From the NCBI GenBank assembly GCA_963729715.1, contig CAVSPA010000005.1, positions 512,001-576,000 of the forward strand: a stretch of 64,000 nt of DNA. The letters are read 5' to 3'. This document shows, one piece after another, positions 1 to 64,000 of this stretch (positions within the stretch are counted from its first letter, which is position 1; every line of letters starts with the position of its first letter). The DNA is from an uncultured delta proteobacterium. Lineage in GTDB: Bacteria; Desulfobacterota; Syntrophia; Syntrophales; UBA2185. The notes beneath the pieces were generated by a model. The model did no database searches. It saw only the letters and a program-made list of their open reading frames with translations, and was not told where the DNA came from. The translations under genes were made by a program, and so were the position numbers.

Positions 1-68
1 ACGTCTTCAAGTGGTCGGTTGCCGCATAATCCGCGGTCTGTAACCAGGTATAATCCGCGCACGGTCAA
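1..68 (-). CDS. thiE: Thiamine-phosphate synthase, N-terminal part (runs off window edge)
   Basis: Hand translation from TTG at 68, which overlaps the thiM stop: [29 protein letters not shown] is the typical ThiE N-terminus, and the gene follows thiM. Confidence 0.85.
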
Positions 69-868
69 CCTTCTATCTTGAGGTAATGTTTTATATCCTT
101 TTCTGACAACCCATAGAGGGCATCGAGAAAACGGACCTGAAGCATTCCGGGACCTGCCGCGTTCTTCACAGCGATTTCCCCGGCTATGCCCATCACCGCC
201 ATTGCCTGAACCGCCGCCTCGGCATACGCGCGATTGACGGCTGCAAACGCCCCGCATATCGCCGTCGCAATGCATCCCATACCGGTAACCTTTGTCATCA
301 TGGGGTGACCGTTCAATACCTTGGTGACTTCGTCTCCGTAAATGATGTAGTCCGTTTCTCCGCTGACACATACAACACTTCCACAAGACTTGTTTAACTT
401 ATGGGCTATGTACACTGCGGAATGTGAGGAGGCCGTACTCTCTACTCCTTTTGTCTTCGCGTCTTTCTCCATGAGAGCCATAATTTCCGAGGCGTTGCCC
501 CTGATGATAGCGGGCGGCGCTTCCTGTATCAGCTCCCTCGCCGTGCTGGTGCGGTATGCAGTCGCCCCCGCACCGACGGGGTCCAGAACGATCGGGATGT
601 TAACTTTCTTGGCCTGGTCAACAGCGAGAAGCATTGCTCGTATCCAATGCGAGCTTAAGGTTCCTATATTGATGACCACAGCGCCGGCGATGCTAACCAT
701 CTCCTCCATTTCCTCCTCCGCATGGGCCATAACAGGTGAAGCCCCGATGGCAAGCAGTGCGTTGGCGGAATTGTTCATGACCACATAATTGGTAATATTG
801 TGGATCACCGGGGAATTTTCTCTGATCTCCTTGACTGATGACCAGATACTGGATGCAGAAACCTTCAT
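65..868 (-). CDS. thiM: Hydroxyethylthiazole kinase
   Basis: Motifs [44 protein letters not shown]. Start moved to ATG 868, which has a GGAGAG RBS. Confidence 0.95.
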
Positions 869-1108
869 ATGGCAACTCTCCTTTGCTCCGTAAAATCCAT
901 TTTCGTGTTGCGTCGTGTCCCCCATCACATCAATTGCATATTTTTAAATGTATCATATAACGCACAGTAATGTAAACGGGACGATGCTTTCGATATGTGT
1001 TTTTTATCGGGTTGTGCAATTACTTCAAATATAGTAGTTTCTCTGCGGCTATGAATTCTAAGCAGGAGCAAAAATTTATTTTGCATTTTTCTGAGCGGGA
1101 TATCACGT

Positions 1109-2140
1109 ATGAGTAAGATCAAAGAGATTATTGAAACGGTAAATGAAAATCAGGAGATCGCGAAAAAATTCTTCGAGATCGAGACTAGTATTTTATCCAT
1201 TCTCAATTTCAAGGACTTTCTCGAAAGGCTGCTCACGGAAATCCAGGAAAAAATGGCGATTCCCTATGTATGGATTGCGTTGATAGAAGAGAGCGACTTC
1301 GCGGAGATGCTGCAAAGATCGGCAACGTCGGAAATTGTGAAAGGGCGGACGAGCCTGATTGAGAGAAACCTGTTTCTCAAACTTATCGGAAATAAGATAG
1401 ATCCTATACTTGCTAATGAGGATTTAACAGCCTTCTATGCTTTGCTTCCCCGAGAGCACGAGTATCATATCCAGTCCCTTGCCATCGCTCCCCTGACGCT
1501 GGATGGCGGGATCATCGGCAGCCTGATTCAAGGAGACAGTTCCCCGTTCCGTTACCGCCCCGATATGGATGCAACTTTGCTGAAAAGGCTGGCAACTATT
1601 GTTTCCATCTGTCTTTCCAATGTTATGGCTCATGAGAAACTCAACTTTCTGGCATCGAGGGATTCACTCACGGGGTTGTTAAACCGCAGGGTTCTCGAAG
1701 ACATAGTAAAGAGGGAGTTTGACCGGGCAGTAAGGTACAGGACGCCGCTGACGGTTGTGTTTCTCGACGTGGATGACTTTAAGACGGTTAATGACCTCTA
1801 TGGTCACGACGCCGGCGATATTGTGCTGAAGTACGTGGCGACTCAATTGCTGTCCATGACCCGAGTAAGCGATGTTGTCGCAAGATTTGCGGGGGATGAG
1901 TTCATCATCATTCTTCCCAATACACCCGTCGGTGAAGCCTGTGAATTCGCAACTCGCCTGCAGACCTTCTTTATCAGTCACCCTCTGGACTTTGAGGGTA
2001 TTCCGATCCGTATCTCCGTAAGCTATGGATTATCGCACCTTGAAGATGGCGCTTATGATGCCATGTCGCTTCTGAAAAAGGCGGATAAAATGCTTTACAG
2101 AGCGAAGATGGAAAAAAATACGAGAGATTCCTATCTCTAA
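1109..2140 (+). CDS. GAF-like (DUF484-type) sensor fused to diguanylate cyclase
   Basis: DSLTGLLNRR, DVDDFKTVNDLYGHDAGD, RxxD I-site (RVSD) and AGDEF active-site variant. Confidence 0.9.
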   Translation: MSKIKEIIETVNENQEIAKKFFEIETSILSILNFKDFLERLLTEIQEKMAIPYVWIALIEESDFAEMLQRSATSEIVKGRTSLIERNLFLKLIGNKIDPILANEDLTAFYALLPREHEYHIQSLAIAPLTLDGGIIGSLIQGDSSPFRYRPDMDATLLKRLATIVSICLSNVMAHEKLNFLASRDSLTGLLNRRVLEDIVKREFDRAVRYRTPLTVVFLDVDDFKTVNDLYGHDAGDIVLKYVATQLLSMTRVSDVVARFAGDEFIIILPNTPVGEACEFATRLQTFFISHPLDFEGIPIRISVSYGLSHLEDGAYDAMSLLKKADKMLYRAKMEKNTRDSYL

Positions 2141-2145
2141 TTCCG

Positions 2146-3075
2146 TTAATTCTTGCCGCCGCCAAGCCTTTCCCGCAGCTGTTCAATAAGTTTTCTGGCG
2201 GAGGAAGGCTCCTTCAGCCTCACGGCGCCGATGATGTAACGGCCTGACTGCTCTACGAACACTCCTCCATACAAGGGATCGACAGCCGCGAGGGAAACGA
2301 AATCTCGCCTCTCTCGCAGTTGCATGTTTTTCCCTTCAGCCTTCAGGTAAGAACGATATCGATCAAAAGTCTCTTTTGCCGCTGAGATGGAATCTTCAGG
2401 CACTAGGAATACCTGGGCACGTTCGCCTTCGAGAAGCGCATCTGCGATGACGCCCCGACGGAAAAAGGCATACCCGAGGAGGCTCTTAGCTATATATCGC
2501 TCGGTCTTCGGAACAATGCCCGGCATTTTCAGGGCCTCAAGAACTCCGGCGGGCCTCGCATTGGCTGGTAGCTTCTCTGAAATAGCCCACGCGCATGCAA
2601 GAAATACATCCTGTCCCAGACCGGTCGCGCCCGTGACCTGAAGCCTCACAAAATACCTGTCCTGGTAGAACATCAACTGGGATGGAGACACAAATCCTTC
2701 CGTGCCTACTGTCACACTTGCAGCATCCGCCTTTCGGTAGTTGGAGTAGATTCCAAAGGCATCAAGCGGGGAGGCCATTCTGTATACGTCGGCCACGATC
2801 CATTCTTCCGAATTATTTCCGTTTATATATGTGGCAGTGGCGAGCATATCAAACCCGTAGGGAAAATAAAGTTCCGCTTCGCCGTTGATATGATCGAACA
2901 GAGTGTCTTTATCGAAGAGGGCTGCCTTGTCCTTCAACGTCCAGCCTTGAGCACAACCATAAGCAGGCAAAAGATTCTCCATGGCTCCGTCCGCGGCAAA
3001 GACCGGAACCCATGCATGGATGGTCAAGAAAAGAATGCACACGATGATCGAGAAGACCACTTCGATGCGATTCAT
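2146..3075 (-). CDS. Exported hypothetical protein (DUF6599-like)
   Basis: Signal peptide, motifs LFDHINGEAELY and DAFGIYS; lies downstream of the aldo/keto reductase. Confidence 0.6.
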   Translation of the reverse strand: MNRIEVVFSIIVCILFLTIHAWVPVFAADGAMENLLPAYGCAQGWTLKDKAALFDKDTLFDHINGEAELYFPYGFDMLATATYINGNNSEEWIVADVYRMASPLDAFGIYSNYRKADAASVTVGTEGFVSPSQLMFYQDRYFVRLQVTGATGLGQDVFLACAWAISEKLPANARPAGVLEALKMPGIVPKTERYIAKSLLGYAFFRRGVIADALLEGERAQVFLVPEDSISAAKETFDRYRSYLKAEGKNMQLRERRDFVSLAAVDPLYGGVFVEQSGRYIIGAVRLKEPSSARKLIEQLRERLGGGKN

Positions 3076-3114
3076 TGATATGCCCCCCCTGTCCGGCTAA
3101 CGCGCATCGTTTCT

Positions 3115-4296
3115 CTAAGCGAGTAATCTCCTCGCCCTGTCCATCTTCATTGCAATGTCAAGCCCGTTCACGCACTTCGCCACACAATCCGGACAGTCAA
3201 GGCACGCGGATGCAGAAATGGATGCGGGAATCTCATCGTATGTGGCCCGCGCAAGTCCGGATTCTTTGTATCCTTCTTTGTACATGAGGCAGCGGTTGAT
3301 CGTGCTGATCGCTACGCTTTTCGGGCAGGTGGTTTCACATTCTCCGCAAAGATGGCAGTAATAATGTTTCACAGCGGCTCCGTAACGCTTCAGGATGAGT
3401 TTGTCGAGGTACCCGAATTTCATCCCCATCACCGCTATGTCTTCCCGGAGCTCAGCCATGTCTCTCATGCCGGGAATGGCCGCCGTGATGTGCGTATTCT
3501 GAAGAGCCCATTTTAAGGCTGCCTGGTGAGGACTGACGGGACCCAGCGCGCCGGTATCGTAACCCCCCGCCTGCGTCTTCATGGCGATAATCCCGATGTT
3601 CGCCTGGGCGGCCCTTGCTATCGCATCCTTCACATCCGCGCTGCTCTTGAAGTTGTAACCTACGAGAGCCGTGTCGAAGAACCTGTCGCGGTCATCCACG
3701 AGGGCGTTGAGGACCTCGGCCTGACCCTTGTGTGATGTGACCCCGAAGAATCTGACCTTGCCCTGCTCTTTCAGTTTTGTGAACGCCTCTCGTGTCTCCG
3801 GAATCAATATGCGGTCTTTGTTTTCAGCGGTAAGATTATGGAGCTGGATGACGTCAACATAATCTGTTCCCAGCGCCCTGAGGCTTGTTTCAACGTCATT
3901 GAAGATGGCCTCTTTTGTATGCGAGTCAGGCTTCGTTTTCGTTGCCACATATATCTTGTCACGCCTGCCTTTCAATGCCTTCGCGACGATCTCCTCATTC
4001 TTGCCGCCCATGTAGCGTCGCGCCGTATCCACATAGTTAACGCCGTGATCAAAGGCGACATTCATCACCTCCGCTTCCGGCGTAAGCATTGCTCCGAAGC
4101 TTACGATCGCAATCTTCATGCCGGTTCTGCCGAGGGTTCTGTATACAGGCGGAGGAAAGACGAAGGATTCCGCCGATGCATATTCCATGGCATTGGCCAG
4201 GCCTTCCCAGCCGATTATGGCCGACGTTGTTCCTGCCAGACCAACCTTGAGAAAATCTCTCCTGTTCATACCCACATATCCTTTTTCTTTCTGCAT
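3115..4296 (-). CDS. Aldo/keto reductase with Tat-like signal and C-terminal 4Fe-4S dicluster
   Basis: NRRDFLK twin-Arg, RTLGRTG, VDTARRY, CxxCxxCxxxCP. ATG 4296 follows a GGAGGA RBS. Confidence 0.9.
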   Translation of the reverse strand: MQKEKGYVGMNRRDFLKVGLAGTTSAIIGWEGLANAMEYASAESFVFPPPVYRTLGRTGMKIAIVSFGAMLTPEAEVMNVAFDHGVNYVDTARRYMGGKNEEIVAKALKGRRDKIYVATKTKPDSHTKEAIFNDVETSLRALGTDYVDVIQLHNLTAENKDRILIPETREAFTKLKEQGKVRFFGVTSHKGQAEVLNALVDDRDRFFDTALVGYNFKSSADVKDAIARAAQANIGIIAMKTQAGGYDTGALGPVSPHQAALKWALQNTHITAAIPGMRDMAELREDIAVMGMKFGYLDKLILKRYGAAVKHYYCHLCGECETTCPKSVAISTINRCLMYKEGYKESGLARATYDEIPASISASACLDCPDCVAKCVNGLDIAMKMDRARRLLA

Positions 4297-4323
4297 AGCG
4301 TCCTCCCTGTTACCCAGCAATGA

Positions 4324-4803
4324 TTATCCTTTGCCCTTGTATGCCGTGAGCACACGCAGTATTTCTCCGATGTCAGGAAGCTCCCTGATTGGATAGACCT
4401 TGACGAAGATGATTTTCCCCGTCTCATCGACAATAACATTGGCTCTTTCCGAAAATCCCTCCGCGCGAAGAAGGCCCATCGACTTCGCAACGTCTCCGTG
4501 AGGCCAGAAATCAGCAAGGAGTCTTGTGTTTTTGATTCTCAGGCTTTTGGCCCAGGCCGCCTTGGAAGGCACGCTGTCCACGCTTAAACCCACCGCCACA
4601 GTATTGAGTTTATTTAAGAACCTCTTATTCTTTTCCAGAGACTGCATCTGCTTTGCGCATATGGATGTCCAGGCTAGGGGATGAAAGGACAAGAGCACCT
4701 TTTCCCCCCTATACTCCGACAGGTGCAAATCTTGACCGTTCTGATCCTTCAAGGAAAAGTCCTTCACTTTTTTACCCTGTTGCACCACTTTTTTTTCCGC
4801 CAT
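4324..4803 (-). CDS. Peroxiredoxin (AhpC/TSA, AhpE-like)
   Basis: FHPLAWTSIC (PxxxTxxC), LLADFWPHG, ERANVIVD. Confidence 0.9.
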   Translation of the reverse strand: MAEKKVVQQGKKVKDFSLKDQNGQDLHLSEYRGEKVLLSFHPLAWTSICAKQMQSLEKNKRFLNKLNTVAVGLSVDSVPSKAAWAKSLRIKNTRLLADFWPHGDVAKSMGLLRAEGFSERANVIVDETGKIIFVKVYPIRELPDIGEILRVLTAYKGKG

Positions 4804-5073
4804 GGGAAACCTCCCTTCTTTTTGTATGCATCAACAAAAATATGTTTATTTCCTAGCGAGTATAATCACAAGCGTGATACCGAATTGGATGGATAGGATT
4901 ACAACTAAGTGTGACATAAATTAACTTCCAATGTAAAGAACAGTTTAAGACGCGCAACCAAAACTCTGTTGGAAAATTGAAAATTTTTGGCGTAATGAAA
5001 ATCTGCGCCGTATGAGACATATAACCGATAGGCATTTACTCGCTTACCCTTAAAGCTTGGTGGGTTGCAATCA

Positions 5074-6264
5074 CTACCGGCTGCGGGGTTTTGGGGGAGT
5101 CACATAAGGGCTATCCAGATATTTCCTTGCCTCGACCTGTGCAAAACCTTCTCCGCCCGGCTCTGCCAGGGCCCTGTTATAGTACTCTTCCGCCTGCTCT
5201 CTTTCCTTGAGAGCGTCATGTATCATCCCCAAACGCACGAGGGCCCACGCGCGGACCCGGGCGTTATAGGGCGCCCTATCCTCAAGTGTCTTTTCAAGAT
5301 ATTCGGAAGCCCTAACATATTCTTCCTCGTTGAAGAAGATTCTTCCCATGAGCTGGTTGAGACGAGGCTGAAGTTGGGGAACGAAGGGAGGCGTGCCTGC
5401 TTGAATATCTTTTTCGATCTCACGGGCTATGGCGAATGCTTCCTGGAGTTGGTGGAGATCGGAGAACGCATTTGCCAATGCAAAGGAAAAGTTATAATTG
5501 CGGGGAAACCTTTTACGGAGCTCGCGAGCAATGGGAAGAGCCCTGGCGGGTTGTTTCTCAAAGTTCACATACACCGACGCGAGTTCAGACTGCGCAAGTT
5601 CTCTGAGAAGATCACCCTTCTGCGCCGCCAATTCCAGTTCCTGAAGCCCCTTCTTGCTGTCTCCGGAGGCAATCAGGAGGGAAGAAAAAAAACGGGCCAA
5701 GGGCGGAAGGTGATCGAGATGGTAATGGAGGAGGCCCATGAGAAAATACGTGTCATAATTTTGCGGATCTTCTTCCTTTGCTTTTTCCAAGTATTCCCAG
5801 ATATTCGATGTCTCCTGCGCTACGATGCGATACTGTTTTTGGCCGATGGCCCAGCGGACTTTGATAATCTTTGCCATGGCCGTGGCAAAGTAGGCCTGCG
5901 CGTCATTAGGATTTTTCTCAATCCTGCTCTGGCCTCGGGCCGTGGCTTCGCTAACGTAGCGAAGCATGGATTCCTGATATTTCTCCCGCTCCTTCTGGTC
6001 GAGGCTAATCTCATAGAAGAACAAGTTCTCGAGAGCGGAAAAAGCATAGCCAATCGGATTATCCCGATCCAGGTCCACAGCCTTCTGCAGATGGTCGCCC
6101 GCGCTCTGCGGCTCAAGGTTGAAAACTTTTTCAATTCCCTGCCTGAGATAGGAATGGAGCTGGTTCGGCCTCAATTGGGCGGCTGCCGCCCCGGCTTCGG
6201 GAGCAAAGATTATAGGGGATAAGCAAAGGGCAAGGAAAAGAATTGCCGTTCTTCTCTTGTTCAT
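5074..6264 (-). CDS. Exported tetratricopeptide-repeat protein
   Basis: Signal peptide and repeated TPR-like helices (e.g. YLEKAKEEDPQNYDTYFLMG). Confidence 0.75.
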   Translation of the reverse strand: MNKRRTAILFLALCLSPIIFAPEAGAAAAQLRPNQLHSYLRQGIEKVFNLEPQSAGDHLQKAVDLDRDNPIGYAFSALENLFFYEISLDQKEREKYQESMLRYVSEATARGQSRIEKNPNDAQAYFATAMAKIIKVRWAIGQKQYRIVAQETSNIWEYLEKAKEEDPQNYDTYFLMGLLHYHLDHLPPLARFFSSLLIASGDSKKGLQELELAAQKGDLLRELAQSELASVYVNFEKQPARALPIARELRKRFPRNYNFSFALANAFSDLHQLQEAFAIAREIEKDIQAGTPPFVPQLQPRLNQLMGRIFFNEEEYVRASEYLEKTLEDRAPYNARVRAWALVRLGMIHDALKEREQAEEYYNRALAEPGGEGFAQVEARKYLDSPYVTPPKPRSR

Positions 6265-6279
6265 AGGTGTGTATTCTTT

Positions 6280-7176
6280 TTACAGGTTCTTGGAGATGAA
6301 TTTCAACATCTGCTTGAAGACCCCTTCGAGAATGTCCCGCCGAATAAAATAATCCGGCATTTGATTATAGAAATAATCGGCGACGGCCTTTCCGGCGGCA
6401 TCGATATCACCGTCATGCCTGCGGTATGTATCCTCCATAACGGCCTTCCATTTGACGCCTTCCTTAAAGGTCAGGTCGAGGAAATTGGATGCCTCATCCC
6501 CGGTGATATATCCGTAATGGTCACCGCAGAGGTAGGACACCGGCAAGGGCTTCAATTTCTCCAGGCTAACCAGATACTGCGTGATATTTGTATTCATGGA
6601 GGGGAAGCAGAAGTCCTTGTAAGGAATCCCTGCGGCGTCGGAGGCAAACATGATTTTTCTTTCAGGCTCGTAGGCAGTAATGGAACAGTTGGAATGGCCG
6701 GCGGTATCCATTATCTGCAGCATGACACCGCCGAGGTCTATCTGGTCTCCTTCGGCCAAGGTGAGACCGGCAATGTCATCACGCCAGTCGAGATCGTAGG
6801 CCGCAAGGGCTCTCTCCGCGCCCCACCACGTCGCACTGAGTCTACTGTAGCTGTTCATGACTTCGATAGCTTTAGGCATGGAGAATATCTTCCAGGCCGG
6901 CGCCGAGGCGTACACATCTATCCCGGGATATTTCCGCTTGAAATATGGGACGATTCCCACATGATCGAAATGCGAATGGAGGATCAGGATTTTCCCGATC
7001 TTTTTCGCGTCGATCCCAAATTTCTTCATCTGTTCCAGAACGTCGGTAAGTATGTAGCTCATCGCCCCGTTAATCAGGATTGCATCGTCTCGCCCTTCAA
7101 AAATATAGACCCCCGCTTCCTCACGGCCCAGATACCAGAGATTCTCCGTAACCTTTCCCGCCTTTCTGAATCGCAT
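6280..7176 (-). CDS. MBL-fold metallo-hydrolase
   Basis: HSHFDH, TAGHS, ASDAAG, GDHYG. ATG 7176 follows GGAGG. Confidence 0.85.
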   Translation of the reverse strand: MRFRKAGKVTENLWYLGREEAGVYIFEGRDDAILINGAMSYILTDVLEQMKKFGIDAKKIGKILILHSHFDHVGIVPYFKRKYPGIDVYASAPAWKIFSMPKAIEVMNSYSRLSATWWGAERALAAYDLDWRDDIAGLTLAEGDQIDLGGVMLQIMDTAGHSNCSITAYEPERKIMFASDAAGIPYKDFCFPSMNTNITQYLVSLEKLKPLPVSYLCGDHYGYITGDEASNFLDLTFKEGVKWKAVMEDTYRRHDGDIDAAGKAVADYFYNQMPDYFIRRDILEGVFKQMLKFISKNL

Positions 7177-7239
7177 AAATTGCACCTCCCATGTGCGGCC
7201 ATGTCTGCATCAATGTGCATTCTTCCGAATGCGCGCAGA

Positions 7240-7548
7240 TTATCCTTTGGATATTCCCCTTTTTTCCAAACGTGCAAGCCGTTCTTTGATTTCGTCCACT
7301 TCTTTTCGCGTGGGAATATTCAGACGCTTAAGGAGGCCCGTTACGGTCTGTTCCATCTTATCTTCCAGGTCTTTCTTTGCCTGCTTTGATTTTTCCACAA
7401 ATTCACTAACTGCCTCCCGTGCCTCCTTCTCTGTCATTTCTCCTTTCTTGACGAGTTCATCCATAATCTCCTGGACTTTTTCCGTGGTCATTATCGCCAA
7501 CCCGGCGCCAGCCAATGTCATTTTCCTGATGTAGTCAAGCATTGCCAT
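7240..7548 (-). CDS. Phasin-like (PHA granule-associated, PhaF/PhaI-type) protein
   Basis: LAGAGLA...ELVKKGEMTEKEA...LNIPTRKEVDEIKERLARLE. Start is 7548 or 7542. Confidence 0.75.
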   Translation of the reverse strand: MAMLDYIRKMTLAGAGLAIMTTEKVQEIMDELVKKGEMTEKEAREAVSEFVEKSKQAKKDLEDKMEQTVTGLLKRLNIPTRKEVDEIKERLARLEKRGISKG

Positions 7549-7700
7549 ACCCCCTTTGTATTTGAATAATTTTATTTTAAATTCTCTGTCGGGAAATGTC
7601 AATGTAATGGTTCCACGCCGATATGGTGTTTGCACTAAGCGACCACGTATGATAAACAGCGGTCACCATCAATGAGTAAGAATAATAGGCAGGGTTAGGC

Positions 7701-9902
7701 ATGGACGTCGCTGAACTTGTAAGTAAGGCAAGAGCAGAAGGGAGAACCGCCCTGACCGAGGCGGAATCCAAAAAATTGCTCGTAAATTATGGTCTGCCCG
7801 TGGTTGATGAACGCATTGCCGCAAGTGTGGACGAGGCCGCTATAGAGGCTGAGGCTGCCGGTTTTCCCGTCGTTGTAAAAGGTCTCGGCGCCCGGCTTAC
7901 ACACAAGACGGAACGCGGCCTTGTCAAGCTGAGTTTGAAAAGCGCGGAGGAGGTCCGAAAAGCTGCCCGAGAAATTGCCGCGGCTGCGGGTGATGACCTG
8001 GAAGGATTTCTCGTATACCACATGGTGGAAGGCAGACGGGAATTCATGGCGGGGCTGTTTCATGACGCCCAATTCGGTCCTGTTGTCATGTTCGGTTTGG
8101 GAGGCATCTTTGCTGAGGCGCTTGCAGACGTGGCGTTTCGCATTGCACCCCTCGATGAAACACACGCGTATGACATGATAAAAAAGATCAGGGCCATTGA
8201 CCTCTTGGGAAAGTTTCGCGGTGAGGCGTCGGTAAAAAGTGACCAGATTGTCAGTATCCTTCTTGGTTTATCCAGGCTTGGAATGGAACATCCGGAAGTG
8301 CAGGAGGTAGATATCAATCCCCTGCTTGTCGGGCCGGATGGCCGGGTGACTGCCGTAGATGCGCTGGTCATTGTCGGGAATGTTCTCCGAAGCAAATCGC
8401 CGCGTCCGCCTGCGGATAAGATGGCGATGCGAAATTTCTTCCACGCCCGTTCAATTGCGGTTGTCGGCGCGTCTGCTACGTTCGGCAAATGGGGATACAC
8501 TCTGTTCACTAATATGGTTGCCGGGAATTTCCGGGGTGAAATTTATCTGGTTAATCCTAAGGGTGGTGAAATTGCAGGATGGCCTGTCTGCAAATCTTTG
8601 GAAGACGTCCCCGGGCCCATAGACCTTGCCGTGGTAACAGTCCCTGCGGCAAGTGTTATGGACCTCGTTCCTAAGCTTAAAGGAAGGGGCATCAAGAGCA
8701 TGCTCTTAGTAACGTCTGGTTTTAGTGAGGCGGACAAAAAGGGAGCGCAACTGGAGGAGCGGCTGGTGGAAGAGGCGCGTGCGGCCGGAATTACGATTCT
8801 CGGGCCCAACACAATGGGGATATGCAATCCTCATGAAGATCTATTCTGCCTGTATCAGCATGTACGGCCGAAGCCAGGCGCGACGGCGCTCGTTGCTCAA
8901 TCGGGTAATCTCGGCACACAGTTCTTGATGTTTGCCGAGAGTGAAGGGATCGGGATACGGGCATTCATCGGATCCGGAAACGAGGCGATGATCACGCTTG
9001 AGGACTACATGGAATTCTTCGAAACCGATGACTTGACAAAGACGGTGGTATTGTACGTAGAGAGCCCCAAAGACGGCAGACGGTTCTTTGAATCTACCAA
9101 GAGGGTTTCCCGAAAAAAGCCTGTTCTCATGCTCAAAGGCGGTCGCACACGCGCCGGTGACCGCGCCGCCGCTAGTCATACGGGTGCATTGGCTTCCAAT
9201 ATTAAAGTCTTTAAGGCCGCATGCCGCCAGGCAGGAGTCGTTATGGGAGAAACTTCCATGGACCTCCTCGATCTCTCCGCTGCATTCGCATCGCTCCCCT
9301 TGCCACAGGGTAATAAGGTGGCGATAATGACCCTCGGTGGAGGCTGGGGGGTGGTTACGGCCGATCTGTGCATGGAATATGGGCTGGAAGTGCCCGACCT
9401 TTCATCTCATATAATATCACGGATCGATAAAGTCCTTCCTCCCTACTGGAGCCGATCCAATCCGGTCGACCTGGTTGCAGAAATGGATCTCTCCGTTCCC
9501 ATGATACTCATCGAGGAACTGCTGAAGTGGGATGGGTGTGATGCGGCAATTCACCTGGGTATCCTCGGCAGGCTGGTATTTGTAAAGAGAATGATCGAAT
9601 CCTCTCATATGGCTGATCAGACCTGCGACCGTAACGTCTTAGTAGAGATTGCTCGTCGGGTCGCTGATTTCGAACTCAGTTACAGTGAACACGTGATTCG
9701 CCTGATGGAGAAGTATGGCAAACCCGTTCTGGGGGTCTGTCTTCTTTCCGATGATAATGCCCGCACCGTTAAAGAGATCGCGGGAAAGGAATATAAAGGG
9801 GTGACTTTCCTAACACCGGAGCGAGCCGTAAAGGCTCTTGCCGGCATGTATTCGTACAAATGCTGGCTGGACATTGAAGGGATATCAATACATAATAGAT
9901 AG
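7701..9902 (+). CDS. ADP-forming acyl-CoA synthetase (acetate-CoA ligase family), ATP-grasp domain first
   Basis: HKTERG, FGPVVMFGLGG, DINPL, then SIAVVGAS, GPNTMG, QSGNLG, SHTGALA. Confidence 0.9.
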   Translation: MDVAELVSKARAEGRTALTEAESKKLLVNYGLPVVDERIAASVDEAAIEAEAAGFPVVVKGLGARLTHKTERGLVKLSLKSAEEVRKAAREIAAAAGDDLEGFLVYHMVEGRREFMAGLFHDAQFGPVVMFGLGGIFAEALADVAFRIAPLDETHAYDMIKKIRAIDLLGKFRGEASVKSDQIVSILLGLSRLGMEHPEVQEVDINPLLVGPDGRVTAVDALVIVGNVLRSKSPRPPADKMAMRNFFHARSIAVVGASATFGKWGYTLFTNMVAGNFRGEIYLVNPKGGEIAGWPVCKSLEDVPGPIDLAVVTVPAASVMDLVPKLKGRGIKSMLLVTSGFSEADKKGAQLEERLVEEARAAGITILGPNTMGICNPHEDLFCLYQHVRPKPGATALVAQSGNLGTQFLMFAESEGIGIRAFIGSGNEAMITLEDYMEFFETDDLTKTVVLYVESPKDGRRFFESTKRVSRKKPVLMLKGGRTRAGDRAAASHTGALASNIKVFKAACRQAGVVMGETSMDLLDLSAAFASLPLPQGNKVAIMTLGGGWGVVTADLCMEYGLEVPDLSSHIISRIDKVLPPYWSRSNPVDLVAEMDLSVPMILIEELLKWDGCDAAIHLGILGRLVFVKRMIESSHMADQTCDRNVLVEIARRVADFELSYSEHVIRLMEKYGKPVLGVCLLSDDNARTVKEIAGKEYKGVTFLTPERAVKALAGMYSYKCWLDIEGISIHNR

Positions 9903-10205
9903 TTAAGCTATCTCTTTTTCGGTTGGCTTTTTGGGAAGTCGGGCACTATTACAGACGGCGATTATCCAGATGGTCTTCTGTCTCACGCGATAGATGAACC
10001 GGCACGGTGCAATCGCCACTTCTCGGAAAGGGAGATCAGGAAATTCGGGTAGTGCCGTACCGGATCCGGGAAACCGTTTGAGCCGTGACAAGGTCTTTTC
10101 TGCCTTCTTTCGGAATGCACTTGCCGCAGATGTACCTTCCATATCGATTGAGGTAATAGCTCGAAGAAAATGGTTTCGTCCGGAAGGAGTAAAAAGAACT
10201 CTCAA
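9903..10205 (-). CDS. RelE/ParE-family type II toxin
   Basis: LKRFPGSG..PE....REV....RFIYRV....IWIIAV; directly downstream of the antitoxin; TTG start with AGGAGG. Confidence 0.8.
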   Translation of the reverse strand: MRVLFTPSGRNHFLRAITSIDMEGTSAASAFRKKAEKTLSRLKRFPGSGTALPEFPDLPFREVAIAPCRFIYRVRQKTIWIIAVCNSARLPKKPTEKEIA

Positions 10206-10214
10206 ACAATCCTC

Positions 10215-10484
10215 CTATTTCAGCAAGGCATCCGCATCTGCAAGGACGTGACTGAGATCATAACCCTTGCCTGTTTCGATTTCCTTTTCACCGCGGGCGA
10301 GAAGGTGGAGAATTTCCATTTCTTTTTGCGATTTTTCGTAAGCCTCCATACTGACCACAACTGCAGCTGCCCTTCCCCTTTGGGTGATGACAACGGGCTG
10401 CCGTGAGGATTTCACTCGCTTCAGCACGGATGACGCCGCTTGGCGAAGATCGGTAATCGGTATGATGTTGGGAATCTTGGTCAT
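10215..10484 (-). CDS. Phd/YefM-family antitoxin
   Basis: IIPITDLRQ...PVVITQRGRAAAVVVSMEAYE. Start trimmed to ATG 10484. Confidence 0.9.
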   Translation of the reverse strand: MTKIPNIIPITDLRQAASSVLKRVKSSRQPVVITQRGRAAAVVVSMEAYEKSQKEMEILHLLARGEKEIETGKGYDLSHVLADADALLK

Positions 10485-10590
10485 TATTGTCACTCCCTGA
10501 GATACGTTTAACACTACTGCCAAATGCAGCAATAAGCAAGCTCTATATTTGCGAATAAGATGGAGTTGCGGAGTTCCGCAAAAATACTCA

Positions 10591-11037
10591 TCAGGCTTTG
10601 CTGCGATCTTCCACCTTCAATTCGAGGACGATGCGCCCCCATCCTCCACACGCCACGCCGACATCAAAGCACCCGGCCCGCTTGAATCTCATCTCATTCG
10701 GATCAGCGCCTGCATAAAGAAACTCGGTTGCCGTAAAAATCTGAGGCATGATGACACTCAACGCATAGATGCATATCCTTTTTGGAGAGAGTGCCGCAAG
10801 AAGGTTTCCCGCACTGTCAAAGTAAAACCTATCGCCGACCTTGTGCTGGCTGTTGCATCCATACGAGTCCACCACTTCTGCAATGATTGTCTTATTCATG
10901 AGTTCCGGCACCATGGATAAGATTTCTTCATTTCGAGGATTATCCCGAAATATTTTCATCTCTGCATCAGTATATCCCAAACGCTTTTGTATCATCTGCC
11001 ACTTTTGCGTCTCCCACGTTTTGTCGCCAGTGGTCAT
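10591..11037 (-). CDS. Conserved hypothetical protein, TIGR04076-like Cys/His pattern
   Basis: AEVVDSYGCNSQHKVGDRF...ICIYAL...GCFD. Confidence 0.55.
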   Translation of the reverse strand: MTTGDKTWETQKWQMIQKRLGYTDAEMKIFRDNPRNEEILSMVPELMNKTIIAEVVDSYGCNSQHKVGDRFYFDSAGNLLAALSPKRICIYALSVIMPQIFTATEFLYAGADPNEMRFKRAGCFDVGVACGGWGRIVLELKVEDRSKA

Positions 11038-11071
11038 CCTGTTCCTCCATCTTATCTGTTAATTTGTATTA

Positions 11072-11500
11072 TTACTTTTTCTCCCATGATTCGATTCCGC
11101 CCTTTATCACCTTGAAGAATGGGTGAGCCCGCGGTTTCTTGACTGCAAGAATTTTCTTATGTCGTGCTGGATCGCGTAACTTCAGTTTTGTCTTGAGATG
11201 ATTCAACTCGTACTTGAGTTGTCCGTCCGCTACTGGAATTTTCGAACATCGCTGCTTGGGGCCAATCTTGGCTATGTCAAAATGATATCCACGCCTGACG
11301 GTTTCCTCGTAAACGTACCAAAGATAACAATCTATCGCAACCGTGGGCTGCAGATGAGCATTAAATCTATCTATCTGGGGGTGATCCTTATAGCTTTTTG
11401 TCTGGCGTTGCAAGACCTTTCGGGCGAGCAGGCCCTCCCGCCAGAGAGCAACGAGTCCCCTCGCGTCAAGGTATTCGGGATGTAAAGACCACAAACGCAT
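11072..11500 (-). CDS. Pyrimidine dimer DNA glycosylase / T4 endonuclease V-like protein
   Basis: MRLWSLHPEYLDARGLVALWREGLLA, HPQ, RRGYHFD. Confidence 0.85.
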   Translation of the reverse strand: MRLWSLHPEYLDARGLVALWREGLLARKVLQRQTKSYKDHPQIDRFNAHLQPTVAIDCYLWYVYEETVRRGYHFDIAKIGPKQRCSKIPVADGQLKYELNHLKTKLKLRDPARHKKILAVKKPRAHPFFKVIKGGIESWEKK

Positions 11501-11539
11501 GGGCCGTATCTCCGCCGTTCCTTAGCATAGGCATCTGTT

Positions 11540-11992
11540 CTATGCTTGCTTCCCGGTCACTCGCGCAATCACTACTTTTATTACTGTGGTCTTTGTCATT
11601 ATGTCTTCAGGAAAAATATATTCCTTGCCTGAATACTGAGCCATGATAAGTTCCAGGGCTTTATTTTTGCCTTCCTGATCATCCTCGATTTCTGCGGTTC
11701 CAAATCCTATGACGCTGCGATACTTGATTCCCCAGCGACAGCCCTGCTCTGCTTCCCTCATCCCCTCAGGGATATCGAACTCGAAGCAAACTCGGCTATT
11801 CCTGCGAAGGATATCGATCTTTCTCCCATCGGAGGCACTGTGGAAATAAAGCGCCTCCCCGTCATATCCAAAGCACAGCGGGACGATATAGGGTTCTTCA
11901 CCATCAGCCAACCCCAAGCGGCATACCAGACACTGCCGGATTATGGCGTCAATCACTGCTCTATTTTTGATTTCCCTCTCGCTTCGCCTCAT
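11540..11992 (-). CDS. Pyridoxamine 5'-phosphate oxidase-like (NimA-type) flavin-binding protein
   Basis: MRRSEREI, PYIVPLCFGY, LYFHSASDGRKID, YRSVIGFG. Confidence 0.9.
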   Translation of the reverse strand: MRRSEREIKNRAVIDAIIRQCLVCRLGLADGEEPYIVPLCFGYDGEALYFHSASDGRKIDILRRNSRVCFEFDIPEGMREAEQGCRWGIKYRSVIGFGTAEIEDDQEGKNKALELIMAQYSGKEYIFPEDIMTKTTVIKVVIARVTGKQA

Positions 11993-12037
11993 TACGTCCT
12001 CTCAATATTTTACAAGCAGGGTAATTGCAATCCGTTC

Positions 12038-12445
12038 TCAGTTTACCTTCTTCGTTGTTTCCTTGGTTTTCTTGTAGCGTTTGCCGTTGAATTGTCAAAC
12101 GCTTTGACGGGACCAGCCGGCACTCTCAGCCGCTATAGTAAGATCCTATAGTCCCTTGTGTTTTACCTTATCGATTGTTACAAAATAGCCTCCGTGCGAG
12201 AGAACTATCACAAATGAATCACCGGCATTACGGAGCACCCAGATCGGACCGAGGGCGGCATCTCATCCACTCGCATCCTGTGTCGTAACGATTAAATTTG
12301 TGGTTTGACCATCTCCGTCAAGATCGACGGCTTTCCCGACGAACTCGCATTTCTGCAGGTCGTCATCTTCAATGGTAAATGTCTGAACAGGCCAGGAAGT
12401 CGATGCGACCATCAACAAACCCAAGAGGAGCAAATTCAGTTTCAT
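12038..12445 (-). pseudogene. Decayed gene for a secreted protein with three in-frame stops
   Basis: The frame of ORF 12263..12445 stays protein-like through TGA 12263-65, TAG 12146-48 and TGA 12095-97 to TGA 12038-40. Confidence 0.6.
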
Positions 12446-12685
12446 ATATTATTTCGCTCTTAGTTTATTGATCCGTGACGTTTAAAATACTACCTTTTCA
12501 TAAAATTACAAGTGTTTTCATAATTATAGTTGAGTGCGTGCTTAATTATTTTGGATACGAGGAACTTCTTTTTCAAGGCAGAAAAAGCCCCTTGCCATAG
12601 AAGGCGGAGCGGTGTATTTACCGGTGTCACCTAAGATTGTTGAAAGAACTTGTGCATTGATGAAGCATGGGAAGACTTGTTTCAT

Positions 12686-13633
12686 ATGAAAAAAGATAAA
12701 ATAGCTGTCGTTTTTCCCGGCCAGGGGGCGCAGCGCCCCGGAATGGGAAAGGATTTCTATGCTAATTTTCCTGTCAGCCGTGAGATTTACGAAGAGGCGT
12801 CTCAATCGGCAGGATGGGACATTGCCGCCATGTGTTTCGGCGACGATGAACGTCTTGACCTGACGGAATTTACCCAACCGTGCATTTTAACTACGGAAAT
12901 TGCCATTTTCCGCGGCTTGGAGGCGCTTTTTGGGCTTTCACCGACCCTCTTTGGCGGTCACAGCCTCGGCGAATTTACCGCCTTGGTTGCCGCCGGCGCC
13001 CTTCCACTGTCTGAGGCTGTGCGCATCGTCCAGATTCGTGGCCGACTGATGCAGGATGCCGTGCCCGTTGGTCACGGAGCCATGGCCGCTGTTATCTTGG
13101 ATAATGTGGATATAACGGCGGTTCGCTTGTCATTGAAGGATCTCCCCATTGACATCGCAAATATCAATTCAGCCAATCAAATAGTTATCAGTGGTAAGGC
13201 TGATGCGATGCCGGAGGCAGAGGCGAGGCTTGAGAAGGCGCTGGCTACTGATAGACCCTTTCGCTTTATCCCGCTTAACGTGAGTGCACCGTTTCACAGT
13301 CGTTTTATGAGCACGATTATCGAGCCCTTTGAGGAAATACTGCGGGCTGTTGGAAAGGGAATAGTTCAAGATAGGTCCGTGACGGTTACCTCAAATTTCA
13401 GGGGTATATTTCATTCAGGCCTGTATGAGGATCTTATTTACAATCTGGTCTCCCAGTTGCATCATCCTGTCCTTTGGGTGGACAATATGAGGGCCCTTGC
13501 GTCGCATACGGAGACGATCTATGAGGTCGGGCCCGGTCGGCCCCTCCGCGATTTTTTCAAGAGTATAAATATAACCTGCACGTCGATTACAACGCTCGCA
13601 ACGGCTGAAAAGACATTTAAGAAAAGCGATTGA
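12686..13633 (+). CDS. fabD: Malonyl-CoA:ACP transacylase
   Basis: FPGQGAQ, TQPCIL, GHSLGE, VSAPFHS, EVGPG. Start at ATG 12686. Confidence 0.92.
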   Translation: MKKDKIAVVFPGQGAQRPGMGKDFYANFPVSREIYEEASQSAGWDIAAMCFGDDERLDLTEFTQPCILTTEIAIFRGLEALFGLSPTLFGGHSLGEFTALVAAGALPLSEAVRIVQIRGRLMQDAVPVGHGAMAAVILDNVDITAVRLSLKDLPIDIANINSANQIVISGKADAMPEAEARLEKALATDRPFRFIPLNVSAPFHSRFMSTIIEPFEEILRAVGKGIVQDRSVTVTSNFRGIFHSGLYEDLIYNLVSQLHHPVLWVDNMRALASHTETIYEVGPGRPLRDFFKSINITCTSITTLATAEKTFKKSD

Positions 13634-14499
13634 CGCCTGTGAAAAAGTGCTTCTTCATCTGTATATGTATCTTTTTTCTTGCATCCGGTGCCATTCCTTT
13701 CATTTGCCCGAAGTCTATTATGCCCTTCGCTTGCACGAGGCCGGGATATGCATCATCCCTCGATACAGGTCTAAACCGCGCCCCAATCGATACCTCAGGA
13801 ACCACCCTTCATAGTATCCGGGTAGTTAATGTATATCCGCACGACCCTGATGCCTTCACGCAGGGACTCGTATTCTACAAGGGGTATATCTACGAGGGAA
13901 CGGGGATTTCGGGACAGTCGAGCATACGCAAGGTTGAGCTTAAGACAGGCAGGGTCTTAAAAAGTCAAGGTCTCGCGGCGGAATACTTCGGTGAGGGCAT
14001 CACTGTCTGCCGGGACAAACTAATCCAGTTGACATGGCAGTCGCACACCGCTTTTGTCTATGATCTTCAATCATTCCGTCTCCTCCAGACATTTTCCTAT
14101 CCAACCGAAGGCTGGGGAATTACCTGTGATGGCAATTACCTCATCATGAGCGACGGTACCGCCGTGCTGCGTTTCCTGGACACCCGGACGTATAAATTGG
14201 TGAAGCAAATCGAGGTACGGGATCGCGGCAGAAGCTTATCGAATATCAATGAGCTCGAATATATTAAAGGCGAGATCTACGCTAACGTGTGGGGTACGGA
14301 TTATATTGTCCGCATCTCAGCACGTACCGGGCAAGTGCTTGGCTGGATTGACCTGAGAGATCTATATCGCTATGTCGGTACGGGCAGAAACCTTGATGTG
14401 TTAAACGGTATTGCGTATGACGCGAAGGGCGATAGGCTGTTTGTGACGGGAAAATACTGGCCTAATCTCTTTGAGATTAGGTTGGAGGCTCTTAAGTAG
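13630..14499 (+). CDS. Glutaminyl-peptide cyclotransferase (type I QC), probably exported or membrane-anchored
   Basis: YPHDPDAFTQGL, FGEGIT, QLTW, EGWGIT, NELEY, VLNGIA, VTGKYW; hydrophobic N-terminus. Confidence 0.92.
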   Translation: MTPVKKCFFICICIFFLASGAIPFICPKSIMPFACTRPGYASSLDTGLNRAPIDTSGTTLHSIRVVNVYPHDPDAFTQGLVFYKGYIYEGTGISGQSSIRKVELKTGRVLKSQGLAAEYFGEGITVCRDKLIQLTWQSHTAFVYDLQSFRLLQTFSYPTEGWGITCDGNYLIMSDGTAVLRFLDTRTYKLVKQIEVRDRGRSLSNINELEYIKGEIYANVWGTDYIVRISARTGQVLGWIDLRDLYRYVGTGRNLDVLNGIAYDAKGDRLFVTGKYWPNLFEIRLEALK

Positions 14500-14507
14500 A
14501 CGGTATT

Positions 14508-15194
14508 CTATAGCAGGGACATTGTCCAGCCCTGTTTTTGGTCGTCCCGGATCTGGTTTTCCTTCAGGTGCTGTTCAATTTTTTTCCGCCTATTTTCAAA
14601 GGCTTCGTTATCCATGTTCTCAGGTACATATATGGGGCTATCCCAGCGTATGACGACCGTGCTGAATGGTTTTGGTATGATAGAGCGATCCCAGCTATTA
14701 AGCACCCAAGCCCGGTTAACTGAGATATAGATCGGGACAATGGGAACACCGGACAGTTGTGCCATCGCTATAAGCCCCGGCTTTACAACCCCTCTGGGGC
14801 CTCTCGGCCCATCAAGAGCGTGCACGGCCATCTGATTTTCTGCTAAATCCGCAATCATATCGGCAAGGGCCTCCTTGCCACCACGGGAGCTCGATCCCCT
14901 TACTGGCCTGAAATTGAGAAGGCTGGCGACTCCGGCAATTAGATCACCATCACGGCTCTGGCTGATCATCGCGGATGGCGCATAGACACTAAATTTCCTT
15001 GCATAACCCACGACTGGAATAATACGCTGGTGCCAGATCGCGACGATCATCTTCTGACCGCTCTTCAGGTATTGCAGGGTCATCTCCTCATTTACAGCCC
15101 TGATCCTAATCAGGGAAAGGTATGCACGGACAAGATAATAGGCAACGGGAATGAGTCCGTATTTCAGTGCTAAGCGTGAGAGGTACTTGATCAT
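14508..15194 (-). CDS. Lysophospholipid acyltransferase family protein (DUF374-like)
   Basis: IWHQR, SQSRDGD, VRGSSSRGG, DGPRGP, SWDR..IPKPFS. Confidence 0.85.
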   Translation of the reverse strand: MIKYLSRLALKYGLIPVAYYLVRAYLSLIRIRAVNEEMTLQYLKSGQKMIVAIWHQRIIPVVGYARKFSVYAPSAMISQSRDGDLIAGVASLLNFRPVRGSSSRGGKEALADMIADLAENQMAVHALDGPRGPRGVVKPGLIAMAQLSGVPIVPIYISVNRAWVLNSWDRSIIPKPFSTVVIRWDSPIYVPENMDNEAFENRRKKIEQHLKENQIRDDQKQGWTMSLL

Positions 15195-15205
15195 ACAGTC
15201 CGCTC

Positions 15206-16288
15206 TTAAGCTTTCTTTACATAAATGGGGTTCGAAAATATCCAGGGCCGGTATTTGCCGAGGACTCTAAGATAGGCTTCAACCCTGTAAACTCCGGGCT
15301 TACTGATGCTGCCCGTCAGATCTTGACCGATCTCTTCCCTAATCAAGGTTCCGTCTTTGATGATGCGTATCTTTGCAGTCGCAGGAAATGTTGCGGTGAG
15401 GCAAGCCTCGTTTTCAAGCATGAAGTCATCACCCATACAGGCGCTCTGGCTGTTATCCGTTAAGACAAGTGAGAATCCCTTGGATTCGTGGAAAGACTCT
15501 CCGGCAACATACACCCTTCCCTTCTTCAGGGCAGACAGCAGCGCTGCAATATCCTTCGCATGATCCCTAACCAAAGGTCTTTCGGTGATCACGTGGGTCC
15601 TCATAAATTTGAATGCCTTAACAAAGGGGAAGATAGATAGGTTCAAACCCAGCACCCTCTTATGGGTGTCATGATTATCGAGCTCACCGATACCCACCAC
15701 TTTGGCGTTCCTGTTCAGCCGATCCCAGCGTTCCAGGGTTACCTTTCTCGGTCCCGTGAGAAAGAAAGCGGGAAAGAGAAAGCTCAGTATCGATCTGGGA
15801 TATCCCCTCAGGGTGTTTTGCCAATCTGTCATGAAATCCCATATCCCCATGCCTGTATAACCTGTTACCCCCCAGTCTAACCAGGGGTAATGTTTCACGT
15901 GAAACAATTTCGTTCCCTCATGATCCGGGTGAGCAATGAACCCCATTCCCCCCCTGACCTGAACCTCATTCACGTATATCTGGGGATCAATGTCTCGTTC
16001 ATCCTCGGTGATGACCACAGGTGTATCAATCTGGAAGGCAAGGTAATGGTTGAAACGCGGGGCAATTTCCTGACCGACTATGAGCAGGGTATCGCCGTGC
16101 CACCCTTCAAATCCTTCTTCCCTCGCCCGCATATTGGAGTGGTCCGTAAGCATGACAAAGTCAATGCCGTTGATCCTCGCCGCCTCCAAAATTTCTGCTA
16201 TGGGAGCCCTGCCGTCGAACGAGTAGGCTGAGTGGCTATGGATAATACCCGTATAGTCATAGAAGTTAGGCATAGAACCCTGCTTCAT
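15206..16288 (-). CDS. PHP-domain metallohydrolase
   Basis: HSHSAYSFDG, LTDH, IAHP, DNH. Confidence 0.8.
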   Translation of the reverse strand: MKQGSMPNFYDYTGIIHSHSAYSFDGRAPIAEILEAARINGIDFVMLTDHSNMRAREEGFEGWHGDTLLIVGQEIAPRFNHYLAFQIDTPVVITEDERDIDPQIYVNEVQVRGGMGFIAHPDHEGTKLFHVKHYPWLDWGVTGYTGMGIWDFMTDWQNTLRGYPRSILSFLFPAFFLTGPRKVTLERWDRLNRNAKVVGIGELDNHDTHKRVLGLNLSIFPFVKAFKFMRTHVITERPLVRDHAKDIAALLSALKKGRVYVAGESFHESKGFSLVLTDNSQSACMGDDFMLENEACLTATFPATAKIRIIKDGTLIREEIGQDLTGSISKPGVYRVEAYLRVLGKYRPWIFSNPIYVKKA

Positions 16289-16936
16289 TCAATAGACCGG
16301 TGACTGGAGTGGACAGCTTTCACAACGGGGCTTTCGGCTGCAAAAATATTTTCCTGTGTTAACGAAAAGGGCATGATACTGATTGTACAGGGGGACGTTG
16401 TGCGGAAGGCGCGTCATAAAAAGATTCTGAATTTCCTTATACGTTGCGTCACTGCGGATTATATCATGCCTCTGTAAAACCCTTCTGGTATAGGCATCGA
16501 CGACAAAAATGGGCTTTTCTCCCGCATAGAGAAGGATGCTGTCGGCTGTTTCCTCGCCAATGCCCTTGACCGCAAGCAGCTTTGCTCTCAGGTGCCAAAG
16601 GTCTTCCGCAAACATGTTGTCCAGTTTGCCGCCATACTCATCGTATAAGAATCGTATAAACGATTTTAGTCTCCGGGTCTTGATATTGTAATATCCCGCC
16701 GGTCTAATGAGGTCGGCGAGTGTCGACTCATCTATCCCTAATATTCCCGCAGGGTGAAGAAGCTCTTGGGATTTCAGCCTGGCTATAGCCTTTTCGACAT
16801 TTCGCCAGGCTGTGTTCTGAGTCAATATCGCCCCGACTATAACTTCAAAAGGGGAATTGCCGGGCCACCAATTGAGGTCACCGAAGTGGGCGTTAAGCGT
16901 TTTGTAGATCGCAAGCAGATAATGACCCCTCTTCAT
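16289..16936 (-). CDS. Endonuclease III-like HhH-GPD protein
   Basis: FEVIVGAILTQNTAWRNV, KGIGEETADSILLYA, FVVDAYTRR, C-terminal cysteines. Confidence 0.9.
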   Translation of the reverse strand: MKRGHYLLAIYKTLNAHFGDLNWWPGNSPFEVIVGAILTQNTAWRNVEKAIARLKSQELLHPAGILGIDESTLADLIRPAGYYNIKTRRLKSFIRFLYDEYGGKLDNMFAEDLWHLRAKLLAVKGIGEETADSILLYAGEKPIFVVDAYTRRVLQRHDIIRSDATYKEIQNLFMTRLPHNVPLYNQYHALFVNTGKYFCSRKPRCESCPLQSPVY

Positions 16937-16974
16937 ACTGGAATCCGGTACCGTCTTTCATACGAGGGCGCTCT

Positions 16975-18438
16975 TTATTTGCGCAGGCTGACAAAGAAAG
17001 TCGAGTTGCCCCTTCTGATCAAAAGAAGAAGGCTTTTCTTTGCACTCTTTTTCGATATCTCCCGCACGTAATCCTTCATGGAGGAAATCTTCACCTTATT
17101 GACTTCCAGGATGATGTCCTGGGGCTGGATACCTTTTTCATCAGCGGGGCTTCCGTCTTTGACATCGACGACAACTACACCGGCCGTCCCGGCGATCCCA
17201 AGATATTGGGCGATTTCCGGTGTGATATCCTGTACCGTCATGCCAAAGGTTTCCTTCGATTCTCTCGCTGAGGCAACCTCAGGTTGGTCCTTCCGCTCCG
17301 TAACAGCAATGTGAAAGGTCTTCTCCTCCCCATCCCTCAAGGCTTTGACCTCTATCTTATCCCCGACATGGAAAGAGGCGATAGTGAGCAGCAACTCATG
17401 GGTATCCTTTATTCTCTTGCCGTTCACCTCTGTTATGAGATCTCCCGCTTTCAGTCCGCCCTTGTCAGCGGGGTCCCCCTTAAACACTTCGGATATCAGT
17501 GCACCGCTATTATCTTTAAGTTTGAGATTCTTGGCTATATCTTCAGTCACATCCTGGACAGAAATACCCAGCCAGCCGCGGGTAACTTTTCCTTTTGATT
17601 TGAGGTCAGGCAGTATGGTTTTGGCCATATTCACTGGTATGGCAAATCCGATACCCTGTCCCTGGACTACGATAGCCGTATTGATGCCTATCACCTTTCC
17701 TTCCATATTGAATAGCGGCCCGCCGCTGTTGCCGGGATTGATCGACGCATCAGTCTGAATGAAATTATCATAGGGACCCGCGCCTATCACCCTGCCCTTG
17801 GCGCTGACTATGCCGGCAGTAACTGTTTGTTCAAGGCCAAAGGGATTCCCGATGGCTAAGACCCAGTCGCCTACACGCGATTTATCGGAATCCCCTATTT
17901 CAGCCACGGGGAGGCTTTCGCTCTGTTTAATCTTTATGAGGGCAAGGTCCGTTTTTGCATCCTTGCCGATCACCTTCGCCTCGTACTCCTTTCCCGTCGA
18001 GAGCTTAACCAGTATCTTGTCAGCCTGCTCCACTACGTGATTGTTGGTAAAGATGTAGCCGTCATGACTGATTATAAAACCGGAGCCAAGGCTTCTCTGC
18101 TTGAATTCCCGCTGAGGTATATCACCGAAGAATCTTTCAAAGAAATCATCGCCCCAGAAATATCTGTCAAAAGGCGTCCTGAATGGGCCTCCACGACCGC
18201 TTCTTACCGTTTTCGTTGTACTGATATTTACGACAGCGGGCTTCAATTTTTCCGCCAAATCGGCAAATGAAAAAGGCACGCGCGGGCTTTCCGGTGATGA
18301 AACCGCCGATACTGTCTGAACATTAGATCCGACGGGAACAAAGGATGACCGCAATACTTCTATAAGGGAAATGATAAAAAACCCTATCAGAAACGCAAGC
18401 AGAAACATGATAAAGGTTTTTCTGTTCTTATTTTCCAT
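16975..18438 (-). CDS. degP: Do/DegP/HtrA serine endoprotease with two PDZ domains
   Basis: LGSGFII, TNNHVV, TDLALIK, IQTDASINPGNSGGPL. Confidence 0.93.
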   Translation of the reverse strand: MENKNRKTFIMFLLAFLIGFFIISLIEVLRSSFVPVGSNVQTVSAVSSPESPRVPFSFADLAEKLKPAVVNISTTKTVRSGRGGPFRTPFDRYFWGDDFFERFFGDIPQREFKQRSLGSGFIISHDGYIFTNNHVVEQADKILVKLSTGKEYEAKVIGKDAKTDLALIKIKQSESLPVAEIGDSDKSRVGDWVLAIGNPFGLEQTVTAGIVSAKGRVIGAGPYDNFIQTDASINPGNSGGPLFNMEGKVIGINTAIVVQGQGIGFAIPVNMAKTILPDLKSKGKVTRGWLGISVQDVTEDIAKNLKLKDNSGALISEVFKGDPADKGGLKAGDLITEVNGKRIKDTHELLLTIASFHVGDKIEVKALRDGEEKTFHIAVTERKDQPEVASARESKETFGMTVQDITPEIAQYLGIAGTAGVVVVDVKDGSPADEKGIQPQDIILEVNKVKISSMKDYVREISKKSAKKSLLLLIRRGNSTFFVSLRK

Positions 18439-18576
18439 CTCTTATTTATTGACCTCCTCGGGGTTGAAACCCTTCACATTGAAATATTTGTGCGCAATTA
18501 GCATATCTACGTGCAAAATACCATTGTTTTTCGTTTATGGCTGAGGCAGTCAAATATCGCGTAAGATGATCTTGAG

Positions 18577-21500
18577 TCAGCTGTCACCCTTCCTGTATGA
18601 TTCCGACATTTGCTCGTGTAACCTCAACGCTTGTAGCATAAACACCTCAAGTTTCGCAGTGATAACCTGCGGAAAAAGGTTCCCATCACTTTCAATAGCC
18701 AGGAAGGGGAGTTCGGTACCCATCTCCCTCGAGAGGATGGCCTCTGACAGGCGGTTCGGCATACAACCAAAGGGCCCGATTGCGATAACGCCGGAGTACC
18801 TGTGGAGTATCTCGGCTAATGCCGCCCCGATTGTCAACACGGCCTCTCCCGTTAGCTCTGGATTGATCACATGCCGGCTCTTACTTATCAGATGATCGAC
18901 ATCATCCAGCTTATATGTGTACAAGCCTGATCGCTCCATGATTTTCTTGAACGTCTTCTCATAGTTTCTCATCCATGCCGATCTCAGCAAGAGGGAAAAC
19001 CGTTCCCGGATGTTGGGTGTGGCCGCGGACAAGCCTTTTTCGAAGCACCAGTCAGTGTAATAGACCCATTCAACAACACTGGAGACTTTGGTTACAAATC
19101 CATGCTCAGCCAGCTTTTCCACAAGGAATTGCCGGGATAAATCGTCATGGCGAACAAATATCTCCCCCGTGAGCAGAATTGCCGGTGTATCATGCACTTG
19201 CCTCGTAAGACGTATCTTTCGAAAGTTATCGGCTACTATCATAAGGGTTCTTCGAAGGTCTCTAAAATTGGGGGCATGCTCGAAAACGCCAATGAGCTTT
19301 TTGGTTTCCTGATCATATATTTCCAAGGCTGATTCTTTATCCACAGCGTTTGTAAGGAGCACGGAATAAATATCCTGCATAATATCAGCGACAACGAGAC
19401 ATGACCAGAGTTTCAAGGTAAATTCATTGCCGCCGATTTCCGTGTAACTATTTTCGGCCTGAGGGGAAAACAGAGCGACGTCTTCAATACCGTTTCGCGC
19501 AATGAGCTGACTAATAAAAGGAGAGTATTGGCCGAACCGGCAGGGACCTGAGGCGGTAGGCATGAAATAAACCAATAGCTCTTCAGATCTATCCCTGTCT
19601 TTTAAGTATTTTAAGAGACTGCCTGCAGTAAGCAGCAGGGGCAGGCACTCCTTGCAGCTTGTGTTGCCCCTTCCGAGTTTGAGAACTTCATCATCTGCGG
19701 GAGGAAGTACTGACGCGCGTATGCCTATTGATCTGAATACGGCAGACGTAGCATCGTTCAGGAATCGCCCCATCGACGGAAAGACGAGATGTATCCGGGG
19801 ATGATGAAACGGGTAACCTGTCCCCCTGGAATCGATGAACTCCTGTTTCCTGTGATCAAAATGTGCTGCCGGAGGTAAAGAATAATATGGAGCGGGAATA
19901 TCACTACGGAACTTTTGCAGTTCTCTGTGATTTTTAATGATATCCATAAATGCTTCAATTCTCGTTTCCAGACCTGCATCTGCTACATGAGAGTCCAATT
20001 CGAGGATCAGGAAGGGCTTTCCCCTCATTATGTGGCGAAAATATCCCACGAGAAAAGAGTCCGGACCGCATGAGAAATTGGTAATATAGCATCCAAAAAG
20101 CTGCGGATGCCTTTCTACGAAACTTGCTCCTTTAAGAATCGACTGTCCAGTTGACCAGTACATGTTATCATCGATGGCTTCTTCATCCAAAGGAAGGAAA
20201 TCAAATGGGACCACGGGCACGCCCCGGGAGGCGAATTTATGGGGTATCCCCATATTTGCTTCCGGCACAAATGCATTGTAAGATCTGCCGAATACAACCA
20301 CCGCGAACCGGTCAGGGTTCTTCTCCAGGTCGCGCAAGAACCATAACCCCGTTGCCTTCATCTCTCTATGCACAGATTTCTGGACTTCTACTGCCTCCGA
20401 GAATGCCCTATGGGCGAGATTCTTACCACGACCGAGCTTTTTCGCCATAGACACAAAGACACTTTCAGCCTTTTCATATCCTCCCGAAAAGTCGATGACC
20501 GGCGTTATTATCTTTCCCTCTTTACTTAAATTTCTTAATATTTCCGTATCCTTGAAAGCGCTTGGGAGATAATAAGGTTCTCCCTGCGACAGGGGGCATG
20601 TTATCCCTTGTTTGCATCCGTTTTCCACGTATGCACCCTTTACGTGGGGTAGAAAGAGATAATCCGGTTTCTTTCGCAAGAGATTTTGAAGATAGCCGTG
20701 AGAAATTTCCGCGGGGTAGCAAAATGGTGCCCTCTGGCGATCGACACCTTCCTGCTCGGAAATGTCCGAAACCAAGACTCGAAAGCCCATACGTGAAAAG
20801 AAACGGTAGTATAGGGGATAGTAAGAATTTACCAGGAAAGACTTATTAATGCCTACTGTTTTCGAATTTTCCTTGACCCCCGGTTCCTCGGATTGAGGAA
20901 TGTACTTTTGAAAAACAAGCCCTTCATGGAGCTTAACAAGGTTCAGGTTTCCCGTATCAAAGTGAATATTAAAACGTTGATTGTACCATTTGTTGCAGGC
21001 ACCGCCGAAGGGATATGTCTTCCCTTCTATTCTGATCCTAGCGACTTCACATTTCCGATCACACTTTTCTTTCCCTCCATTACATGTGAACGGTTCTCCG
21101 TGCTCAATTGTTCTGTCCCTTAGCTCCTTCAGAGAAAACTCTTTTTCCTTGAGGAGATTCAGTTCGAGCATACGTTTGACTTCCAGGGCAACGCCGAAGG
21201 CGCCCATCAGTCCCGCTTCTGGCGGAACTACGATACGTTTCCCTGTAAGAGCCGCCATCGCCATTGGCACCGCCCGGTTATAACAGACACCGCCCTGCAT
21301 AAATATATTATTGCCTACGGGTCTATTCCCCTTGACGCGGTTATCGTAGTTCATGCAGATGGAATACACGAGCCCGGCAACAATATCTTCCCTCGTCATG
21401 CCTTCGTGAGAGGCATTCTTTATATCGCTGCTGATAAACGCCGCGCATTGATCGTTAAAATTCGGAGGCTCTTGTCCCTTTATCGCCATACCGCCTATTG

Positions 21501-22854
21501 ATTCCATTTCCAGCCCCATCGCCTCTTTTGCAGCCTCCTCAAGGAATGAGCCCGTACCGGCGCTACAGGCGTCATTCATGGCATAGTCTGATGGTACACC
21601 ATTCTTTATATATGTATATTTGGCATCCTGACCGCCTATCTCAAAGATCGTGTCTACAGTATTATCGAAAAATAATGCCCCTGTGGCATGCGCGATAATC
21701 TCATTTATTATGCCGCCAGTCATGGCATGCAATCCTGCTATCTGCCTGCCCGAGCCTGTTACACCCAATCCAACAATTCTTATTTTCTCTCCAAGTTCGC
21801 CCAGCCGGTCATACAGATCGGCGTAGCATTCTCTTGAGGCCTGGACAGGATTCCCTTGAGTACGCAGGTACACTGAGGCCAACACCTTGTCATCATTCAA
21901 TCTGAGAATAACCGCCTTCGTCGTCGTTGATCCGACGTCAAGGCCGATAACACACATGTCATTCTCTTGGGCTATCCCCGTCTCTGCTGTTTTGAAATCT
22001 ACCATACGGGCCGTGCTATTAAGGGGAGGCAGTAAGGAGAAGGAGTCCCTGCCTTTCTTAAAGATATTTTCCCTTTCCGGTAGTTTTATCGTTTCGTTAT
22101 TGAGAGCCCACAATGCCGATCCCAGGGCTTCGAAGTAAGGGGCCTCTTCCGGGACAATCAAATTTTTTATCTCTTTCTTGAGATAGCCGATCATCATCGA
22201 ATTCTGCGCAGTTCCCCCGATAATCATGATGTCGTTCCTGGGAATCTGTTTGATAATTTCGAGGATTTTACCTGCCATCATCTTGCAGAGCCCGGCAGCA
22301 ATCCTCCCTTTCGGCACACCTTTGTTTGTCGCATGCGTACAGTCACTCTTGCAGAATACGCTGCAGCGCCCTGATACCTTATAAGGTTTTTCTTCGTTCG
22401 TAAGGTACGCGGCTTCATTAATGGACATCCCTATTCTTCGCAGCTGCTGAAGGAAAAACTCCCCTGTCCCCGACGCACATTTGTTCCCCGTCTGAACCGA
22501 GCAGATTCTTCCATCCTTTCCCAGGACGTAGACCATGAAGGTTTCGCCTCCGGCGCTGATAATGGCATCGAGGTTCTGCCCTTTGCCATCGAAGAAATAA
22601 AGCGCAGATTCGACTGCTTCCGGCTCGGAAATGGATGAAAGATTCACGGAGTGCCTGAATTTTCTTCCCGTTATGGCAATTCTGTCACACACGCTCGAAT
22701 CTAAGTTTGCGAGCGTTTCAAGCAGCGCCTGCCGAGGATTGCTATTATGAGGCCTGACGCTTATGGATGTCTTATGGACGTGATTATCTCCGTCCCTGGT
22801 AAGACCGACTGCTGACAATGTTGATGCACCTATACAAATACCAAGACTCTTCAA
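18577..22854 (-). CDS. Large fused CoA-substrate-specific enzyme activase (2x BcrAD/HgdC-type ATPase plus DUF2229-type domains)
   Basis: KCASGTGEF, RCSVF, GLDVGSTTTK, EIGGQDAKY, CSAGTGSF, NFSCGPDS, GPCRFGQY, GPFGCMP. Confidence 0.88.
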   Translation of the reverse strand: MKSLGICIGASTLSAVGLTRDGDNHVHKTSISVRPHNSNPRQALLETLANLDSSVCDRIAITGRKFRHSVNLSSISEPEAVESALYFFDGKGQNLDAIISAGGETFMVYVLGKDGRICSVQTGNKCASGTGEFFLQQLRRIGMSINEAAYLTNEEKPYKVSGRCSVFCKSDCTHATNKGVPKGRIAAGLCKMMAGKILEIIKQIPRNDIMIIGGTAQNSMMIGYLKKEIKNLIVPEEAPYFEALGSALWALNNETIKLPERENIFKKGRDSFSLLPPLNSTARMVDFKTAETGIAQENDMCVIGLDVGSTTTKAVILRLNDDKVLASVYLRTQGNPVQASRECYADLYDRLGELGEKIRIVGLGVTGSGRQIAGLHAMTGGIINEIIAHATGALFFDNTVDTIFEIGGQDAKYTYIKNGVPSDYAMNDACSAGTGSFLEEAAKEAMGLEMESIGGMAIKGQEPPNFNDQCAAFISSDIKNASHEGMTREDIVAGLVYSICMNYDNRVKGNRPVGNNIFMQGGVCYNRAVPMAMAALTGKRIVVPPEAGLMGAFGVALEVKRMLELNLLKEKEFSLKELRDRTIEHGEPFTCNGGKEKCDRKCEVARIRIEGKTYPFGGACNKWYNQRFNIHFDTGNLNLVKLHEGLVFQKYIPQSEEPGVKENSKTVGINKSFLVNSYYPLYYRFFSRMGFRVLVSDISEQEGVDRQRAPFCYPAEISHGYLQNLLRKKPDYLFLPHVKGAYVENGCKQGITCPLSQGEPYYLPSAFKDTEILRNLSKEGKIITPVIDFSGGYEKAESVFVSMAKKLGRGKNLAHRAFSEAVEVQKSVHREMKATGLWFLRDLEKNPDRFAVVVFGRSYNAFVPEANMGIPHKFASRGVPVVPFDFLPLDEEAIDDNMYWSTGQSILKGASFVERHPQLFGCYITNFSCGPDSFLVGYFRHIMRGKPFLILELDSHVADAGLETRIEAFMDIIKNHRELQKFRSDIPAPYYSLPPAAHFDHRKQEFIDSRGTGYPFHHPRIHLVFPSMGRFLNDATSAVFRSIGIRASVLPPADDEVLKLGRGNTSCKECLPLLLTAGSLLKYLKDRDRSEELLVYFMPTASGPCRFGQYSPFISQLIARNGIEDVALFSPQAENSYTEIGGNEFTLKLWSCLVVADIMQDIYSVLLTNAVDKESALEIYDQETKKLIGVFEHAPNFRDLRRTLMIVADNFRKIRLTRQVHDTPAILLTGEIFVRHDDLSRQFLVEKLAEHGFVTKVSSVVEWVYYTDWCFEKGLSAATPNIRERFSLLLRSAWMRNYEKTFKKIMERSGLYTYKLDDVDHLISKSRHVINPELTGEAVLTIGAALAEILHRYSGVIAIGPFGCMPNRLSEAILSREMGTELPFLAIESDGNLFPQVITAKLEVFMLQALRLHEQMSESYRKGDS

Positions 22855-23035
22855 TTTTCCAACCCCGAATAATTGTAACGGCTACAGGAACATGCAATCG
22901 ACTTCTTCTTGAACCCTGCTCTCTTGTCAGGAAGAGAAAGACCCCGTGGGCAATGGGATAAATCTTAGCAAAACAACTCTTCGCTTAAGACTTAGCCCCT
23001 TATTGGAAATGATCCACTCGGTCATACTAGCTGCT

Positions 23036-23063
23036 ATAATATACGGCTCTTCTCTTTTGTCAG
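23036..23063 (-). promoter_or_regulatory. Candidate sigma70 promoter for the activase gene, -35 altered by the IS200 insertion
   Basis: Empty site reads T|TGACA-16nt-TATTAT. With the IS present the -35 reads CTGACA. Confidence 0.45.
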
Positions 23064-23691
23064 TAAACTACCACCGACCTTGTCGGTGGCTTTCTTGAAG
23101 GACGACAACTCCTGACAATGTCATTCGCTGTCGTCCCTCCATAACCCAAGCTGCTCTTCTCGCATCTGATCTTCTACTTGCTCTTTAACATATTTCTGAA
23201 TGGTGGCGCTGTCGATTCCCACAGTGCTCACAAAATAGCCCCCGGCCCATATATGCAGCCCCCAATACTTTTTGCACAATTCAGGAAAATCCCTACGCAG
23301 ATACTCTGCACTTTTTCCTTTGAGGATCTTCATTACATGGGCCGGAGAATATTTCGGAGGAACTGAAAGATACATATGCACGTGATCTGAACATATCGCT
23401 CCTTCTATAATTGTGACGTCAAGCCAGTTGCATAACTCCACCAACAGCTCCTTTAATCTTGGCTTGATCTCTTTCACCAGCACCTGATAGCGGTATTTCG
23501 GAACCCAAACGAAGTGATACTCACATCGGTAAATTGCATGAGATGATTTGTTGTATTCTTCCATACCCTTGCCTCCTATGGATACGTTACAACAAATCCT
23601 ATCTGCTTATCAACATTGTTGATGCGCTAAAGGTGTGGGGCCTCCGCCCCCACGCCCCACCACTGACTATGTCAGTGGTTTTGAGAGATAA
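23063..23691 (-). mobile_element. IS200/IS605-family insertion sequence, tnpA only, 629 bp
   Basis: LE hairpin CCACTGAC-ATA-GTCAGTGG follows a TTTAT target. RE hairpin CCACCGAC-AAG-GTCGGTGG is followed by TAGTTTAC. Ends defined by comparison with the 61784-61975 element. No target duplication. Confidence 0.9.
23121..23564 (-). CDS. tnpA: Y1 HUH transposase
   Basis: YHFVWVPKYR, DHVH (HUH), LKGKS, WAGGYFVSTVG, KYVKEQ (catalytic YxxxQ); AGGAGG RBS. Confidence 0.96.
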   Translation of the reverse strand: MEEYNKSSHAIYRCEYHFVWVPKYRYQVLVKEIKPRLKELLVELCNWLDVTIIEGAICSDHVHMYLSVPPKYSPAHVMKILKGKSAEYLRRDFPELCKKYWGLHIWAGGYFVSTVGIDSATIQKYVKEQVEDQMREEQLGLWRDDSE

Positions 23692-23717
23692 ATAAACTGT
23701 GAAAAATTTGTTGTCCC

Positions 23718-24584
23718 TTAATCCGACAGCTTGAGTGGCTTCCGGGTTTTCTTGTTATCTAAGATAACATTATCTCCCTGGTCTTCTCTCTTCACGGGAT
23801 TAGTTAATTGACCAATTCTTTCTATTTCTATGGTCACAACATCACCGTCCTGAAGGTATATGGGAGGCTGCCTGGTAAAGCCGACGCCTTCAGGCGTACC
23901 GGTCAATATTACCGTGCCGGGCAGCAGCGTCATGGACCTCGAAAGATCACTGATGATTGTGGGAACGTCAAAAATCATATCACAAGTATTTGAATCTTGT
24001 ACAGTTTTACCATTTAATATGGCGCGGATACGGAGGCTCTGGGGATCTGGAATTTCATCTTTTGTGATGAGATAAGGTCCGAGTGGACAGAAAGTATCGA
24101 AACTCTTTCCCCTTGCCCATTGCTTTTTCTGCTTTTCAATCTGCCAATCCCGAGCACTAACATCGTTGGCGCAAGCATAACCTAAAATGGAGTCCATCGC
24201 TTCAGAGCGGGATATGTTCTTGACCGTCTTTCCTATGATGACGGCGAGTTCCGCCTCGTAGTCGACATTTTCGGAGCCTGCTTGCGGAAGGAGAATGGGC
24301 GACATATGTCCAATGACGCTGGTTGTCGCTTTAAGAAATAAGATCGGTATATCGGGATAAGAGACGCTCGTCTCGTCGGCATGTTGCCTGTAGTTTAGTC
24401 CCAATGCAAGTACGTTGCACGGATAAACGGGGGGAAGAAAGCTCACAATTCTTGCTAATTTCGACGTGACCTCAAAATCCCCGAACAGGTCTCCCCTGAT
24501 AACCAGGGCCTGGTTCTCCAGTTCCGGCTCGTATAGTCCGCACATTTCATGGTTTTCATCAGAAAGAAAGCGAATGATTTTCAT
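23718..24584 (-). CDS. Fumarylacetoacetate hydrolase family protein
   Basis: GLNYRQH, VDYEAELAVIIG, NDVSARDWQ, GKSFDTFCPLGP, LTGTPEGVG. Confidence 0.93.
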   Translation of the reverse strand: MKIIRFLSDENHEMCGLYEPELENQALVIRGDLFGDFEVTSKLARIVSFLPPVYPCNVLALGLNYRQHADETSVSYPDIPILFLKATTSVIGHMSPILLPQAGSENVDYEAELAVIIGKTVKNISRSEAMDSILGYACANDVSARDWQIEKQKKQWARGKSFDTFCPLGPYLITKDEIPDPQSLRIRAILNGKTVQDSNTCDMIFDVPTIISDLSRSMTLLPGTVILTGTPEGVGFTRQPPIYLQDGDVVTIEIERIGQLTNPVKREDQGDNVILDNKKTRKPLKLSD

Positions 24585-24934
24585 AGTTCGTCTCCTTGAG
24601 CATTTTTTTTGATCATGTCCTTCTCTTTTCTCCGCATGCGGAGAAAAAATAGAAATTCAGAAACGCATAAACGCCCTGCGATTTTGATTTTTGGCAGAGC
24701 AACTATTTGCGCTTCCATTTACATTATGTTAACATTCATTGCAATTACATTGAGGGCCTTGCTAAGCTGTTTCAGCATCTTTACCAATCATAACAGAAAT
24801 CTGGTCTGGAGGCAGGTCTATTGTGAACCGAGGCTCATTCAATCAGCCAAGATAAGCGACCCCATGATTAGCAGTGTTTTCGAAAGCATCCCTGTTCGAG
24901 TTAACCGCCGCCATCTTCTTCTCACGAGGGCATT

Positions 24935-25720
24935 ATGATTAATGCCATAGAAAAAATAGGCACAACGACGATAAATGTAACTAAGACGTTCCGCGATACC
25001 CTTTCTTTCGCCTTCATTATCATTCTGAAGATGTTTACCAAGAACTCATACAATAGTGCGACGAGGCAGGTCCTCATTCACCAGATATATTTTACTTCTG
25101 TGCAGATCCTGCCGCTATTCATAGGCATTTCTGTCATATTCGGCACCCTCCTCATGGGTATCGTTCTCCAAATCATAAAAACCCTCGGCCTTGCCGAACA
25201 CATGGGTCGCATAATCATGGATCTAGTTGTTACGGAATTGGCACCCTTTGTGACAGTGCTCCTGATCGCCCTCCGTTCCAGTTCTGCCATAAATGCAGAA
25301 ATTGCCGTGATGAAGGTGAACAAGGAATTGAACACGCTGGATAAATTCAATATCGACGTGGTCGATTACCTCTTTTTACCAAGGGTTATAAATGGCGTTT
25401 TATCCGTTGTTTTACTGAGTGCTTTTTTTTCTATACTGGTCTTGACGAGCGGCCTATTATTTTCAAAGCTGCTCTTCGGCTTGAGTTTGGAATCCTATTC
25501 AAATGTTTTATTAAGTTCAGCCAATTTTTATGATATAGTAATATCTCTTGTAAAATGTTGTACATTCGGCTTTTTCATTACATTAATCCCCATACGCTTC
25601 GGGTTACGTGCTACAAATGATCTCACAAGTATACCGATATCTGTTCTTAACGGCATGGTCGATGTCTTTATCGCAATTATTTTCATTGAGGTGTTGTCAT
25701 TAATTCTAATCTTCATTTGA
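24935..25720 (+). CDS. MlaE-like ABC permease (MCE system)
   Basis: ELAPFVTVLLIALRSSSAINAEIAVMKVNKEL...YLFLPR; multiple TM segments. Confidence 0.88.
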   Translation: MINAIEKIGTTTINVTKTFRDTLSFAFIIILKMFTKNSYNSATRQVLIHQIYFTSVQILPLFIGISVIFGTLLMGIVLQIIKTLGLAEHMGRIIMDLVVTELAPFVTVLLIALRSSSAINAEIAVMKVNKELNTLDKFNIDVVDYLFLPRVINGVLSVVLLSAFFSILVLTSGLLFSKLLFGLSLESYSNVLLSSANFYDIVISLVKCCTFGFFITLIPIRFGLRATNDLTSIPISVLNGMVDVFIAIIFIEVLSLILIFI

Positions 25721-26178
25721 GGCTGTTTGAAGATGAAGTCACTCTCGACAAGGGTCTGAATGACTTCACCGAGAAACATAAAAAAACCCTGGGGCTTGTT
25801 TCGCTGGATGTGCCGCTCATCTCGAACCTAGATGTTTCGGTTAATATCGCTCTCATCAAGCAGTATCATGAGAATTTATCCGCAGATAAAGCACAAAAGC
25901 TGGTTCTCAGCTATCTTACACGATATAGTTTAGAACATATTTCTAATAAGCGAAATCCCGCCTTGACCAATAGGGAGCGATTTTATGTGATGCTCTTACG
26001 GGCCGCAATGGTTAGAGACTCTATTGTTGTTATTGATAGACCTTTTACTATTATACCAGACGTACAGGATGATCGATTTATATATGATGCTTTGAAAGTT
26101 GTTGATGATTCATTTAAAGAATGCCATATATTTGATTATCTATGGTCGAAAGACAGATACGGGATGATCCCCGTTTGA
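25717..26178 (+). CDS. Truncated, degenerate MlaF-like ABC nucleotide-binding domain
   Basis: Q-loop region remnant PLISNLDVSVNIAL, signature remnant LTNRER..VMLLRA, Walker B remnant IVVIDRP. No Walker A. Start overlaps the permease stop. Confidence 0.65.
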   Translation: MRLFEDEVTLDKGLNDFTEKHKKTLGLVSLDVPLISNLDVSVNIALIKQYHENLSADKAQKLVLSYLTRYSLEHISNKRNPALTNRERFYVMLLRAAMVRDSIVVIDRPFTIIPDVQDDRFIYDALKVVDDSFKECHIFDYLWSKDRYGMIPV

Positions 26179-26261
26179 TGGTTTGTTAGGTCGAAGGATG
26201 AGCATCTTCTTTACTTTTTCCTGAGCAGTCCTTCTTTAGTGAAGTTACTTACGAGAACACC

Positions 26262-27176
26262 ATGCTTAAAAGAGTTGAATTCAAAGTTGGTTTGTTTGTA
26301 GTACTCACATCATTATTGATCATCACGTCCATAGCTTATCTGGCTTACAGCAAAGGTTTCTTCACAAAAGAATATATTTATACGCTCTCATCAAAATCCG
26401 GTGAGGATCTGACTGAGGGAGTGCCCGTCGTGTTTTCCGGATTTAAGATCGGCAAGGTGGAAGCATTAGAATTAAATGATGAGGGAATACTCCTCATAAA
26501 AATAAGGATACCGGAACAACATGTAAAATGGATCAGATCAGATAGCAAATTCAGCCTGTATAAGCCGCTCATAGGTTCTGCCCGGCTTATCGTCACTACG
26601 GAGAATTTGAATAGCCCGCCTTTGTCGCTAACGGCTATCCCCGAGATGACGATGGTCAGTGACATCAACGAGACGATAAAAAGAGTCCAGCCGACTCTGG
26701 ATAAGGTGGATAAGGTGGTCGCACATATTGAAAGCATTACGGCGAACCTTGCTGACCCTCAGGGAGATGTGAATAGAATTCTGAGGCACTCGGAGAGACT
26801 TACGGAAAATCTGGCGAAAAAAGACACGCTTCTCGAGATGGCCCTCGGATCCAAGGAGGGCGTTCAGTCTGTTAATGAGTCTCTCAAAAAAGTTAGAGAT
26901 ATCCTTGTGAAGGCGGATGACCAGATGTACGGCCAAGACGGCGTCCTGCCCTTAGTCAGGACGATCCTCAAGGACGTTATTGTAAAGCTCCAAAAGATGA
27001 ATGCGGCTGTCGATAATGTCGTAAAGATCAGTGCTGATACAGCTGAATCGACAAAAGATTTGAAGGTGTTGAGAACAGAGATCGATACAACCGTCAATTC
27101 GATCGGTAATCTCGTCAATGAGATTGATAAGAAAATCCCTTTTAAGAAACAACCGGAAGTAATAAATCTCCCATGA
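26262..27176 (+). CDS. MlaD/MCE-domain protein with long helical C-terminus
   Basis: KVGLFV TM anchor, LTEGVPVVFSGFKIGKV, IRSDS. Confidence 0.9.
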   Translation: MLKRVEFKVGLFVVLTSLLIITSIAYLAYSKGFFTKEYIYTLSSKSGEDLTEGVPVVFSGFKIGKVEALELNDEGILLIKIRIPEQHVKWIRSDSKFSLYKPLIGSARLIVTTENLNSPPLSLTAIPEMTMVSDINETIKRVQPTLDKVDKVVAHIESITANLADPQGDVNRILRHSERLTENLAKKDTLLEMALGSKEGVQSVNESLKKVRDILVKADDQMYGQDGVLPLVRTILKDVIVKLQKMNAAVDNVVKISADTAESTKDLKVLRTEIDTTVNSIGNLVNEIDKKIPFKKQPEVINLP

Positions 27177-27838
27177 AAAGAATCGTTTGCCTGTTGGCGC
27201 TCAGTTTCTTGCTCGTTGGCTGCGGCTCGTCAAAGCCGGTGCCCGAGTGGATAGATGCCTCCTTTAATCAACTCGATAACTATAAGAAGAGCTACTTGAG
27301 CGGTAAGGAACGCATTGCTGAAGCATATTTTAATGAGGCCGTTGATGAGATCAAGAGCAGTGGAGATCTGGAAATACTCGCCCGGGCATATCTTACAAAA
27401 TACGCTTGCCAAGTAGCCGTCCTGGAGGCATTTGATGACAGGGAGTACCTGAGGATAGATGCCGTCGAACCGGTCTCGCAGAACAGGAACTTTTATGGCT
27501 TCCTGAAAGGCACCTTTGATAACGTCGATGAAAACCAATTGCCGCAGCAGTATGAGGGTTTCTTGAGGGCATTTAAAAGCGGCAAGAAGGATAACGTTGC
27601 TCGTGAAATTTCAAGAGTGGATAACCCCCTGTCAAAACTAATTGCGATTGGCCTCCTTGTTAAAAAGAATAAAGATGATCAAATAGATTTGAAACTTGCC
27701 ATCGATATTGCATCACAGAATGGCTGGAAAAAAGCTCTCGTGGCCTATCTCGGCAGGCTTCAATCCTTTTACAAGACGAACAATGAACTGGACAAGGCTG
27801 CTCACGTGGCGGAAAGAATTAAGCTCATCGAGAATTAG
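27173..27838 (+). CDS. Lipoprotein associated with the MCE operon
   Basis: Lipobox LVGC; start overlaps the MCE gene stop. Confidence 0.75.
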   Translation: MKRIVCLLALSFLLVGCGSSKPVPEWIDASFNQLDNYKKSYLSGKERIAEAYFNEAVDEIKSSGDLEILARAYLTKYACQVAVLEAFDDREYLRIDAVEPVSQNRNFYGFLKGTFDNVDENQLPQQYEGFLRAFKSGKKDNVAREISRVDNPLSKLIAIGLLVKKNKDDQIDLKLAIDIASQNGWKKALVAYLGRLQSFYKTNNELDKAAHVAERIKLIEN

Positions 27839-27965
27839 CAGAGCCTAAAAAGATTTCAAACAAGTCTTCGATGCAAGAATTTCGTTGGCACACCGGAGTA
27901 AGCGCGGAAACCATACAGTACACACGAACTGACGCTCATTAGATGAAAATATGGGAGGATAATTG

Positions 27966-28334
27966 ATGGTAGAGGAAACAACGAAGAAAGAGCACAGGAA
28001 GGAAGAAAAATCGTTAGAAAAAATGACGGTTAAGGAATTGAGAGCAATAGCTCTGGAAATTCCGCGCGCCGTGGCAGTGCACGACATGAAAAAGGCGGAA
28101 CTTATAGCTTGTATCAAGGAAGCAAGAGGCATCAAGGATGAGGCGCTTGTCAAGATAAAGAAAAAGGTCGTAGCAAAAATAAAATTGAGCAAGAACGAGA
28201 TAAAAGGAAAGATTAAACAGCTCAAAGAAGAAAAAAAGGCGGCCCAGGCAGCAAAGAACAGAAAGCTAAAAGATATCCTGCGCCGCCGTATAAGTCACTT
28301 AAAGAAACAAACACGTAAATTTGCAGCTGCGTGA
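27966..28334 (+). CDS. Small basic protein with Rho-N-terminal-like helical domain
   Basis: LEKMTVKELRAIA...MKKAELIACI; Lys-rich C-terminus; GGAGG RBS. Confidence 0.7.
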   Translation: MVEETTKKEHRKEEKSLEKMTVKELRAIALEIPRAVAVHDMKKAELIACIKEARGIKDEALVKIKKKVVAKIKLSKNEIKGKIKQLKEEKKAAQAAKNRKLKDILRRRISHLKKQTRKFAAA

Positions 28335-28385
28335 AAATCGGCTGAGGCATGAGAATCTGATGCAGAGCGAACAAGCTGCTGGCTC

Positions 28386-29036
28386 TCAGTTCCTTGTAAT
28401 TCGGGCTTGACGGGTCCAGCTCTTGTTGTTCCACGCAGGATCTATGGCGGGAATTCTCTTCTGGTCAAGGGGATCGAACCCGCATTTCTTTGCGAAGTAG
28501 CGGTGGAACGCGACACATCCGGTCAGTTCAGGATGAAAAACCGTAACCAGGACATTCGGACTTTCCGCTGCGGCAATGTAGTCTTCCATCCGGAGTAATA
28601 CATTCACACCCTCACCTGCCCGTGTGATTTTGGGTGCACGGATGAAGGTGAGTGGTAACAAGTGTGGCGCAACCTGGGGAATGCAGGCTTCTGACACAAA
28701 ACTGTCAAGCTGACTCCCGAAACTGTTGCGTTCTATCTCGATATCGATCAGGCTGAGATAGGCCGGCTCGCCGACTATAGACTTTGCGAGGAGAATTGTG
28801 CCGGCACACGTCCCCCAGATTTTCATCCCCCTCTTGAATTCGCGCAGGATGACCTCTTCAATCCCGAAGATACGCATCAACCGGGACATGCAGGTGCTCT
28901 CGCCACCGGGGATTATCAGGCCGGAAAGTTTGAGGAAATCGACGGGGTCTTTAACGGGTATGCAAGGGATACCCAAACGTTCAAGATGATCGACATGTTC
29001 GACAACTCCACCCTGAAGATTAAGGACGCCGATCAT
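28386..29036 (-). CDS. pdxT: PLP synthase glutaminase subunit
   Basis: LQG, IIPGGEST, GTCAG, RNSFGSQLDSF, FIRAP, FHPEL. Confidence 0.95.
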   Translation of the reverse strand: MIGVLNLQGGVVEHVDHLERLGIPCIPVKDPVDFLKLSGLIIPGGESTCMSRLMRIFGIEEVILREFKRGMKIWGTCAGTILLAKSIVGEPAYLSLIDIEIERNSFGSQLDSFVSEACIPQVAPHLLPLTFIRAPKITRAGEGVNVLLRMEDYIAAAESPNVLVTVFHPELTGCVAFHRYFAKKCGFDPLDQKRIPAIDPAWNNKSWTRQARITRN

Positions 29037-29040
29037 ATAT

Positions 29041-29922
29041 TTACCATCCCCGACCGGCTAATAGCTGCCCTTCCGGAATTTCGGCTATCTCAAGCCCCGG
29101 CATTGCCTCTCCGAGACCCATGGAGGCTTCCAGCACTTTGGCAGGATCATTGTAATAAGCCGTCGCCTTGACGATCGCCCGGGCGCGTAACGCCGGATTC
29201 TGCGACTTGAATATTCCGGAACCTACAAAAATTCCATCGCATCCCAGCTGCATCATCAGGGCGGCATCGGCAGGGGTCGCAATGCCTCCTGCAGCGAAAT
29301 TAACTACAGGCAACCGCTCCAGTTCTCTCACCTGCAGGGCAAGTTCATAAGGCATGCCATTTGCCTTCGCATAACCGGTAACCTCTTCGACGGGCATGCC
29401 GACCAGCTGTCTTATTTCACGATTCACAGTACGAATGTGACGTACCGCTTCTACGACATTTCCTGTTCCTGCTTCGCCTTTGGTGCGAATCATGGCGGCC
29501 CCTTCGGCTATGCGTCGTAACGCCTCTCCCAGGTTACGGCAGCCACAGACGAAAGGTATGGAAAACTTCGTCTTGTCAATGTGACATTCTTCGTCGGCAG
29601 GAGTTAACACCTCACTCTCATCAATATAGTCGATTTTCAGAGACTCCAAGATTTGGGCTTCAACAAAATGACCAATCCTTGCCTTCGCCATGACGGGTAT
29701 TGATACGGCCTTCTTAATCTCGAGGATCATGGCAGGGTCAGACATCCTGGCGACACCCCCCTGTTTGCGGATATCCGCCGGTACTCGTTCCAGGGCCATC
29801 ACTGCTACGGCGCCGGCTTCTTCGGCTATCGTAGCCTGTTCCACATTGGTGACGTCCATGATAACGCCGCCCTTTAGCATCTGAGCCAACTGAACATTCA
29901 GTTCGTACCTTTTCTTGTCCAC
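29041..29922 (-). CDS. pdxS: PLP synthase lyase subunit
   Basis: [53 protein letters not shown] end. Confidence 0.97.
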
Positions 29923-29960
29923 CTTGTTTTGCCTCCTCTGGACTGAATCAAACTATTTGT

Positions 29961-29989
29961 AATATAATATTATCAAAAGGAATAATCAA
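29961..29989 (-). promoter_or_regulatory. Candidate sigma70 promoter for pdxST
   Basis: TTGATT-17nt-TATATT on the minus strand. Confidence 0.45.
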
Positions 29990-30012
29990 GGGTGATGAAT
30001 CAAATTCGGATA

Positions 30013-30792
30013 TCACCAGATCATCCTCGTCCTTACACCGCTACCTTGCAAATACTTCTTGATCTCTGAGATCGTATAGTGCCGGTAATGAACCATCGAC
30101 GCAATCAGGGCTGCATCGGCTTTGCCGTGGGTAAGGACATCTTTGAGATGTTCAGGTTTTCCCGCCCCTCCCGAGGCAATGACCGGTATGTTAACGTTCG
30201 TGGATATGAGATGCGTAAGTTTGATTTCATAACCTTCCTGTGTACCATCGGCATCGATGGAATTCAGGCAAATCTCACCTGCCCCCAGATTCTCTGCCTC
30301 TTTAGCCCACCATAAGGCGTCGATTCCGGTGAATACCCGACCCCCATGGATAACCATTTCATAGCCTGAAGGTATCTTGACACTCGCTTCCACCTTCTTG
30401 ACATCCATGCCGAGCACCACACACTGGCTGCCGAAGGCCTTGGCGCCTTCAGATATCAAGGGCGGATTTTTCACTGCCTCAGAATTGATGCTGATTTTTT
30501 CGGCCCCCGCAAGAATGACGCGTCGCATGTCTTCAACCGTACGGATGCCGCCGCCAACGGAGAAGGGAATAAAAATTGTTGCCGCAACTCGTTTGACAAC
30601 GTCTATCATGATGTCTCGCTCGTCAGATGACGCGGTGATGTCATAAAAGACTATTTCATCAGCGCCCTGTTCATAGTACTCACGCGCCGCTTCACCGGGG
30701 TCCCCGATATCGATGTTCCCCTTGAACTTGATACCTTTTGTGAGCTTTCCATCACGCACGTCGAGACAGGGTATGATCCTCTTACTCAGCAT
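30013..30792 (-). CDS. hisF: Imidazole glycerol phosphate synthase cyclase subunit
   Basis: [39 protein letters not shown]. Confidence 0.96.
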
Positions 30793-31417
30793 CTTCGCCT
30801 CCCCAACGGCAGAAGTTGGCCAGTATCTGGAGTCCCGGCCTTCCGCTTTTTTCCGGATGAAATTGAACGGCCACTAAATTCCTGCGGGCCAAAGCAGCGC
30901 AGAAAAGCTGCCCATAATCGGTCCAGCCGATTACCAACCGGTCATCAGCGGGAGCCGGATAATAGGAGTGGACGAAATAGAATTGGGCTTCATCGGTAAT
31001 ATCCCGAAAAAGGGGGTGATCCTTTTGAAAGGCCACATGGTTCCATCCCATGTGGGGAATCTTGAGGGGCATACAGTTTTCCTGCAGATTATTTGGGAAT
31101 CGCTTGACGGCGCCTGGGATGATTCCGAGGCATTGCGTGTCGTTCTCTTCGCTGTACTCGAAAATAACCTGCGTTCCGAGACAAATGCCCAGCATGGGCT
31201 TTCCTTCGCCTACCCATTCAGGTATCCATCGATCGAGATGTTTCTGTCGCAGATTCACAATCGCTTCACCTGCGGCACCCACGCCGGGAAAGATTATACG
31301 GCTGGCCTCCTTAAGTACTTTTGGATCATCACTGATCCGGCAGGGTTCCCCTAAATAACGAAGCGCCCGCGCTACACTGGTCAGATTCCCGGCCTGATAA
31401 TCGATAATTCCTATCAT
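30782..31417 (-). CDS. hisH: Imidazole glycerol phosphate synthase glutaminase subunit
   Basis: [40 protein letters not shown]. Confidence 0.96.
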
Positions 31418-31567
31418 GATATTCTACCCAAGCGGGCCTTACCTCACTCATAATGTTGAAAAGTTTCTAGCGCTCTCAATATATACTAAATCAAATTTTC
31501 TCCAAATACGCAATACATATGCCGCAACATCCACGGCTGCTCGGGCATTGTCTGCATCCTTGGCATA

Positions 31568-32512
31568 TCAGACATTCTTTACACAATCGATTCCCTGATA
31601 TGTATTCCTTCTATCAAGTTCCTTGTCTATGGCATTCAAGACTTCCATCTTATTGACAGCCCACTTGGGCCCAAGAAATATATCCCGGTAACCGTCCGCC
31701 GTGAGCCGTTGAATGACCATCTCCGGCGGCAGAATCTCCAGAATGTCGCACACTATCCTTACATAATCGTACCTGCTGAACACGGTGATTTCCCCTTTTT
31801 CATAAAGATCACCGATAACAGTCCCTCTCAGGGCCAAGAGGGCATGTATCTTGATCCCATGAATCGGGAGGGGCGCAATCGCACTTGCAGTCTCCAGGAT
31901 ATCCTCCCGCGTTTCGCCCGGTAAACCAACAATGATATGCGCGCAAATATTGACGTTGCTGCCGGACAGCCTGTGCACCGCGTCAAGAAAGGTTGCGGCA
32001 GAGTGTCCCCTGTTGATAAGCCGCAGGGTCTTATCATGCATCGACTGAAGACCCAATTCGAGCCATACATGGTTTTTCGTGGCATATCCTCGAAGAAGGT
32101 CGATTATGCCGTCGGACAGGCAATCCGGACGGGTACCTACGGAAAGACCGATGACGTCTTCCTCTCCCAACGCTTCGTCGTACAGTTTCTTTAGCTTATC
32201 AATCGGCGCATACGTATTAGTGAATGTCTGGAAATAAGCGATGAATCTTCCCGCATTTCTGTTTTTCTTATAATATTCCTTGCCCCGGCGGATCTGCTGT
32301 GCCACCGAGGGAAGCGGACCGATCTGCCTCAGTTTCGAACCCCGACCATCGCAGTATGCGCATCCCCCTTTCGATACCGTGCCATCACGGTTGGGGCAGG
32401 TGAATCCCGCATCGATCTGGAGCTTGTAAACCCTGCTCCCGAACCGGTTCAGCCAGAAGCTTTTCAGATCGTAATATCTTTTTTTGTTGTTCCAGAGCGA
32501 TGGCTTGGGCAA
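31568..32512 (-). CDS. Radical SAM protein (TIGR01212/YhcC-like)
   Basis: DAGFTCPNRDG....GCAYC, YFQTFTNTY, GTRPDC, ELGLQS, INRGH. Confidence 0.92.
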   Translation of the reverse strand: MPKPSLWNNKKRYYDLKSFWLNRFGSRVYKLQIDAGFTCPNRDGTVSKGGCAYCDGRGSKLRQIGPLPSVAQQIRRGKEYYKKNRNAGRFIAYFQTFTNTYAPIDKLKKLYDEALGEEDVIGLSVGTRPDCLSDGIIDLLRGYATKNHVWLELGLQSMHDKTLRLINRGHSAATFLDAVHRLSGSNVNICAHIIVGLPGETREDILETASAIAPLPIHGIKIHALLALRGTVIGDLYEKGEITVFSRYDYVRIVCDILEILPPEMVIQRLTADGYRDIFLGPKWAVNKMEVLNAIDKELDRRNTYQGIDCVKNV

Positions 32513-32646
32513 GAAGGCCTCTTTTTCGTTGTAATTTTTAAATTGACATTATTAAATTATATGCAAAACTGCAACATTTCAATTGCGACTCCAAACCATT
32601 GAACCGATCATCGGCGGGTTTCGAGTCACTCAAAATGGTGTTTCGG

Positions 32647-34557
32647 ATGGAAGATAGATCAAGAAGTTACGACGTGATAATCGTCGGCGCAGGTCATGCC
32701 GGCTGTGAAGCAGCGTTGGCGTCCGCCAGGATGGGCTGCTCCACGATCATGTTCAATATCAATCTGGATTCTATCGCCCTCATGTCCTGTAACCCAGCCA
32801 TCGGAGGTCTTGCCAAAGGCCAGTTGGTCAAGGAGGTTGATGCCCTGGGCGGAGAGATGGGAAAGATCGCCGATAAGACGGCAGTACATTTCCGCCTGCT
32901 CAACGCCTCGAAAGGGCCCGCGGTTCAATCCTCCCGGTTCCAATGCGATAAACAGCTCTACAGGCTCGCCATGAAAGCGACAGTGGAGAAGGAAAAAAAT
33001 CTTCATCTCAGACAGACTCTCATTGACCGCATTGTCGTCGAAGACGGCAGGGCTATAGGTGTGGAAGACCACCTCGGCGTCTTTTATCGCGGCAAGGCCA
33101 TTGTCGTGACGACAGGGACATTTCTCAACGGCTTGATACATATTGGAACGGTGCACTATGAGGCGGGTAGGGCAGGAGAGATGTCCTCCATTCATCTCGC
33201 AGAATCCCTCAGGTCTCTCGGTTTCGAAACGGGACGTATGAAGACAGGCACTCCGCCGAGGTTGCGTGCGTCAACTATCGATTTTTTGACGCTGGAAAGA
33301 CAGGATAGCGACCCAGAACCGGAGCCATTTTCCTTCACCACGGAGAAGCTCCGCGAAGAACGTCTTCCTTCGTATTTCTCATACACGACGAGAGAAACAC
33401 ACAGCCTCATCAGGGAAAACATCACGTCTTCTCCGCTCTATTCAGGCACCATAAAGGGGATCAGCGCGCGTTACTGCCCCTCTCTTGAAGACAAAGTGAT
33501 GCGTTTCTCCGATAAGGAAAGGCATCCTGTCGTTTTAGAATTCGAAGGTCTGGAGACGGAAGAGATTTACGCCAAAGGCCTCGGAAACAGCATGCCTCAG
33601 GATCTTCAGGAGCTGATCATCCACAGCGTCCCCGGCCTTGAGGACGCAGAAGTCATGCGCCCCGCATACGCCATTGAGTATGACTTCGTGCAACCGACGC
33701 AACTTCGGCAGACCCTGGAAACGAAGCCAATTGCGGGATTATATCTGGCTGGCCAAATCAACGGCACATCTGGCTACGAAGAAGCGGCAGCGCAAGGGTT
33801 ATGGGCCGGCATAAATGCGGCCCTTGCCGTGCAGGGAAGAGCTCCTTTCATCCTTGATCGCTCGGAGGCCTATATGGGGGTTATGATCGATGACCTTGTC
33901 ACAAGGGGCGTTGACGAGCCATACAGGATGTTTACGTCTCGGGCAGAATACCGCCTGATCCTCCGCGAGGATAATGCGGCAATTCGTCTCATGGCGAAGG
34001 GATACGACCTGGGCCTCATCCCGCGCAATTACTATGATCACCTGCAAGAAAAGGTGCATGAAATAACCGATAGAACACACCGGCTCTCTGCCCTAAAGAT
34101 TTTTCCCAATGAAAAGGTCAATAAGATCCTTCAGACAATGGGAACTCCTCCGATCAAGAATCCTGTCACGCTCTATCAGCTTCTGAAGAGAAGCGAAATT
34201 TCCTACGATGATCTGAAGGTCTTTGAGGGCTGGGAGCCTATAGCGGACAGATTTGTTAAAAAGCAAATCTGTATAGAGTCCAGATATGAAGGATACATTA
34301 AACGTCAGCAGGAGGCCGTGGAAAGGATGAAACAGGTTGAAGAGAAGAAAATCCCCAAAGGCATGAATTACGACTGCATACCTGGACTTTCCACTGAATT
34401 GAAAATGAAGTTGATGAAGATTGAACCTTCAACCATCGGGCAAGCGGAAAGGATACCGGGAATGACACAAGCAGCGATCACGGCCATTTTGATCATGATG
34501 AAAAAGATGGAGTTTGAAGCAGTCGCGCAACAAGAAAAAAAATCGCCGCCACCCTGA
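32647..34557 (+). CDS. mnmG: tRNA uridine-5-carboxymethylaminomethyl modification enzyme
   Basis: GAGHAGCEAA, MSCNPAIGGLAKG, KTGTPPR, RYCPSLEDK, AGQINGTSGYEEAAAQG. Exact start uncertain. Confidence 0.97.
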   Translation: MEDRSRSYDVIIVGAGHAGCEAALASARMGCSTIMFNINLDSIALMSCNPAIGGLAKGQLVKEVDALGGEMGKIADKTAVHFRLLNASKGPAVQSSRFQCDKQLYRLAMKATVEKEKNLHLRQTLIDRIVVEDGRAIGVEDHLGVFYRGKAIVVTTGTFLNGLIHIGTVHYEAGRAGEMSSIHLAESLRSLGFETGRMKTGTPPRLRASTIDFLTLERQDSDPEPEPFSFTTEKLREERLPSYFSYTTRETHSLIRENITSSPLYSGTIKGISARYCPSLEDKVMRFSDKERHPVVLEFEGLETEEIYAKGLGNSMPQDLQELIIHSVPGLEDAEVMRPAYAIEYDFVQPTQLRQTLETKPIAGLYLAGQINGTSGYEEAAAQGLWAGINAALAVQGRAPFILDRSEAYMGVMIDDLVTRGVDEPYRMFTSRAEYRLILREDNAAIRLMAKGYDLGLIPRNYYDHLQEKVHEITDRTHRLSALKIFPNEKVNKILQTMGTPPIKNPVTLYQLLKRSEISYDDLKVFEGWEPIADRFVKKQICIESRYEGYIKRQQEAVERMKQVEEKKIPKGMNYDCIPGLSTELKMKLMKIEPSTIGQAERIPGMTQAAITAILIMMKKMEFEAVAQQEKKSPPP

Positions 34558-35068
34558 TTATGAGCGCAGCTCATGGGCATTGCTTTTTTTAATATCTTTC
34601 TTGCCGGTAAATTTACAGCCCTATGCCCTTTCTTTTCTTTGCAAACATCAGAATTGTGGATAGATTCAAGCGTGGTAGGCTGTATTTTTCAGGCACGGCA
34701 AATACATTTCTGCATCTGTCATCCGCATTCCATACAGTCGACTCATAACCATTAATCCCGTGTAACACAAATAGTGCGACATTTCTCCGATCTTAGTTCA
34801 TGTCATCGATACTCCGAAGACTGATCTCTACAAATGTGAGACATAGTGACATGCGAGAGGCGCAAATTCTCTTGGATCTGTGAAGAAACAAACAAGACCA
34901 GTGAAATTTGACTTAATCTTGCTGACAAATGTATCCACAAAGTGACAAAAACGATGACATTCAAAGATACCGGTTGATCGAGGCAAGCTTTATTGGATTC
35001 TTCATGCTGTACGGATCAAATTATAAGAAACTGATCGTCCATGCATACATTAAAGTATCATATAACCT

Positions 35069-36453
35069 CATATCCGTCCAAAATAAATTTTTGGAATTGA
35101 AAAGGGTGCACACAATCAGGTAGAAGTTTCTTTGCGGAAAGAAAACGAAACCTGAAAGGGGACACCCTGATGAACAGATTTAACAGTATTTTTGGTCAAA
35201 TTCTACACCTATTTTCGAAGCGCGAGTTTTTTGAAGCAGTATATGATACCCAGGCTGAGCGAGGTGCCAAGGGTTTCAGTTGTTGGGATCAGTTTGTGGC
35301 CATGTTGTTTTGCCAGCTTGGGCAGGCCCATTCGTTAAGAGAGATCTGCGGGGGCCTGGCCAGTTGTTTCGGTAAAGCGAAGCATCTGGGGCTCCGAGCG
35401 GCCCCTAAGCGATCGACGCTATCTTATGCCAATGAACATCGGCCGTGGCAGTTATACGAGAAGGTCTTTTATCACCTTCTGGGCAAATGCCGGCAACTGG
35501 ACTTCGGCAAGCGCCGGTTTCGATTTAAGAGCAAGCTCTTTTCTCTGGATGCCACGGTCATTGAGCTTTGCGCCAGCCTCTTTGACTGGGCGAAGTTCCG
35601 ACAAACCAAAGGGGCGGTGAAGCTTCATTTGCTTTTGGACCATGACGGATATCTGCCGGTCTTTGCACACCTCACTGACGGGAAGGTCCACGAGGTGAAG
35701 GTTGCCCAGACCATGCTCTTTCCTTCCGGATCGATTGTGGCGATCGATAAAGGGTATATCGATTACGATCTGTTTTGGACCTGGACCCAAGGCGGTGTTT
35801 ACTTTGTAACCCGGCAGAAAGATAATGCCCGCTTCCGGATTCTGGAGGAAAGACCCGTTCCCAAGAACAGAAACATCTTGAGCGACCAGATGATTGAACT
35901 CGAAGGATTCTACTCTCATCAGAAGTATCCCGGCGCCTTGAGACGACTGGAAGTCTGGGACGAAGAAAATGAAAAGGTCATTGTCCTTTTAACCAATCAC
36001 ATGACCTTCGGGGCAACGACGGTTGCCGCCATATACAAAGACCGATGGCAGATAGAGATTTTCTTCAAGACCCTCAAACAGAATCTGAGGATCAAGACCT
36101 TTGTGGGGACCTCCCCAAACGCTCTTTTGATCCAGATTTGGACAGCATTGATCAGCGTCCTGATTCTGAAGTACCTGAAGTTCAGATCGAGCTTTCTATG
36201 GTCTCTGTCCAACCTTGTGGCGATGCTACGATATAACCTGTTCACTTACAGGGATTTATGGACGTGGATTGATCAGCCGTTTGAGCCGCCGCCCATGATT
36301 ATCATGCAGGAGCAACTATCTCTGAATTGGACAGCATAGTAACCAAGGAAGAAAAAAAGAGGTAACCTGATTTTCAAAGAGCTAAAAAAACCGTCCAAAT
36401 ACCTGATTCCATGGGGCCGTCATACCCATTTCAGGTTATTTTGGACAGCACTG
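35069..36453 (+). mobile_element. IS4-family insertion sequence, 1385 bp, 9-bp target site duplication
   Basis: Imperfect IRs CATATCCGTCCAAAATAA and CAGTGCTGTCCAAAATAA (reverse complement). Direct repeat ATATAACCT at 35060-35068 and 36454-36462. Confidence 0.93.
35170..36339 (+). CDS. IS4-family DDE transposase
   Basis: SLREI, RSTLSYAN, LDATVI, KLH, DKGY, YKDRWQIEIFFK (YREK motif); frame intact. Confidence 0.96.
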   Translation: MNRFNSIFGQILHLFSKREFFEAVYDTQAERGAKGFSCWDQFVAMLFCQLGQAHSLREICGGLASCFGKAKHLGLRAAPKRSTLSYANEHRPWQLYEKVFYHLLGKCRQLDFGKRRFRFKSKLFSLDATVIELCASLFDWAKFRQTKGAVKLHLLLDHDGYLPVFAHLTDGKVHEVKVAQTMLFPSGSIVAIDKGYIDYDLFWTWTQGGVYFVTRQKDNARFRILEERPVPKNRNILSDQMIELEGFYSHQKYPGALRRLEVWDEENEKVIVLLTNHMTFGATTVAAIYKDRWQIEIFFKTLKQNLRIKTFVGTSPNALLIQIWTALISVLILKYLKFRSSFLWSLSNLVAMLRYNLFTYRDLWTWIDQPFEPPPMIIMQEQLSLNWTA

Positions 36454-36827
36454 ATATAACCTAATAATCCACATAAAGAACAATTGTGTCATATGTGAAT
36501 TATCGTAAATTACTTATTTCTTGTTTCTTAATGCACATTGTCGTCCCAAAATAAAAATAAAAGTTGCGATTTTGTATTAAATGAGCTATAAATAGTCTGC
36601 CGAGTAGAGAAGAGAGAATAGTCTTTTTGTTTGCAAGCGGATTGAAAGAAACAATTTCGCTATAGGTGTTCTCGCAAAGCGACAATTCTTGGCACTTTCT
36701 ATTTTTTAACGCTGATTATATTCAAGACGACCAGTACGTAATAATCTGTTTCTCTATGGAATAAGGAAAATGTACCAAGTAGTTGGAAATTCTGTGGAAG
36801 GGAAGAGGAAGGAGTCTTGTAACTTCT

Positions 36828-38447
36828 ATGACCAAGCAAATATGGAGTCCGTCACAGATTGGCAGGGCAGGCGCTAAGGACTTAAGCGTTCATAATTACG
36901 AAGAACTTGCTGCTCTTCACGCTATTGCCAAGATACTGGCACAATCTCAAGAATTGCGCGATCACCTGGAGCAGGTCTTAAAAGAGATGAGCCTGCGACT
37001 GGGAATGGAGCGTGGTATGATATCGCTTCTCGATCGCGAGACAGGGGAAGCATGGCTCGACGTGGCGCACGATGTCAACATTCAGGGGCTTGAGGTCATG
37101 TATAAACCTGGTGAGGGAATTACCGGGAGAGTGGCACAGACCGGACGTCCCATGGCAGTAGCCAATCTCGGGAAGGAGGCTCACTTTCTGGACCGCACGG
37201 GTGCAAGACGTTCGTTGAACAGGTCCGAACTATCTTTCCTCTGCGTGCCAATCATATATGACGCCAGGGTCGTTGGCGTGATATCTGCAGATAAAGTGGC
37301 GCGTATTGTCGAGAATCTCGATCGTGAGCTTGCCATGCTTTCAGCGGTTGCTGAGCTCATTGCCAGAGCAGTCCACACCCGTGCCCTCGAAGAGGAAAAC
37401 CGCCGTCTGAGAATGATCGTCGGCCGTTCTAAAGCGCCATCGGTGGATATCATCGGCAGTTCCAGGGCCATGCAGGAAATTTACGGACTTATCGCGCAGG
37501 TAGCGGGTACAAACACGACGGTATTGATTAGCGGAGAAACAGGAACCGGTAAGGAATTGGTTGCGGAGGCAATCCATCTGAACAGCTTGCGAAAAGATAG
37601 TCCTTTAATTTATGTGAATTGCGCTGCCATGCCGGACACACTGATAGAAAGCGAACTTTTCGGACATGAAAAGGGTGCATTCACAGGAGCGGTACACAAT
37701 AGGAAGGGTAGATTTGAAGAAGCGCACGCTGGAACAGTCGTTCTTGATGAAGTGGGTGAATTGTCAGCAGCGGCTCAGGCAAAGCTATTGCGAGTCCTAC
37801 AGGATAAACAAATACAACCCTTAGGTTCGTCGAAGGTGGTGAATGTCAATGTGCGCGTGATTGCGGCTACCAATCGAGACCTTGAACAGGATATTGTGGT
37901 AGGACGGTTTCGCAGTGATCTATACTATCGCCTTAATGTGTTCCCGATCTACCTCCCCCCCCTACGAGAGCGAGGCAGCGACATAATAATGCTGGCAGAC
38001 CATTTCGTACTGAAATATGCGAAAGAGCTTAGCAAGCCGGTGAACAGGATTTCTACTCCAGTACTGGAAACATTCTTGGCATATCAATGGCCGGGTAATG
38101 TAAGAGAACTGGAAAACTGCATGGAAAGAGCTGTCCTAGTGGCAACGGGAGATACCATTGAAAGCCTTCATCTCCCCCCTTCTCTTCAGCTTAAAATTAG
38201 AGATAACGAGAAAAAAGAGCAGGGAAAATTGAAAAATGTAGTTGAAAGTCAAGAGAGATCCTTAATTATCGATGCCCTGAAGGAAACGCGGGGAAATCAG
38301 AGCAAGGCAGCAAAATTGCTCGGTACCACGAAACGAATCACCCAGTATAAGATTCAGAAATTTGGTATTGACCCCTGGCAGTTTCGTCCTAAAAGGGACC
38401 GCTCCATGACAAATTCAGCAGAAGAGGAAATGGAAAGTAGTTCATAG
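36828..38447 (+). CDS. GAF + AAA+ + Fis-HTH sigma54 enhancer-binding protein (NifA-like architecture)
   Basis: GEGITGRV (GAF), [54 protein letters not shown]. Start is 36828 or 36783. Confidence 0.93.
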
Positions 38448-38795
38448 AAATTTATCGACGATGATCCCAAAAGTACATTTTTGTTTTTTATTTAACCTTT
38501 CATATATGTTGTGTTAGCGGATGTGACATGCGATCTTATTTCTGATATCTTCTCGTGTCTCTGCTCCCAAAACATAGAAGTTGTTACTTTAAATGATATT
38601 AAACGCTTATGATGAAGCGACAATGGTCATCAGGCATATGGTTCATTTTTGTCTACTGTATATTTGACTTTTATGAAAAATATGTGTAGTTGAGGCTTTA
38701 TTTTTTTTCAGATAATAGAAAGAGGTTTTTACAATCTTAAATAGTCCGTATTCATTTAAAAACCCTGCGGAGTAAATAAAAAGTGAGGAACATGT

Positions 38796-39926
38796 ATGTG
38801 TCGTCTATTTGCTGTTACCAGTTCAGACCCGCTTTCCCCGATGGTAGCGTTACGCGCCATTGACGTTATGAAGGAAGGACATGACGGGTCGGGTACGGGA
38901 ATGTTCATGACTGATCTGGCTGGTGATTTTGAAAAACTCAAGACAGAGCCGATCCTGTCCGGAACTTTTACCAATGAGGGCGTCAAATCACTGGACCGTC
39001 TTATGACAGAATGCGACTTTGGGGTAAAGCACGAGCTATCCATTCGCCCCAATAAACAGCCTCCCCCAGGTACGCCCAGGCGAGACTATTATCTGATTCG
39101 CGTATACGACTATCCGCCAGCATGGAAGGATCTCAGCGCAGCGGAGATTCAATTTCGCATGATGATGATCCGTCTGCAGTTGCGGCGGATGGGCGAGGAA
39201 GATGGGTCCATGATGATTTTCAGCTTCTGGCCTGACGTCATTATGATTAAAGAAGTTGGCGATCCCATGGCAATCGCGGATTATCTTGGACTTGATCGAA
39301 AAGAACTGCAGGCACGAACAATGCTCGTCCAGGGACGGCAAAATACAAACTATGCGATAAATATCTATGCGTGCCATCCCTTTTTCATTCAGGGCATGGC
39401 GACTATGACCAACGGGGAGAATACGGCCTTCGTCCCCATCAGGGAGTTTCTCACGTCGCGAGGTTTCCCTGGCTACATCGGCTACCAGTCAGACTCGGAA
39501 GTGTTTACACATATACTACATTACACGGTCAATCATCTGGCCCTTGGACTTCCGATGTACAAGCATGTGATTACGCCATTAATGGACGGGGAACTGGCAA
39601 AGCATCCGGATGGTCAATGGCTGCGCAGTCTAAAACAAGCCTGTCGTCCGTTGATCATTGACGGCCCCAATTGCGTTATGGGCTGTCTGCCGGACAAGAC
39701 CCTCTTTATGGTTCAGGACAGCAAGAAATTGCGCCCGGGAGTCGTCGGGGGCCATCCGGGAATGTATGCGTTTTCTTCTGAAATGTGTGGGCTGGATGCT
39801 ACGATACCAGCCCGTGATAAGAACCGCGATTTTCAACCAATGAAATATGACACAGTAATCGTCGGCCCGGAACGACGGGAGGTAGAGATATGGAACCAGT
39901 GGGATGCCTTACACCATTCACACTAA
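38796..39926 (+). CDS. Glutamate synthase amidotransferase subunit (split GltB part 1, class II GATase)
   Basis: N-terminal MCRL nucleophile, HPF, NGEN, SDSEV, DGP, KLRP. Confidence 0.88.
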   Translation: MCRLFAVTSSDPLSPMVALRAIDVMKEGHDGSGTGMFMTDLAGDFEKLKTEPILSGTFTNEGVKSLDRLMTECDFGVKHELSIRPNKQPPPGTPRRDYYLIRVYDYPPAWKDLSAAEIQFRMMMIRLQLRRMGEEDGSMMIFSFWPDVIMIKEVGDPMAIADYLGLDRKELQARTMLVQGRQNTNYAINIYACHPFFIQGMATMTNGENTAFVPIREFLTSRGFPGYIGYQSDSEVFTHILHYTVNHLALGLPMYKHVITPLMDGELAKHPDGQWLRSLKQACRPLIIDGPNCVMGCLPDKTLFMVQDSKKLRPGVVGGHPGMYAFSSEMCGLDATIPARDKNRDFQPMKYDTVIVGPERREVEIWNQWDALHHSH

Positions 39927-41524
39927 GCATAAAAGATCTTCCTTGGATTATCCTGTGGGATAAAGAAAAGTGCACTCTCTGCGGCAGATGTACGGCCGTT
40001 TGCCCTGTTCGCGCCATCGAACTGGGCGTCCACAGGAAGCGGGCCATCAACGTCTCCGTGGGGCTCGAGGAAAAACCCGGCAACCTGTTTAGTGTTTATC
40101 ACGGTATCGACCAGCGTACTGACCCGGTCCATGCCTGCGTGGGCTGTGGAATGTGCAATCTTGTATGCCCCAACAATTGCATTATACCCGCCCACAATGA
40201 GGAAATTGACAAGTTGCGCTTTCACAATAATGTGGGAGGTGTTCCCAGACGCCGTGGCGGGCGCCGCAACGTTCCCGGTGTCATTTTAGATCAAATAAAG
40301 TTTATACGCATATCCATGCTGACCGATCCGGCACTGGACGCAGGTCGCCACGAATTTGAATTGAGGACTCTTCTTGGGCGGATTCTGCCGCCCGAAGAGA
40401 TGGTCCGAGTGACGCAGGAAAACGGCTGGACGCCTCCGGTTCGAGAGATTTACCCGCTCCTCATCGGAAGCATGTCATTCGGCGCCCTGTCCCCCAATAT
40501 GTGGGAAGGGCTGCAAATGGGTGTGGCCTATTTGAATGAAGAATTGGGGATGCCTGTGAGGATGTGTACGGGCGAAGGCGGATGTCCCCCGCGGCTTCTC
40601 AGGTCTCGATTCCTAAAGTATGTTATTCTCCAGATAGCCAGCGGCTATTTTGGCTGGGACGAGATTATTCATGCCCTGCCTGAGATGAAGGAAGATCCTT
40701 GCGCCATAGAGATCAAGTACGGTCAGGGAGCTAAACCGGGTGATGGCGGCCTCCTCATGTGGTATAAGGTTAACAAACTAATCGCTGCAATCCGCGGCGT
40801 GCCGCCCGGCGTGAGTCTCCCCAGTCCGCCCACACACCAGACAAAATATTCCATCGAGGAATCAGTCGCCAAAATGATCCAGTCCATGTACATGGGGTGG
40901 GGTTTCCGCGTACCGGTATATCCGAAAATTTCCGGAACAAGCACGGCGCTCGCGGTCCTCAATAACCTGACGAGAAATCCATTCGCAGGGGGTCTGGCTA
41001 TTGACGGTGAGGATGGCGGCACCGGCGCGGCCTATAATATATCGATGAATCATATGGGGCATCCCATCGCGAGCAACATCCGGGATGCATACCTCAACCT
41101 CGTCAAACTGGGCAAACAGAACGAGATCCCTCTTTTTGCCGGAGGCGGCATCGGCAAGAGCGGCAATCTTGCAGCCAATGCAGCCGCCCTGATTATGCTA
41201 GGAGCAAGCGGCGTTCAGTCAGGAAAGTACATGATGCAGGCAGCAGCCGGCTGCCTCGGCTCTGAAAGCGATCGTTGCAACATCTGCAACATTGGCATCT
41301 GCCCTAAGGGCATAACCTCCCAGGACCCCAGAGTGGATAGACGCCTCGATCCCGAAAAGGTCGCCGAACGGGTCGTGGAGGTATTCTTAAGCTTTGACAC
41401 GGAATTGAAAAAAATAGTCGCTCCTCTGGGCCGCTCCACTTCACTTCCCATTGGTATGTCCGATGCTATTGGCATCGCAGATCATCATGCCGCCGAGCGG
41501 CTCAGTATCAGATATGTAGTGTAG
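39890..41524 (+). CDS. Glutamate synthase FMN subunit with N-terminal 2x[4Fe-4S] (split GltB part 2)
   Basis: Two CxxCxxCxxxCP motifs, MSFGALS, TGEGG, QIASG, IEIKYGQGAKPG, DGEDGGTGA, CPKGITSQD. Confidence 0.92.
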   Translation: MEPVGCLTPFTLSIKDLPWIILWDKEKCTLCGRCTAVCPVRAIELGVHRKRAINVSVGLEEKPGNLFSVYHGIDQRTDPVHACVGCGMCNLVCPNNCIIPAHNEEIDKLRFHNNVGGVPRRRGGRRNVPGVILDQIKFIRISMLTDPALDAGRHEFELRTLLGRILPPEEMVRVTQENGWTPPVREIYPLLIGSMSFGALSPNMWEGLQMGVAYLNEELGMPVRMCTGEGGCPPRLLRSRFLKYVILQIASGYFGWDEIIHALPEMKEDPCAIEIKYGQGAKPGDGGLLMWYKVNKLIAAIRGVPPGVSLPSPPTHQTKYSIEESVAKMIQSMYMGWGFRVPVYPKISGTSTALAVLNNLTRNPFAGGLAIDGEDGGTGAAYNISMNHMGHPIASNIRDAYLNLVKLGKQNEIPLFAGGGIGKSGNLAANAAALIMLGASGVQSGKYMMQAAAGCLGSESDRCNICNIGICPKGITSQDPRVDRRLDPEKVAERVVEVFLSFDTELKKIVAPLGRSTSLPIGMSDAIGIADHHAAERLSIRYVV

Positions 41525-41539
41525 GGATAAGGAGAGTTC

Positions 41540-43873
41540 ATGACAAAAAAGGTGAAAATCGTTCTTGCCGGCATGGAAAAGGGTGTTCGGGTGGATTCGA
41601 GGATCCTGGAGGAACGCATCCAGAAAGCCGTCGCTGACGGATATCGGTCCATAGACATCATCGCGCATGGCCAGCATGGTATTGGCGGTCGCCTGTGGAA
41701 GGCAGGTGAAAAAGCCGTCCTTATCAAGGTATTGGGAACAGCCGGGCAAAGAATTGGCTCAATGGGATTCCCGAACACATTCATTGATGTGATCGGACCG
41801 GCGTCTGACGATGTGGGATGGCTCAACGCCGGAGCGCACATAGTCGTTCGCGGTAATGCAACCAATGGTGTGGGAAATGCCATGGCTCAGGGCAAGATTT
41901 ATGTTACCGGAGATACCGGGGCACGTGGCATGACCATGACAAAACACAATCCTCGCTTCGCTCCTCCGGAGCTGTGGGTATTAGGGAGCGTGGGCGATTC
42001 CTTTGCCGAGTTTATGGCGGGCGGCATTGCCGTTATCTGCGGGCATGAGACGCTGCGCGCTGATAATGTCATGGGCTATCGCCCGTGCGTCGGTATGGTG
42101 GGCGGAAAAATATTTTTTCGGGGACCCCATAGGGGCTACAGCTCACAGGACGCCAGGTTGACCCTGCCTGACGATGAAGAGTGGAAGTGGCTGACGTTTA
42201 ATGTGAAGGTATTTCTCGACACGATCGGCAGATCAGAGTTGTACACGCTATTGACCAGCGACCGCAGCGCGTGGCAGCTCCTCGTGGCGCTCAAGCCTCA
42301 TGAAAAGCATAGCGGCCCATCAAAAAGTATGGGGCAATTCCGCAAAGAAGTATGGGATCGGGAATTGGGCGCCGGTGGACTGATTGGTGATCTGTCCGAT
42401 CTGGACAGAAGCCCTATCGATGTTATCACAACAGGCATACTGCGCAGATTTGTTCCCGTATGGGAAAATGACAAATACCTGCCGCCCTGCCAAGCGGGAT
42501 GTCCAACTGGAATCCCTGTGCAAAAACGTTGGGCGTTGATACGCGAAGGATTGATGGAGAAGGCCGTGGATCTGGCTCTGTCATATACTCCATTTCCGGC
42601 AACTGTTTGCGGATATCTATGTCCGAATCTTTGTATGGAGCACTGCACGCGGCAAAAGGAAAAGCTTCCCGCAGTAGATATCACCCTGCTCGGCAAGGCC
42701 AGTTTAAACGCCAAGCCGCCGGAGCCTGCCCCCAAGACAGGCAAGAAGATCGCCATCATCGGTGGTGGGGCATCAGGGTTATCCGTTGCCTGGCAGCTTT
42801 GGATGAAGGGACATGAACCTGTCATTTACGAAATGCGCGCGCGCCTCGGTGGGAAGATTACAGATATGATTCCCGGGAGCAGAATCCCTGACGAGGTAGT
42901 GGAACATGAATTGAGCCGTGTAAGTAAACAGGTTACACACATCAATCTGAAGCACCCTTTGACAAAGAAGGATTTTTCGGAAGTTAAAGAACGGCACGAT
43001 TTCACGGTAATTGCGGTAGGTGCACAAAAACCGCGGATGATTCCTGTCCCGGGCAACGAAAGGGCCATCCCGGCGCTCGAGTTCCTCAGGCAAAGCAAGA
43101 CGGGCAAAGCCGTGGTGGGTGAAAAAGTGGTTGTCATCGGAGCGGGCAATGTCGGCTGTGATGCTGCAGCAGAAGCCGCGCGCCTGGGGGCCAAAGAGGT
43201 GACCCTAATCGACATCCAGGAACCGGCATCGTATGGGAAGGAAAGGAAAGCCGCCGAAGCTGCGGGGGCAAAATTCCTGTGGCCGCGCTTTACAAAAGCC
43301 ATTACGGAAAAGGCCGTAGAGCTGACGGATGGGGAGATACTGCCGGCAGACACAGTCATTGTGTCCATAGGCGATCAGCCTGATCTCTCTTTCTTGCCGG
43401 AAGATATTGCGACGCAAAGAGGATTTATCGTTGTGGACGATCACTTCCAGACCAGCGATCCCCAGGTCTTCGCGATCGGTGATGCCGTGAGACTTGGACT
43501 CTTGACGGATGCCATCGGTGCGGGACGGCTTGCTGCAACGGCCATCGACAATGTGCTGAAAGGCTGGTACGAAACATTTGATAAGCTGCCTCCCATCGAT
43601 CCGGGGCGTGTTAAGCTCGAATATTACGACCCCCGCATTCTCGCTTTTGATGATCCCGCGTATTGCGCATCACAGTGCGCCTCATGCGGCGCATGCCGCG
43701 ATTGCGGACTCTGCGAGACGATCTGTCCCGTAAATGCGATATCGCGTAATCAGGGTGAAGATGGGCAATTTGAATACAGTGTCAATGGCGACAAATGCAT
43801 CGGCTGTGGCTTCTGTGCAGGGGCTTGTCCCACAGGAATCTGGCTGCTCGTGGAAAACGAACCGCTGGAATAA
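41540..43873 (+). CDS. GltB C-terminal (GXGXG) domain fused to GltD-like FAD/NAD oxidoreductase and ferredoxin domain
   Basis: GNAMAQG, FAEFMAGG, PCQAGCP, CGYLCP..C..HC, IIGGGASG, IGAGNVGCD, FAIGD, C-terminal CxxCxxCxxxCP x2. Confidence 0.9.
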   Translation: MTKKVKIVLAGMEKGVRVDSRILEERIQKAVADGYRSIDIIAHGQHGIGGRLWKAGEKAVLIKVLGTAGQRIGSMGFPNTFIDVIGPASDDVGWLNAGAHIVVRGNATNGVGNAMAQGKIYVTGDTGARGMTMTKHNPRFAPPELWVLGSVGDSFAEFMAGGIAVICGHETLRADNVMGYRPCVGMVGGKIFFRGPHRGYSSQDARLTLPDDEEWKWLTFNVKVFLDTIGRSELYTLLTSDRSAWQLLVALKPHEKHSGPSKSMGQFRKEVWDRELGAGGLIGDLSDLDRSPIDVITTGILRRFVPVWENDKYLPPCQAGCPTGIPVQKRWALIREGLMEKAVDLALSYTPFPATVCGYLCPNLCMEHCTRQKEKLPAVDITLLGKASLNAKPPEPAPKTGKKIAIIGGGASGLSVAWQLWMKGHEPVIYEMRARLGGKITDMIPGSRIPDEVVEHELSRVSKQVTHINLKHPLTKKDFSEVKERHDFTVIAVGAQKPRMIPVPGNERAIPALEFLRQSKTGKAVVGEKVVVIGAGNVGCDAAAEAARLGAKEVTLIDIQEPASYGKERKAAEAAGAKFLWPRFTKAITEKAVELTDGEILPADTVIVSIGDQPDLSFLPEDIATQRGFIVVDDHFQTSDPQVFAIGDAVRLGLLTDAIGAGRLAATAIDNVLKGWYETFDKLPPIDPGRVKLEYYDPRILAFDDPAYCASQCASCGACRDCGLCETICPVNAISRNQGEDGQFEYSVNGDKCIGCGFCAGACPTGIWLLVENEPLE

Positions 43874-43951
43874 CTGGAAAAAAGAAAGACAGAAACGCTT
43901 TTTTGAGTGTGGTTATTTCAAATCAAAAAATTCTGAAGAAAGGGGTGTGTT

Positions 43952-45283
43952 ATGTTTTCATGTAAGACGAAGAAAGATGTTCTGAAAGCGGTTAAGGACC
44001 ACAATGTAAGTTTCATCCAGTTCTGGTTTACCGATGTGCTCGGGATGCAGAAGATTTTCAGCATCACACCTTCCGAACTCGAAGAAGGCTTGGAAGAAGG
44101 GATGGGTTTTGACGGGTCTTCGATTCAGGGATTCGCAAGGATCGAGGAAAGCGACATGATCGCGATGGCAGATCCGACTACATTTCAGTTGATACCCTGG
44201 CGTCCTTCCGATAGGCCCGTGGCGAGGCTAATCTGCGACATCCTGAACCCCGACGGCACGCCTTATGAGGGCGATCCCCGTTACGTTCTCAAGCGAGCCC
44301 TCAAGAAAATTGCCGATCAGGGCTACACCATGTATGTCGGTCCGGAGTTAGAATATTTCTATTTCGCCAATGACAAGACAACGGACATCCTCGATCAGGG
44401 CGGCTACTTCGACGGTCTTCCCGTAGACAGGGCCACAGACCTCCGGCGTCAGACCATTTTTGCCTTGCAGGATCTGGGGATCAGGGTTGAATACTCCCAT
44501 CATGAAGTTGCGCCGAGCCAGCATGAGATTGACCTCCGCTATGACGATGCCCTGGTAATGGCCGATAAGGTCATGACTTATCGAACAGCGGTAAAAGAGA
44601 TTGCCCGACAGAATGGTGTCTATGCCACCTTTATGCCCAAGCCCATCTTCGGCCAGAACGGCAGCGGCATGCACACGCACCAGTCCCTATTCAAGGGCAG
44701 CAAGAATACCTTCTTTGACGGGAAAGACAAGTATAATTTGTCTGCGCTGGCCAAGAGCTATATAGCCGGTCTCATGACGCACGCACCGGAGATCACCGCT
44801 ATCTGCAACCAGTGGGTAAATTCCTACAAGCGCCTGGTGCCGGGTTATGAGGCACCAGTCTATGTCTCCTGGGCACGGCGCAATCGTTCCGCCATGATTC
44901 GCGTTCCCATGTATAAACCTGGGAAGGAAAAGGCAACGCGCATCGAATACCGGTCACCCGATCCGGCGTGCAACCCCTATCTCGCATTCGCAGTGATGTT
45001 AGCGGCAGGCATGAAAGGTGTTGCGAAAAAATACGTCCTCCCTGAACCTGTTGAAGAAGATATCTTTGAAATGGATGAGAAGGCCAGGGAAAAGGCGGGA
45101 ATAACTTCTCTGCCCGGAAGTCTGTATGAAGCGCTTACACTGGTATCAAAGAGCAAACTCGTTCAGGAAACGCTCGGCGACCATATCTTCCAGAAGTTCA
45201 TGGAGAACAAGAAGCTGGAATGGGATCGTTTCCGGATACATGTAAGTCAATACGAATTAGACAGATATCTGCCCATGATTTAA
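43952..45283 (+). CDS. glnA: Glutamine synthetase type I
   Basis: GFDGSSI, GPELEY, HHEVAPSQHEI, TFMPKP, NGSGMH, NSYKRLVPGYEAP, RIEYRSPD. Confidence 0.97.
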   Translation: MFSCKTKKDVLKAVKDHNVSFIQFWFTDVLGMQKIFSITPSELEEGLEEGMGFDGSSIQGFARIEESDMIAMADPTTFQLIPWRPSDRPVARLICDILNPDGTPYEGDPRYVLKRALKKIADQGYTMYVGPELEYFYFANDKTTDILDQGGYFDGLPVDRATDLRRQTIFALQDLGIRVEYSHHEVAPSQHEIDLRYDDALVMADKVMTYRTAVKEIARQNGVYATFMPKPIFGQNGSGMHTHQSLFKGSKNTFFDGKDKYNLSALAKSYIAGLMTHAPEITAICNQWVNSYKRLVPGYEAPVYVSWARRNRSAMIRVPMYKPGKEKATRIEYRSPDPACNPYLAFAVMLAAGMKGVAKKYVLPEPVEEDIFEMDEKAREKAGITSLPGSLYEALTLVSKSKLVQETLGDHIFQKFMENKKLEWDRFRIHVSQYELDRYLPMI

Positions 45284-45551
45284 AGATCGGACGCCACAAA
45301 AAGTTCCTGTCTTCGATACACGTGTGCACAAGGGTTTTTATGATTCAATATCCATTTTGGAGTCTTGCCATTATTTGAAGAATCGTGTAAGAACCTTACA
45401 TTCTATAGTCATTACTGATGAACAAGAGAGCTGTTATTTACAACTCGAAAACCCTTGTGCACATGATTCAAATTTCTCATATTGGCATTTCCCATTATCA
45501 GAAATTCATGAACATTAAGACGTCGAGGATTTTTATTTCCTGAGGTCAATT

Positions 45552-46724
45552 ATGTCGTTGTTGCCAAAGAAAGCACCGGCCATACTGGTTCTTGAGGACG
45601 GTAGTGTGTACCATGGATATGCCTTCGCCTCTTTCGGCGAGACCCTCGGAGAAGTTGTCTTCAATACGGGGATGACCGGATATCAAGAGATAATTACGGA
45701 TCCGTCCTACAAAGGACAGATTGTAACCATGACATATCCCCTCATTGGCAATTACGGTATAAACCCGGAAGATATGGAATCCGCTGCTATCCACCTGGAA
45801 GGATTTATTGTCAGGGAGTATCAGCCGCATCCGAGCAACTGGCGTAGCCGCATGACGCTGAAGGACTTTCTTGAATCACACGGCAAGCTGGGCGTCGAGG
45901 GCATTGACACCAGGGCGCTGACGCGCCGCATTCGCCTCGAAGGCGCCATGCGTGGGATTATGTCGACAGAGACAGCGGATATCGATCTCCTTCTCTCGCG
46001 GGTACGGGCCTATCCGGGCCTCGTAGGCAGGGATCTGATAAAAGAGGTTACCTGCAAGCAACCGTATCGATGGAAGGACGGCAAACCCCAATCGCTTTCA
46101 TCTTCCGGCTCAGCGGAGCCCTGCGGAAGCGAACGGCAGTTGCGGGTTGTCGTTGTTGACTGCGGTGTCAAATACAACATTCTCCGCAATCTCGAGAATT
46201 TGGGATGTGAAGTATTGGTGCTGCCAGCAACGGCAACAGGGAAAGAGATGTTATCCTACGGCCCGGACGGTATCCTACTCTCCAACGGCCCTGGAGACCC
46301 GGCGGCACTGCCCTACATAGTAAAAGCAACTGAACAGATTCTGGGCAAGGTCCCCATCTTCGGTATCTGCCTCGGCCATCAGATATTAGGACAGGCATTG
46401 GGCGGGAGGACGGAAAAGCTGAAATTCGGCCATCATGGGGTAAACCAGCCGGTGAAGAATATGCAAAGCGGTCGGATTGAAATTACATCGCAGAACCATG
46501 GCTTCGTCGTAGTGCCGCAATCCTTGCCTGATAATATTGAAAAAACGTATGACAACCTCAATGACCGTACCTCAGAAGGCATGTCCTCCGAGTCTGAGCT
46601 GGCGTTCAGCGTGCAATACCATCCGGAAGCAGCACCGGGGCCCCATGATGTCAATTATCTCTTTAAGACATTTGTATCTTTTATGGAGACGAAAAGGAAA
46701 AGGTCTGATGATTCTGATCATTGA
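45552..46724 (+). CDS. carA: Carbamoyl-phosphate synthase small subunit
   Basis: [53 protein letters not shown]. Confidence 0.97.
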
Positions 46725-48237
46725 TTTCGGCTCTCAATACAACCAGCTGATTGCCAGGCGTGTCCGGGAACACCATGTCTACTGCCAGATTGAGCCCCCG
46801 GATATTGACAGCCCAAGAATCCAGGCCCTGCAACCGGAGGGCATCATCCTGTCCGGAGGCCCCGCGAGCATTTACGAGAAGGGAAGTCCGAGGGCAGATA
46901 AAAAAATCTTTGACCTCGGTATTCCCGTGTTAGGCATATGTTATGGAATGCAATTCATGGTCGATGCCCTCGGTGGAAAAGTAATCGGTGCCGAGAAACG
47001 GGAATACGGGTTTGCCGAACTCAATATCAAAATTTCCTCAGGGATTTTCCCCGGCATAAACAGGGAGACGCGATGCTGGATGAGCCATGGAGACACCATC
47101 GGCGTTTTGCCAAGAGGGTTCAAGACGACTGCATCAACCCCCAATACAAAGATAGCCGCTGCTGAAAATGCATCCAGGAGATTATACGGGTTACAGTTTC
47201 ATCCGGAGGTTGTTCATACACCAGAAGGGAAAAAGATGATCGAGAACTTTCTCTTCGGAATCTGCAACTGCAAGAAAAGCTGGACCATGAAATCCTTTGC
47301 ACGGGATGCTGTGGCAGAGATCCGCTCCCAGGTCGGCGGCAGCAAGGTGATACTGGGTTTGAGCGGCGGCGTGGATTCGTCCGTGGCGGCCGTCCTCCTC
47401 CATCAGGCCATCGGCCGTCAGCTGCACTGCGTTTTTGTTGATAACGGCGTGCTTCGGGAAGGTGAAGCGCAGAAGGTTCAGGATGTTTTCCGAAAGCATT
47501 TCCAGATCAACCTGCGATTTGTCCGGGCAAAGAACCTTTTTCTCCGCAGACTGAAAGGTATAGAGGACCCTGAAAAGAAAAGAAAAATTATTGGTCGCAC
47601 CTTCATCGAGGTCTTCGAAAAGGAAGCCGGACGGATCAAAAACGTAAAGTTCTTAGCCCAAGGGACCCTCTATCCCGATGTCATCGAATCCCGCTCCGCC
47701 TTTGGCGGCCCTAGCGCTGTAATAAAATCACACCACAATGTGGGCGGTCTTCCTAAGAAGATGCGTCTGTCCCTGGTGGAGCCCCTCAAACACCTCTTCA
47801 AGGACGAAGTCCGGCTGCTGGGCAAGGAACTCGGTATGTCCGATGAGCAGGTCTGGCGACAGCCCTTCCCCGGCCCGGGCCTGGCCATCCGCATCATCGG
47901 CGAGGTCACGGAAAAACGCCTCGCTATCCTGCGCAAGGCAGACGTAATTCTCATGGATGAGATCCGGGCGGCGAATCTCTACCGTAAGCTATGGCAGTCT
48001 TTTGCCGTTCTTCTACCTATCAAGAGCGTGGGGATTATGGGGGATCAGCGAACCTACGAGAACATCCTTTCCATTCGTGCGGTAACCAGTGAAGATGCCA
48101 TGACGGCCGACTGGGCGAAGCTCCCCCATGCCCTCTTGGGAAAGATTTCCAACCGCATCATCAATGAAGTCAGGGGCGTGAATCGCGTGGTCTATGACAT
48201 CAGCTCGAAGCCGCCAAGCACGATTGAGTGGGAGTAG
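46708..48237 (+). CDS. guaA: GMP synthase (glutamine-hydrolysing)
   Basis: [57 protein letters not shown]. Start at ATG 46708 overlaps the carA end. Confidence 0.97.
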
Positions 48238-48291
48238 GGGAGATACAGACTCGCCTTCGCAGCGTAGTTCAAGAAATTAATTGGAAAAAAT

Positions 48292-51200
48292 ATGCCTAAA
48301 AGAAATGACTTGAAAAAAATTCTTATCATCGGTTCCGGGCCGATCATCATCAGCCAGGCGTGCGAATTCGACTACTCCGGAACGCAGGCATGCAAGGCAT
48401 TGAAGGAAGAAGGGTATCAGGTCATTCTGATCAATAGCAATCCCGCGACAATAATGACTGATCCTGAAATGGCGGACAGGACTTACGTGGAGCCGATTAC
48501 GCCGGAGGCTGTAGCGAAAATCATCGCCAAGGAACGGCCCGATGCACTCCTCCCTACCATTGGGGGGCAGACGGGACTGAACACTGCTGTAGTCGTTGCG
48601 GAAAGCGGTGTGCTTGAACGCTACGGTGTGGAAATGATCGGTGCATCTCTCGAAGTGATCCAGAAGGCGGAGGATAGAGAGAAATTCCGCGACGCGATGG
48701 AGCGAATAGGACTCCGTGTACCAAAGAGCGGGTTCGCAAGAACGATGGATGAGGTATTTGCCGTAGCGGCAATCATCGGATTCCCTCTCATCATTCGCCC
48801 CTCTTTTACCTTGGGGGGTACGGGCAGCGGTGTCGTCTACAACAGGGAGGAACTGGCGGAACTCGCCAAGGTCGGACTGGACGCCAGTATGATTCATGAA
48901 ATCATGTTGGAAGAATCCGTTCTCGGTTGGAAAGAATTCGAACTGGAGGTGATGCGGGACAGGGCGGATAATGTCGTGATCATCTGTTCCATAGAAAATT
49001 TTGATCCCATGGGAATTCACACCGGGGAATCTATTACAGTCGCGCCCGCCCAGACCCTGACCGATGTGGAATATCAGCGGATGCGGGATGCGGCCATTGC
49101 CATAATGCGGGAAATAGGCGTGGAGACCGGTGGATCGAACGTGCAGTTCGCGATAAATCCCGGAAACGGCGAAATGGTTGTCATCGAGATGAACCCGCGT
49201 GTGTCACGGTCCTCTGCCCTCGCATCCAAGGCAACGGGTTTCCCCATTGCCAAGATCGCAGCGAAGCTTGCCGTCGGTTATACCCTCGACGAGATTCCCA
49301 ATGACATCACCAAGGAAACGATGGCTTCCTTCGAGCCGACCATTGACTACTGTGTTGTGAAAATTCCCCGCTGGACTTTTGAAAAATTTCCCGAGACGGA
49401 AGATGTATTGACGACGTCTATGAAATCCGTGGGAGAGACCATGTCCATCGGCCGTACATTTAAGGAGGCCCTCCAGAAGGCGATTCGCTCGCTCGAAATA
49501 GGCCGATACAGCATGAAAATTTCCTTGCCCGCCGATATGGGCAATGCAGAGGAATTCCTGTCTTCTAAATTAAGGACGCCAAACTCCCTGCGGCTTTTCT
49601 ACATCGCTGCCGCCCTTCATCAAGGGATGACCATAGAAGAAATTGCCCGTCTGACATGGATCGATCCCTGGTTCCTGCACCAGATAGAGGCCATCGTTGA
49701 AGCGGAAAAGATTCTTGAGACAACGGCGCCTTCAGTCGCGGTATTGCGGGAAGCCAAACGAATGGGTTTTTCCGACAGATATCTCGGCGAACTCTGGGGA
49801 AAACCGGAAGCGAAAATCCGCGAAGAGCGGTTTCGTGAAAATATCCTGCCTGTCTTCAAACTCGTCGATACCTGCGCGGCTGAATTTGAGGCCTATACCC
49901 CTTACTATTACTCCACCTACGAGATCGAAGACGAATCACGGTCATCATCGAAACCCAAGGTCGTCATCCTGGGTGGAGGCCCGAACCGCATCGGGCAGGG
50001 TATTGAATTCGATTACTGCTGCGTCCATGCATCCTTTGCCCTGCGCGAAGAAGGTTATGAGAGTATCATGGTGAATTCCAACCCGGAAACAGTGAGTACC
50101 GATTACGACACATCGGACAAACTGTTCTTCGAGCCGGTGACGCTCGAAGATGTGCTTCATATACTCAAGACGGAAGATCCTCTCGGAGTAATAGTCCAGT
50201 TTGGAGGACAGACTCCTCTCAATCTTGCCAAGGGACTGGAGGCTGCAGGGGCGCGGATCCTGGGCACATCTCCCGACGCGATAGACCGCGCAGAAGACAG
50301 GAAGCGTTTCCAGGACATTGTTAATCGCCTGGACCTCAGGCAACCAGACAACGATACTGCAACGGACATCAAGGGCGCGCTGAAGGCAGCCCGGAGGATC
50401 GGATTCCCCGTTCTGGTCAGACCTTCCTATGTCCTGGGGGGACGATCCATGGAGATTGTATACGATGAGGAAACTTTGAGCCAGTTCATGGAAAGGGCCA
50501 TTGCTGCTTCCCCGGATCACCCCATACTGATTGACAAATTCCTCCAGGATGCGATTGAAGTAGATGTGGATGCAATAAGCGACGGCACGGATACCGTTAT
50601 CGGCGGCATCATGGAACATATTGAAGAAGCCGGCATCCATTCGGGAGACAGCGCCTGCGTGCTTCCGCCCATCACGTTCTCTCAGGAACTTCTGGAGTCA
50701 ATTGAAAAGCAGACAAAACTTATCGCCCGGGAACTGGGGGTGGTAGGCCTCATGAACATTCAGTATGCCGTAAAAGACGGCGTCCTTTACGTTCTGGAGG
50801 TCAATCCGCGGGCATCCCGGACTGTTCCATTTGTCAGCAAGGCTATCGGCGTGCCTCTCGCCAAGCTGGCGACGAAGATTATGCTGGGGCGATCATTAAA
50901 AGATTTGGGATTTTCGAAAACCATATGGCCGGAGCATATCTCTGTAAAAGAGGCCGTATTCCCTTTCAACAGGTTTCCGAATGTGGATGTCCTCCTTGGT
51001 CCGGAAATGAAGTCTACCGGTGAAGTGATGGGGATTGACCATTCTTTTGGCATGGCCTTTGCCAAATCACAGATGGCCGCAGGGTTTCACTTGCCCCTCG
51101 AAGGAGGAGTATTTATCAGTGTAAATGACGTTCACAAGGATAAAATCGTGTCCGTCGCCCGTTCATTTCAAAATATGGGATTCCATATAATGGCCACTCG

Positions 51201-51531
51201 CGGCACTGCGGCCCATCTCGAAAGACACGGCATAAAGACAGAAACCATTTTCAAGGTCAGCGAAGGCCGTCCTCATATTGTGGATCGCATCAAGAATGGC
51301 GATATTCAGGTGGTCATCAATACAAGCGTGGGGCGAAGGTCAAGCCTTGACGCCTATCACATACGCCGCGGTGCGCTCACTTATAATGTTCTCTACACAA
51401 CGACGATTGCCGGGTCCAAGGCTTTGAGCGAGGCTGTTATGGCATTGAAGAAAGAAAACTGGGAGGTTTCTCCTCTTCAAGATTATCACAGTAATGCGAT
51501 GCTGTCGCGAAAGAGAAAAGTGGAAAATTAA
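48292..51531 (+). CDS. carB: Carbamoyl-phosphate synthase large subunit
   Basis: [56 protein letters not shown]. Confidence 0.98.
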
Positions 51532-51698
51532 GTGGCGGCTATAGAATTTTTTAAAGAGTTCTTGTAGACAGGTGCACAGGTACCCGCATGCAGATGCGTA
51601 TGACCACTTATTGCATAGCTTGCAAAAAGAGAATAATGGTGTTAGATAGTCCCTTCAAATTTTTACGAAGTATCACGGGTAAGTCGGGGTCACTTTAG

Positions 51699-53111
51699 AT
51701 GTCTCAATATCTTATACCGGAAAGCAAACCGAAGGAAGAATGCGGCGTCTTTGCCGTCTACGGAAATGAAGAGGCGGCGCGCGTTACATTCTTCGGGCTC
51801 TTTGCCCTCCAGCATCGGGGGCAGGAGAGTGCGGGCATCAATACAGCGGATGGCTGTCACGTCTATGGGCACAAGGGCATGGGACTGGCGTCTGAGGTGT
51901 TTCACGAGGATATCTTCTCTAAGTTGCCGGGTTATTTAGCCATTGGGCACGTCCGTTATTCGACAACGGGCTCTTCCATTATATCCAATGCCCAGCCATT
52001 CCTTGTTCATCACGCGGGCGAGCATTATGCCCTCGGCCACAATGGCAACCTTATCAATGCCCACGCATTAAGGGCCGAACTTGAAGAGAAGGGCTCTATC
52101 TTTCAGTCCACAATGGATAGTGAAGTAATCTTCCACCTGATGGCCCATTATTTGAAAGACGGATTCGAAGATGCCCTTACGAGAGCCCTCGCACATGTTG
52201 AGGGTTCCTACAGCATCGTTATGCTGACGAAAGACAAGGTAGTTGCTGCGCGTGACCCTCGTGGTTTTCGCCCTCTTTCTCTGGGACAGCTCAATGGCGG
52301 GTGGGTGGTCGCTTCCGAGACCTGCGCCTTTGACCTGTTGAGCGCCGTATATGTACGTGATGTAGAACCCGGCGAGATACTGATTATCGATCACACGGGA
52401 CTAAAGAGCCTGAAACCATTTCCAAAGGTGAGGCCTGCGCATTGCATCTTCGAACTCATCTATTTCGCACGGCCCGACAGCCAGATATTCGGCCAAAATG
52501 TGTACACGTGCCGGAAGCGACTCGGACATAGCTTGGCAAAGGAGTACAGGCCGGAAGTGGATATTGTGATGCCGTTTCCCGATTCCGGCACCTATGCCGC
52601 TCTGGGCTATGCGGAAGAGAGCCGCATCCCCTTTGAGATGGGCATGATCCGCAACCATTATGTAGGACGCACCTTCATACAGCCGAGTCAGCCGATGAGA
52701 GACTTTGGTGTGCGTGTGAAGCTGAACCCTGTACGCCCCTTGCTTGCCGGTAAACGGGTCCTGATTGTCGAGGATTCCATAATCAGGGGAACGACCAGCC
52801 GCAACCGCGTCCGCAACCTGCGCGAGAGCGGTGTGAAGGAAATCTATATGGCCGTCAGTTGTCCGCCGACGAGATATCCGTGTCCATACGGGATTGATTT
52901 TTCTTCCAAGGGTGAACTAATTGCCGCGCAGAAGGAATACGTTCAGGCTGTTGCCGAGTTCATAGGATTGGATGGCCTGCACTATCTATCTTTAGAAGGC
53001 ATGGTAGAAGCGACCGGCATGGATACCGACAGCTTCTGTCTTGCGTGCTACACAGGCAAATACCCCCTCCCTCCTCCCACGGGTTTTGGAAAGTTCTGCT
53101 TGGAGAATTGA
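51699..53111 (+). CDS. purF: Amidophosphoribosyltransferase (propeptide, Fe-S type)
   Basis: EECGVF, LQHRGQES, GHVRYST, CIFELIYFARPDS, DSIIRGTT, CPYGID, CLAC. Confidence 0.97.
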   Translation: MSQYLIPESKPKEECGVFAVYGNEEAARVTFFGLFALQHRGQESAGINTADGCHVYGHKGMGLASEVFHEDIFSKLPGYLAIGHVRYSTTGSSIISNAQPFLVHHAGEHYALGHNGNLINAHALRAELEEKGSIFQSTMDSEVIFHLMAHYLKDGFEDALTRALAHVEGSYSIVMLTKDKVVAARDPRGFRPLSLGQLNGGWVVASETCAFDLLSAVYVRDVEPGEILIIDHTGLKSLKPFPKVRPAHCIFELIYFARPDSQIFGQNVYTCRKRLGHSLAKEYRPEVDIVMPFPDSGTYAALGYAEESRIPFEMGMIRNHYVGRTFIQPSQPMRDFGVRVKLNPVRPLLAGKRVLIVEDSIIRGTTSRNRVRNLRESGVKEIYMAVSCPPTRYPCPYGIDFSSKGELIAAQKEYVQAVAEFIGLDGLHYLSLEGMVEATGMDTDSFCLACYTGKYPLPPPTGFGKFCLEN

Positions 53112-53374
53112 GAAGGCAACCACACCGAAACTGCCATTTTCCCATTTCATGTAGCTATCACTAGGCAAATATCCAGTACATGATCTAATTCGGTTGTCTC
53201 ACCAGAAATCCTCACATCACCGAGAATTGCGCTCATCCGACGTCAGGAGAGACGGCGGCAAGGAATAGTAGGATGAGCCTACAATTTTACGTATAGTCAA
53301 CCATTATTGTTGTATACGTCGCTATTCTGCATTATTAATTTGCTTATGCTGTTGTTCTTAAGCAAGCACACGAT

Positions 53375-54493
53375 ATGGACGGAGAGATTATGAAACTGAA
53401 GATCGCTGTTTTAACAGGCGGCGGCGATTGTCCCGGCTTGAACGGCGCCATCAAGTGGGTAACAAAGACCGCTCTCGACCCGAGACTTGCCGCGAAACGT
53501 CCCGTGTCCTTTGAGGTTGTCGGCGTTGTCGAAGGCTGGAAGGGATTGGTAGAGGTTAATCCGGACGATCCGAGAAGTCGTGACCGCTACCTCCGTCACC
53601 TGGATGAAGAGGTCGTGCGAACATGGGACCGCCACGGCGGGACATACTTGGGAACGTCGCGGACGAACCCGTTTAATCCGAAGAATGATCGTTCTGAAAA
53701 ATTAATAGCTAACATTAAGAAGCTCGGGATCGATGTTCTCGTCGTACTCGGTGGAGAAGATACCTTGGGCGTTGCCTATAAATTACATACGTTGGGCATC
53801 AAGACCGTCGGCATCCCGAAGACTATTGACAATGACCTCACTGGCACCGAATATTCGCTCGGGTTTGATACGGCTATTAACGTGATCACGGAGGAAATTG
53901 ATCGGTTGAGGACTACCGCCGGTTCTCATCGCCGGAACTTTGTTGTCGAAACGATGGGACGTCATGCGGGATGGCTTGCACTTCACGGCGGCGAATGCAG
54001 CGGCGCCTATATAATTTTGATACCTGAATACCCCTTCGATATGGACGTGGTGTGTGATCTTCTGCGTGAACGGGAAGGACGGGAAATAAACTATTCAATT
54101 ATTGTGGTCTCTGAGGGGGCCAAGCCGGCAGGGAAGCAGGAATTCGTGAGAGACACTAAAGTCGATGAATTCGGGCATCCTACGCTCGGTGGGATAGCGA
54201 ACTCTGTCGCACTTGAAATTGAGAAGAGGACGGGCTTCGAAACTCGATCTCTCATTTTGAGCCACTTGCAGCGGGGAGGGACACCATCAGCTCGTGATCG
54301 GTTGATGGCCAGGTGGTTTGGAATAGCTGCAGTTGACATGATTATCAATGAAGATTATGGGCGCATGGTGAGCCTGATCAGAGGTGAGATTAGAAGCATT
54401 CCTCTCAAGGAAATAATCAGCAAATTAAAACTCGTCGATGTGGAAAAATATTACGATACCGAGCGGTACAACGGTCGGAGGTCAATATTGTGA
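53375..54493 (+). CDS. pfkA: 6-phosphofructokinase, PPi-type signature residues
   Basis: LTGGGDCPGLN, GGEDT, PKTIDND, ETMGRHAG. Confidence 0.9.
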   Translation: MDGEIMKLKIAVLTGGGDCPGLNGAIKWVTKTALDPRLAAKRPVSFEVVGVVEGWKGLVEVNPDDPRSRDRYLRHLDEEVVRTWDRHGGTYLGTSRTNPFNPKNDRSEKLIANIKKLGIDVLVVLGGEDTLGVAYKLHTLGIKTVGIPKTIDNDLTGTEYSLGFDTAINVITEEIDRLRTTAGSHRRNFVVETMGRHAGWLALHGGECSGAYIILIPEYPFDMDVVCDLLREREGREINYSIIVVSEGAKPAGKQEFVRDTKVDEFGHPTLGGIANSVALEIEKRTGFETRSLILSHLQRGGTPSARDRLMARWFGIAAVDMIINEDYGRMVSLIRGEIRSIPLKEIISKLKLVDVEKYYDTERYNGRRSIL

Positions 54494-54867
54494 GACTGCT
54501 TAATTTGCGATGTAACCTTCTTTTGATGATCTTGAGTGTTGTCGTGGTAGGTATATTATTTATTTTCACTGGAGCATCTGCTAAGGAGGGAAATACACAA
54601 CAGAAAAAGTATGCAGAAGAGTTGACGCCGCAAGGAACCTTGCAAGAGCTTCCATCTCCACCACAGCAAACCCAGAAGTCTCCCTCGGCATCCGTGCCGA
54701 CGTCTTCCGCACCGGAAAATCAAGGTGCCATAAATCCAAGAACGGGTGAATATTATCCACCTTCAGGCAAGGGGGCCATCAATCCCAAAACCGGGGAATA
54801 TTATCCACCCAGCAGTAACGGAGTCATTAACCCGAGGACAGGCGCATATTATCCGCATGTTCCCTGA
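54490..54867 (+). CDS. Small exported protein with Pro/Ser linker and three C-terminal 16-aa repeats
   Basis: Hydrophobic N-terminus ending ASA; GAINPRTGEYYPP-type unit x3. Confidence 0.65.
   Translation: MRLLNLRCNLLLMILSVVVVGILFIFTGASAKEGNTQQKKYAEELTPQGTLQELPSPPQQTQKSPSASVPTSSAPENQGAINPRTGEYYPPSGKGAINPKTGEYYPPSSNGVINPRTGAYYPHVP
54724..54864 (+). repeat. Three tandem 48-bp coding repeats
   Basis: Units start at 54724, 54772 and 54820; differences are mostly synonymous. Confidence 0.85.
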
Positions 54868-54896
54868 TGTCATGATAGAGATGGCAGGAATTAATT

Positions 54897-56105
54897 TTAT
54901 CCGCTTATAATACACTCCTTCCTTAACTGATCAATTTCGATCTGCGAATAATTTAGGATGTCTCTTAAGATTTCTTCTGTGTGCTGCCCCAGGAGCGGGG
55001 CAGGCGCGTATACTTCTCCCGGTGTCTCTGACAGATGCATCGGCGAGCCCGTAATAGTCATCCTTCCCACTTCAGGCTGATCTATATCCACCAGCATATT
55101 CCTGTATCCGATATGCGGATCCGCGCAGATATCCTTGATGCTGTTGACGGGCGAATAAGGCAGATCAGCCTTATCAAAGAGTTCCGACCACTCTTTCGTA
55201 GTTTTCTGGGAGATCTCTCCTGAAATAATGGAGATGAGCTCCTTTACATGCTTGGTCCTGAGAGGATTCGTTTTAAACATCGGATCTCCCGTTAGGTCTT
55301 CCCGGCCAATCACTTTACAGAATCTCGCCCAGAGGATATCGTTTCCTATGGCCGCGATTATCCACGAGTCTTTTGTCTTAAAGCTCTGAAAAGGGGTGAT
55401 GGAGGGGTGCCTGCTTCCGAGAGGACCTGGTATTTCCCCGCTTATTGTATGGCGGACGACGGCGTTTTCCAAGACGGCAAACAGGCCGTCGACCATGGCG
55501 CCGTCGTAATGCTGCCCTCTTCCGGATTTTTCCCTGTAGATTAAAGCGGCCAGGATTCCAATCGCGGCCTGGTGTCCGGAAAATATGTCACCCACCGAGG
55601 AGCCGGCCCTACAGGGTTGTCCTCCTTCCGGCCCCGTTATGCTCATGAGGCCGCTGTAGCCTTGGGCCACCATGTCGTAGGACGGTCTGTTGTCATATCC
55701 GGGAAGAGAATGTTGGCCGAAGCCGGAGATAGAGGCATAAACGATGCGGGGGTTGATCTTTTGGATCTCTTCCCAACTGAATCCGAGTTTCCTCATTGTG
55801 GTGGGTCTGTAGTTTTCTATGAGAACGTCGGATACCTCCATCAATTGCCTGAGTATCTTTTTCCCCGCTTCCTTTCTCAAATCGAGAACCATGCTTTTCT
55901 TGTTGCGATTGAGACTGATGAAATAACCGCTCCGGTTCTTGCCGGCATCGCCGGCAAAAGGCCCAAACTCTCTTGCATCGTCTCCGTGCGGCGGTTCCAC
56001 ATGAATGACCTCAGCCCCAAGGTCCGCCAAGAACATTGTCGTTATCGGCGCTGCGAGGACGTGGCTGAGATCAACAACCCTGATACCTTCTAATGCACGA
56101 CTCAT
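54897..56105 (-). CDS. Family III CoA-transferase (CaiB/BaiF)
   Basis: LADLGAEVI, NRNKKS, ENYRP, SISGFG, VGD (catalytic Asp), APLLGQHT. Confidence 0.93.
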   Translation of the reverse strand: MSRALEGIRVVDLSHVLAAPITTMFLADLGAEVIHVEPPHGDDAREFGPFAGDAGKNRSGYFISLNRNKKSMVLDLRKEAGKKILRQLMEVSDVLIENYRPTTMRKLGFSWEEIQKINPRIVYASISGFGQHSLPGYDNRPSYDMVAQGYSGLMSITGPEGGQPCRAGSSVGDIFSGHQAAIGILAALIYREKSGRGQHYDGAMVDGLFAVLENAVVRHTISGEIPGPLGSRHPSITPFQSFKTKDSWIIAAIGNDILWARFCKVIGREDLTGDPMFKTNPLRTKHVKELISIISGEISQKTTKEWSELFDKADLPYSPVNSIKDICADPHIGYRNMLVDIDQPEVGRMTITGSPMHLSETPGEVYAPAPLLGQHTEEILRDILNYSQIEIDQLRKECIISG

Positions 56106-56166
56106 CTTCTTAACTCTCCATATCGATTCGTTCGAGCAAAGACCGGCTGTCTATTGCTTCCAATTA

Positions 56167-57321
56167 TTACAATATGAACACGGAAATTATGGCGCCTGCA
56201 AGCACTATGTAGAGGATGTCCACCTTGCGGATTAAAGCGGCCAATGCCGCAAGCCCCAGGAGGATCCTCGCAATATCCCAGGGAACAGTTGCCGCAAACT
56301 TAAAGCAGACAAATAGAAGGAGTCCGACGAAAGAGGCAAGAACACCGTCTATGGCCCGCAGAAAATGCACCGAGTTCTTCAGCCGATCAAAAAATGGTGC
56401 GACAATAACGCGCATGAAGAAGGAAGGCGTAAATATCGCGATGGTAGCGACAACAGCGCCGGAGATGCCGTACACCAGATATCCGACAAACGTTGCCGTG
56501 ATCACAATGGGGCCGGGGGTCACCTGACCCAAGGCTATACCATCCATGAATGTCTTGCTATCCAGCCAGCCTCTGCCTATGACCACCTCATGAAGCATGA
56601 GCGGGAGAGATGCAAAGCCTCCACCAAAAGCAAAGAGATCTATCTTAAGCATGACCGCTCCCAGGGCAAAGAGTCTATTATTCAGAAAATAAAGAGCACC
56701 AAGGCAAGAGAGGAAGAAGATAAGGATCACGGTCATCTGTTTTACAGTTGATGTTCTCCTCACATCGAAATCAGCCGCTGCCTTTGAAGCGGACATTCGA
56801 GAAAAAGCCGTCCCCGCAATGCCGGCGCCGACAACGGCAATAAAGGGGTTTATGCCTTCCCAAAATGTGAGGGCGGAGAGGGAGGCAATGATAAGGCTTC
56901 TGTAATTGTTTGCGATGTTCCTGCCAAAGGAATAGACGGAAGAAATAATGATGGCAACTACTATTACCTGCAGTCCGCTGAAAAGAGAAATGAATCTGGG
57001 AAGATCGTTGAAACGCGCATAGATAGCGGAGAGAATCAACATCAGGAGAAAGGCAGGCAATCCAAAACCCAGGTAAGCGGCAAACGCCCCGGGAATACCA
57101 CGAACCCTGAGACCCACATACGCGGCAGTCTGCATGGCGGTTGCGCCTGGTATGGATTGGCAGAGCGCCAGACCGTTCTTGAAATCCGTCTCATCGAGCC
57201 ATTGATAGCGGCGGGTGGAAAGTTCTCTGAGATGCGCCACCATCGCCGGGCCGCCAAAGGCCGTCAGTCCCATCCTGAGAAAAGATAAGAAGAGATTCTT
57301 GGTTGTAGGTCTATTATTCAC
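56167..57321 (-). CDS. chrA: Chromate transporter family (long-chain CHR)
   Basis: GLTAFGGP, CQSIPG, FAFGGGF, GQVTPGP. Confidence 0.9.
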   Translation of the reverse strand: MNNRPTTKNLFLSFLRMGLTAFGGPAMVAHLRELSTRRYQWLDETDFKNGLALCQSIPGATAMQTAAYVGLRVRGIPGAFAAYLGFGLPAFLLMLILSAIYARFNDLPRFISLFSGLQVIVVAIIISSVYSFGRNIANNYRSLIIASLSALTFWEGINPFIAVVGAGIAGTAFSRMSASKAAADFDVRRTSTVKQMTVILIFFLSCLGALYFLNNRLFALGAVMLKIDLFAFGGGFASLPLMLHEVVIGRGWLDSKTFMDGIALGQVTPGPIVITATFVGYLVYGISGAVVATIAIFTPSFFMRVIVAPFFDRLKNSVHFLRAIDGVLASFVGLLLFVCFKFAATVPWDIARILLGLAALAALIRKVDILYIVLAGAIISVFIL

Positions 57322-57399
57322 GAGGCACCTGCATTTCGTCTATATGCTGTTATCAGTAGAGATAGTTTAAAAAAATAATATTTTCAATTTGAAAAATCA

Positions 57400-57549
57400 T
57401 GCATATTTATTATCCACCTGGATACCACAACTGGATATTTGGTATCCAACCATATTGGGATCATAAAGGCAGAAAATAGAGGTAATTTTATAATTATCAA
57501 GTCTTACAATGACTTGTAGCAGGCAAGCTATAATGGTACATTACTTGTA
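57400..57549 (+). promoter_or_regulatory. Candidate sigma54 promoter with two upstream palindromic sites
   Basis: TGGTAC-N5-TTGTA at 57534-57549 (non-canonical -12); TG(C/G)ATA-N5-TATCCA at 57400-57416 and 57432-57448. Confidence 0.45.
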
Positions 57550-57634
57550 ATGTTGATAAGAGATTAAGTATTGGTTTGAACATATGTTCTAATACATGAC
57601 GCACTATTGAAAGTATGATTAGGAGGTAAATGAG

Positions 57635-58915
57635 ATGTTTTTGAAGAATCTAAAAGAAAAGATAACGAAGGTAACAGCATTTGCCAGCATCATCGTGTTT
57701 GTCATCGTGGCCTTTGAAATCATGATCATGATAAGCCCGTTCGCTTTTTTCTTCTATTCTGTATTCAATCCGATATTCGATTGGCTTGGACAGTTTCCCG
57801 TAACAAGATGGCTTACCGCCTTCTTTCTGCCACACATGATCTTGCCTCCTACGCTTTTTCTCAAGACTATTCGTATTGCCGGTTCGGCATTTTTTATAAT
57901 AGGCGCTGTTGCATTTATAGTATGTGCCTTACAGGTTTATCTGGGAAAACTATTCAAGTGGGGCATAGCAGATAACGGGCTCTACAGATATATCCGACAT
58001 CCTCAGTATCTTGCACTCGGCATATGGGGCATTGGCATGGCGGTCCTCTGGCCTCGATTTATCGTACTCGCAAGCCTTTCAATTATGTTTGTTCTTTATT
58101 ATTTTTTGGCAAAAGACGAAGAGAAAAGGATGTTAAACCTTTATGGAGAGTCTTATGAAAAGTATATGAGAAATATAGGGATGTTTCTCCCTAAAGCGGT
58201 TGAGAGATACTTCTCTTTTATGAATCATGTTATTCCCAAAACTTCGCTCAGGTTCGCCGTTGTCTCCATGATGATTGTCATAATAGTTATTGGCTCAGGC
58301 TTTATCTTAAGGACAATAACCTTACATTCTCTTCCCTTTGCATCAAATGCAAACATCACCATTGTATCTCTTTTGCCGGAAGATATTGGCAGGAATGCGA
58401 ATGCAGTTCAAACCATTGTTAATGGAGAGAGAGATGGCAAGATAGTATTATCCGCTGACAAGGACTATCTTGCGTATTTAATGCCTGCGGACTACATCAT
58501 GCAGGGTATGATTGCAAATACCGGAGGGGAATTTCATCTTTACAAGCAGCATAATACCGTTGCCATGATTGTTGATTGGGTATTGCATCCCTTTGAGCAT
58601 CTAAGGGCTTCACCTGCTCTTCACATGGCGAAGATTCGTAATGTGGATCCGAATATTGCGAGAAGACATCACTGCCCCCTTAAAATAAATGATCCGGCTA
58701 TGGATTGCGATACTTGCTCGTACCGGCGGGTTATTATCGATGAAGTCCAAAATGAAAGCGGGAATCATCTGTCAGGCAGGGCATTGTTTTCATTTGGGAC
58801 GATAAGGACGCCGCGCTATGCCATAGATCTAAATACCGATACTGGTGCGATTGTCAACATTGTAGCCGTTGAGAAGGCGACCGCCTGGGCAAATGTGCCC
58901 ACGCCGAGCATCTAA
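57635..58915 (+). CDS. Membrane ICMT/PEMT-like methyltransferase-family protein with extra C-terminal domain
   Basis: GLYRYIRHPQY, EE..M...YGESY..Y......FLP; AGGAGG RBS. Confidence 0.75.
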   Translation: MFLKNLKEKITKVTAFASIIVFVIVAFEIMIMISPFAFFFYSVFNPIFDWLGQFPVTRWLTAFFLPHMILPPTLFLKTIRIAGSAFFIIGAVAFIVCALQVYLGKLFKWGIADNGLYRYIRHPQYLALGIWGIGMAVLWPRFIVLASLSIMFVLYYFLAKDEEKRMLNLYGESYEKYMRNIGMFLPKAVERYFSFMNHVIPKTSLRFAVVSMMIVIIVIGSGFILRTITLHSLPFASNANITIVSLLPEDIGRNANAVQTIVNGERDGKIVLSADKDYLAYLMPADYIMQGMIANTGGEFHLYKQHNTVAMIVDWVLHPFEHLRASPALHMAKIRNVDPNIARRHHCPLKINDPAMDCDTCSYRRVIIDEVQNESGNHLSGRALFSFGTIRTPRYAIDLNTDTGAIVNIVAVEKATAWANVPTPSI

Positions 58916-58970
58916 TGGATCAAGCGGTACAAGGCCGCCCTGTCTCTGGGCAATACCGCTTTGTCTGCCA

Positions 58971-60278
58971 TTAGAATATTACATAATACAAGCTTGACAG
59001 GATAATCGAAGTGATAAGAATGATGATTACCGGCCACGTAATGTAGCGGTAAGCTCCGAATACGGTCACACCGAAGTATTCAGCGGTAACCACGAAGCAG
59101 GCATGCATGGGGGAAAGCAACATACCCATATATCCGAATGAGTAGGCAAACACAGTAGTGGCAGCCAAGAGACCGGTTGATGGCTCCGTTCCGATGAGGG
59201 CAAACACAATCGGAAAACTCGCGCCGACAAAACCGAATGCAACTCCTGTCACCATGCCGGAGATGAAGGGAATCAGCATGATGACCGTGATGAGCGGGAT
59301 GCCTGTTCTGATAAATTCGTCCCGCATCCCGGTGATCAATGTCGCCCCGGTTGCATCAACAGGACACACGAGGGCCGCTGAGAAGGCCTGAATTCCTATG
59401 ACAAGCGCTATCATAAACCAGGTGTCTATGCGCATAAGCATGCGGAGCGACGGACGGAATGCCGCAGCATGGCCAGAGAAAATAGCGCAAAGCGCAACGA
59501 TGAGGCCAACCAGCATGGATATTAAATTTGCCAGCGTGCCCTCAATGCCCATGAGGGGAAGAATCGCCGATCCCACAAGCGATATGATGACAAGCAGTCC
59601 GATAGGCCCCATTGCCGAAAGGACTTCGCCGGTGTCCATCTTTCCATAACGAACGCCTTTATCGTCTTCTTTCTTAATCCTCCGCAGAATAAATATATAC
59701 CCGCTGATCGCCGCGACGATGGTAAAGGGCATCTGTATGAGAAAAAACCAGATTGCCGGAAGCCTGGAATACTGCATCGCCAGGATGACGCCGGGATAGA
59801 GGGGCCACCAGTATTCCCAGAGATGCCGGAACCAGTAATTGATTGCCACCTTGTGAGACAATTCGAGTTCCCCGCTCTCATCGACTGCGGCCACAAAAGG
59901 CGCGGAGAATAGTGCGCCCGCGGGCATGGGTAGGAGTCCCACCAACGCGGGTAGTCCCGCTAGGATGATATGCTTGCGCTTCAGCCATTCTTTGAGGGCC
60001 GCGATCGTGCGATCCATCCGCCCCGTTTTGCTCAAAGACTCGGTGAAGAACAAAAGAAGGAGAATGATGACAGGCAGTATATAATTCTGCGGCTCGCCAA
60101 AGCTTGCTACCTGGTAATAAATGCCGCCCATGCCGGTGCCGGCCCACAAGGGCAGCAGGATGGAAAAAAGAAGGATAGCGAGACCCAACGGCACACCGGA
60201 TGAGTTAAGGAGCAGTATCCCCAGGAAGGACACGCCCACCTTACTGTAGGCGGGAAGATGTAATAACCAGTCAACCAT
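58971..60278 (-). CDS. DUF401-like membrane protein
   Basis: PALVGLLPMPAGALFSAP, INYWFRHLWEYWWPLYPG, LLSPMHAC. Confidence 0.85.
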   Translation of the reverse strand: MVDWLLHLPAYSKVGVSFLGILLLNSSGVPLGLAILLFSILLPLWAGTGMGGIYYQVASFGEPQNYILPVIILLLLFFTESLSKTGRMDRTIAALKEWLKRKHIILAGLPALVGLLPMPAGALFSAPFVAAVDESGELELSHKVAINYWFRHLWEYWWPLYPGVILAMQYSRLPAIWFFLIQMPFTIVAAISGYIFILRRIKKEDDKGVRYGKMDTGEVLSAMGPIGLLVIISLVGSAILPLMGIEGTLANLISMLVGLIVALCAIFSGHAAAFRPSLRMLMRIDTWFMIALVIGIQAFSAALVCPVDATGATLITGMRDEFIRTGIPLITVIMLIPFISGMVTGVAFGFVGASFPIVFALIGTEPSTGLLAATTVFAYSFGYMGMLLSPMHACFVVTAEYFGVTVFGAYRYITWPVIIILITSIILSSLYYVIF

Positions 60279-60597
60279 TCTTTGCTCTCATACATTCCTC
60301 AAGGTATTTGTCCATGGAAACATGTTCGTTACACAAGCCTGTGCCCCGGCCAGGATGCTTTTACACTTTTTTCTTTCCGTATGCGAAGAATATTATGCGG
60401 CGGGTCAAAGGATTGTTGGGAGGCACGCGAATTTAAATTTTTTTATCGAAGGACTGCACGGGCAGAAGAAGAATTTGTAAAGTCTTATCGAATACAGACG
60501 CTCAAGACTTCGATGAAGTCAGTCTCTCCCTTTAGCACTTTCATAATGCCATTCTGAAGGATGGTGTGCATTCCCGCTAAGATCAGGTCCAAAAAAT

Positions 60598-60632
60598 CAA
60601 AAGGGGCTCATGATTTCTCATGGCCCCTTTTG
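60598..60632 (-). terminator. Intrinsic terminator downstream of the small Lys-rich gene
   Basis: CAAAAGGGGC(T)CATGA-tttc-TCATGGCCCCTTTTG inverted repeat with T-runs on both sides. Confidence 0.75.
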
Positions 60633-60665
60633 AACAATTTTTTGCGAAAAAAAGATTGAAGCAAG

Positions 60666-60896
60666 TTATTTCTTGGGCTCGTCCATCTTCTTCTCTTCCG
60701 CCTTCTTCTCTTCCTTCTTTTCCTTCTTGGCCTTCTTGGCCTTCTTTACCTTCTTCTTCTCTGCCTTCTTCTCTGCCTTCTTCTCTTCCATCTTCTTTTC
60801 TGGTGCCGGTGCGGGAGCCGGAGCCTGGGCGAAGCAGAGGCCGGTCATAGAAAGTGCAAACAGGATAGCGATAAATACTGTCGTGAGTTTCTTCAT
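60666..60896 (-). CDS. Small exported Lys/Glu/Ala-rich disordered protein (Asr-like composition)
   Basis: AGGAGG RBS, signal MKKLTTVFIAILFALSMTGLCFA, then QAPAPAPAPEKK...KKAKKAKK. Confidence 0.85.
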   Translation of the reverse strand: MKKLTTVFIAILFALSMTGLCFAQAPAPAPAPEKKMEEKKAEKKAEKKKVKKAKKAKKEKKEEKKAEEKKMDEPKK

Positions 60897-60933
60897 TCGA
60901 TTCACCTCCTTTCTTTCAGTTTTCCATTAATTT

Positions 60934-60949
60934 AGCAAGGACTATACCA
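60934..60949 (-). promoter_or_regulatory. sigma54 (-24/-12) promoter
   Basis: Minus strand TGGTAT-AGTCC-TTGCT with canonical GG-N10-GC spacing. Confidence 0.8.
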
Positions 60950-61003
60950 CAATAAAAATAAATAAAAATAGCAAGTGATAATAATTGGTTATCAAAATGC
61001 CAC

Positions 61004-61062
61004 GATGGCATATTCCTCCTTTATTGAGGAAGTATTCCCCTTCCTTTGGGGAATAATTCCCT
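61004..61062. promoter_or_regulatory. Three 22-bp-phased candidate enhancer sites
   Basis: gatggcatATTCCTC (61004), GAGGAAgtATTCCCC (61026), GGGGAAtaATTCCCT (61048). Confidence 0.6.
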
Positions 61063-61153
61063 AAGTGGACAAATAAGTTATCGTATCTGGAATCTGTTGC
61101 GCCGGGCTATGGCAATTCCGTGTAAGGAATAAAGAAAACCACACGGGAAGTCA

Positions 61154-61663
61154 TCACCAGCTATTGACATGAATCCTTGCGGTGTTAAATCGATTCGCCG
61201 GAGGTTTGTGCTCGTCGGGATACCCGATAGGAATAACTGCGAGCGGTATCACATGCTCGGGCAGCTTCAGGAGCTTCTGCATGCCTTTAACGCGTTCAGT
61301 TATCGGATGGACGCCAAGCCATACCGCGCCTAATCCTTTTGCCTGAACCGCAATCAGCATATTTTCTGCTGCTGCCGAACAATCCTGCGCCCAGAAATCC
61401 TTATACACTTCCAATTTCAGGTCCCCGCAAATTACAATAGCCACGGAGGCCGTCTTTACGGATTGAGCATATGGATGGACCTTGGGAATTTCATCGAGGA
61501 TCTTTCGGTCATTGACAATAACGAAATGCCAGGGCTGTTCATTGCCTGCAGACGGGGCGCTCATAGCGGCTGCCAATATCTCTTGCACCGCGCTCTCCGA
61601 CACCGGCTCCTTTGTGTATTTGCGAATGCTTCTTCTCGAAAGAATCGCTTCCATTGCATTCAT
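61154..61663 (-). CDS. Nitroreductase family protein
   Basis: RRSIRKY, APSAGNEQPWHF, DCSAAAENML, GLGAVWLG, IPIGYP. True start is ATG 61663 (GGAGG RBS), not the ORF-track extension. Confidence 0.93.
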   Translation of the reverse strand: MNAMEAILSRRSIRKYTKEPVSESAVQEILAAAMSAPSAGNEQPWHFVIVNDRKILDEIPKVHPYAQSVKTASVAIVICGDLKLEVYKDFWAQDCSAAAENMLIAVQAKGLGAVWLGVHPITERVKGMQKLLKLPEHVIPLAVIPIGYPDEHKPPANRFNTARIHVNSW

Positions 61664-61695
61664 AATGGTCACCTCCGTTATCTCTCTACTGCAGC

Positions 61696-62270
61696 CTACC
61701 GGCCTTTGCAATCCGACTTGCCCTTGCCATAGCTCCCTGTCTCTTCGTTCTTGAGGATGGACCCTTCGAAGGTAAGAACGTAAGTAAACTACCACCGACC
61801 TTGTCGGTGGCCTTCAAAATGCGGCAAGCCTACGGACAATGTCCTTCGCCTTGCCTGATAAGGATTGAAACGGCTATTCTAAAATATTGTTCACCAACAT
61901 TGTTGGTTCACTTAAGGTGTGGGGCCTCCGCCCCCACACCCCACCACTGACAATGTCAGTGGTTTTGACAGATAAATAAAATCGTTTCCCCTGCAGTTAT
62001 AAAACCACTTTTCCATAGGTTTCTTTTTCTCTTTCAGGTAGGTGCGTTTGGTCTTATCGCTCTTGTCTCCCTCCCTTTCATCCGTTCGGTAGTGGCGGCC
62101 CTTCTTAGAACGTATCTTTTCTTTCGACGTCGGCTTGCCGCATTCGAGGAGCGCTTTCGTCTTGGAGTCTCCGACACTTACCCTTCGCCGCATCTGAAGG
62201 CGCCGCTCTCAATACTTCCGGATAATATGAAGCATGCCGCGACTAATACTGAAATAATTATTTTTGTCAT
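61696..62270 (-). pseudogene. DUF2845-like exported protein gene broken by a frameshift (~62181) and a 192-bp insertion
   Basis: Signal peptide, AFRCGEG / VSVGDSK..LLECGKP...EKWFYNC..NDFI|YVLTFEG...GKG. The frame rejoins exactly when the element is removed. Confidence 0.85.
61784..61975 (-). mobile_element. Non-autonomous IS200/IS605 derivative (PATE/MITE-like), 192 bp
   Basis: Same LE and RE hairpins and TTTAT target as the 23063-23691 element; no transposase; no target duplication. Confidence 0.92.
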
Positions 62271-62402
62271 GACGATCTCCTTTCCAGATCTATGATTACA
62301 TGGCCATTTACGAATGGCGTCATATTTCACGAAAGGGGCCGGATGGTCATCAGAGCATACGCTTGCCCTTGCTTTGGCTTTAGCGAGTGGGTTAAGAATG
62401 CG

Positions 62403-62567
62403 TCAACTTTTTCTGCTGGTCTTGGCCGTGAATGTGGAGATTTGCTGTTTTACCTTTTTGCTTTTGCATTTCGGACATGCAGCTTTGGCTTTTTCGTATT
62501 CTCTGAAACTCTGTATCACGGAAAATTTTTTCCTGCAGGCTTCGCAGAGATATTCATACGTCGGCAT
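62403..62567 (-). CDS. FmdB-family zinc-ribbon protein (54 aa, below the ORF-track cutoff)
   Basis: Hand translation MPTYEYLCEACRKKF...ACPKCKSKKVKQQISTF; GGAGG RBS. Confidence 0.9.
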   Translation of the reverse strand: MPTYEYLCEACRKKFSVIQSFREYEKAKAACPKCKSKKVKQQISTFTAKTSRKS

Positions 62568-62614
62568 ATGCTTTCCTCCATATCAGGATTATCTATTGCT
62601 ATTTTCTTCTCCGT

Positions 62615-62642
62615 ATTTTAATAAAATGCCATATATTGTCAA
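62615..62642 (-). promoter_or_regulatory. Candidate sigma70 promoter for the FmdB-family gene
   Basis: TTGACA-16nt-TAAAAT on the minus strand. Confidence 0.55.
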
Positions 62643-62672
62643 GCAGAGTAATAAAGGAGCTTCGGAAATACC

Positions 62673-63128
62673 ATGTCGAAGATATTAATAATATATCAGT
62701 CGCAGACAGGAAACACGGAAAAGATGGCTCAGGCCGTCGCGGATGGAGCCCGAATCATTGAAAATACGGAAGTGGTTCTAAAGAGGGCGGGGGATGCTAC
62801 CCTCGATGACCTCTTGGGATCGGCCGGATTGGCGATCGGCACGCCGGAAAACTTCGGTTATATGTCAGGCATGGTCAAGGATTTTTTTGATCGGACTTAT
62901 TACCCAGCCGGAGACAAGGTCTTCCGGAAACCCTATGTGGTATTCATCAGCGCCGGCAATGACGGGACGGGCGCCTTAAGAGCCATCGAACTCATAGCCT
63001 TAGGCTACAAGTTTAAAATGGTCTACGACCCAGTGATCTCCAAGGGCAAGCTAACTGACGACGACCTGGCAAAGTGTCGTGAATTGGGCAGCACCCTTGC
63101 AGCGGGCTGCCAGGCCGGCATATATTAG
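62673..63128 (+). CDS. Flavodoxin-like (WrbA-type) protein
   Basis: IYQSQTGNTEKMAQAV, GTPENFGYMSG..KDFFDR. Confidence 0.88.
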   Translation: MSKILIIYQSQTGNTEKMAQAVADGARIIENTEVVLKRAGDATLDDLLGSAGLAIGTPENFGYMSGMVKDFFDRTYYPAGDKVFRKPYVVFISAGNDGTGALRAIELIALGYKFKMVYDPVISKGKLTDDDLAKCRELGSTLAAGCQAGIY

Positions 63129-63143
63129 AGGGCATCCTCAAAT

Positions 63144-64000
63144 TTATCTTTGCGGTTCAATTATCACCTTGAGTGATTCCCCTCCATCAGCAACAAGCCG
63201 GAAACCGTCACCGGTCTTATCGAGAGGCAATCTTTGTGTGATCATCTTCCCCACGGGCACACGTCCCGACCTGATGAGCTCTATCGCCACGGTCGCATCG
63301 AGGGGGCTGTTGCCGTATGACGGCATCAACTTAATCTCGTTGCGCCAGAATTCATTGAGGGGGACGGATAGCTCCACATCCGGTTCCGTTGTGGCAAAGC
63401 ACAGGATCGTCCCGCCGCGGTCCACGGCCTTCAGGGCCTGGCGGAAGGCAACCGGCGCCCCCGCACAGACGATAACAAGATCGGCAAGCCTGCCCTTATT
63501 AATTCGCCGGACACTCTCAGGTGTATCTTCTGCGGCGTGAAGAACTGCGTCTGCCCCGAATGTCTTCGCTGTCTGCAGCCGGTATTCGCTGACGTCCGTC
63601 GCCATAATGCGTCCGGCCCCGAGGGTTCTCGCCAAAAGAAGATGGAGAAGGCCGGAGATGCCGCTTCCCAGAATCAGTACGGACTGGCCTGCCTGAAGAT
63701 TTGCCACACGCTGCCCGCGGACGACACAGGCCAGCGGTTCGATGAAGACTCCGTCTTCAAACGAGAGCTCCTCCGGCAGGAGAAACACGCCTCGATCCAC
63801 ATTGAGTTTGGGTACTCTGATATATTCGGCAAAACCGCCGGGGTCATAGTTCGTAGTATGCAATGTCTCACAGGCGGTGTGATAACCCATAAGGCAATAA
63901 TGGCAGGTATTGCATGGAATATGGTGGGAGACAAAGACCCTGTCGCCGATTTTGTAGCGCCCTACCCCTTCCCCTATTTCGACGACCTCTCCCGCGATCT
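63144..64000 (-). CDS. Zinc-dependent alcohol/polyol dehydrogenase (5' end outside window)
   Basis: Frame open to the edge: IAGEVVEIG...PCNTCHYC...AC, GGFAEY, EPLAC, GSGISG. Confidence 0.92.
   Translation of the reverse strand, partial: IAGEVVEIGEGVGRYKIGDRVFVSHHIPCNTCHYCLMGYHTACETLHTTNYDPGGFAEYIRVPKLNVDRGVFLLPEELSFEDGVFIEPLACVVRGQRVANLQAGQSVLILGSGISGLLHLLLARTLGAGRIMATDVSEYRLQTAKTFGADAVLHAAEDTPESVRRINKGRLADLVIVCAGAPVAFRQALKAVDRGGTILCFATTEPDVELSVPLNEFWRNEIKLMPSYGNSPLDATVAIELIRSGRVPVGKMITQRLPLDKTGDGFRLVADGGESLKVIIEPQR

Follow-up and report, generated by a model that had tools for sequence, protein, structure and literature searches.

The window, by which we mean the whole 64,000-nucleotide stretch of DNA analyzed, holds an IS200 element and a gene-less mini-element (mini) that share five hairpins (H1 to H5; Table 1), and comparison of their relatives indicates that pairing of the inner hairpins H3 and H4 is selected both with and without an open reading frame (ORF). 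In a joint judgment, it is fairly probable that the IS200 element moves by single-strand peel-and-paste and that H2, H3, and H4 are accessory single-stranded DNA (ssDNA) hairpins that aid this transposition. The initial annotation had placed five hairpins on the minus strand of both elements, and all five are present in each. It had also held that the extra hairpins are selected and persist without the ORF; the alignments, the tree, and one class of minis (class A) bear this out, but H4 is absent from a second class (class B).

The locus is a tnpA-only IS200 of the IS200/IS605 family. Its single long ORF encodes a transposase that matches NF033573 (E 5.9e-44) and PF01797 (E 2.1e-39) and whose closest solved structures are 2ec2 and 2f4f, with 2a6m and 2xm3 also matched (PDB; IS608 and ISDra2-type TnpA). 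The protein carries the motifs DHVH, Y-x-x-x-Q (YVKEQ in translation), and a C-terminal QLGLW, and tnpB is absent. BLAST searches within the source genome (G000) identified three identical copies, each with different flanks, and at orthologous empty sites the flanks join with zero gap in all nine relatives examined. The flanks of 17 copies and the empty sites show that both the full element and the mini insert 3′ of TTAT, without target duplication and without terminal inverted repeats. Placement of the ends is ambiguous by one base, since a T follows both cuts; this T is found after the right cleavage site in 107 of 114 right ends among the matches listed.

Table 1. Features of the full IS200 element and of the class A mini, in window positions
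Feature	Position	Strand	Basis
IS200 element, 629 nt, tnpA only	23063..23691	-	BLAST in own genome; empty sites
Target/left cleavage tetranucleotide TTAT, host DNA, not duplicated	23692..23695	-	Flanks, empty sites, guide rule
Left guide AAAA, 5′ foot of H1	23679..23682	-	Covaries with target tetranucleotide across relatives
H1, canonical left-end TnpA hairpin, 8 bp, 3-nt loop	23660..23678	-	99.5% paired (91 left ends); 8 double changes on tree
H2, G/C-rich second left-end hairpin, C-GNA-G tip, 3 nt past H1	23632..23656	-	92% paired
H3, probable accessory hairpin: 6-bp tip stem, 2x2 internal loop, 2-bp outer stem	23605..23627	-	Relatives, alignment, tree
Extended -10-like motif TG-T-TGTAAC, putative tnpA promoter	23586..23594	-	Motif comparison across relatives
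Ribosome-binding site GGAGG	23572..23576	-	Sequence
tnpA, 147-aa Y1 HUH transposase	23121..23564	-	Profile and structure matches, motifs
H4, probable accessory hairpin: 9-10-bp outer stem, 3x3 internal loop, 4-bp tip stem with stop codon	23101..23135	-	Right ends, tree
Right guide AAAG	23090..23093	-	Guide-cleavage match in 106/114 right ends
H5, canonical right-end TnpA hairpin	23071..23089	-	98.6% paired
Right cleavage tetranucleotide TTAC, the element’s final four bases	23063..23066	-	Flanks, right-end parse, empty sites
Class A mini (PATE), 192 nt, H1-H2-H3-linker-H4′-H5	61784..61975	-	Copies, empty sites
H4′ of the mini, class-A-specific form, GGAC/GTCC inner stem	61823..61855	-	26/28 class A

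The outermost hairpins follow an established rule. In IS608, four bases 5′ of each hairpin are described as pairing with the cleavage tetranucleotide (PMC3201880). Among the matches listed, this guide rule holds strictly at 147 of 179 left ends, at 160 of 179 when G-T wobble is allowed, and at 106 of 114 right ends, including the combinations AAAA/TTAT (14) and CAAG/TGAC (4). It is obeyed by 77 of 94 distinct left tips, against a mean of 18.5 and a maximum of 33 in 5000 shuffles. These matches identify H1 and H5 as the guide-bearing canonical TnpA hairpins. The RAC-AWN-GTY tip that the initial annotation saw in H1, H3, H4, and H5 is indeed common to them, but its loop is not restricted to AWN: relatives carry any three nucleotides (ATT, AAT, and GTA are commonest), and the A-T pair of the H3 tip is G-C in 7 of 91 left ends.

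The QL-x-LW motif near the TnpA C-terminus (window 23142–23156, minus strand) is conserved in most full elements. It resembles a beta-clamp binding motif. C-terminal peptides of IS200 transposases are reported to bind the beta clamp (PMC3971601).

Each inner hairpin has a distinct structure. In 122 of 124 parsed ends among the matches listed, H2 is capped by C-GNA-G, the middle base being free to vary, and the cited texts describe C-GNA-G as the loop of a very stable DNA mini-hairpin (PMC13037366, PMC3201870). No H2-like motif occurs in G000 beyond the family’s 17 copies. A C/T difference in H2 had been counted as compensatory, which it is not: C gives a C-A mismatch on the top strand, and 63 of 91 left ends do not pair at this position. 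The 3′ arm of H3 overlaps a -35-like hexamer, and its internal loop is GA/GA in 74 of 110 ends parsed among the matches listed, a count from a regex parse that missed 16 of 126 left ends, partly through parser error. The 5′ arm of the H4 outer stem is formed by the last codons of tnpA; the internal loop is usually a 3x3 GAA/GGA, although in three relatives the stem is paired without interruption. H3 is similar to the tip of H5 and H4 to that of H1, and neither H3 nor H4 has a conserved guide. A possible long-range pairing in class B, between the H2 loop and a CCGC run that precedes H5, was rejected, as the run stems from the H4′ deletion and there is no covariation (by eye).

The mini of the window has 14 copies in G000, at different sites and with 94–100% identity, and its orthologous empty sites close with zero gap in all eight relatives examined. 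Because it is gene-less, leaves zero-gap empty sites, and inserts at TTAT without duplication, it is a PATE as defined in PMC3119063. We infer that the minis are mobilized in trans by TnpA, given shared H1 and H5, intact guides, and three intact tnpA copies. Two-ended elements among the matches listed comprise 42 full elements, 28 class A minis, 9 class B minis without H4, and 5 with other deletions, one of them present twice in one genome and with an IS-type H4. Within class A, including nine G000 variants, mean identity is 0.75–0.91 in the hairpins versus 0.47 in the H3–H4 linker. H3 is intact in 47/47 full elements, 32/33 class A, 8/9 class B, and 4/6 other deletion copies among the matches listed. 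Thirty H5-anchored loci, inspected by eye, include 12 complete short elements, all with H1–H3, and four right-end fragments; in none of the 30 is H1 joined directly to H5.

These comparisons indicate that the mini belongs to an old, widespread family of its own and is not a deletion product of the window’s IS200, as had been assumed. The class A H4′ differs from the H4 of full elements: its inner stem is GGAC/GTCC in 26 of 28 class A minis versus TGAC/GTCA in 36 full elements. The initial description of changes between the window’s two copies was accurate for H3 (T-A versus C-G) and inner H4 (T-A versus G-C). The first inner H4 pair uses the stop-codon T as its 5′ base in full elements and is G-C in the same 26 of 28 minis, a double change that fits selection after ORF loss. 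The outer stems of H4, initially described as wholly different, look homologous, since an intermediate form exists in full elements, L012 among them (by eye). A second, independent five-hairpin mini (L042/L064), with a longer non-coding middle and an IS-type H4, occurs as two copies with different flanks in one genome (G059).

Class B copies have three guide types and different flanks. They were seen as single copies, two in genomes of the order and the rest on metagenome contigs, and their mobility rests on the differing flanks; a pattern search of 401 further genomes across the phylum yielded none. H4 looks dispensable, since it is missing from all nine copies and six of them match the left guide rule (by eye).

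Relatives were gathered in three ways: by tnpA (38 loci), by an H1–H2 pattern (25 of 301 genomes of the order, plus at least 120 metagenome stretches), and by an H5 pattern (27 of 339 genomes). Retention of H1–H2 in pattern-gathered minis is partly by construction; H3 and H4 lie outside those search patterns. In the tnpA-anchored set, which is free of DNA-pattern bias, H1-H2-H3 is seen in 29 of 37 loci (by eye), and the remaining eight are truncated, at contig edges, or members of other IS200 families. The sequence-only alignment of left ends contains 91 ends, namely 89 of 94 non-redundant rows and the two window copies; it leaves out L025, L044, L059, L060, and L080, of which L059 and L080 are without an intact H3. 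The right-end alignment contains 45 ends (44 of 50 rows and the window) and leaves out L025, L042, L056, L080, L099, and L198. As shuffles are blind to relatedness, pair states were also mapped on a tnpA tree of 42 full elements whose tnpA core is 64–98% identical.

Pairing is conserved in further copies, as the initial annotation had asked to be checked. In the left ends, 95.8% of cells are paired, and 112 cells show two-sided changes versus 25 in shuffles; slid controls of the alignment lower the paired fraction to 32–55%. The six-pair stem of H3 is 96.9% paired, with double changes at four pairs, and the H4 outer stem has double changes at five of ten pairs in the 45 right ends. On the tree, H3 underwent 7 double changes, 14 changes on one side that left the pair intact, and 7 breaks, every one of them at a tip, and H4 underwent 9 double changes, 13 one-sided pair-keeping changes, and 19 breaks, 11 of them on its outermost, poorly kept pair. 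The one-sided changes in H3 and H4 are G-T on the top strand. The 5′ arm of H4 encodes the last TnpA residues (DDS, DNS, DSS, DKG, DGS, and others), and its non-coding 3′ arm tracks the amino-acid changes of the coding arm. The mini as a whole folds into the five local hairpins, far more stably than chance (z -7.1 as DNA and -6.1 as RNA); of 200 shuffles, 0 reached its stability as DNA and 0 as RNA. Covariation of H3 and H4, with pairing that persists in minis devoid of ORF and promoter, is what argues for selection.

Covariation cannot separate ssDNA from RNA, according to PMC5737381, and the evidence on transcription bears on the choice. An extended -10-like motif lies just 3′ of H3 in 26/41 full elements, 0/24 class A, and 0/8 class B minis; the window’s version is weak and was not picked up by a consensus promoter scan. 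Its absence from all 32 minis suggests that they lost the promoter, and its position 3′ of H3, with the start codon close behind, would place H1–H3 upstream of the inferred tnpA start. In L020, L023, L024, and L037, the start codon is at most about 7 nt past the motif (by eye), and their tnpA mRNAs are apparently leaderless. Contigs from RNA libraries (four runs) span the whole element, including H1–H3, but show neither strand nor ends nor level and may be DNA-derived; no run contains half of the stretch’s words. The loss of the promoter motif in minis, the position of H1–H3, the C-GNA-G tip of H2, and the top-strand G-T pairs favor a DNA role. However, the top-strand G-T pairs would suit an mRNA equally well, the H2 C-A mismatch that most copies have on the top strand would be a wobble pair on the bottom strand, and element orientation relative to GC skew gives no clear support for coupling to the replication fork: 12 of 17 copies have positive top-strand skew, many near zero, in a 19-contig assembly with weak skew.

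The extra hairpins might instead act on transcription, H2–H4 as a terminator or insulator, H3 as a promoter operator, and H4 as a stabilizer or terminator at the 3′ end of the tnpA mRNA, and be kept in minis through milder harm to the host or by inheritance. The left end of Salmonella IS200 is described as carrying a bidirectional terminator and a stem that sequesters the Shine-Dalgarno (SD) sequence (PMC4513863), and here the extended -10 motif follows the 3′ arm of H3 at 14–17 nt (by eye), the stop codon lies within H4, as it does within a hairpin of another IS200 family of G000, and H5 scores as terminator-like on the plus strand. Such a role is nonetheless doubtful: terminator scoring picked up none of H1–H4, H3 and H4′ show double changes in minis that have no promoter motif or ORF, where a transcription-level role cannot explain their upkeep, and a terminator would need no common tip sequence. 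It is very unlikely that the mini serves as, or gives rise to, a structured non-coding RNA whose own function outlived the ORF, one of the two roles initially offered for the extra hairpins. The RNA fold score and the covariation are consistent with such an RNA, as are the tandem GA internal loops, which are also common RNA motifs. In Salmonella, IS200 5′ ends are reported to yield sRNAs (PMC4513863, PMC5435999). Against it, all five helices are local hairpins, the promoter motif is missing from every mini, and the Rfam comparison (Rfam 15) returned no family near its gathering score for either the IS (best 13.3 versus 46.7 bits) or the mini (19.3 versus 39 bits). Neighboring genes are in mixed orientation over the 17 copies. 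Five decayed resident single copies (picked by eye and thus a biased sample) carry 25 pair-breaking versus 10 pair-keeping changes spread over all five hairpins, which shows that the host does not keep resident copies intact. The other initial option, a role at the DNA level, thus accounts better for these data.

Pairing could also have arisen without selection, H3 and H4 being leftovers of an end duplication or of hairpin capture by TnpA that hairpin-templated repair or gene conversion keeps paired. The likeness of H3 to the H5 tip and of H4 to the H1 tip, and the loss of H4 in class B, agree with such an origin, which is nevertheless very unlikely: pairing is kept at 64–98% tnpA identity and against the coding constraint on H4, the mismatched GA loop bases persist where templated repair would erase them, and resident copies do not repair. 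Of 13 variants shared among the 14 mini copies of G000, 10 fall at unpaired positions, one disrupts the variable H2 pair, and one disrupts the outermost H3 pair, which is broken in 4 of the 14. A TnpB-associated (omega) RNA was rejected as a candidate, given no tnpB, a right end about 60 nt past the stop codon, and no Rfam match.

In the favored explanation, accessory ssDNA hairpins, the PATE family would be mobilized in trans by IS200 TnpAs, and H2, H3, and H4 would fold in the top strand while it is single-stranded, both at the replication fork and in the excised circle. Successful transposition would be more frequent with them but would not strictly depend on them. By analogy with IS608, H2 most likely plays the part of the second hairpin, which would steady the complex of TnpA with the left end and bury bases 3′ of H1 that might mispair if left open. 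For their part, H3 and H4 would keep the inner end regions folded, away from guide and cleavage pairing; having the RAC-NNN-GTY tip of H1 and H5 and no guide, they may also be weak, non-cleaving TnpA contacts. In the full element, H3, which lies over the putative promoter, and H4, at the 3′ end of the mRNA, may in addition act on transcription. A bolder and less probable extension casts H3 and H4 as guide-less landing pads that gather TnpA on fork ssDNA beside each end and stay uncut; minis would then compete for scarce transposase, the H3 site, which overlaps the putative promoter in the full element, would negatively autoregulate tnpA, and minis would swap left-end tips, as modules of target specificity, with co-resident autonomous elements.

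More than one hairpin per end is already known. The initial annotation took a single hairpin per end as canonical; hairpins in addition to these two have been described before (PMC3201880, PMC5934647, PMC4513863). In IS608, the left-end palindrome is followed on its 3′ side by a second hairpin, whose deletion is reported to lower complex levels (PMC3201880). This second hairpin is described as dispensable in vitro for cleavage and strand transfer, as blocking extended target pairing, and as present in ISDra2 and IS605 too (PMC5934647). Competing right-end hairpins and a PATE-like copy are described in Halanaerobium (PMC7290912). The present element resembles IS608 and ISDra2 in its Y1 TnpA, a guide at the 5′ foot of the hairpin, and the absence of target duplication (PMC3201880, PMC5934647), and H2 is the positional analogue of the second left-end hairpin of IS608 (PMC5934647). 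Unlike those elements, it lacks tnpB and has perfect 8-bp stems in H1 and H5, a T after both cleavage sites, and inner hairpins, H3 and H4, that copy the H1/H5 tip. With Salmonella IS200 and IS1541 it shares a short, tnpA-only organization and more than one left-end inverted repeat; in Salmonella IS200 the second repeat lies in the 5′ UTR and sequesters the SD sequence (PMC4513863), whereas here H1–H3 would be upstream of the inferred promoter and some relatives are leaderless in appearance (by eye).

The mini resembles the PATEs described in Haloquadratum walsbyi (PMC3119063) and Geobacillus (10.1101/2023.03.14.532601), which are gene-less and have neither terminal inverted repeats nor target duplication; near-terminal palindromes in common with an IS200/IS605 element and many near-identical copies are further parallels (PMC3119063). 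It differs from them in having five hairpins rather than bare ends, its own co-evolved H4′, and left-end tips that match several autonomous subfamilies. REP/BIME and REPIN sequences with TnpA-REP likewise combine a Y1 HUH gene, set among several related hairpins, with scattered copies that carry no gene (PMC6006769). A REP/REPIN identity was rejected, as guides across relatives are of the AAAA, TAAT, TAAA, or AAAT type with no GTAG foot, TnpA has IS200-type (subclass 1.1) motifs, and the whole unit moves with fixed ends. G000 holds at least three other IS200 families with 36–40% TnpA identity (13 further tnpA matches; C3, C4, C5, C6, C9, C18). In one of them, present seven times and with about 40% TnpA identity, the right end carries three hairpins, of which one covers the stop codon, and a long stem spans the ribosome-binding region; two others have one right-end hairpin.

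The mechanism class, peel-and-paste with PATEs, is thus already known, and extra end hairpins of IS200/IS605 elements were noted before, one of them tested in vitro with a small effect. A literature search covering mainly open-access papers found no published evidence of inner hairpins that copy the TnpA-bound tip and stay paired in gene-less derivatives. It likewise found no study of extra-hairpin conservation at IS200/IS605 ends; the supplements of PMC3119063 (Table S9), PMC5934647, and PMC3201880 may show further multi-hairpin ends. The family provides a natural experiment, with full elements, five-hairpin minis, H4-less minis, and compensatory changes inside an ORF-less lineage, and its many natural guide/target pairs are useful for TnpA retargeting.

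Left-end tips seem to have been exchanged between minis and autonomous elements (e.g., window 61944–61975, L039, L044, L076, L047, L061, and L133). Of 20 class A tips, four match a full element’s tip exactly across 31 nt and nine are nearer to a full element than to any other mini, the compared sequences being short; in eight pairs of minis the bodies are 85–94% alike and the tips only 61–74%. The window’s mini interrupts a small gene (61696–62270, minus strand) that is intact, with 128 aa, in the relative L221, and the interrupted copy also seems frameshifted near 62180. The gene presumably encodes a DUF2845-type protein. Elsewhere in the window there are 48-nt tandem repeats in three copies and a run of low-complexity repeats (54724–54867 and 60670–60800), which probably belong to coding sequence. 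An old right-end fragment of a mini, half of H4′ plus H5, occurs in G000 (C3:18974–19031) and in L260; in G000 it directly follows an antitoxin-like HTH gene (assigned by eye) and sits at the same place in a relative.

Follow-up and report, generated by a model that had tools for sequence, protein, structure and literature searches.

The 192-bp element and the interrupted DUF2845 gene

The window analyzed is a 64,000-nt stretch of DNA (positions 512,001-576,000 of the forward strand of contig CAVSPA010000005.1, assembly GCA_963729715.1) from an uncultured delta proteobacterium of the Syntrophales, UBA2185. A DUF2845 gene in this stretch is split by a 192-bp element, which belongs to the repeats known as PATEs. 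The minus strand of the window is viewed throughout as the top (active) strand of the element; this is also the orientation of the transposase gene in the related IS described below. Features of the locus are the following, LE and RE denoting left and right end, respectively.

61696..62270, minus strand: DUF2845 gene, featuring a signal-peptide-like N-terminus (MTKII...), interrupted by the PATE past codon ...NDF, with a further frameshift due to a 4-nt deletion
61976..61980, minus strand: target and predicted left cleavage site TTTAT, made by TTAT plus a conserved T at -5
61784..61975, minus strand: PATE of 192 bp, LE at 61975 and RE at 61784, delimited by the flanks of all copies and by empty sites in congeners
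61963..61966, minus strand: left guide tetranucleotide AAAA, directly 5' of the LE hairpin, predicting TTAT under the IS608 scheme
61944..61962, minus strand: LE subterminal hairpin (IPL), CCACTGAC-ATT-GTCAGTGG, from ssDNA folding, stem identical to that of the IS
61916..61940, minus strand: second LE hairpin, G/C-rich, with a sequence nearly invariant across the IS clade
61893..61907, minus strand: third LE hairpin, ACCAAC-AAT-GTTGGT, drawn from covariation
61823..61855, minus strand: long hairpin, imperfectly paired, on the 5' side of the right guide, from folding; its counterpart in the IS lies around the tnpA stop codon (23100-23136)
61811..61814, minus strand: right guide tetranucleotide AAGG (AAAG in the IS), both forms predicting TTAC
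61792..61810, minus strand: RE subterminal hairpin (IPR), CCACCGAC-AAG-GTCGGTGG, with the same sequence in the IS
61784..61787, minus strand: predicted right cleavage site TTAC, with which the element ends, at nt 5-8 past the hairpin foot
61783..61783, minus strand: the T next to the right end, on its 3' side (+1 T), treated as flank

The N-terminal fragment of the gene (61976-62193, minus strand) matches the Pfam family DUF2845 (PF11006, E 9.3e-09). The orthologous locus was sought in 41 related genomes, and was found, with contiguous flanks, in genomes of the same genus. In all the same-genus loci read (8/8) the site is unoccupied, and the flanks abut. Congeners read ...GATTTTAT/TTACGTT... 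without the element, the slash marking the junction, and the empty site of locus L002, GATTTTAT/TTACGTTCTTAC (AAAACGATTTTAT/TTACGTTCTTAC when read at greater length), is exactly the window sequence minus 61784-61975. L002, L007 and L010 have the TTTAT pentamer at their empty sites. Intact ORFs run in L003 and L010 through ...NDFIYVLTFEG... and close with ...EKWYYNCGENDFIYVLTFEG...GKSDCKGR. The congener sites being uninterrupted, the insertion is precise, and occurred without duplication. Two further copies of the element, at C4:635227 and C3:92329, are absent at the orthologous sites of congeners, and all the examinable sites (3/3) are hence empty. The flanks of the copy residing on C10 are themselves repeated, so that no orthologous site can be assigned to it.

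DUF2845 carries a second lesion, which had been missed in the original prediction. Relative to 7/7 congeners, 4 nt are deleted at ~62178/62179, and the resulting frameshift cuts the signal-peptide-like N-terminus off from the remainder of the protein. Because of the two lesions, the gene is a pseudogene twice over; the order in which the lesions arose is not readable in the sequence.

On the top strand the PATE starts with TTATCTGTCAAAA-CCACTGAC-ATT-GTCAGTGG, and finishes with AAGG-CCACCGAC-AAG-GTCGGTGG-TAGTTTAC. The subterminal hairpins span positions 14-32 and 166-184, and have the same stems as the IS. No terminal inverted repeats were found between the PATE termini, TTATCTG... and ...GTTTAC. 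Internal ORFs, the longest of which are fragments of 30-49 aa without family match, are too short for a transposase. The boundaries, when set by the empty site alone, may slide rightward by 0-3 nt. As a T follows the element in 17/17 copies, the comparison of copies leaves a slide of 0 or 1 nt; the two placements are inseparable by sequence. An element of 193 bp, having the trailing T as last base, was considered and is disfavoured. The +1 T is counted as flank because C, G or A is found at this position, next to an intact GTTTAC, in 4/13 older copies of related genomes, and another base follows also one IS copy of family A.

Copies and target sites

The whole assembly (19 contigs, 3.76 Mb) was searched by blastn. 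The PATE is present in 14 full-length copies, including that of the window (192/192 nt, 93.75-100% identity), and in one fragment of 58 nt (C3:18974-19031). Copies can be sorted by sequence. A young cluster includes 5 identical copies, the window copy, which is off by one position (61864), and three others off by 1-3 nt. Four copies featuring 8-13 differences make up an older subfamily, and one further copy is intermediate.

Flanking sequences were compared in 17 copies, corresponding to the 14 short elements and to 3 copies of the related IS. The 5' flank is TTTAT in 15 (3/3 IS copies, 12/14 short copies), TTCAT in one and TTTAC in one, and the preceding base is variable. Target duplications were found in none of the 17 copies. 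The original prediction had placed the insertion 3' of TTTAT without duplication, and had called for a count of copies genome-wide with a check of this target; the 14 copies, their flanks and, within a slide of 0-1 nt, the L002 empty site bear it out. The +1 T shared by the 17 copies is found after 26% of the 11,523 TTTAT sites of the genome. Most copies are intergenic, and an ORF of at least 89 aa is restored across the junction in only ~2-4/14.

As expected of single-strand transposition, the top strand coincides with the G-rich strand (+/-50 kb) in 14/17 copies of the PATE and its IS (one-sided binomial p 0.006, to be read with the weakness of the GC skew, 3/17 values being within 0.002 of zero, with the clear opposition of the C10 copy, and with the non-independence of copies residing within one replichore). 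Where the absolute skew is at least 0.01, the orientation is found in 13/14 copies; the other IS200-type elements of the genome show it in 16/22 cases. The orientation agrees with the lagging-strand-template bias described for IS200/IS605 transposition (PMC5027513).

Hairpins

Five hairpins were obtained by folding the top strand as ssDNA (-46.5 kcal/mol, z -7.2), and the fold of the bottom strand is less stable (-38.9, z -5.3). The three LE helices were examined in 25 aligned left ends. Paired cells are 96.2%, 7 pairs are compensatory, and 0/500 shuffles reached that. The first hairpin (IPL) features 100% of paired cells and 2 compensatory pairs, the third 99.3% and three compensatory pairs, one of which occurs as T-A (11), C-G (8) or G-C (5). 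The RE hairpin is kept in 27 right ends. The second LE hairpin is nearly invariant in sequence across hosts belonging to several phyla, and the top strand is there rich in G runs.

A chain of stable hairpins, mostly located between genes, is what might be expected of a repeat of the REP or REPIN kind, serving the host as terminator, mRNA stabiliser or regulatory RNA and kept by selection. The right hairpin, followed by a T-rich tail, fits the terminator consensus as well. The match is, however, a consensus hit only, and the function in the host is extremely unlikely: the window copy destroys a conserved gene, the sites are lineage-specific rather than conserved, and the transposase, unlike a RAYT, is not encoded in single copy between REPs but by a multi-copy IS with ends of its own. 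The region 61600-62150 was also compared to Rfam at permissive thresholds, and yielded only two sub-threshold CRISPR-repeat matches (E 0.38 and 0.72).

The related IS200 element

An autonomous IS with the same hairpin stems as the PATE resides in the window.

23063..23691, minus strand: autonomous IS200-group element of family C, 629 bp, 3 identical copies in the genome, with TTTAT on its 5' side and T on its 3' side
23121..23564, minus strand: tnpA, 147 aa, Y1 HUH transposase (Pfam Y1_Tnp, PF01797, E 2.1e-39)

The three genomic copies of the IS are 100% identical by blastn, and family C is therefore probably active. TnpA matches the IS200/IS605 equivalog NF033573 of NCBIfam (E 5.9e-44, 149 bits, cut-off 55) and the solved structures 2ec2 (E 2.1e-30), 2a6m from IS608 (E 4.6e-24) and 2xm3 (E 1.9e-23). 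Residues H61-V-H63 and Y125 align with the motifs of the solved TnpA proteins. The 629-bp element shows features of the IS200/IS605 family, i.e., Y1 TnpA, subterminal hairpins, insertion 3' of the target, sites predicted by 4-nt guides, and neither terminal inverted repeats nor duplication. The plasmid collection searched contains no PATE match. TnpA is <46% identical to any of 3082 plasmid-borne matches, and no named IS is therefore close.

TnpB was absent genome-wide in searches with PF07282 and PF01385 (0 matches; controls positive in 8/14 genomes), which extends to the genome what the original prediction had noted for the window. The IscB profile PF14239 gave 0 matches in the genome, and 0 in the control genomes too. 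A TnpB/IscB-associated omega-RNA element was among the candidates set aside, the genome showing no TnpB by these two profiles and the region no Rfam match, with PF14239 silent in the controls as well.

PATE and IS match at the left end over 81 nt, upstream of tnpA (91.4%, blastn), and at the right end over 68 alignment columns (~66 nt, 80.9%). The two are collinear. Positions 1-83 of the PATE, which include three hairpins, are ~91% identical to the IS, and are followed by a 5'-UTR segment which is ~55% identical. Next comes the ribosome-binding-site region AGGCAAGG, and then directly the last ~70 nt of the IS, starting just before the tnpA stop codon. By this comparison, the PATE corresponds to a nearly exact loss of the tnpA frame, though not from the resident copy. 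The element had been originally viewed as a 192-bp transposase-less IS200 derivative which is not a fresh deletion of the resident IS. Matching ends and stems and the lack of an internal tnpA support the former point, the divergence of the ends and of the 5'-UTR segment the latter.

The right guide is AAGG in the PATE, AAAG in the IS, and the LE loop is ATT and ATA, respectively. As the PATE ends are not identical to those of the helper, recognition by family C TnpA is only plausible. The IS located 38 kb away had been indicated as candidate helper; it has the matching ends, but any of the three identical copies, and not specifically that one, may act as such.

Other transposases may be called into play. 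The genome contains 16 Y1_Tnp matches, sorted into five IS200 families (A 2, B 2, C 3, D 7, E 2), and the PATE might be moved by an enzyme of family A, B, D or E, or by one encoded outside the assembly. PATE copies persist in genomes without cognate tnpA, and AAGG, the right guide of the PATE, is found not in the resident IS but in IS relatives of other genomes. Families A, B, D and E have stems of other sequence, however, and blastn revealed no similarity of the PATE to any of the four. Only family C has both PATE stems, in identical form, and the changed guide base sits at the position not involved in pairing in IS608. Movement by another Y1 transposase is thus considered very unlikely; the TnpA of the co-resident family C IS200 is the most likely enzyme to mobilise the PATE in trans.

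Guides and cleavage sites

The fourth positions of guide and site pair in IS608, consistent with the rest of the pairing scheme. In IS608 the four bases 5' of each hairpin, AAAG at the left end, recognise the sites TTAC and TCAA. The first two bases of the site pair crosswise with the first two bases of the guide, as described for C-3/G-35 and T-4/A-34; A-2 is without other partner, and position 3 of the guide is not used in pairing (PMC3201880). Applied to the elements of the window, the scheme predicts TTAT from AAAA, and TTAC from both AAAG (IS) and AAGG (PATE), as observed. The IS of five relatives likewise combine AAGG with TTAC. Guides shifted by lengthening the hairpins by an additional A-T or G-T pair, which the minimum-energy fold shows, were discarded: left CAAA predicts TGAT, right GAAG or GAAA predict TCAC or TCAT, and these sites were not observed.

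Covariation was analyzed in loci encoding relatives of TnpA. A set of 38 loci was drawn from species-representative genomes, i.e., MAGs labelled as Syntrophaceae, Smithellaceae, Syntrophales and others. The 27 near-full-length loci were used along with the two elements of the window; eleven loci, being partial or distant (L066, L067, L069-L072, L074-L078), were left out. One locus is without a recognisable left hairpin and two are without a right hairpin, and the comparison includes 28 left ends and 27 right ends. The predicted tetranucleotide is located 11-13 nt 5' of the hairpin foot in 24/28 left ends. Six left guide types (AAAA, AAAT, TAAT, TAAA, TAAG, AAAC) are associated to TTAT, TTAA, TAAA, TAAT, TAAC and TTAG, respectively. 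When left guides were shuffled among loci, matches were 7.0 on average and 14 at most, and 0/5000 shuffles reached 24. In the right ends the predicted site is found at nt 5-8 past the foot in 25/27, and position 4 of the guide covaries with position 4 of the site in 27/27 (G-C 21, A-T 6). The TTAT and TTAC sites originally predicted from the guides are in keeping with this pattern. The rule misses 4/28 left ends and 2/27 right ends, in a set in which loci are related, independent events being fewer than rows, and in which the left boundary of single-copy relatives is not known independently of the rule.

The +1 base is T in 27/27 right ends (25 related IS, plus the IS and the PATE of the window), despite differing left targets. 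The first base of the elements of the family C clade is also T. The near-obligatory +1 T and the extended conserved left end are the only features outside the textbook model. The three LE hairpins are kept at 91% while the adjoining 5'-UTR is at ~55%, and the second hairpin is near-invariant, which suggests that the latter may be an extra protein-binding or structural site needed for transposition. It is conceivable, though rather doubtful, that this IS200 clade reads beyond the IS608 rule, and that the PATE marks the true minimal cis-requirements. The +1 T may either be contacted directly by TnpA, as part of a six-base target T-TTAT^T, or denote a cut made one base past the guide-paired tetranucleotide.

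Distribution

Cognate TnpA (E<=1e-40) was identified in 3 of 22 genomes of the family: the one analyzed here, where it is found three times, G017 and G011. Near-full-length PATE copies (at least 184/192 nt aligned) reside in 7 other genomes of the family, 1-2 in each, and degraded pieces in further ones. The original prediction of an independently propagating family is supported by these occurrences, by the presence of two subfamilies and by the 5 identical copies. The 7 genomes have PATE copies without detectable cognate tnpA, and are drafts of 20-610 contigs. Most genomes of the family are fragmented drafts, and absence there is therefore weak evidence. Copies without cognate tnpA may be fossils, or tnpA may be unassembled in the drafts, or another enzyme may be able to move them. 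G005, the sole single-contig congener, contains neither the PATE nor cognate TnpA. The genome with 14 PATE copies is also the one with three copies of the cognate tnpA.

In public sequencing data, the matching sets listed are 20 contig sets, with no RNA set among them, and contain at most 0.44 of the sampled words; four were examined. No contig of these four sets is joined across the PATE, and none covers 61706-61773. One contig of the set X2 spans the LE junction (61783-62026, 1 difference). Loose ends of contigs at 61782/61783 and 61977-61981 show only that other copies have other flanks.

Related genomes holding 1-2 copies each, with no detectable cognate tnpA, could indicate that PATEs spread in the past and that nothing moves them now, the likeness to the resident IS reflecting shared ancestry only. 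The 8-13 differences of the older subfamily fit this picture, as does the lack of empty-site or circle molecules in the four public contig sets, bearing in mind that contigs cannot show circles. A past spread alone is nonetheless improbable. Five copies are identical at different loci and four more are 1-3 nt off, all three examinable orthologous sites are empty in congeners, and tnpA is intact in three identical IS copies. These same features indicate that the PATE moved recently, in this lineage.

Proposed mobilisation

The segment 61784-61975 is, with high probability, a protein-free, non-autonomous IS200-group derivative, i.e., a PATE, moved in the manner of IS608, most likely by the TnpA of the resident IS. 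Any of the three IS copies could supply the Y1 transposase, which would bind both hairpins of the top strand as a dimer. Each guide tetranucleotide would pair with its own cleavage site, which is TTAT in the left flank and TTAC at the far right of the element. The phosphodiester bond at which cutting would take place is inferred. Following the single-strand 'peel and paste' pathway of IS608, the top strand would be excised as a circle, featuring the predicted junction ...GTTTAC/TTATCTG..., and the donor site resealed precisely. Insertion of the circle, without duplication, would then take place on the lagging-strand template, 3' of a TTTAT in single-stranded form, with TTTAT^T preferred. In the window the insertion fell within the DUF2845 gene, and inactivated it.

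Relation to known elements

PATEs were named in 2011 in Haloquadratum walsbyi, where they include homogeneous families such as HqIRS (Dyall-Smith et al. 2011, PMC3119063), and are listed within the IS605 superfamily (PMC4810608). According to their description, Haloquadratum PATEs have, like the element analyzed here, no room for a transposase, no terminal inverted repeats and near-terminal palindromes of the IS200/IS605 type. They also share a 4-5 nt target, lack of duplication, copies >90% identical and an origin by loss of the core (PMC3119063). In contrast, they are archaeal and mainly related to IS1341/TnpB-type elements, in a setting from which intact IS200 transposases are reported to be nearly absent (PMC3119063). 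The PATE described here resides in a bacterial host, has a TnpA-only IS200 parent, and coexists with three intact helper copies, with no TnpB found. All the PATE features tested, i.e., size, palindromes, 5' target, no duplication, multiple copies and species-specific insertions, are found in the element. It is a further PATE, in a class already known since 2011, and the family is not claimed to be unpublished, the literature search having not been aimed at the host group.

Elements similar in design are the PATE-like minimal elements of the ISGst type of Geobacillus stearothermophilus (Meers et al. 2023, PMC10055086). These are described as protein-free elements with shared LE and RE, predicted to be served in trans by a single TnpA, and carrying guide-like motifs. 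Their LE and RE are shared with autonomous and TnpB-only elements, and the guide-like motifs set the target and the cleavage site (PMC10055086). As described, the Geobacillus elements lie beside TnpB/IscB, often with omega-RNA (PMC10055086), in contrast to the PATE, which is found with no TnpB in its genome and no Rfam-recognisable RNA.

IS608 of Helicobacter pylori and ISDra2 share with the elements of family C the Y1 HUH TnpA, subterminal hairpins, 4-nt guides, insertion 3' of the target without duplication, and the lagging-strand bias (PMC3201880, PMC5027513). Both are described as carrying also tnpB, which is missing in the family C IS. The spacing between site and hairpin, given as 19 nt at the left and 10 nt at the right end of IS608, is 13 and 8 nt here, and the sites are TTAT and TTAC in place of the TTAC and TCAA of IS608. 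Unlike IS608, the clade analyzed has two additional conserved hairpins in the LE, and a T nearly always follows the cut.

REP/BIME repeats and REPINs, with the associated RAYT (TnpA-REP), are alike in being short and hairpin-forming, and a Y1 transposase acting in trans is believed to move them. They are described as units of 20-40 nt in high copy number, often paired as REPINs; their domesticated transposase is encoded only once, between REPs. The PATE differs, as it measures 192 bp, has distinct left and right IS ends, and relies on a candidate helper which is a multi-copy IS. REP/RAYT (REPIN) membership was rejected: as helper there are 3 identical copies of an IS of 629 bp, whose LE and RE are distinct, and whose protein NCBIfam names an IS200/IS605 transposase. 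Classical MITEs are similarly short, non-autonomous, multi-copy and mobilised in trans. They feature terminal inverted repeats, and usually target-site duplications. The PATE has neither of the two, and was not assigned to this class.

The finding leaves the current understanding unchanged, and adds a bacterial PATE burst, TnpA-only and TnpB-free, with the helper present. The six left guide types, each with a target of its own, let the IS608 guide rule be followed through natural covariation in an IS200 clade, and suggest which guide changes retarget. The repeats explain breaks occurring at such places in the draft assemblies of this group. As to annotation, 14 repeats and one inactivated gene are accounted for; 9 more repeats, which form a second family in this genome, are explained likewise.

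Conserved T after the right cleavage site

In the window, the base following the right cleavage site of the PATE, the 192-bp transposase-less IS200 derivative, is as follows.

61783: T in first position after the right cleavage site (equivalent base checked in all copies and relatives)

T is found 3' of the site in 17/17 family C copies (14 PATEs and the 3 TnpA-only IS200 elements), and in all 27 right ends analyzed (25 related IS copies, plus the IS and the PATE of the window), against a background frequency of 26%. The same residue follows the site in 7/7 copies of family D, another IS200 family of the genome, and in 9/9 copies of a second PATE family. Among older copies in relatives, the base differs from T in 4 of 13. 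The IS608 guide rule does not account for this T.

The second PATE family includes 9 copies of about 157 bp, at least 98.7% identical, all located outside the window on the following contigs of the source genome.

C1:15450
C3:57548
C4:229999, C4:292522, C4:450630
C5:182210, C5:272573
C7:113539, C7:277718

The ends of these repeats are matched by those of IS200 family A (C4:217843, C6:266818). All 9 copies are preceded by TTCAT and feature T 3' of the terminal ...TTTAC. Their guides are GATA and AATG, for which the IS608 guide rule, the one applied to the window PATE, gives TCAT and TTAC as the expected cleavage sites.

Second left-end hairpin

The left ends of the PATE and of the IS feature a second hairpin, located at columns 40-64 of alignment A1.

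61916-61940: second left-end hairpin of the PATE
23632-23656: second left-end hairpin of the IS

The top strand of this hairpin is rich in G runs, and its sequence is nearly invariant among IS relatives with TnpA proteins just 62-94% identical, suggesting a sequence-specific role in addition to pairing.

Window copy and its host gene

The DUF2845 gene (61696-62270, minus strand) carries two lesions, the PATE insertion and, relative to 7/7 same-genus orthologues, a 4-nt deletion with frameshift at about 62178/62179. In another genome (locus L002), the gene features a separate frameshift of its own, in a poly-A run. The sole private difference of the window PATE is A at 61864 (plus strand); each of the four public runs compared has contigs with the family consensus G at this position, among them the one contig bridging into the DUF2845 flank.

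Remnants and neighboring repeats

A 58-nt fragment of a PATE right end, 88% identical, resides at C3:18974-19031 and terminates in GTTTAC, followed by A. Since a congener holds an equivalent fragment (locus L030), this is probably an old, shared remnant. The sequence adjoining the C10 PATE (L031:900-1220; C10:106649-106967) is itself repeated, and its occurrence at C8:18997, C9:1, C4:22366 and in congeners marks it, by sequence, as another mobile or repeated element. One family D copy (C3:26306-26350) lacks the first 35 nt, and is joined to unrelated sequence starting CTATTTATCTATC, similar to the family C target plus left tip. A public MAG contig (L051) starts, in its first ~80 nt, with an apparent sequencing adapter fused to an IS left end, and this start is therefore probably an assembly artefact of that record.
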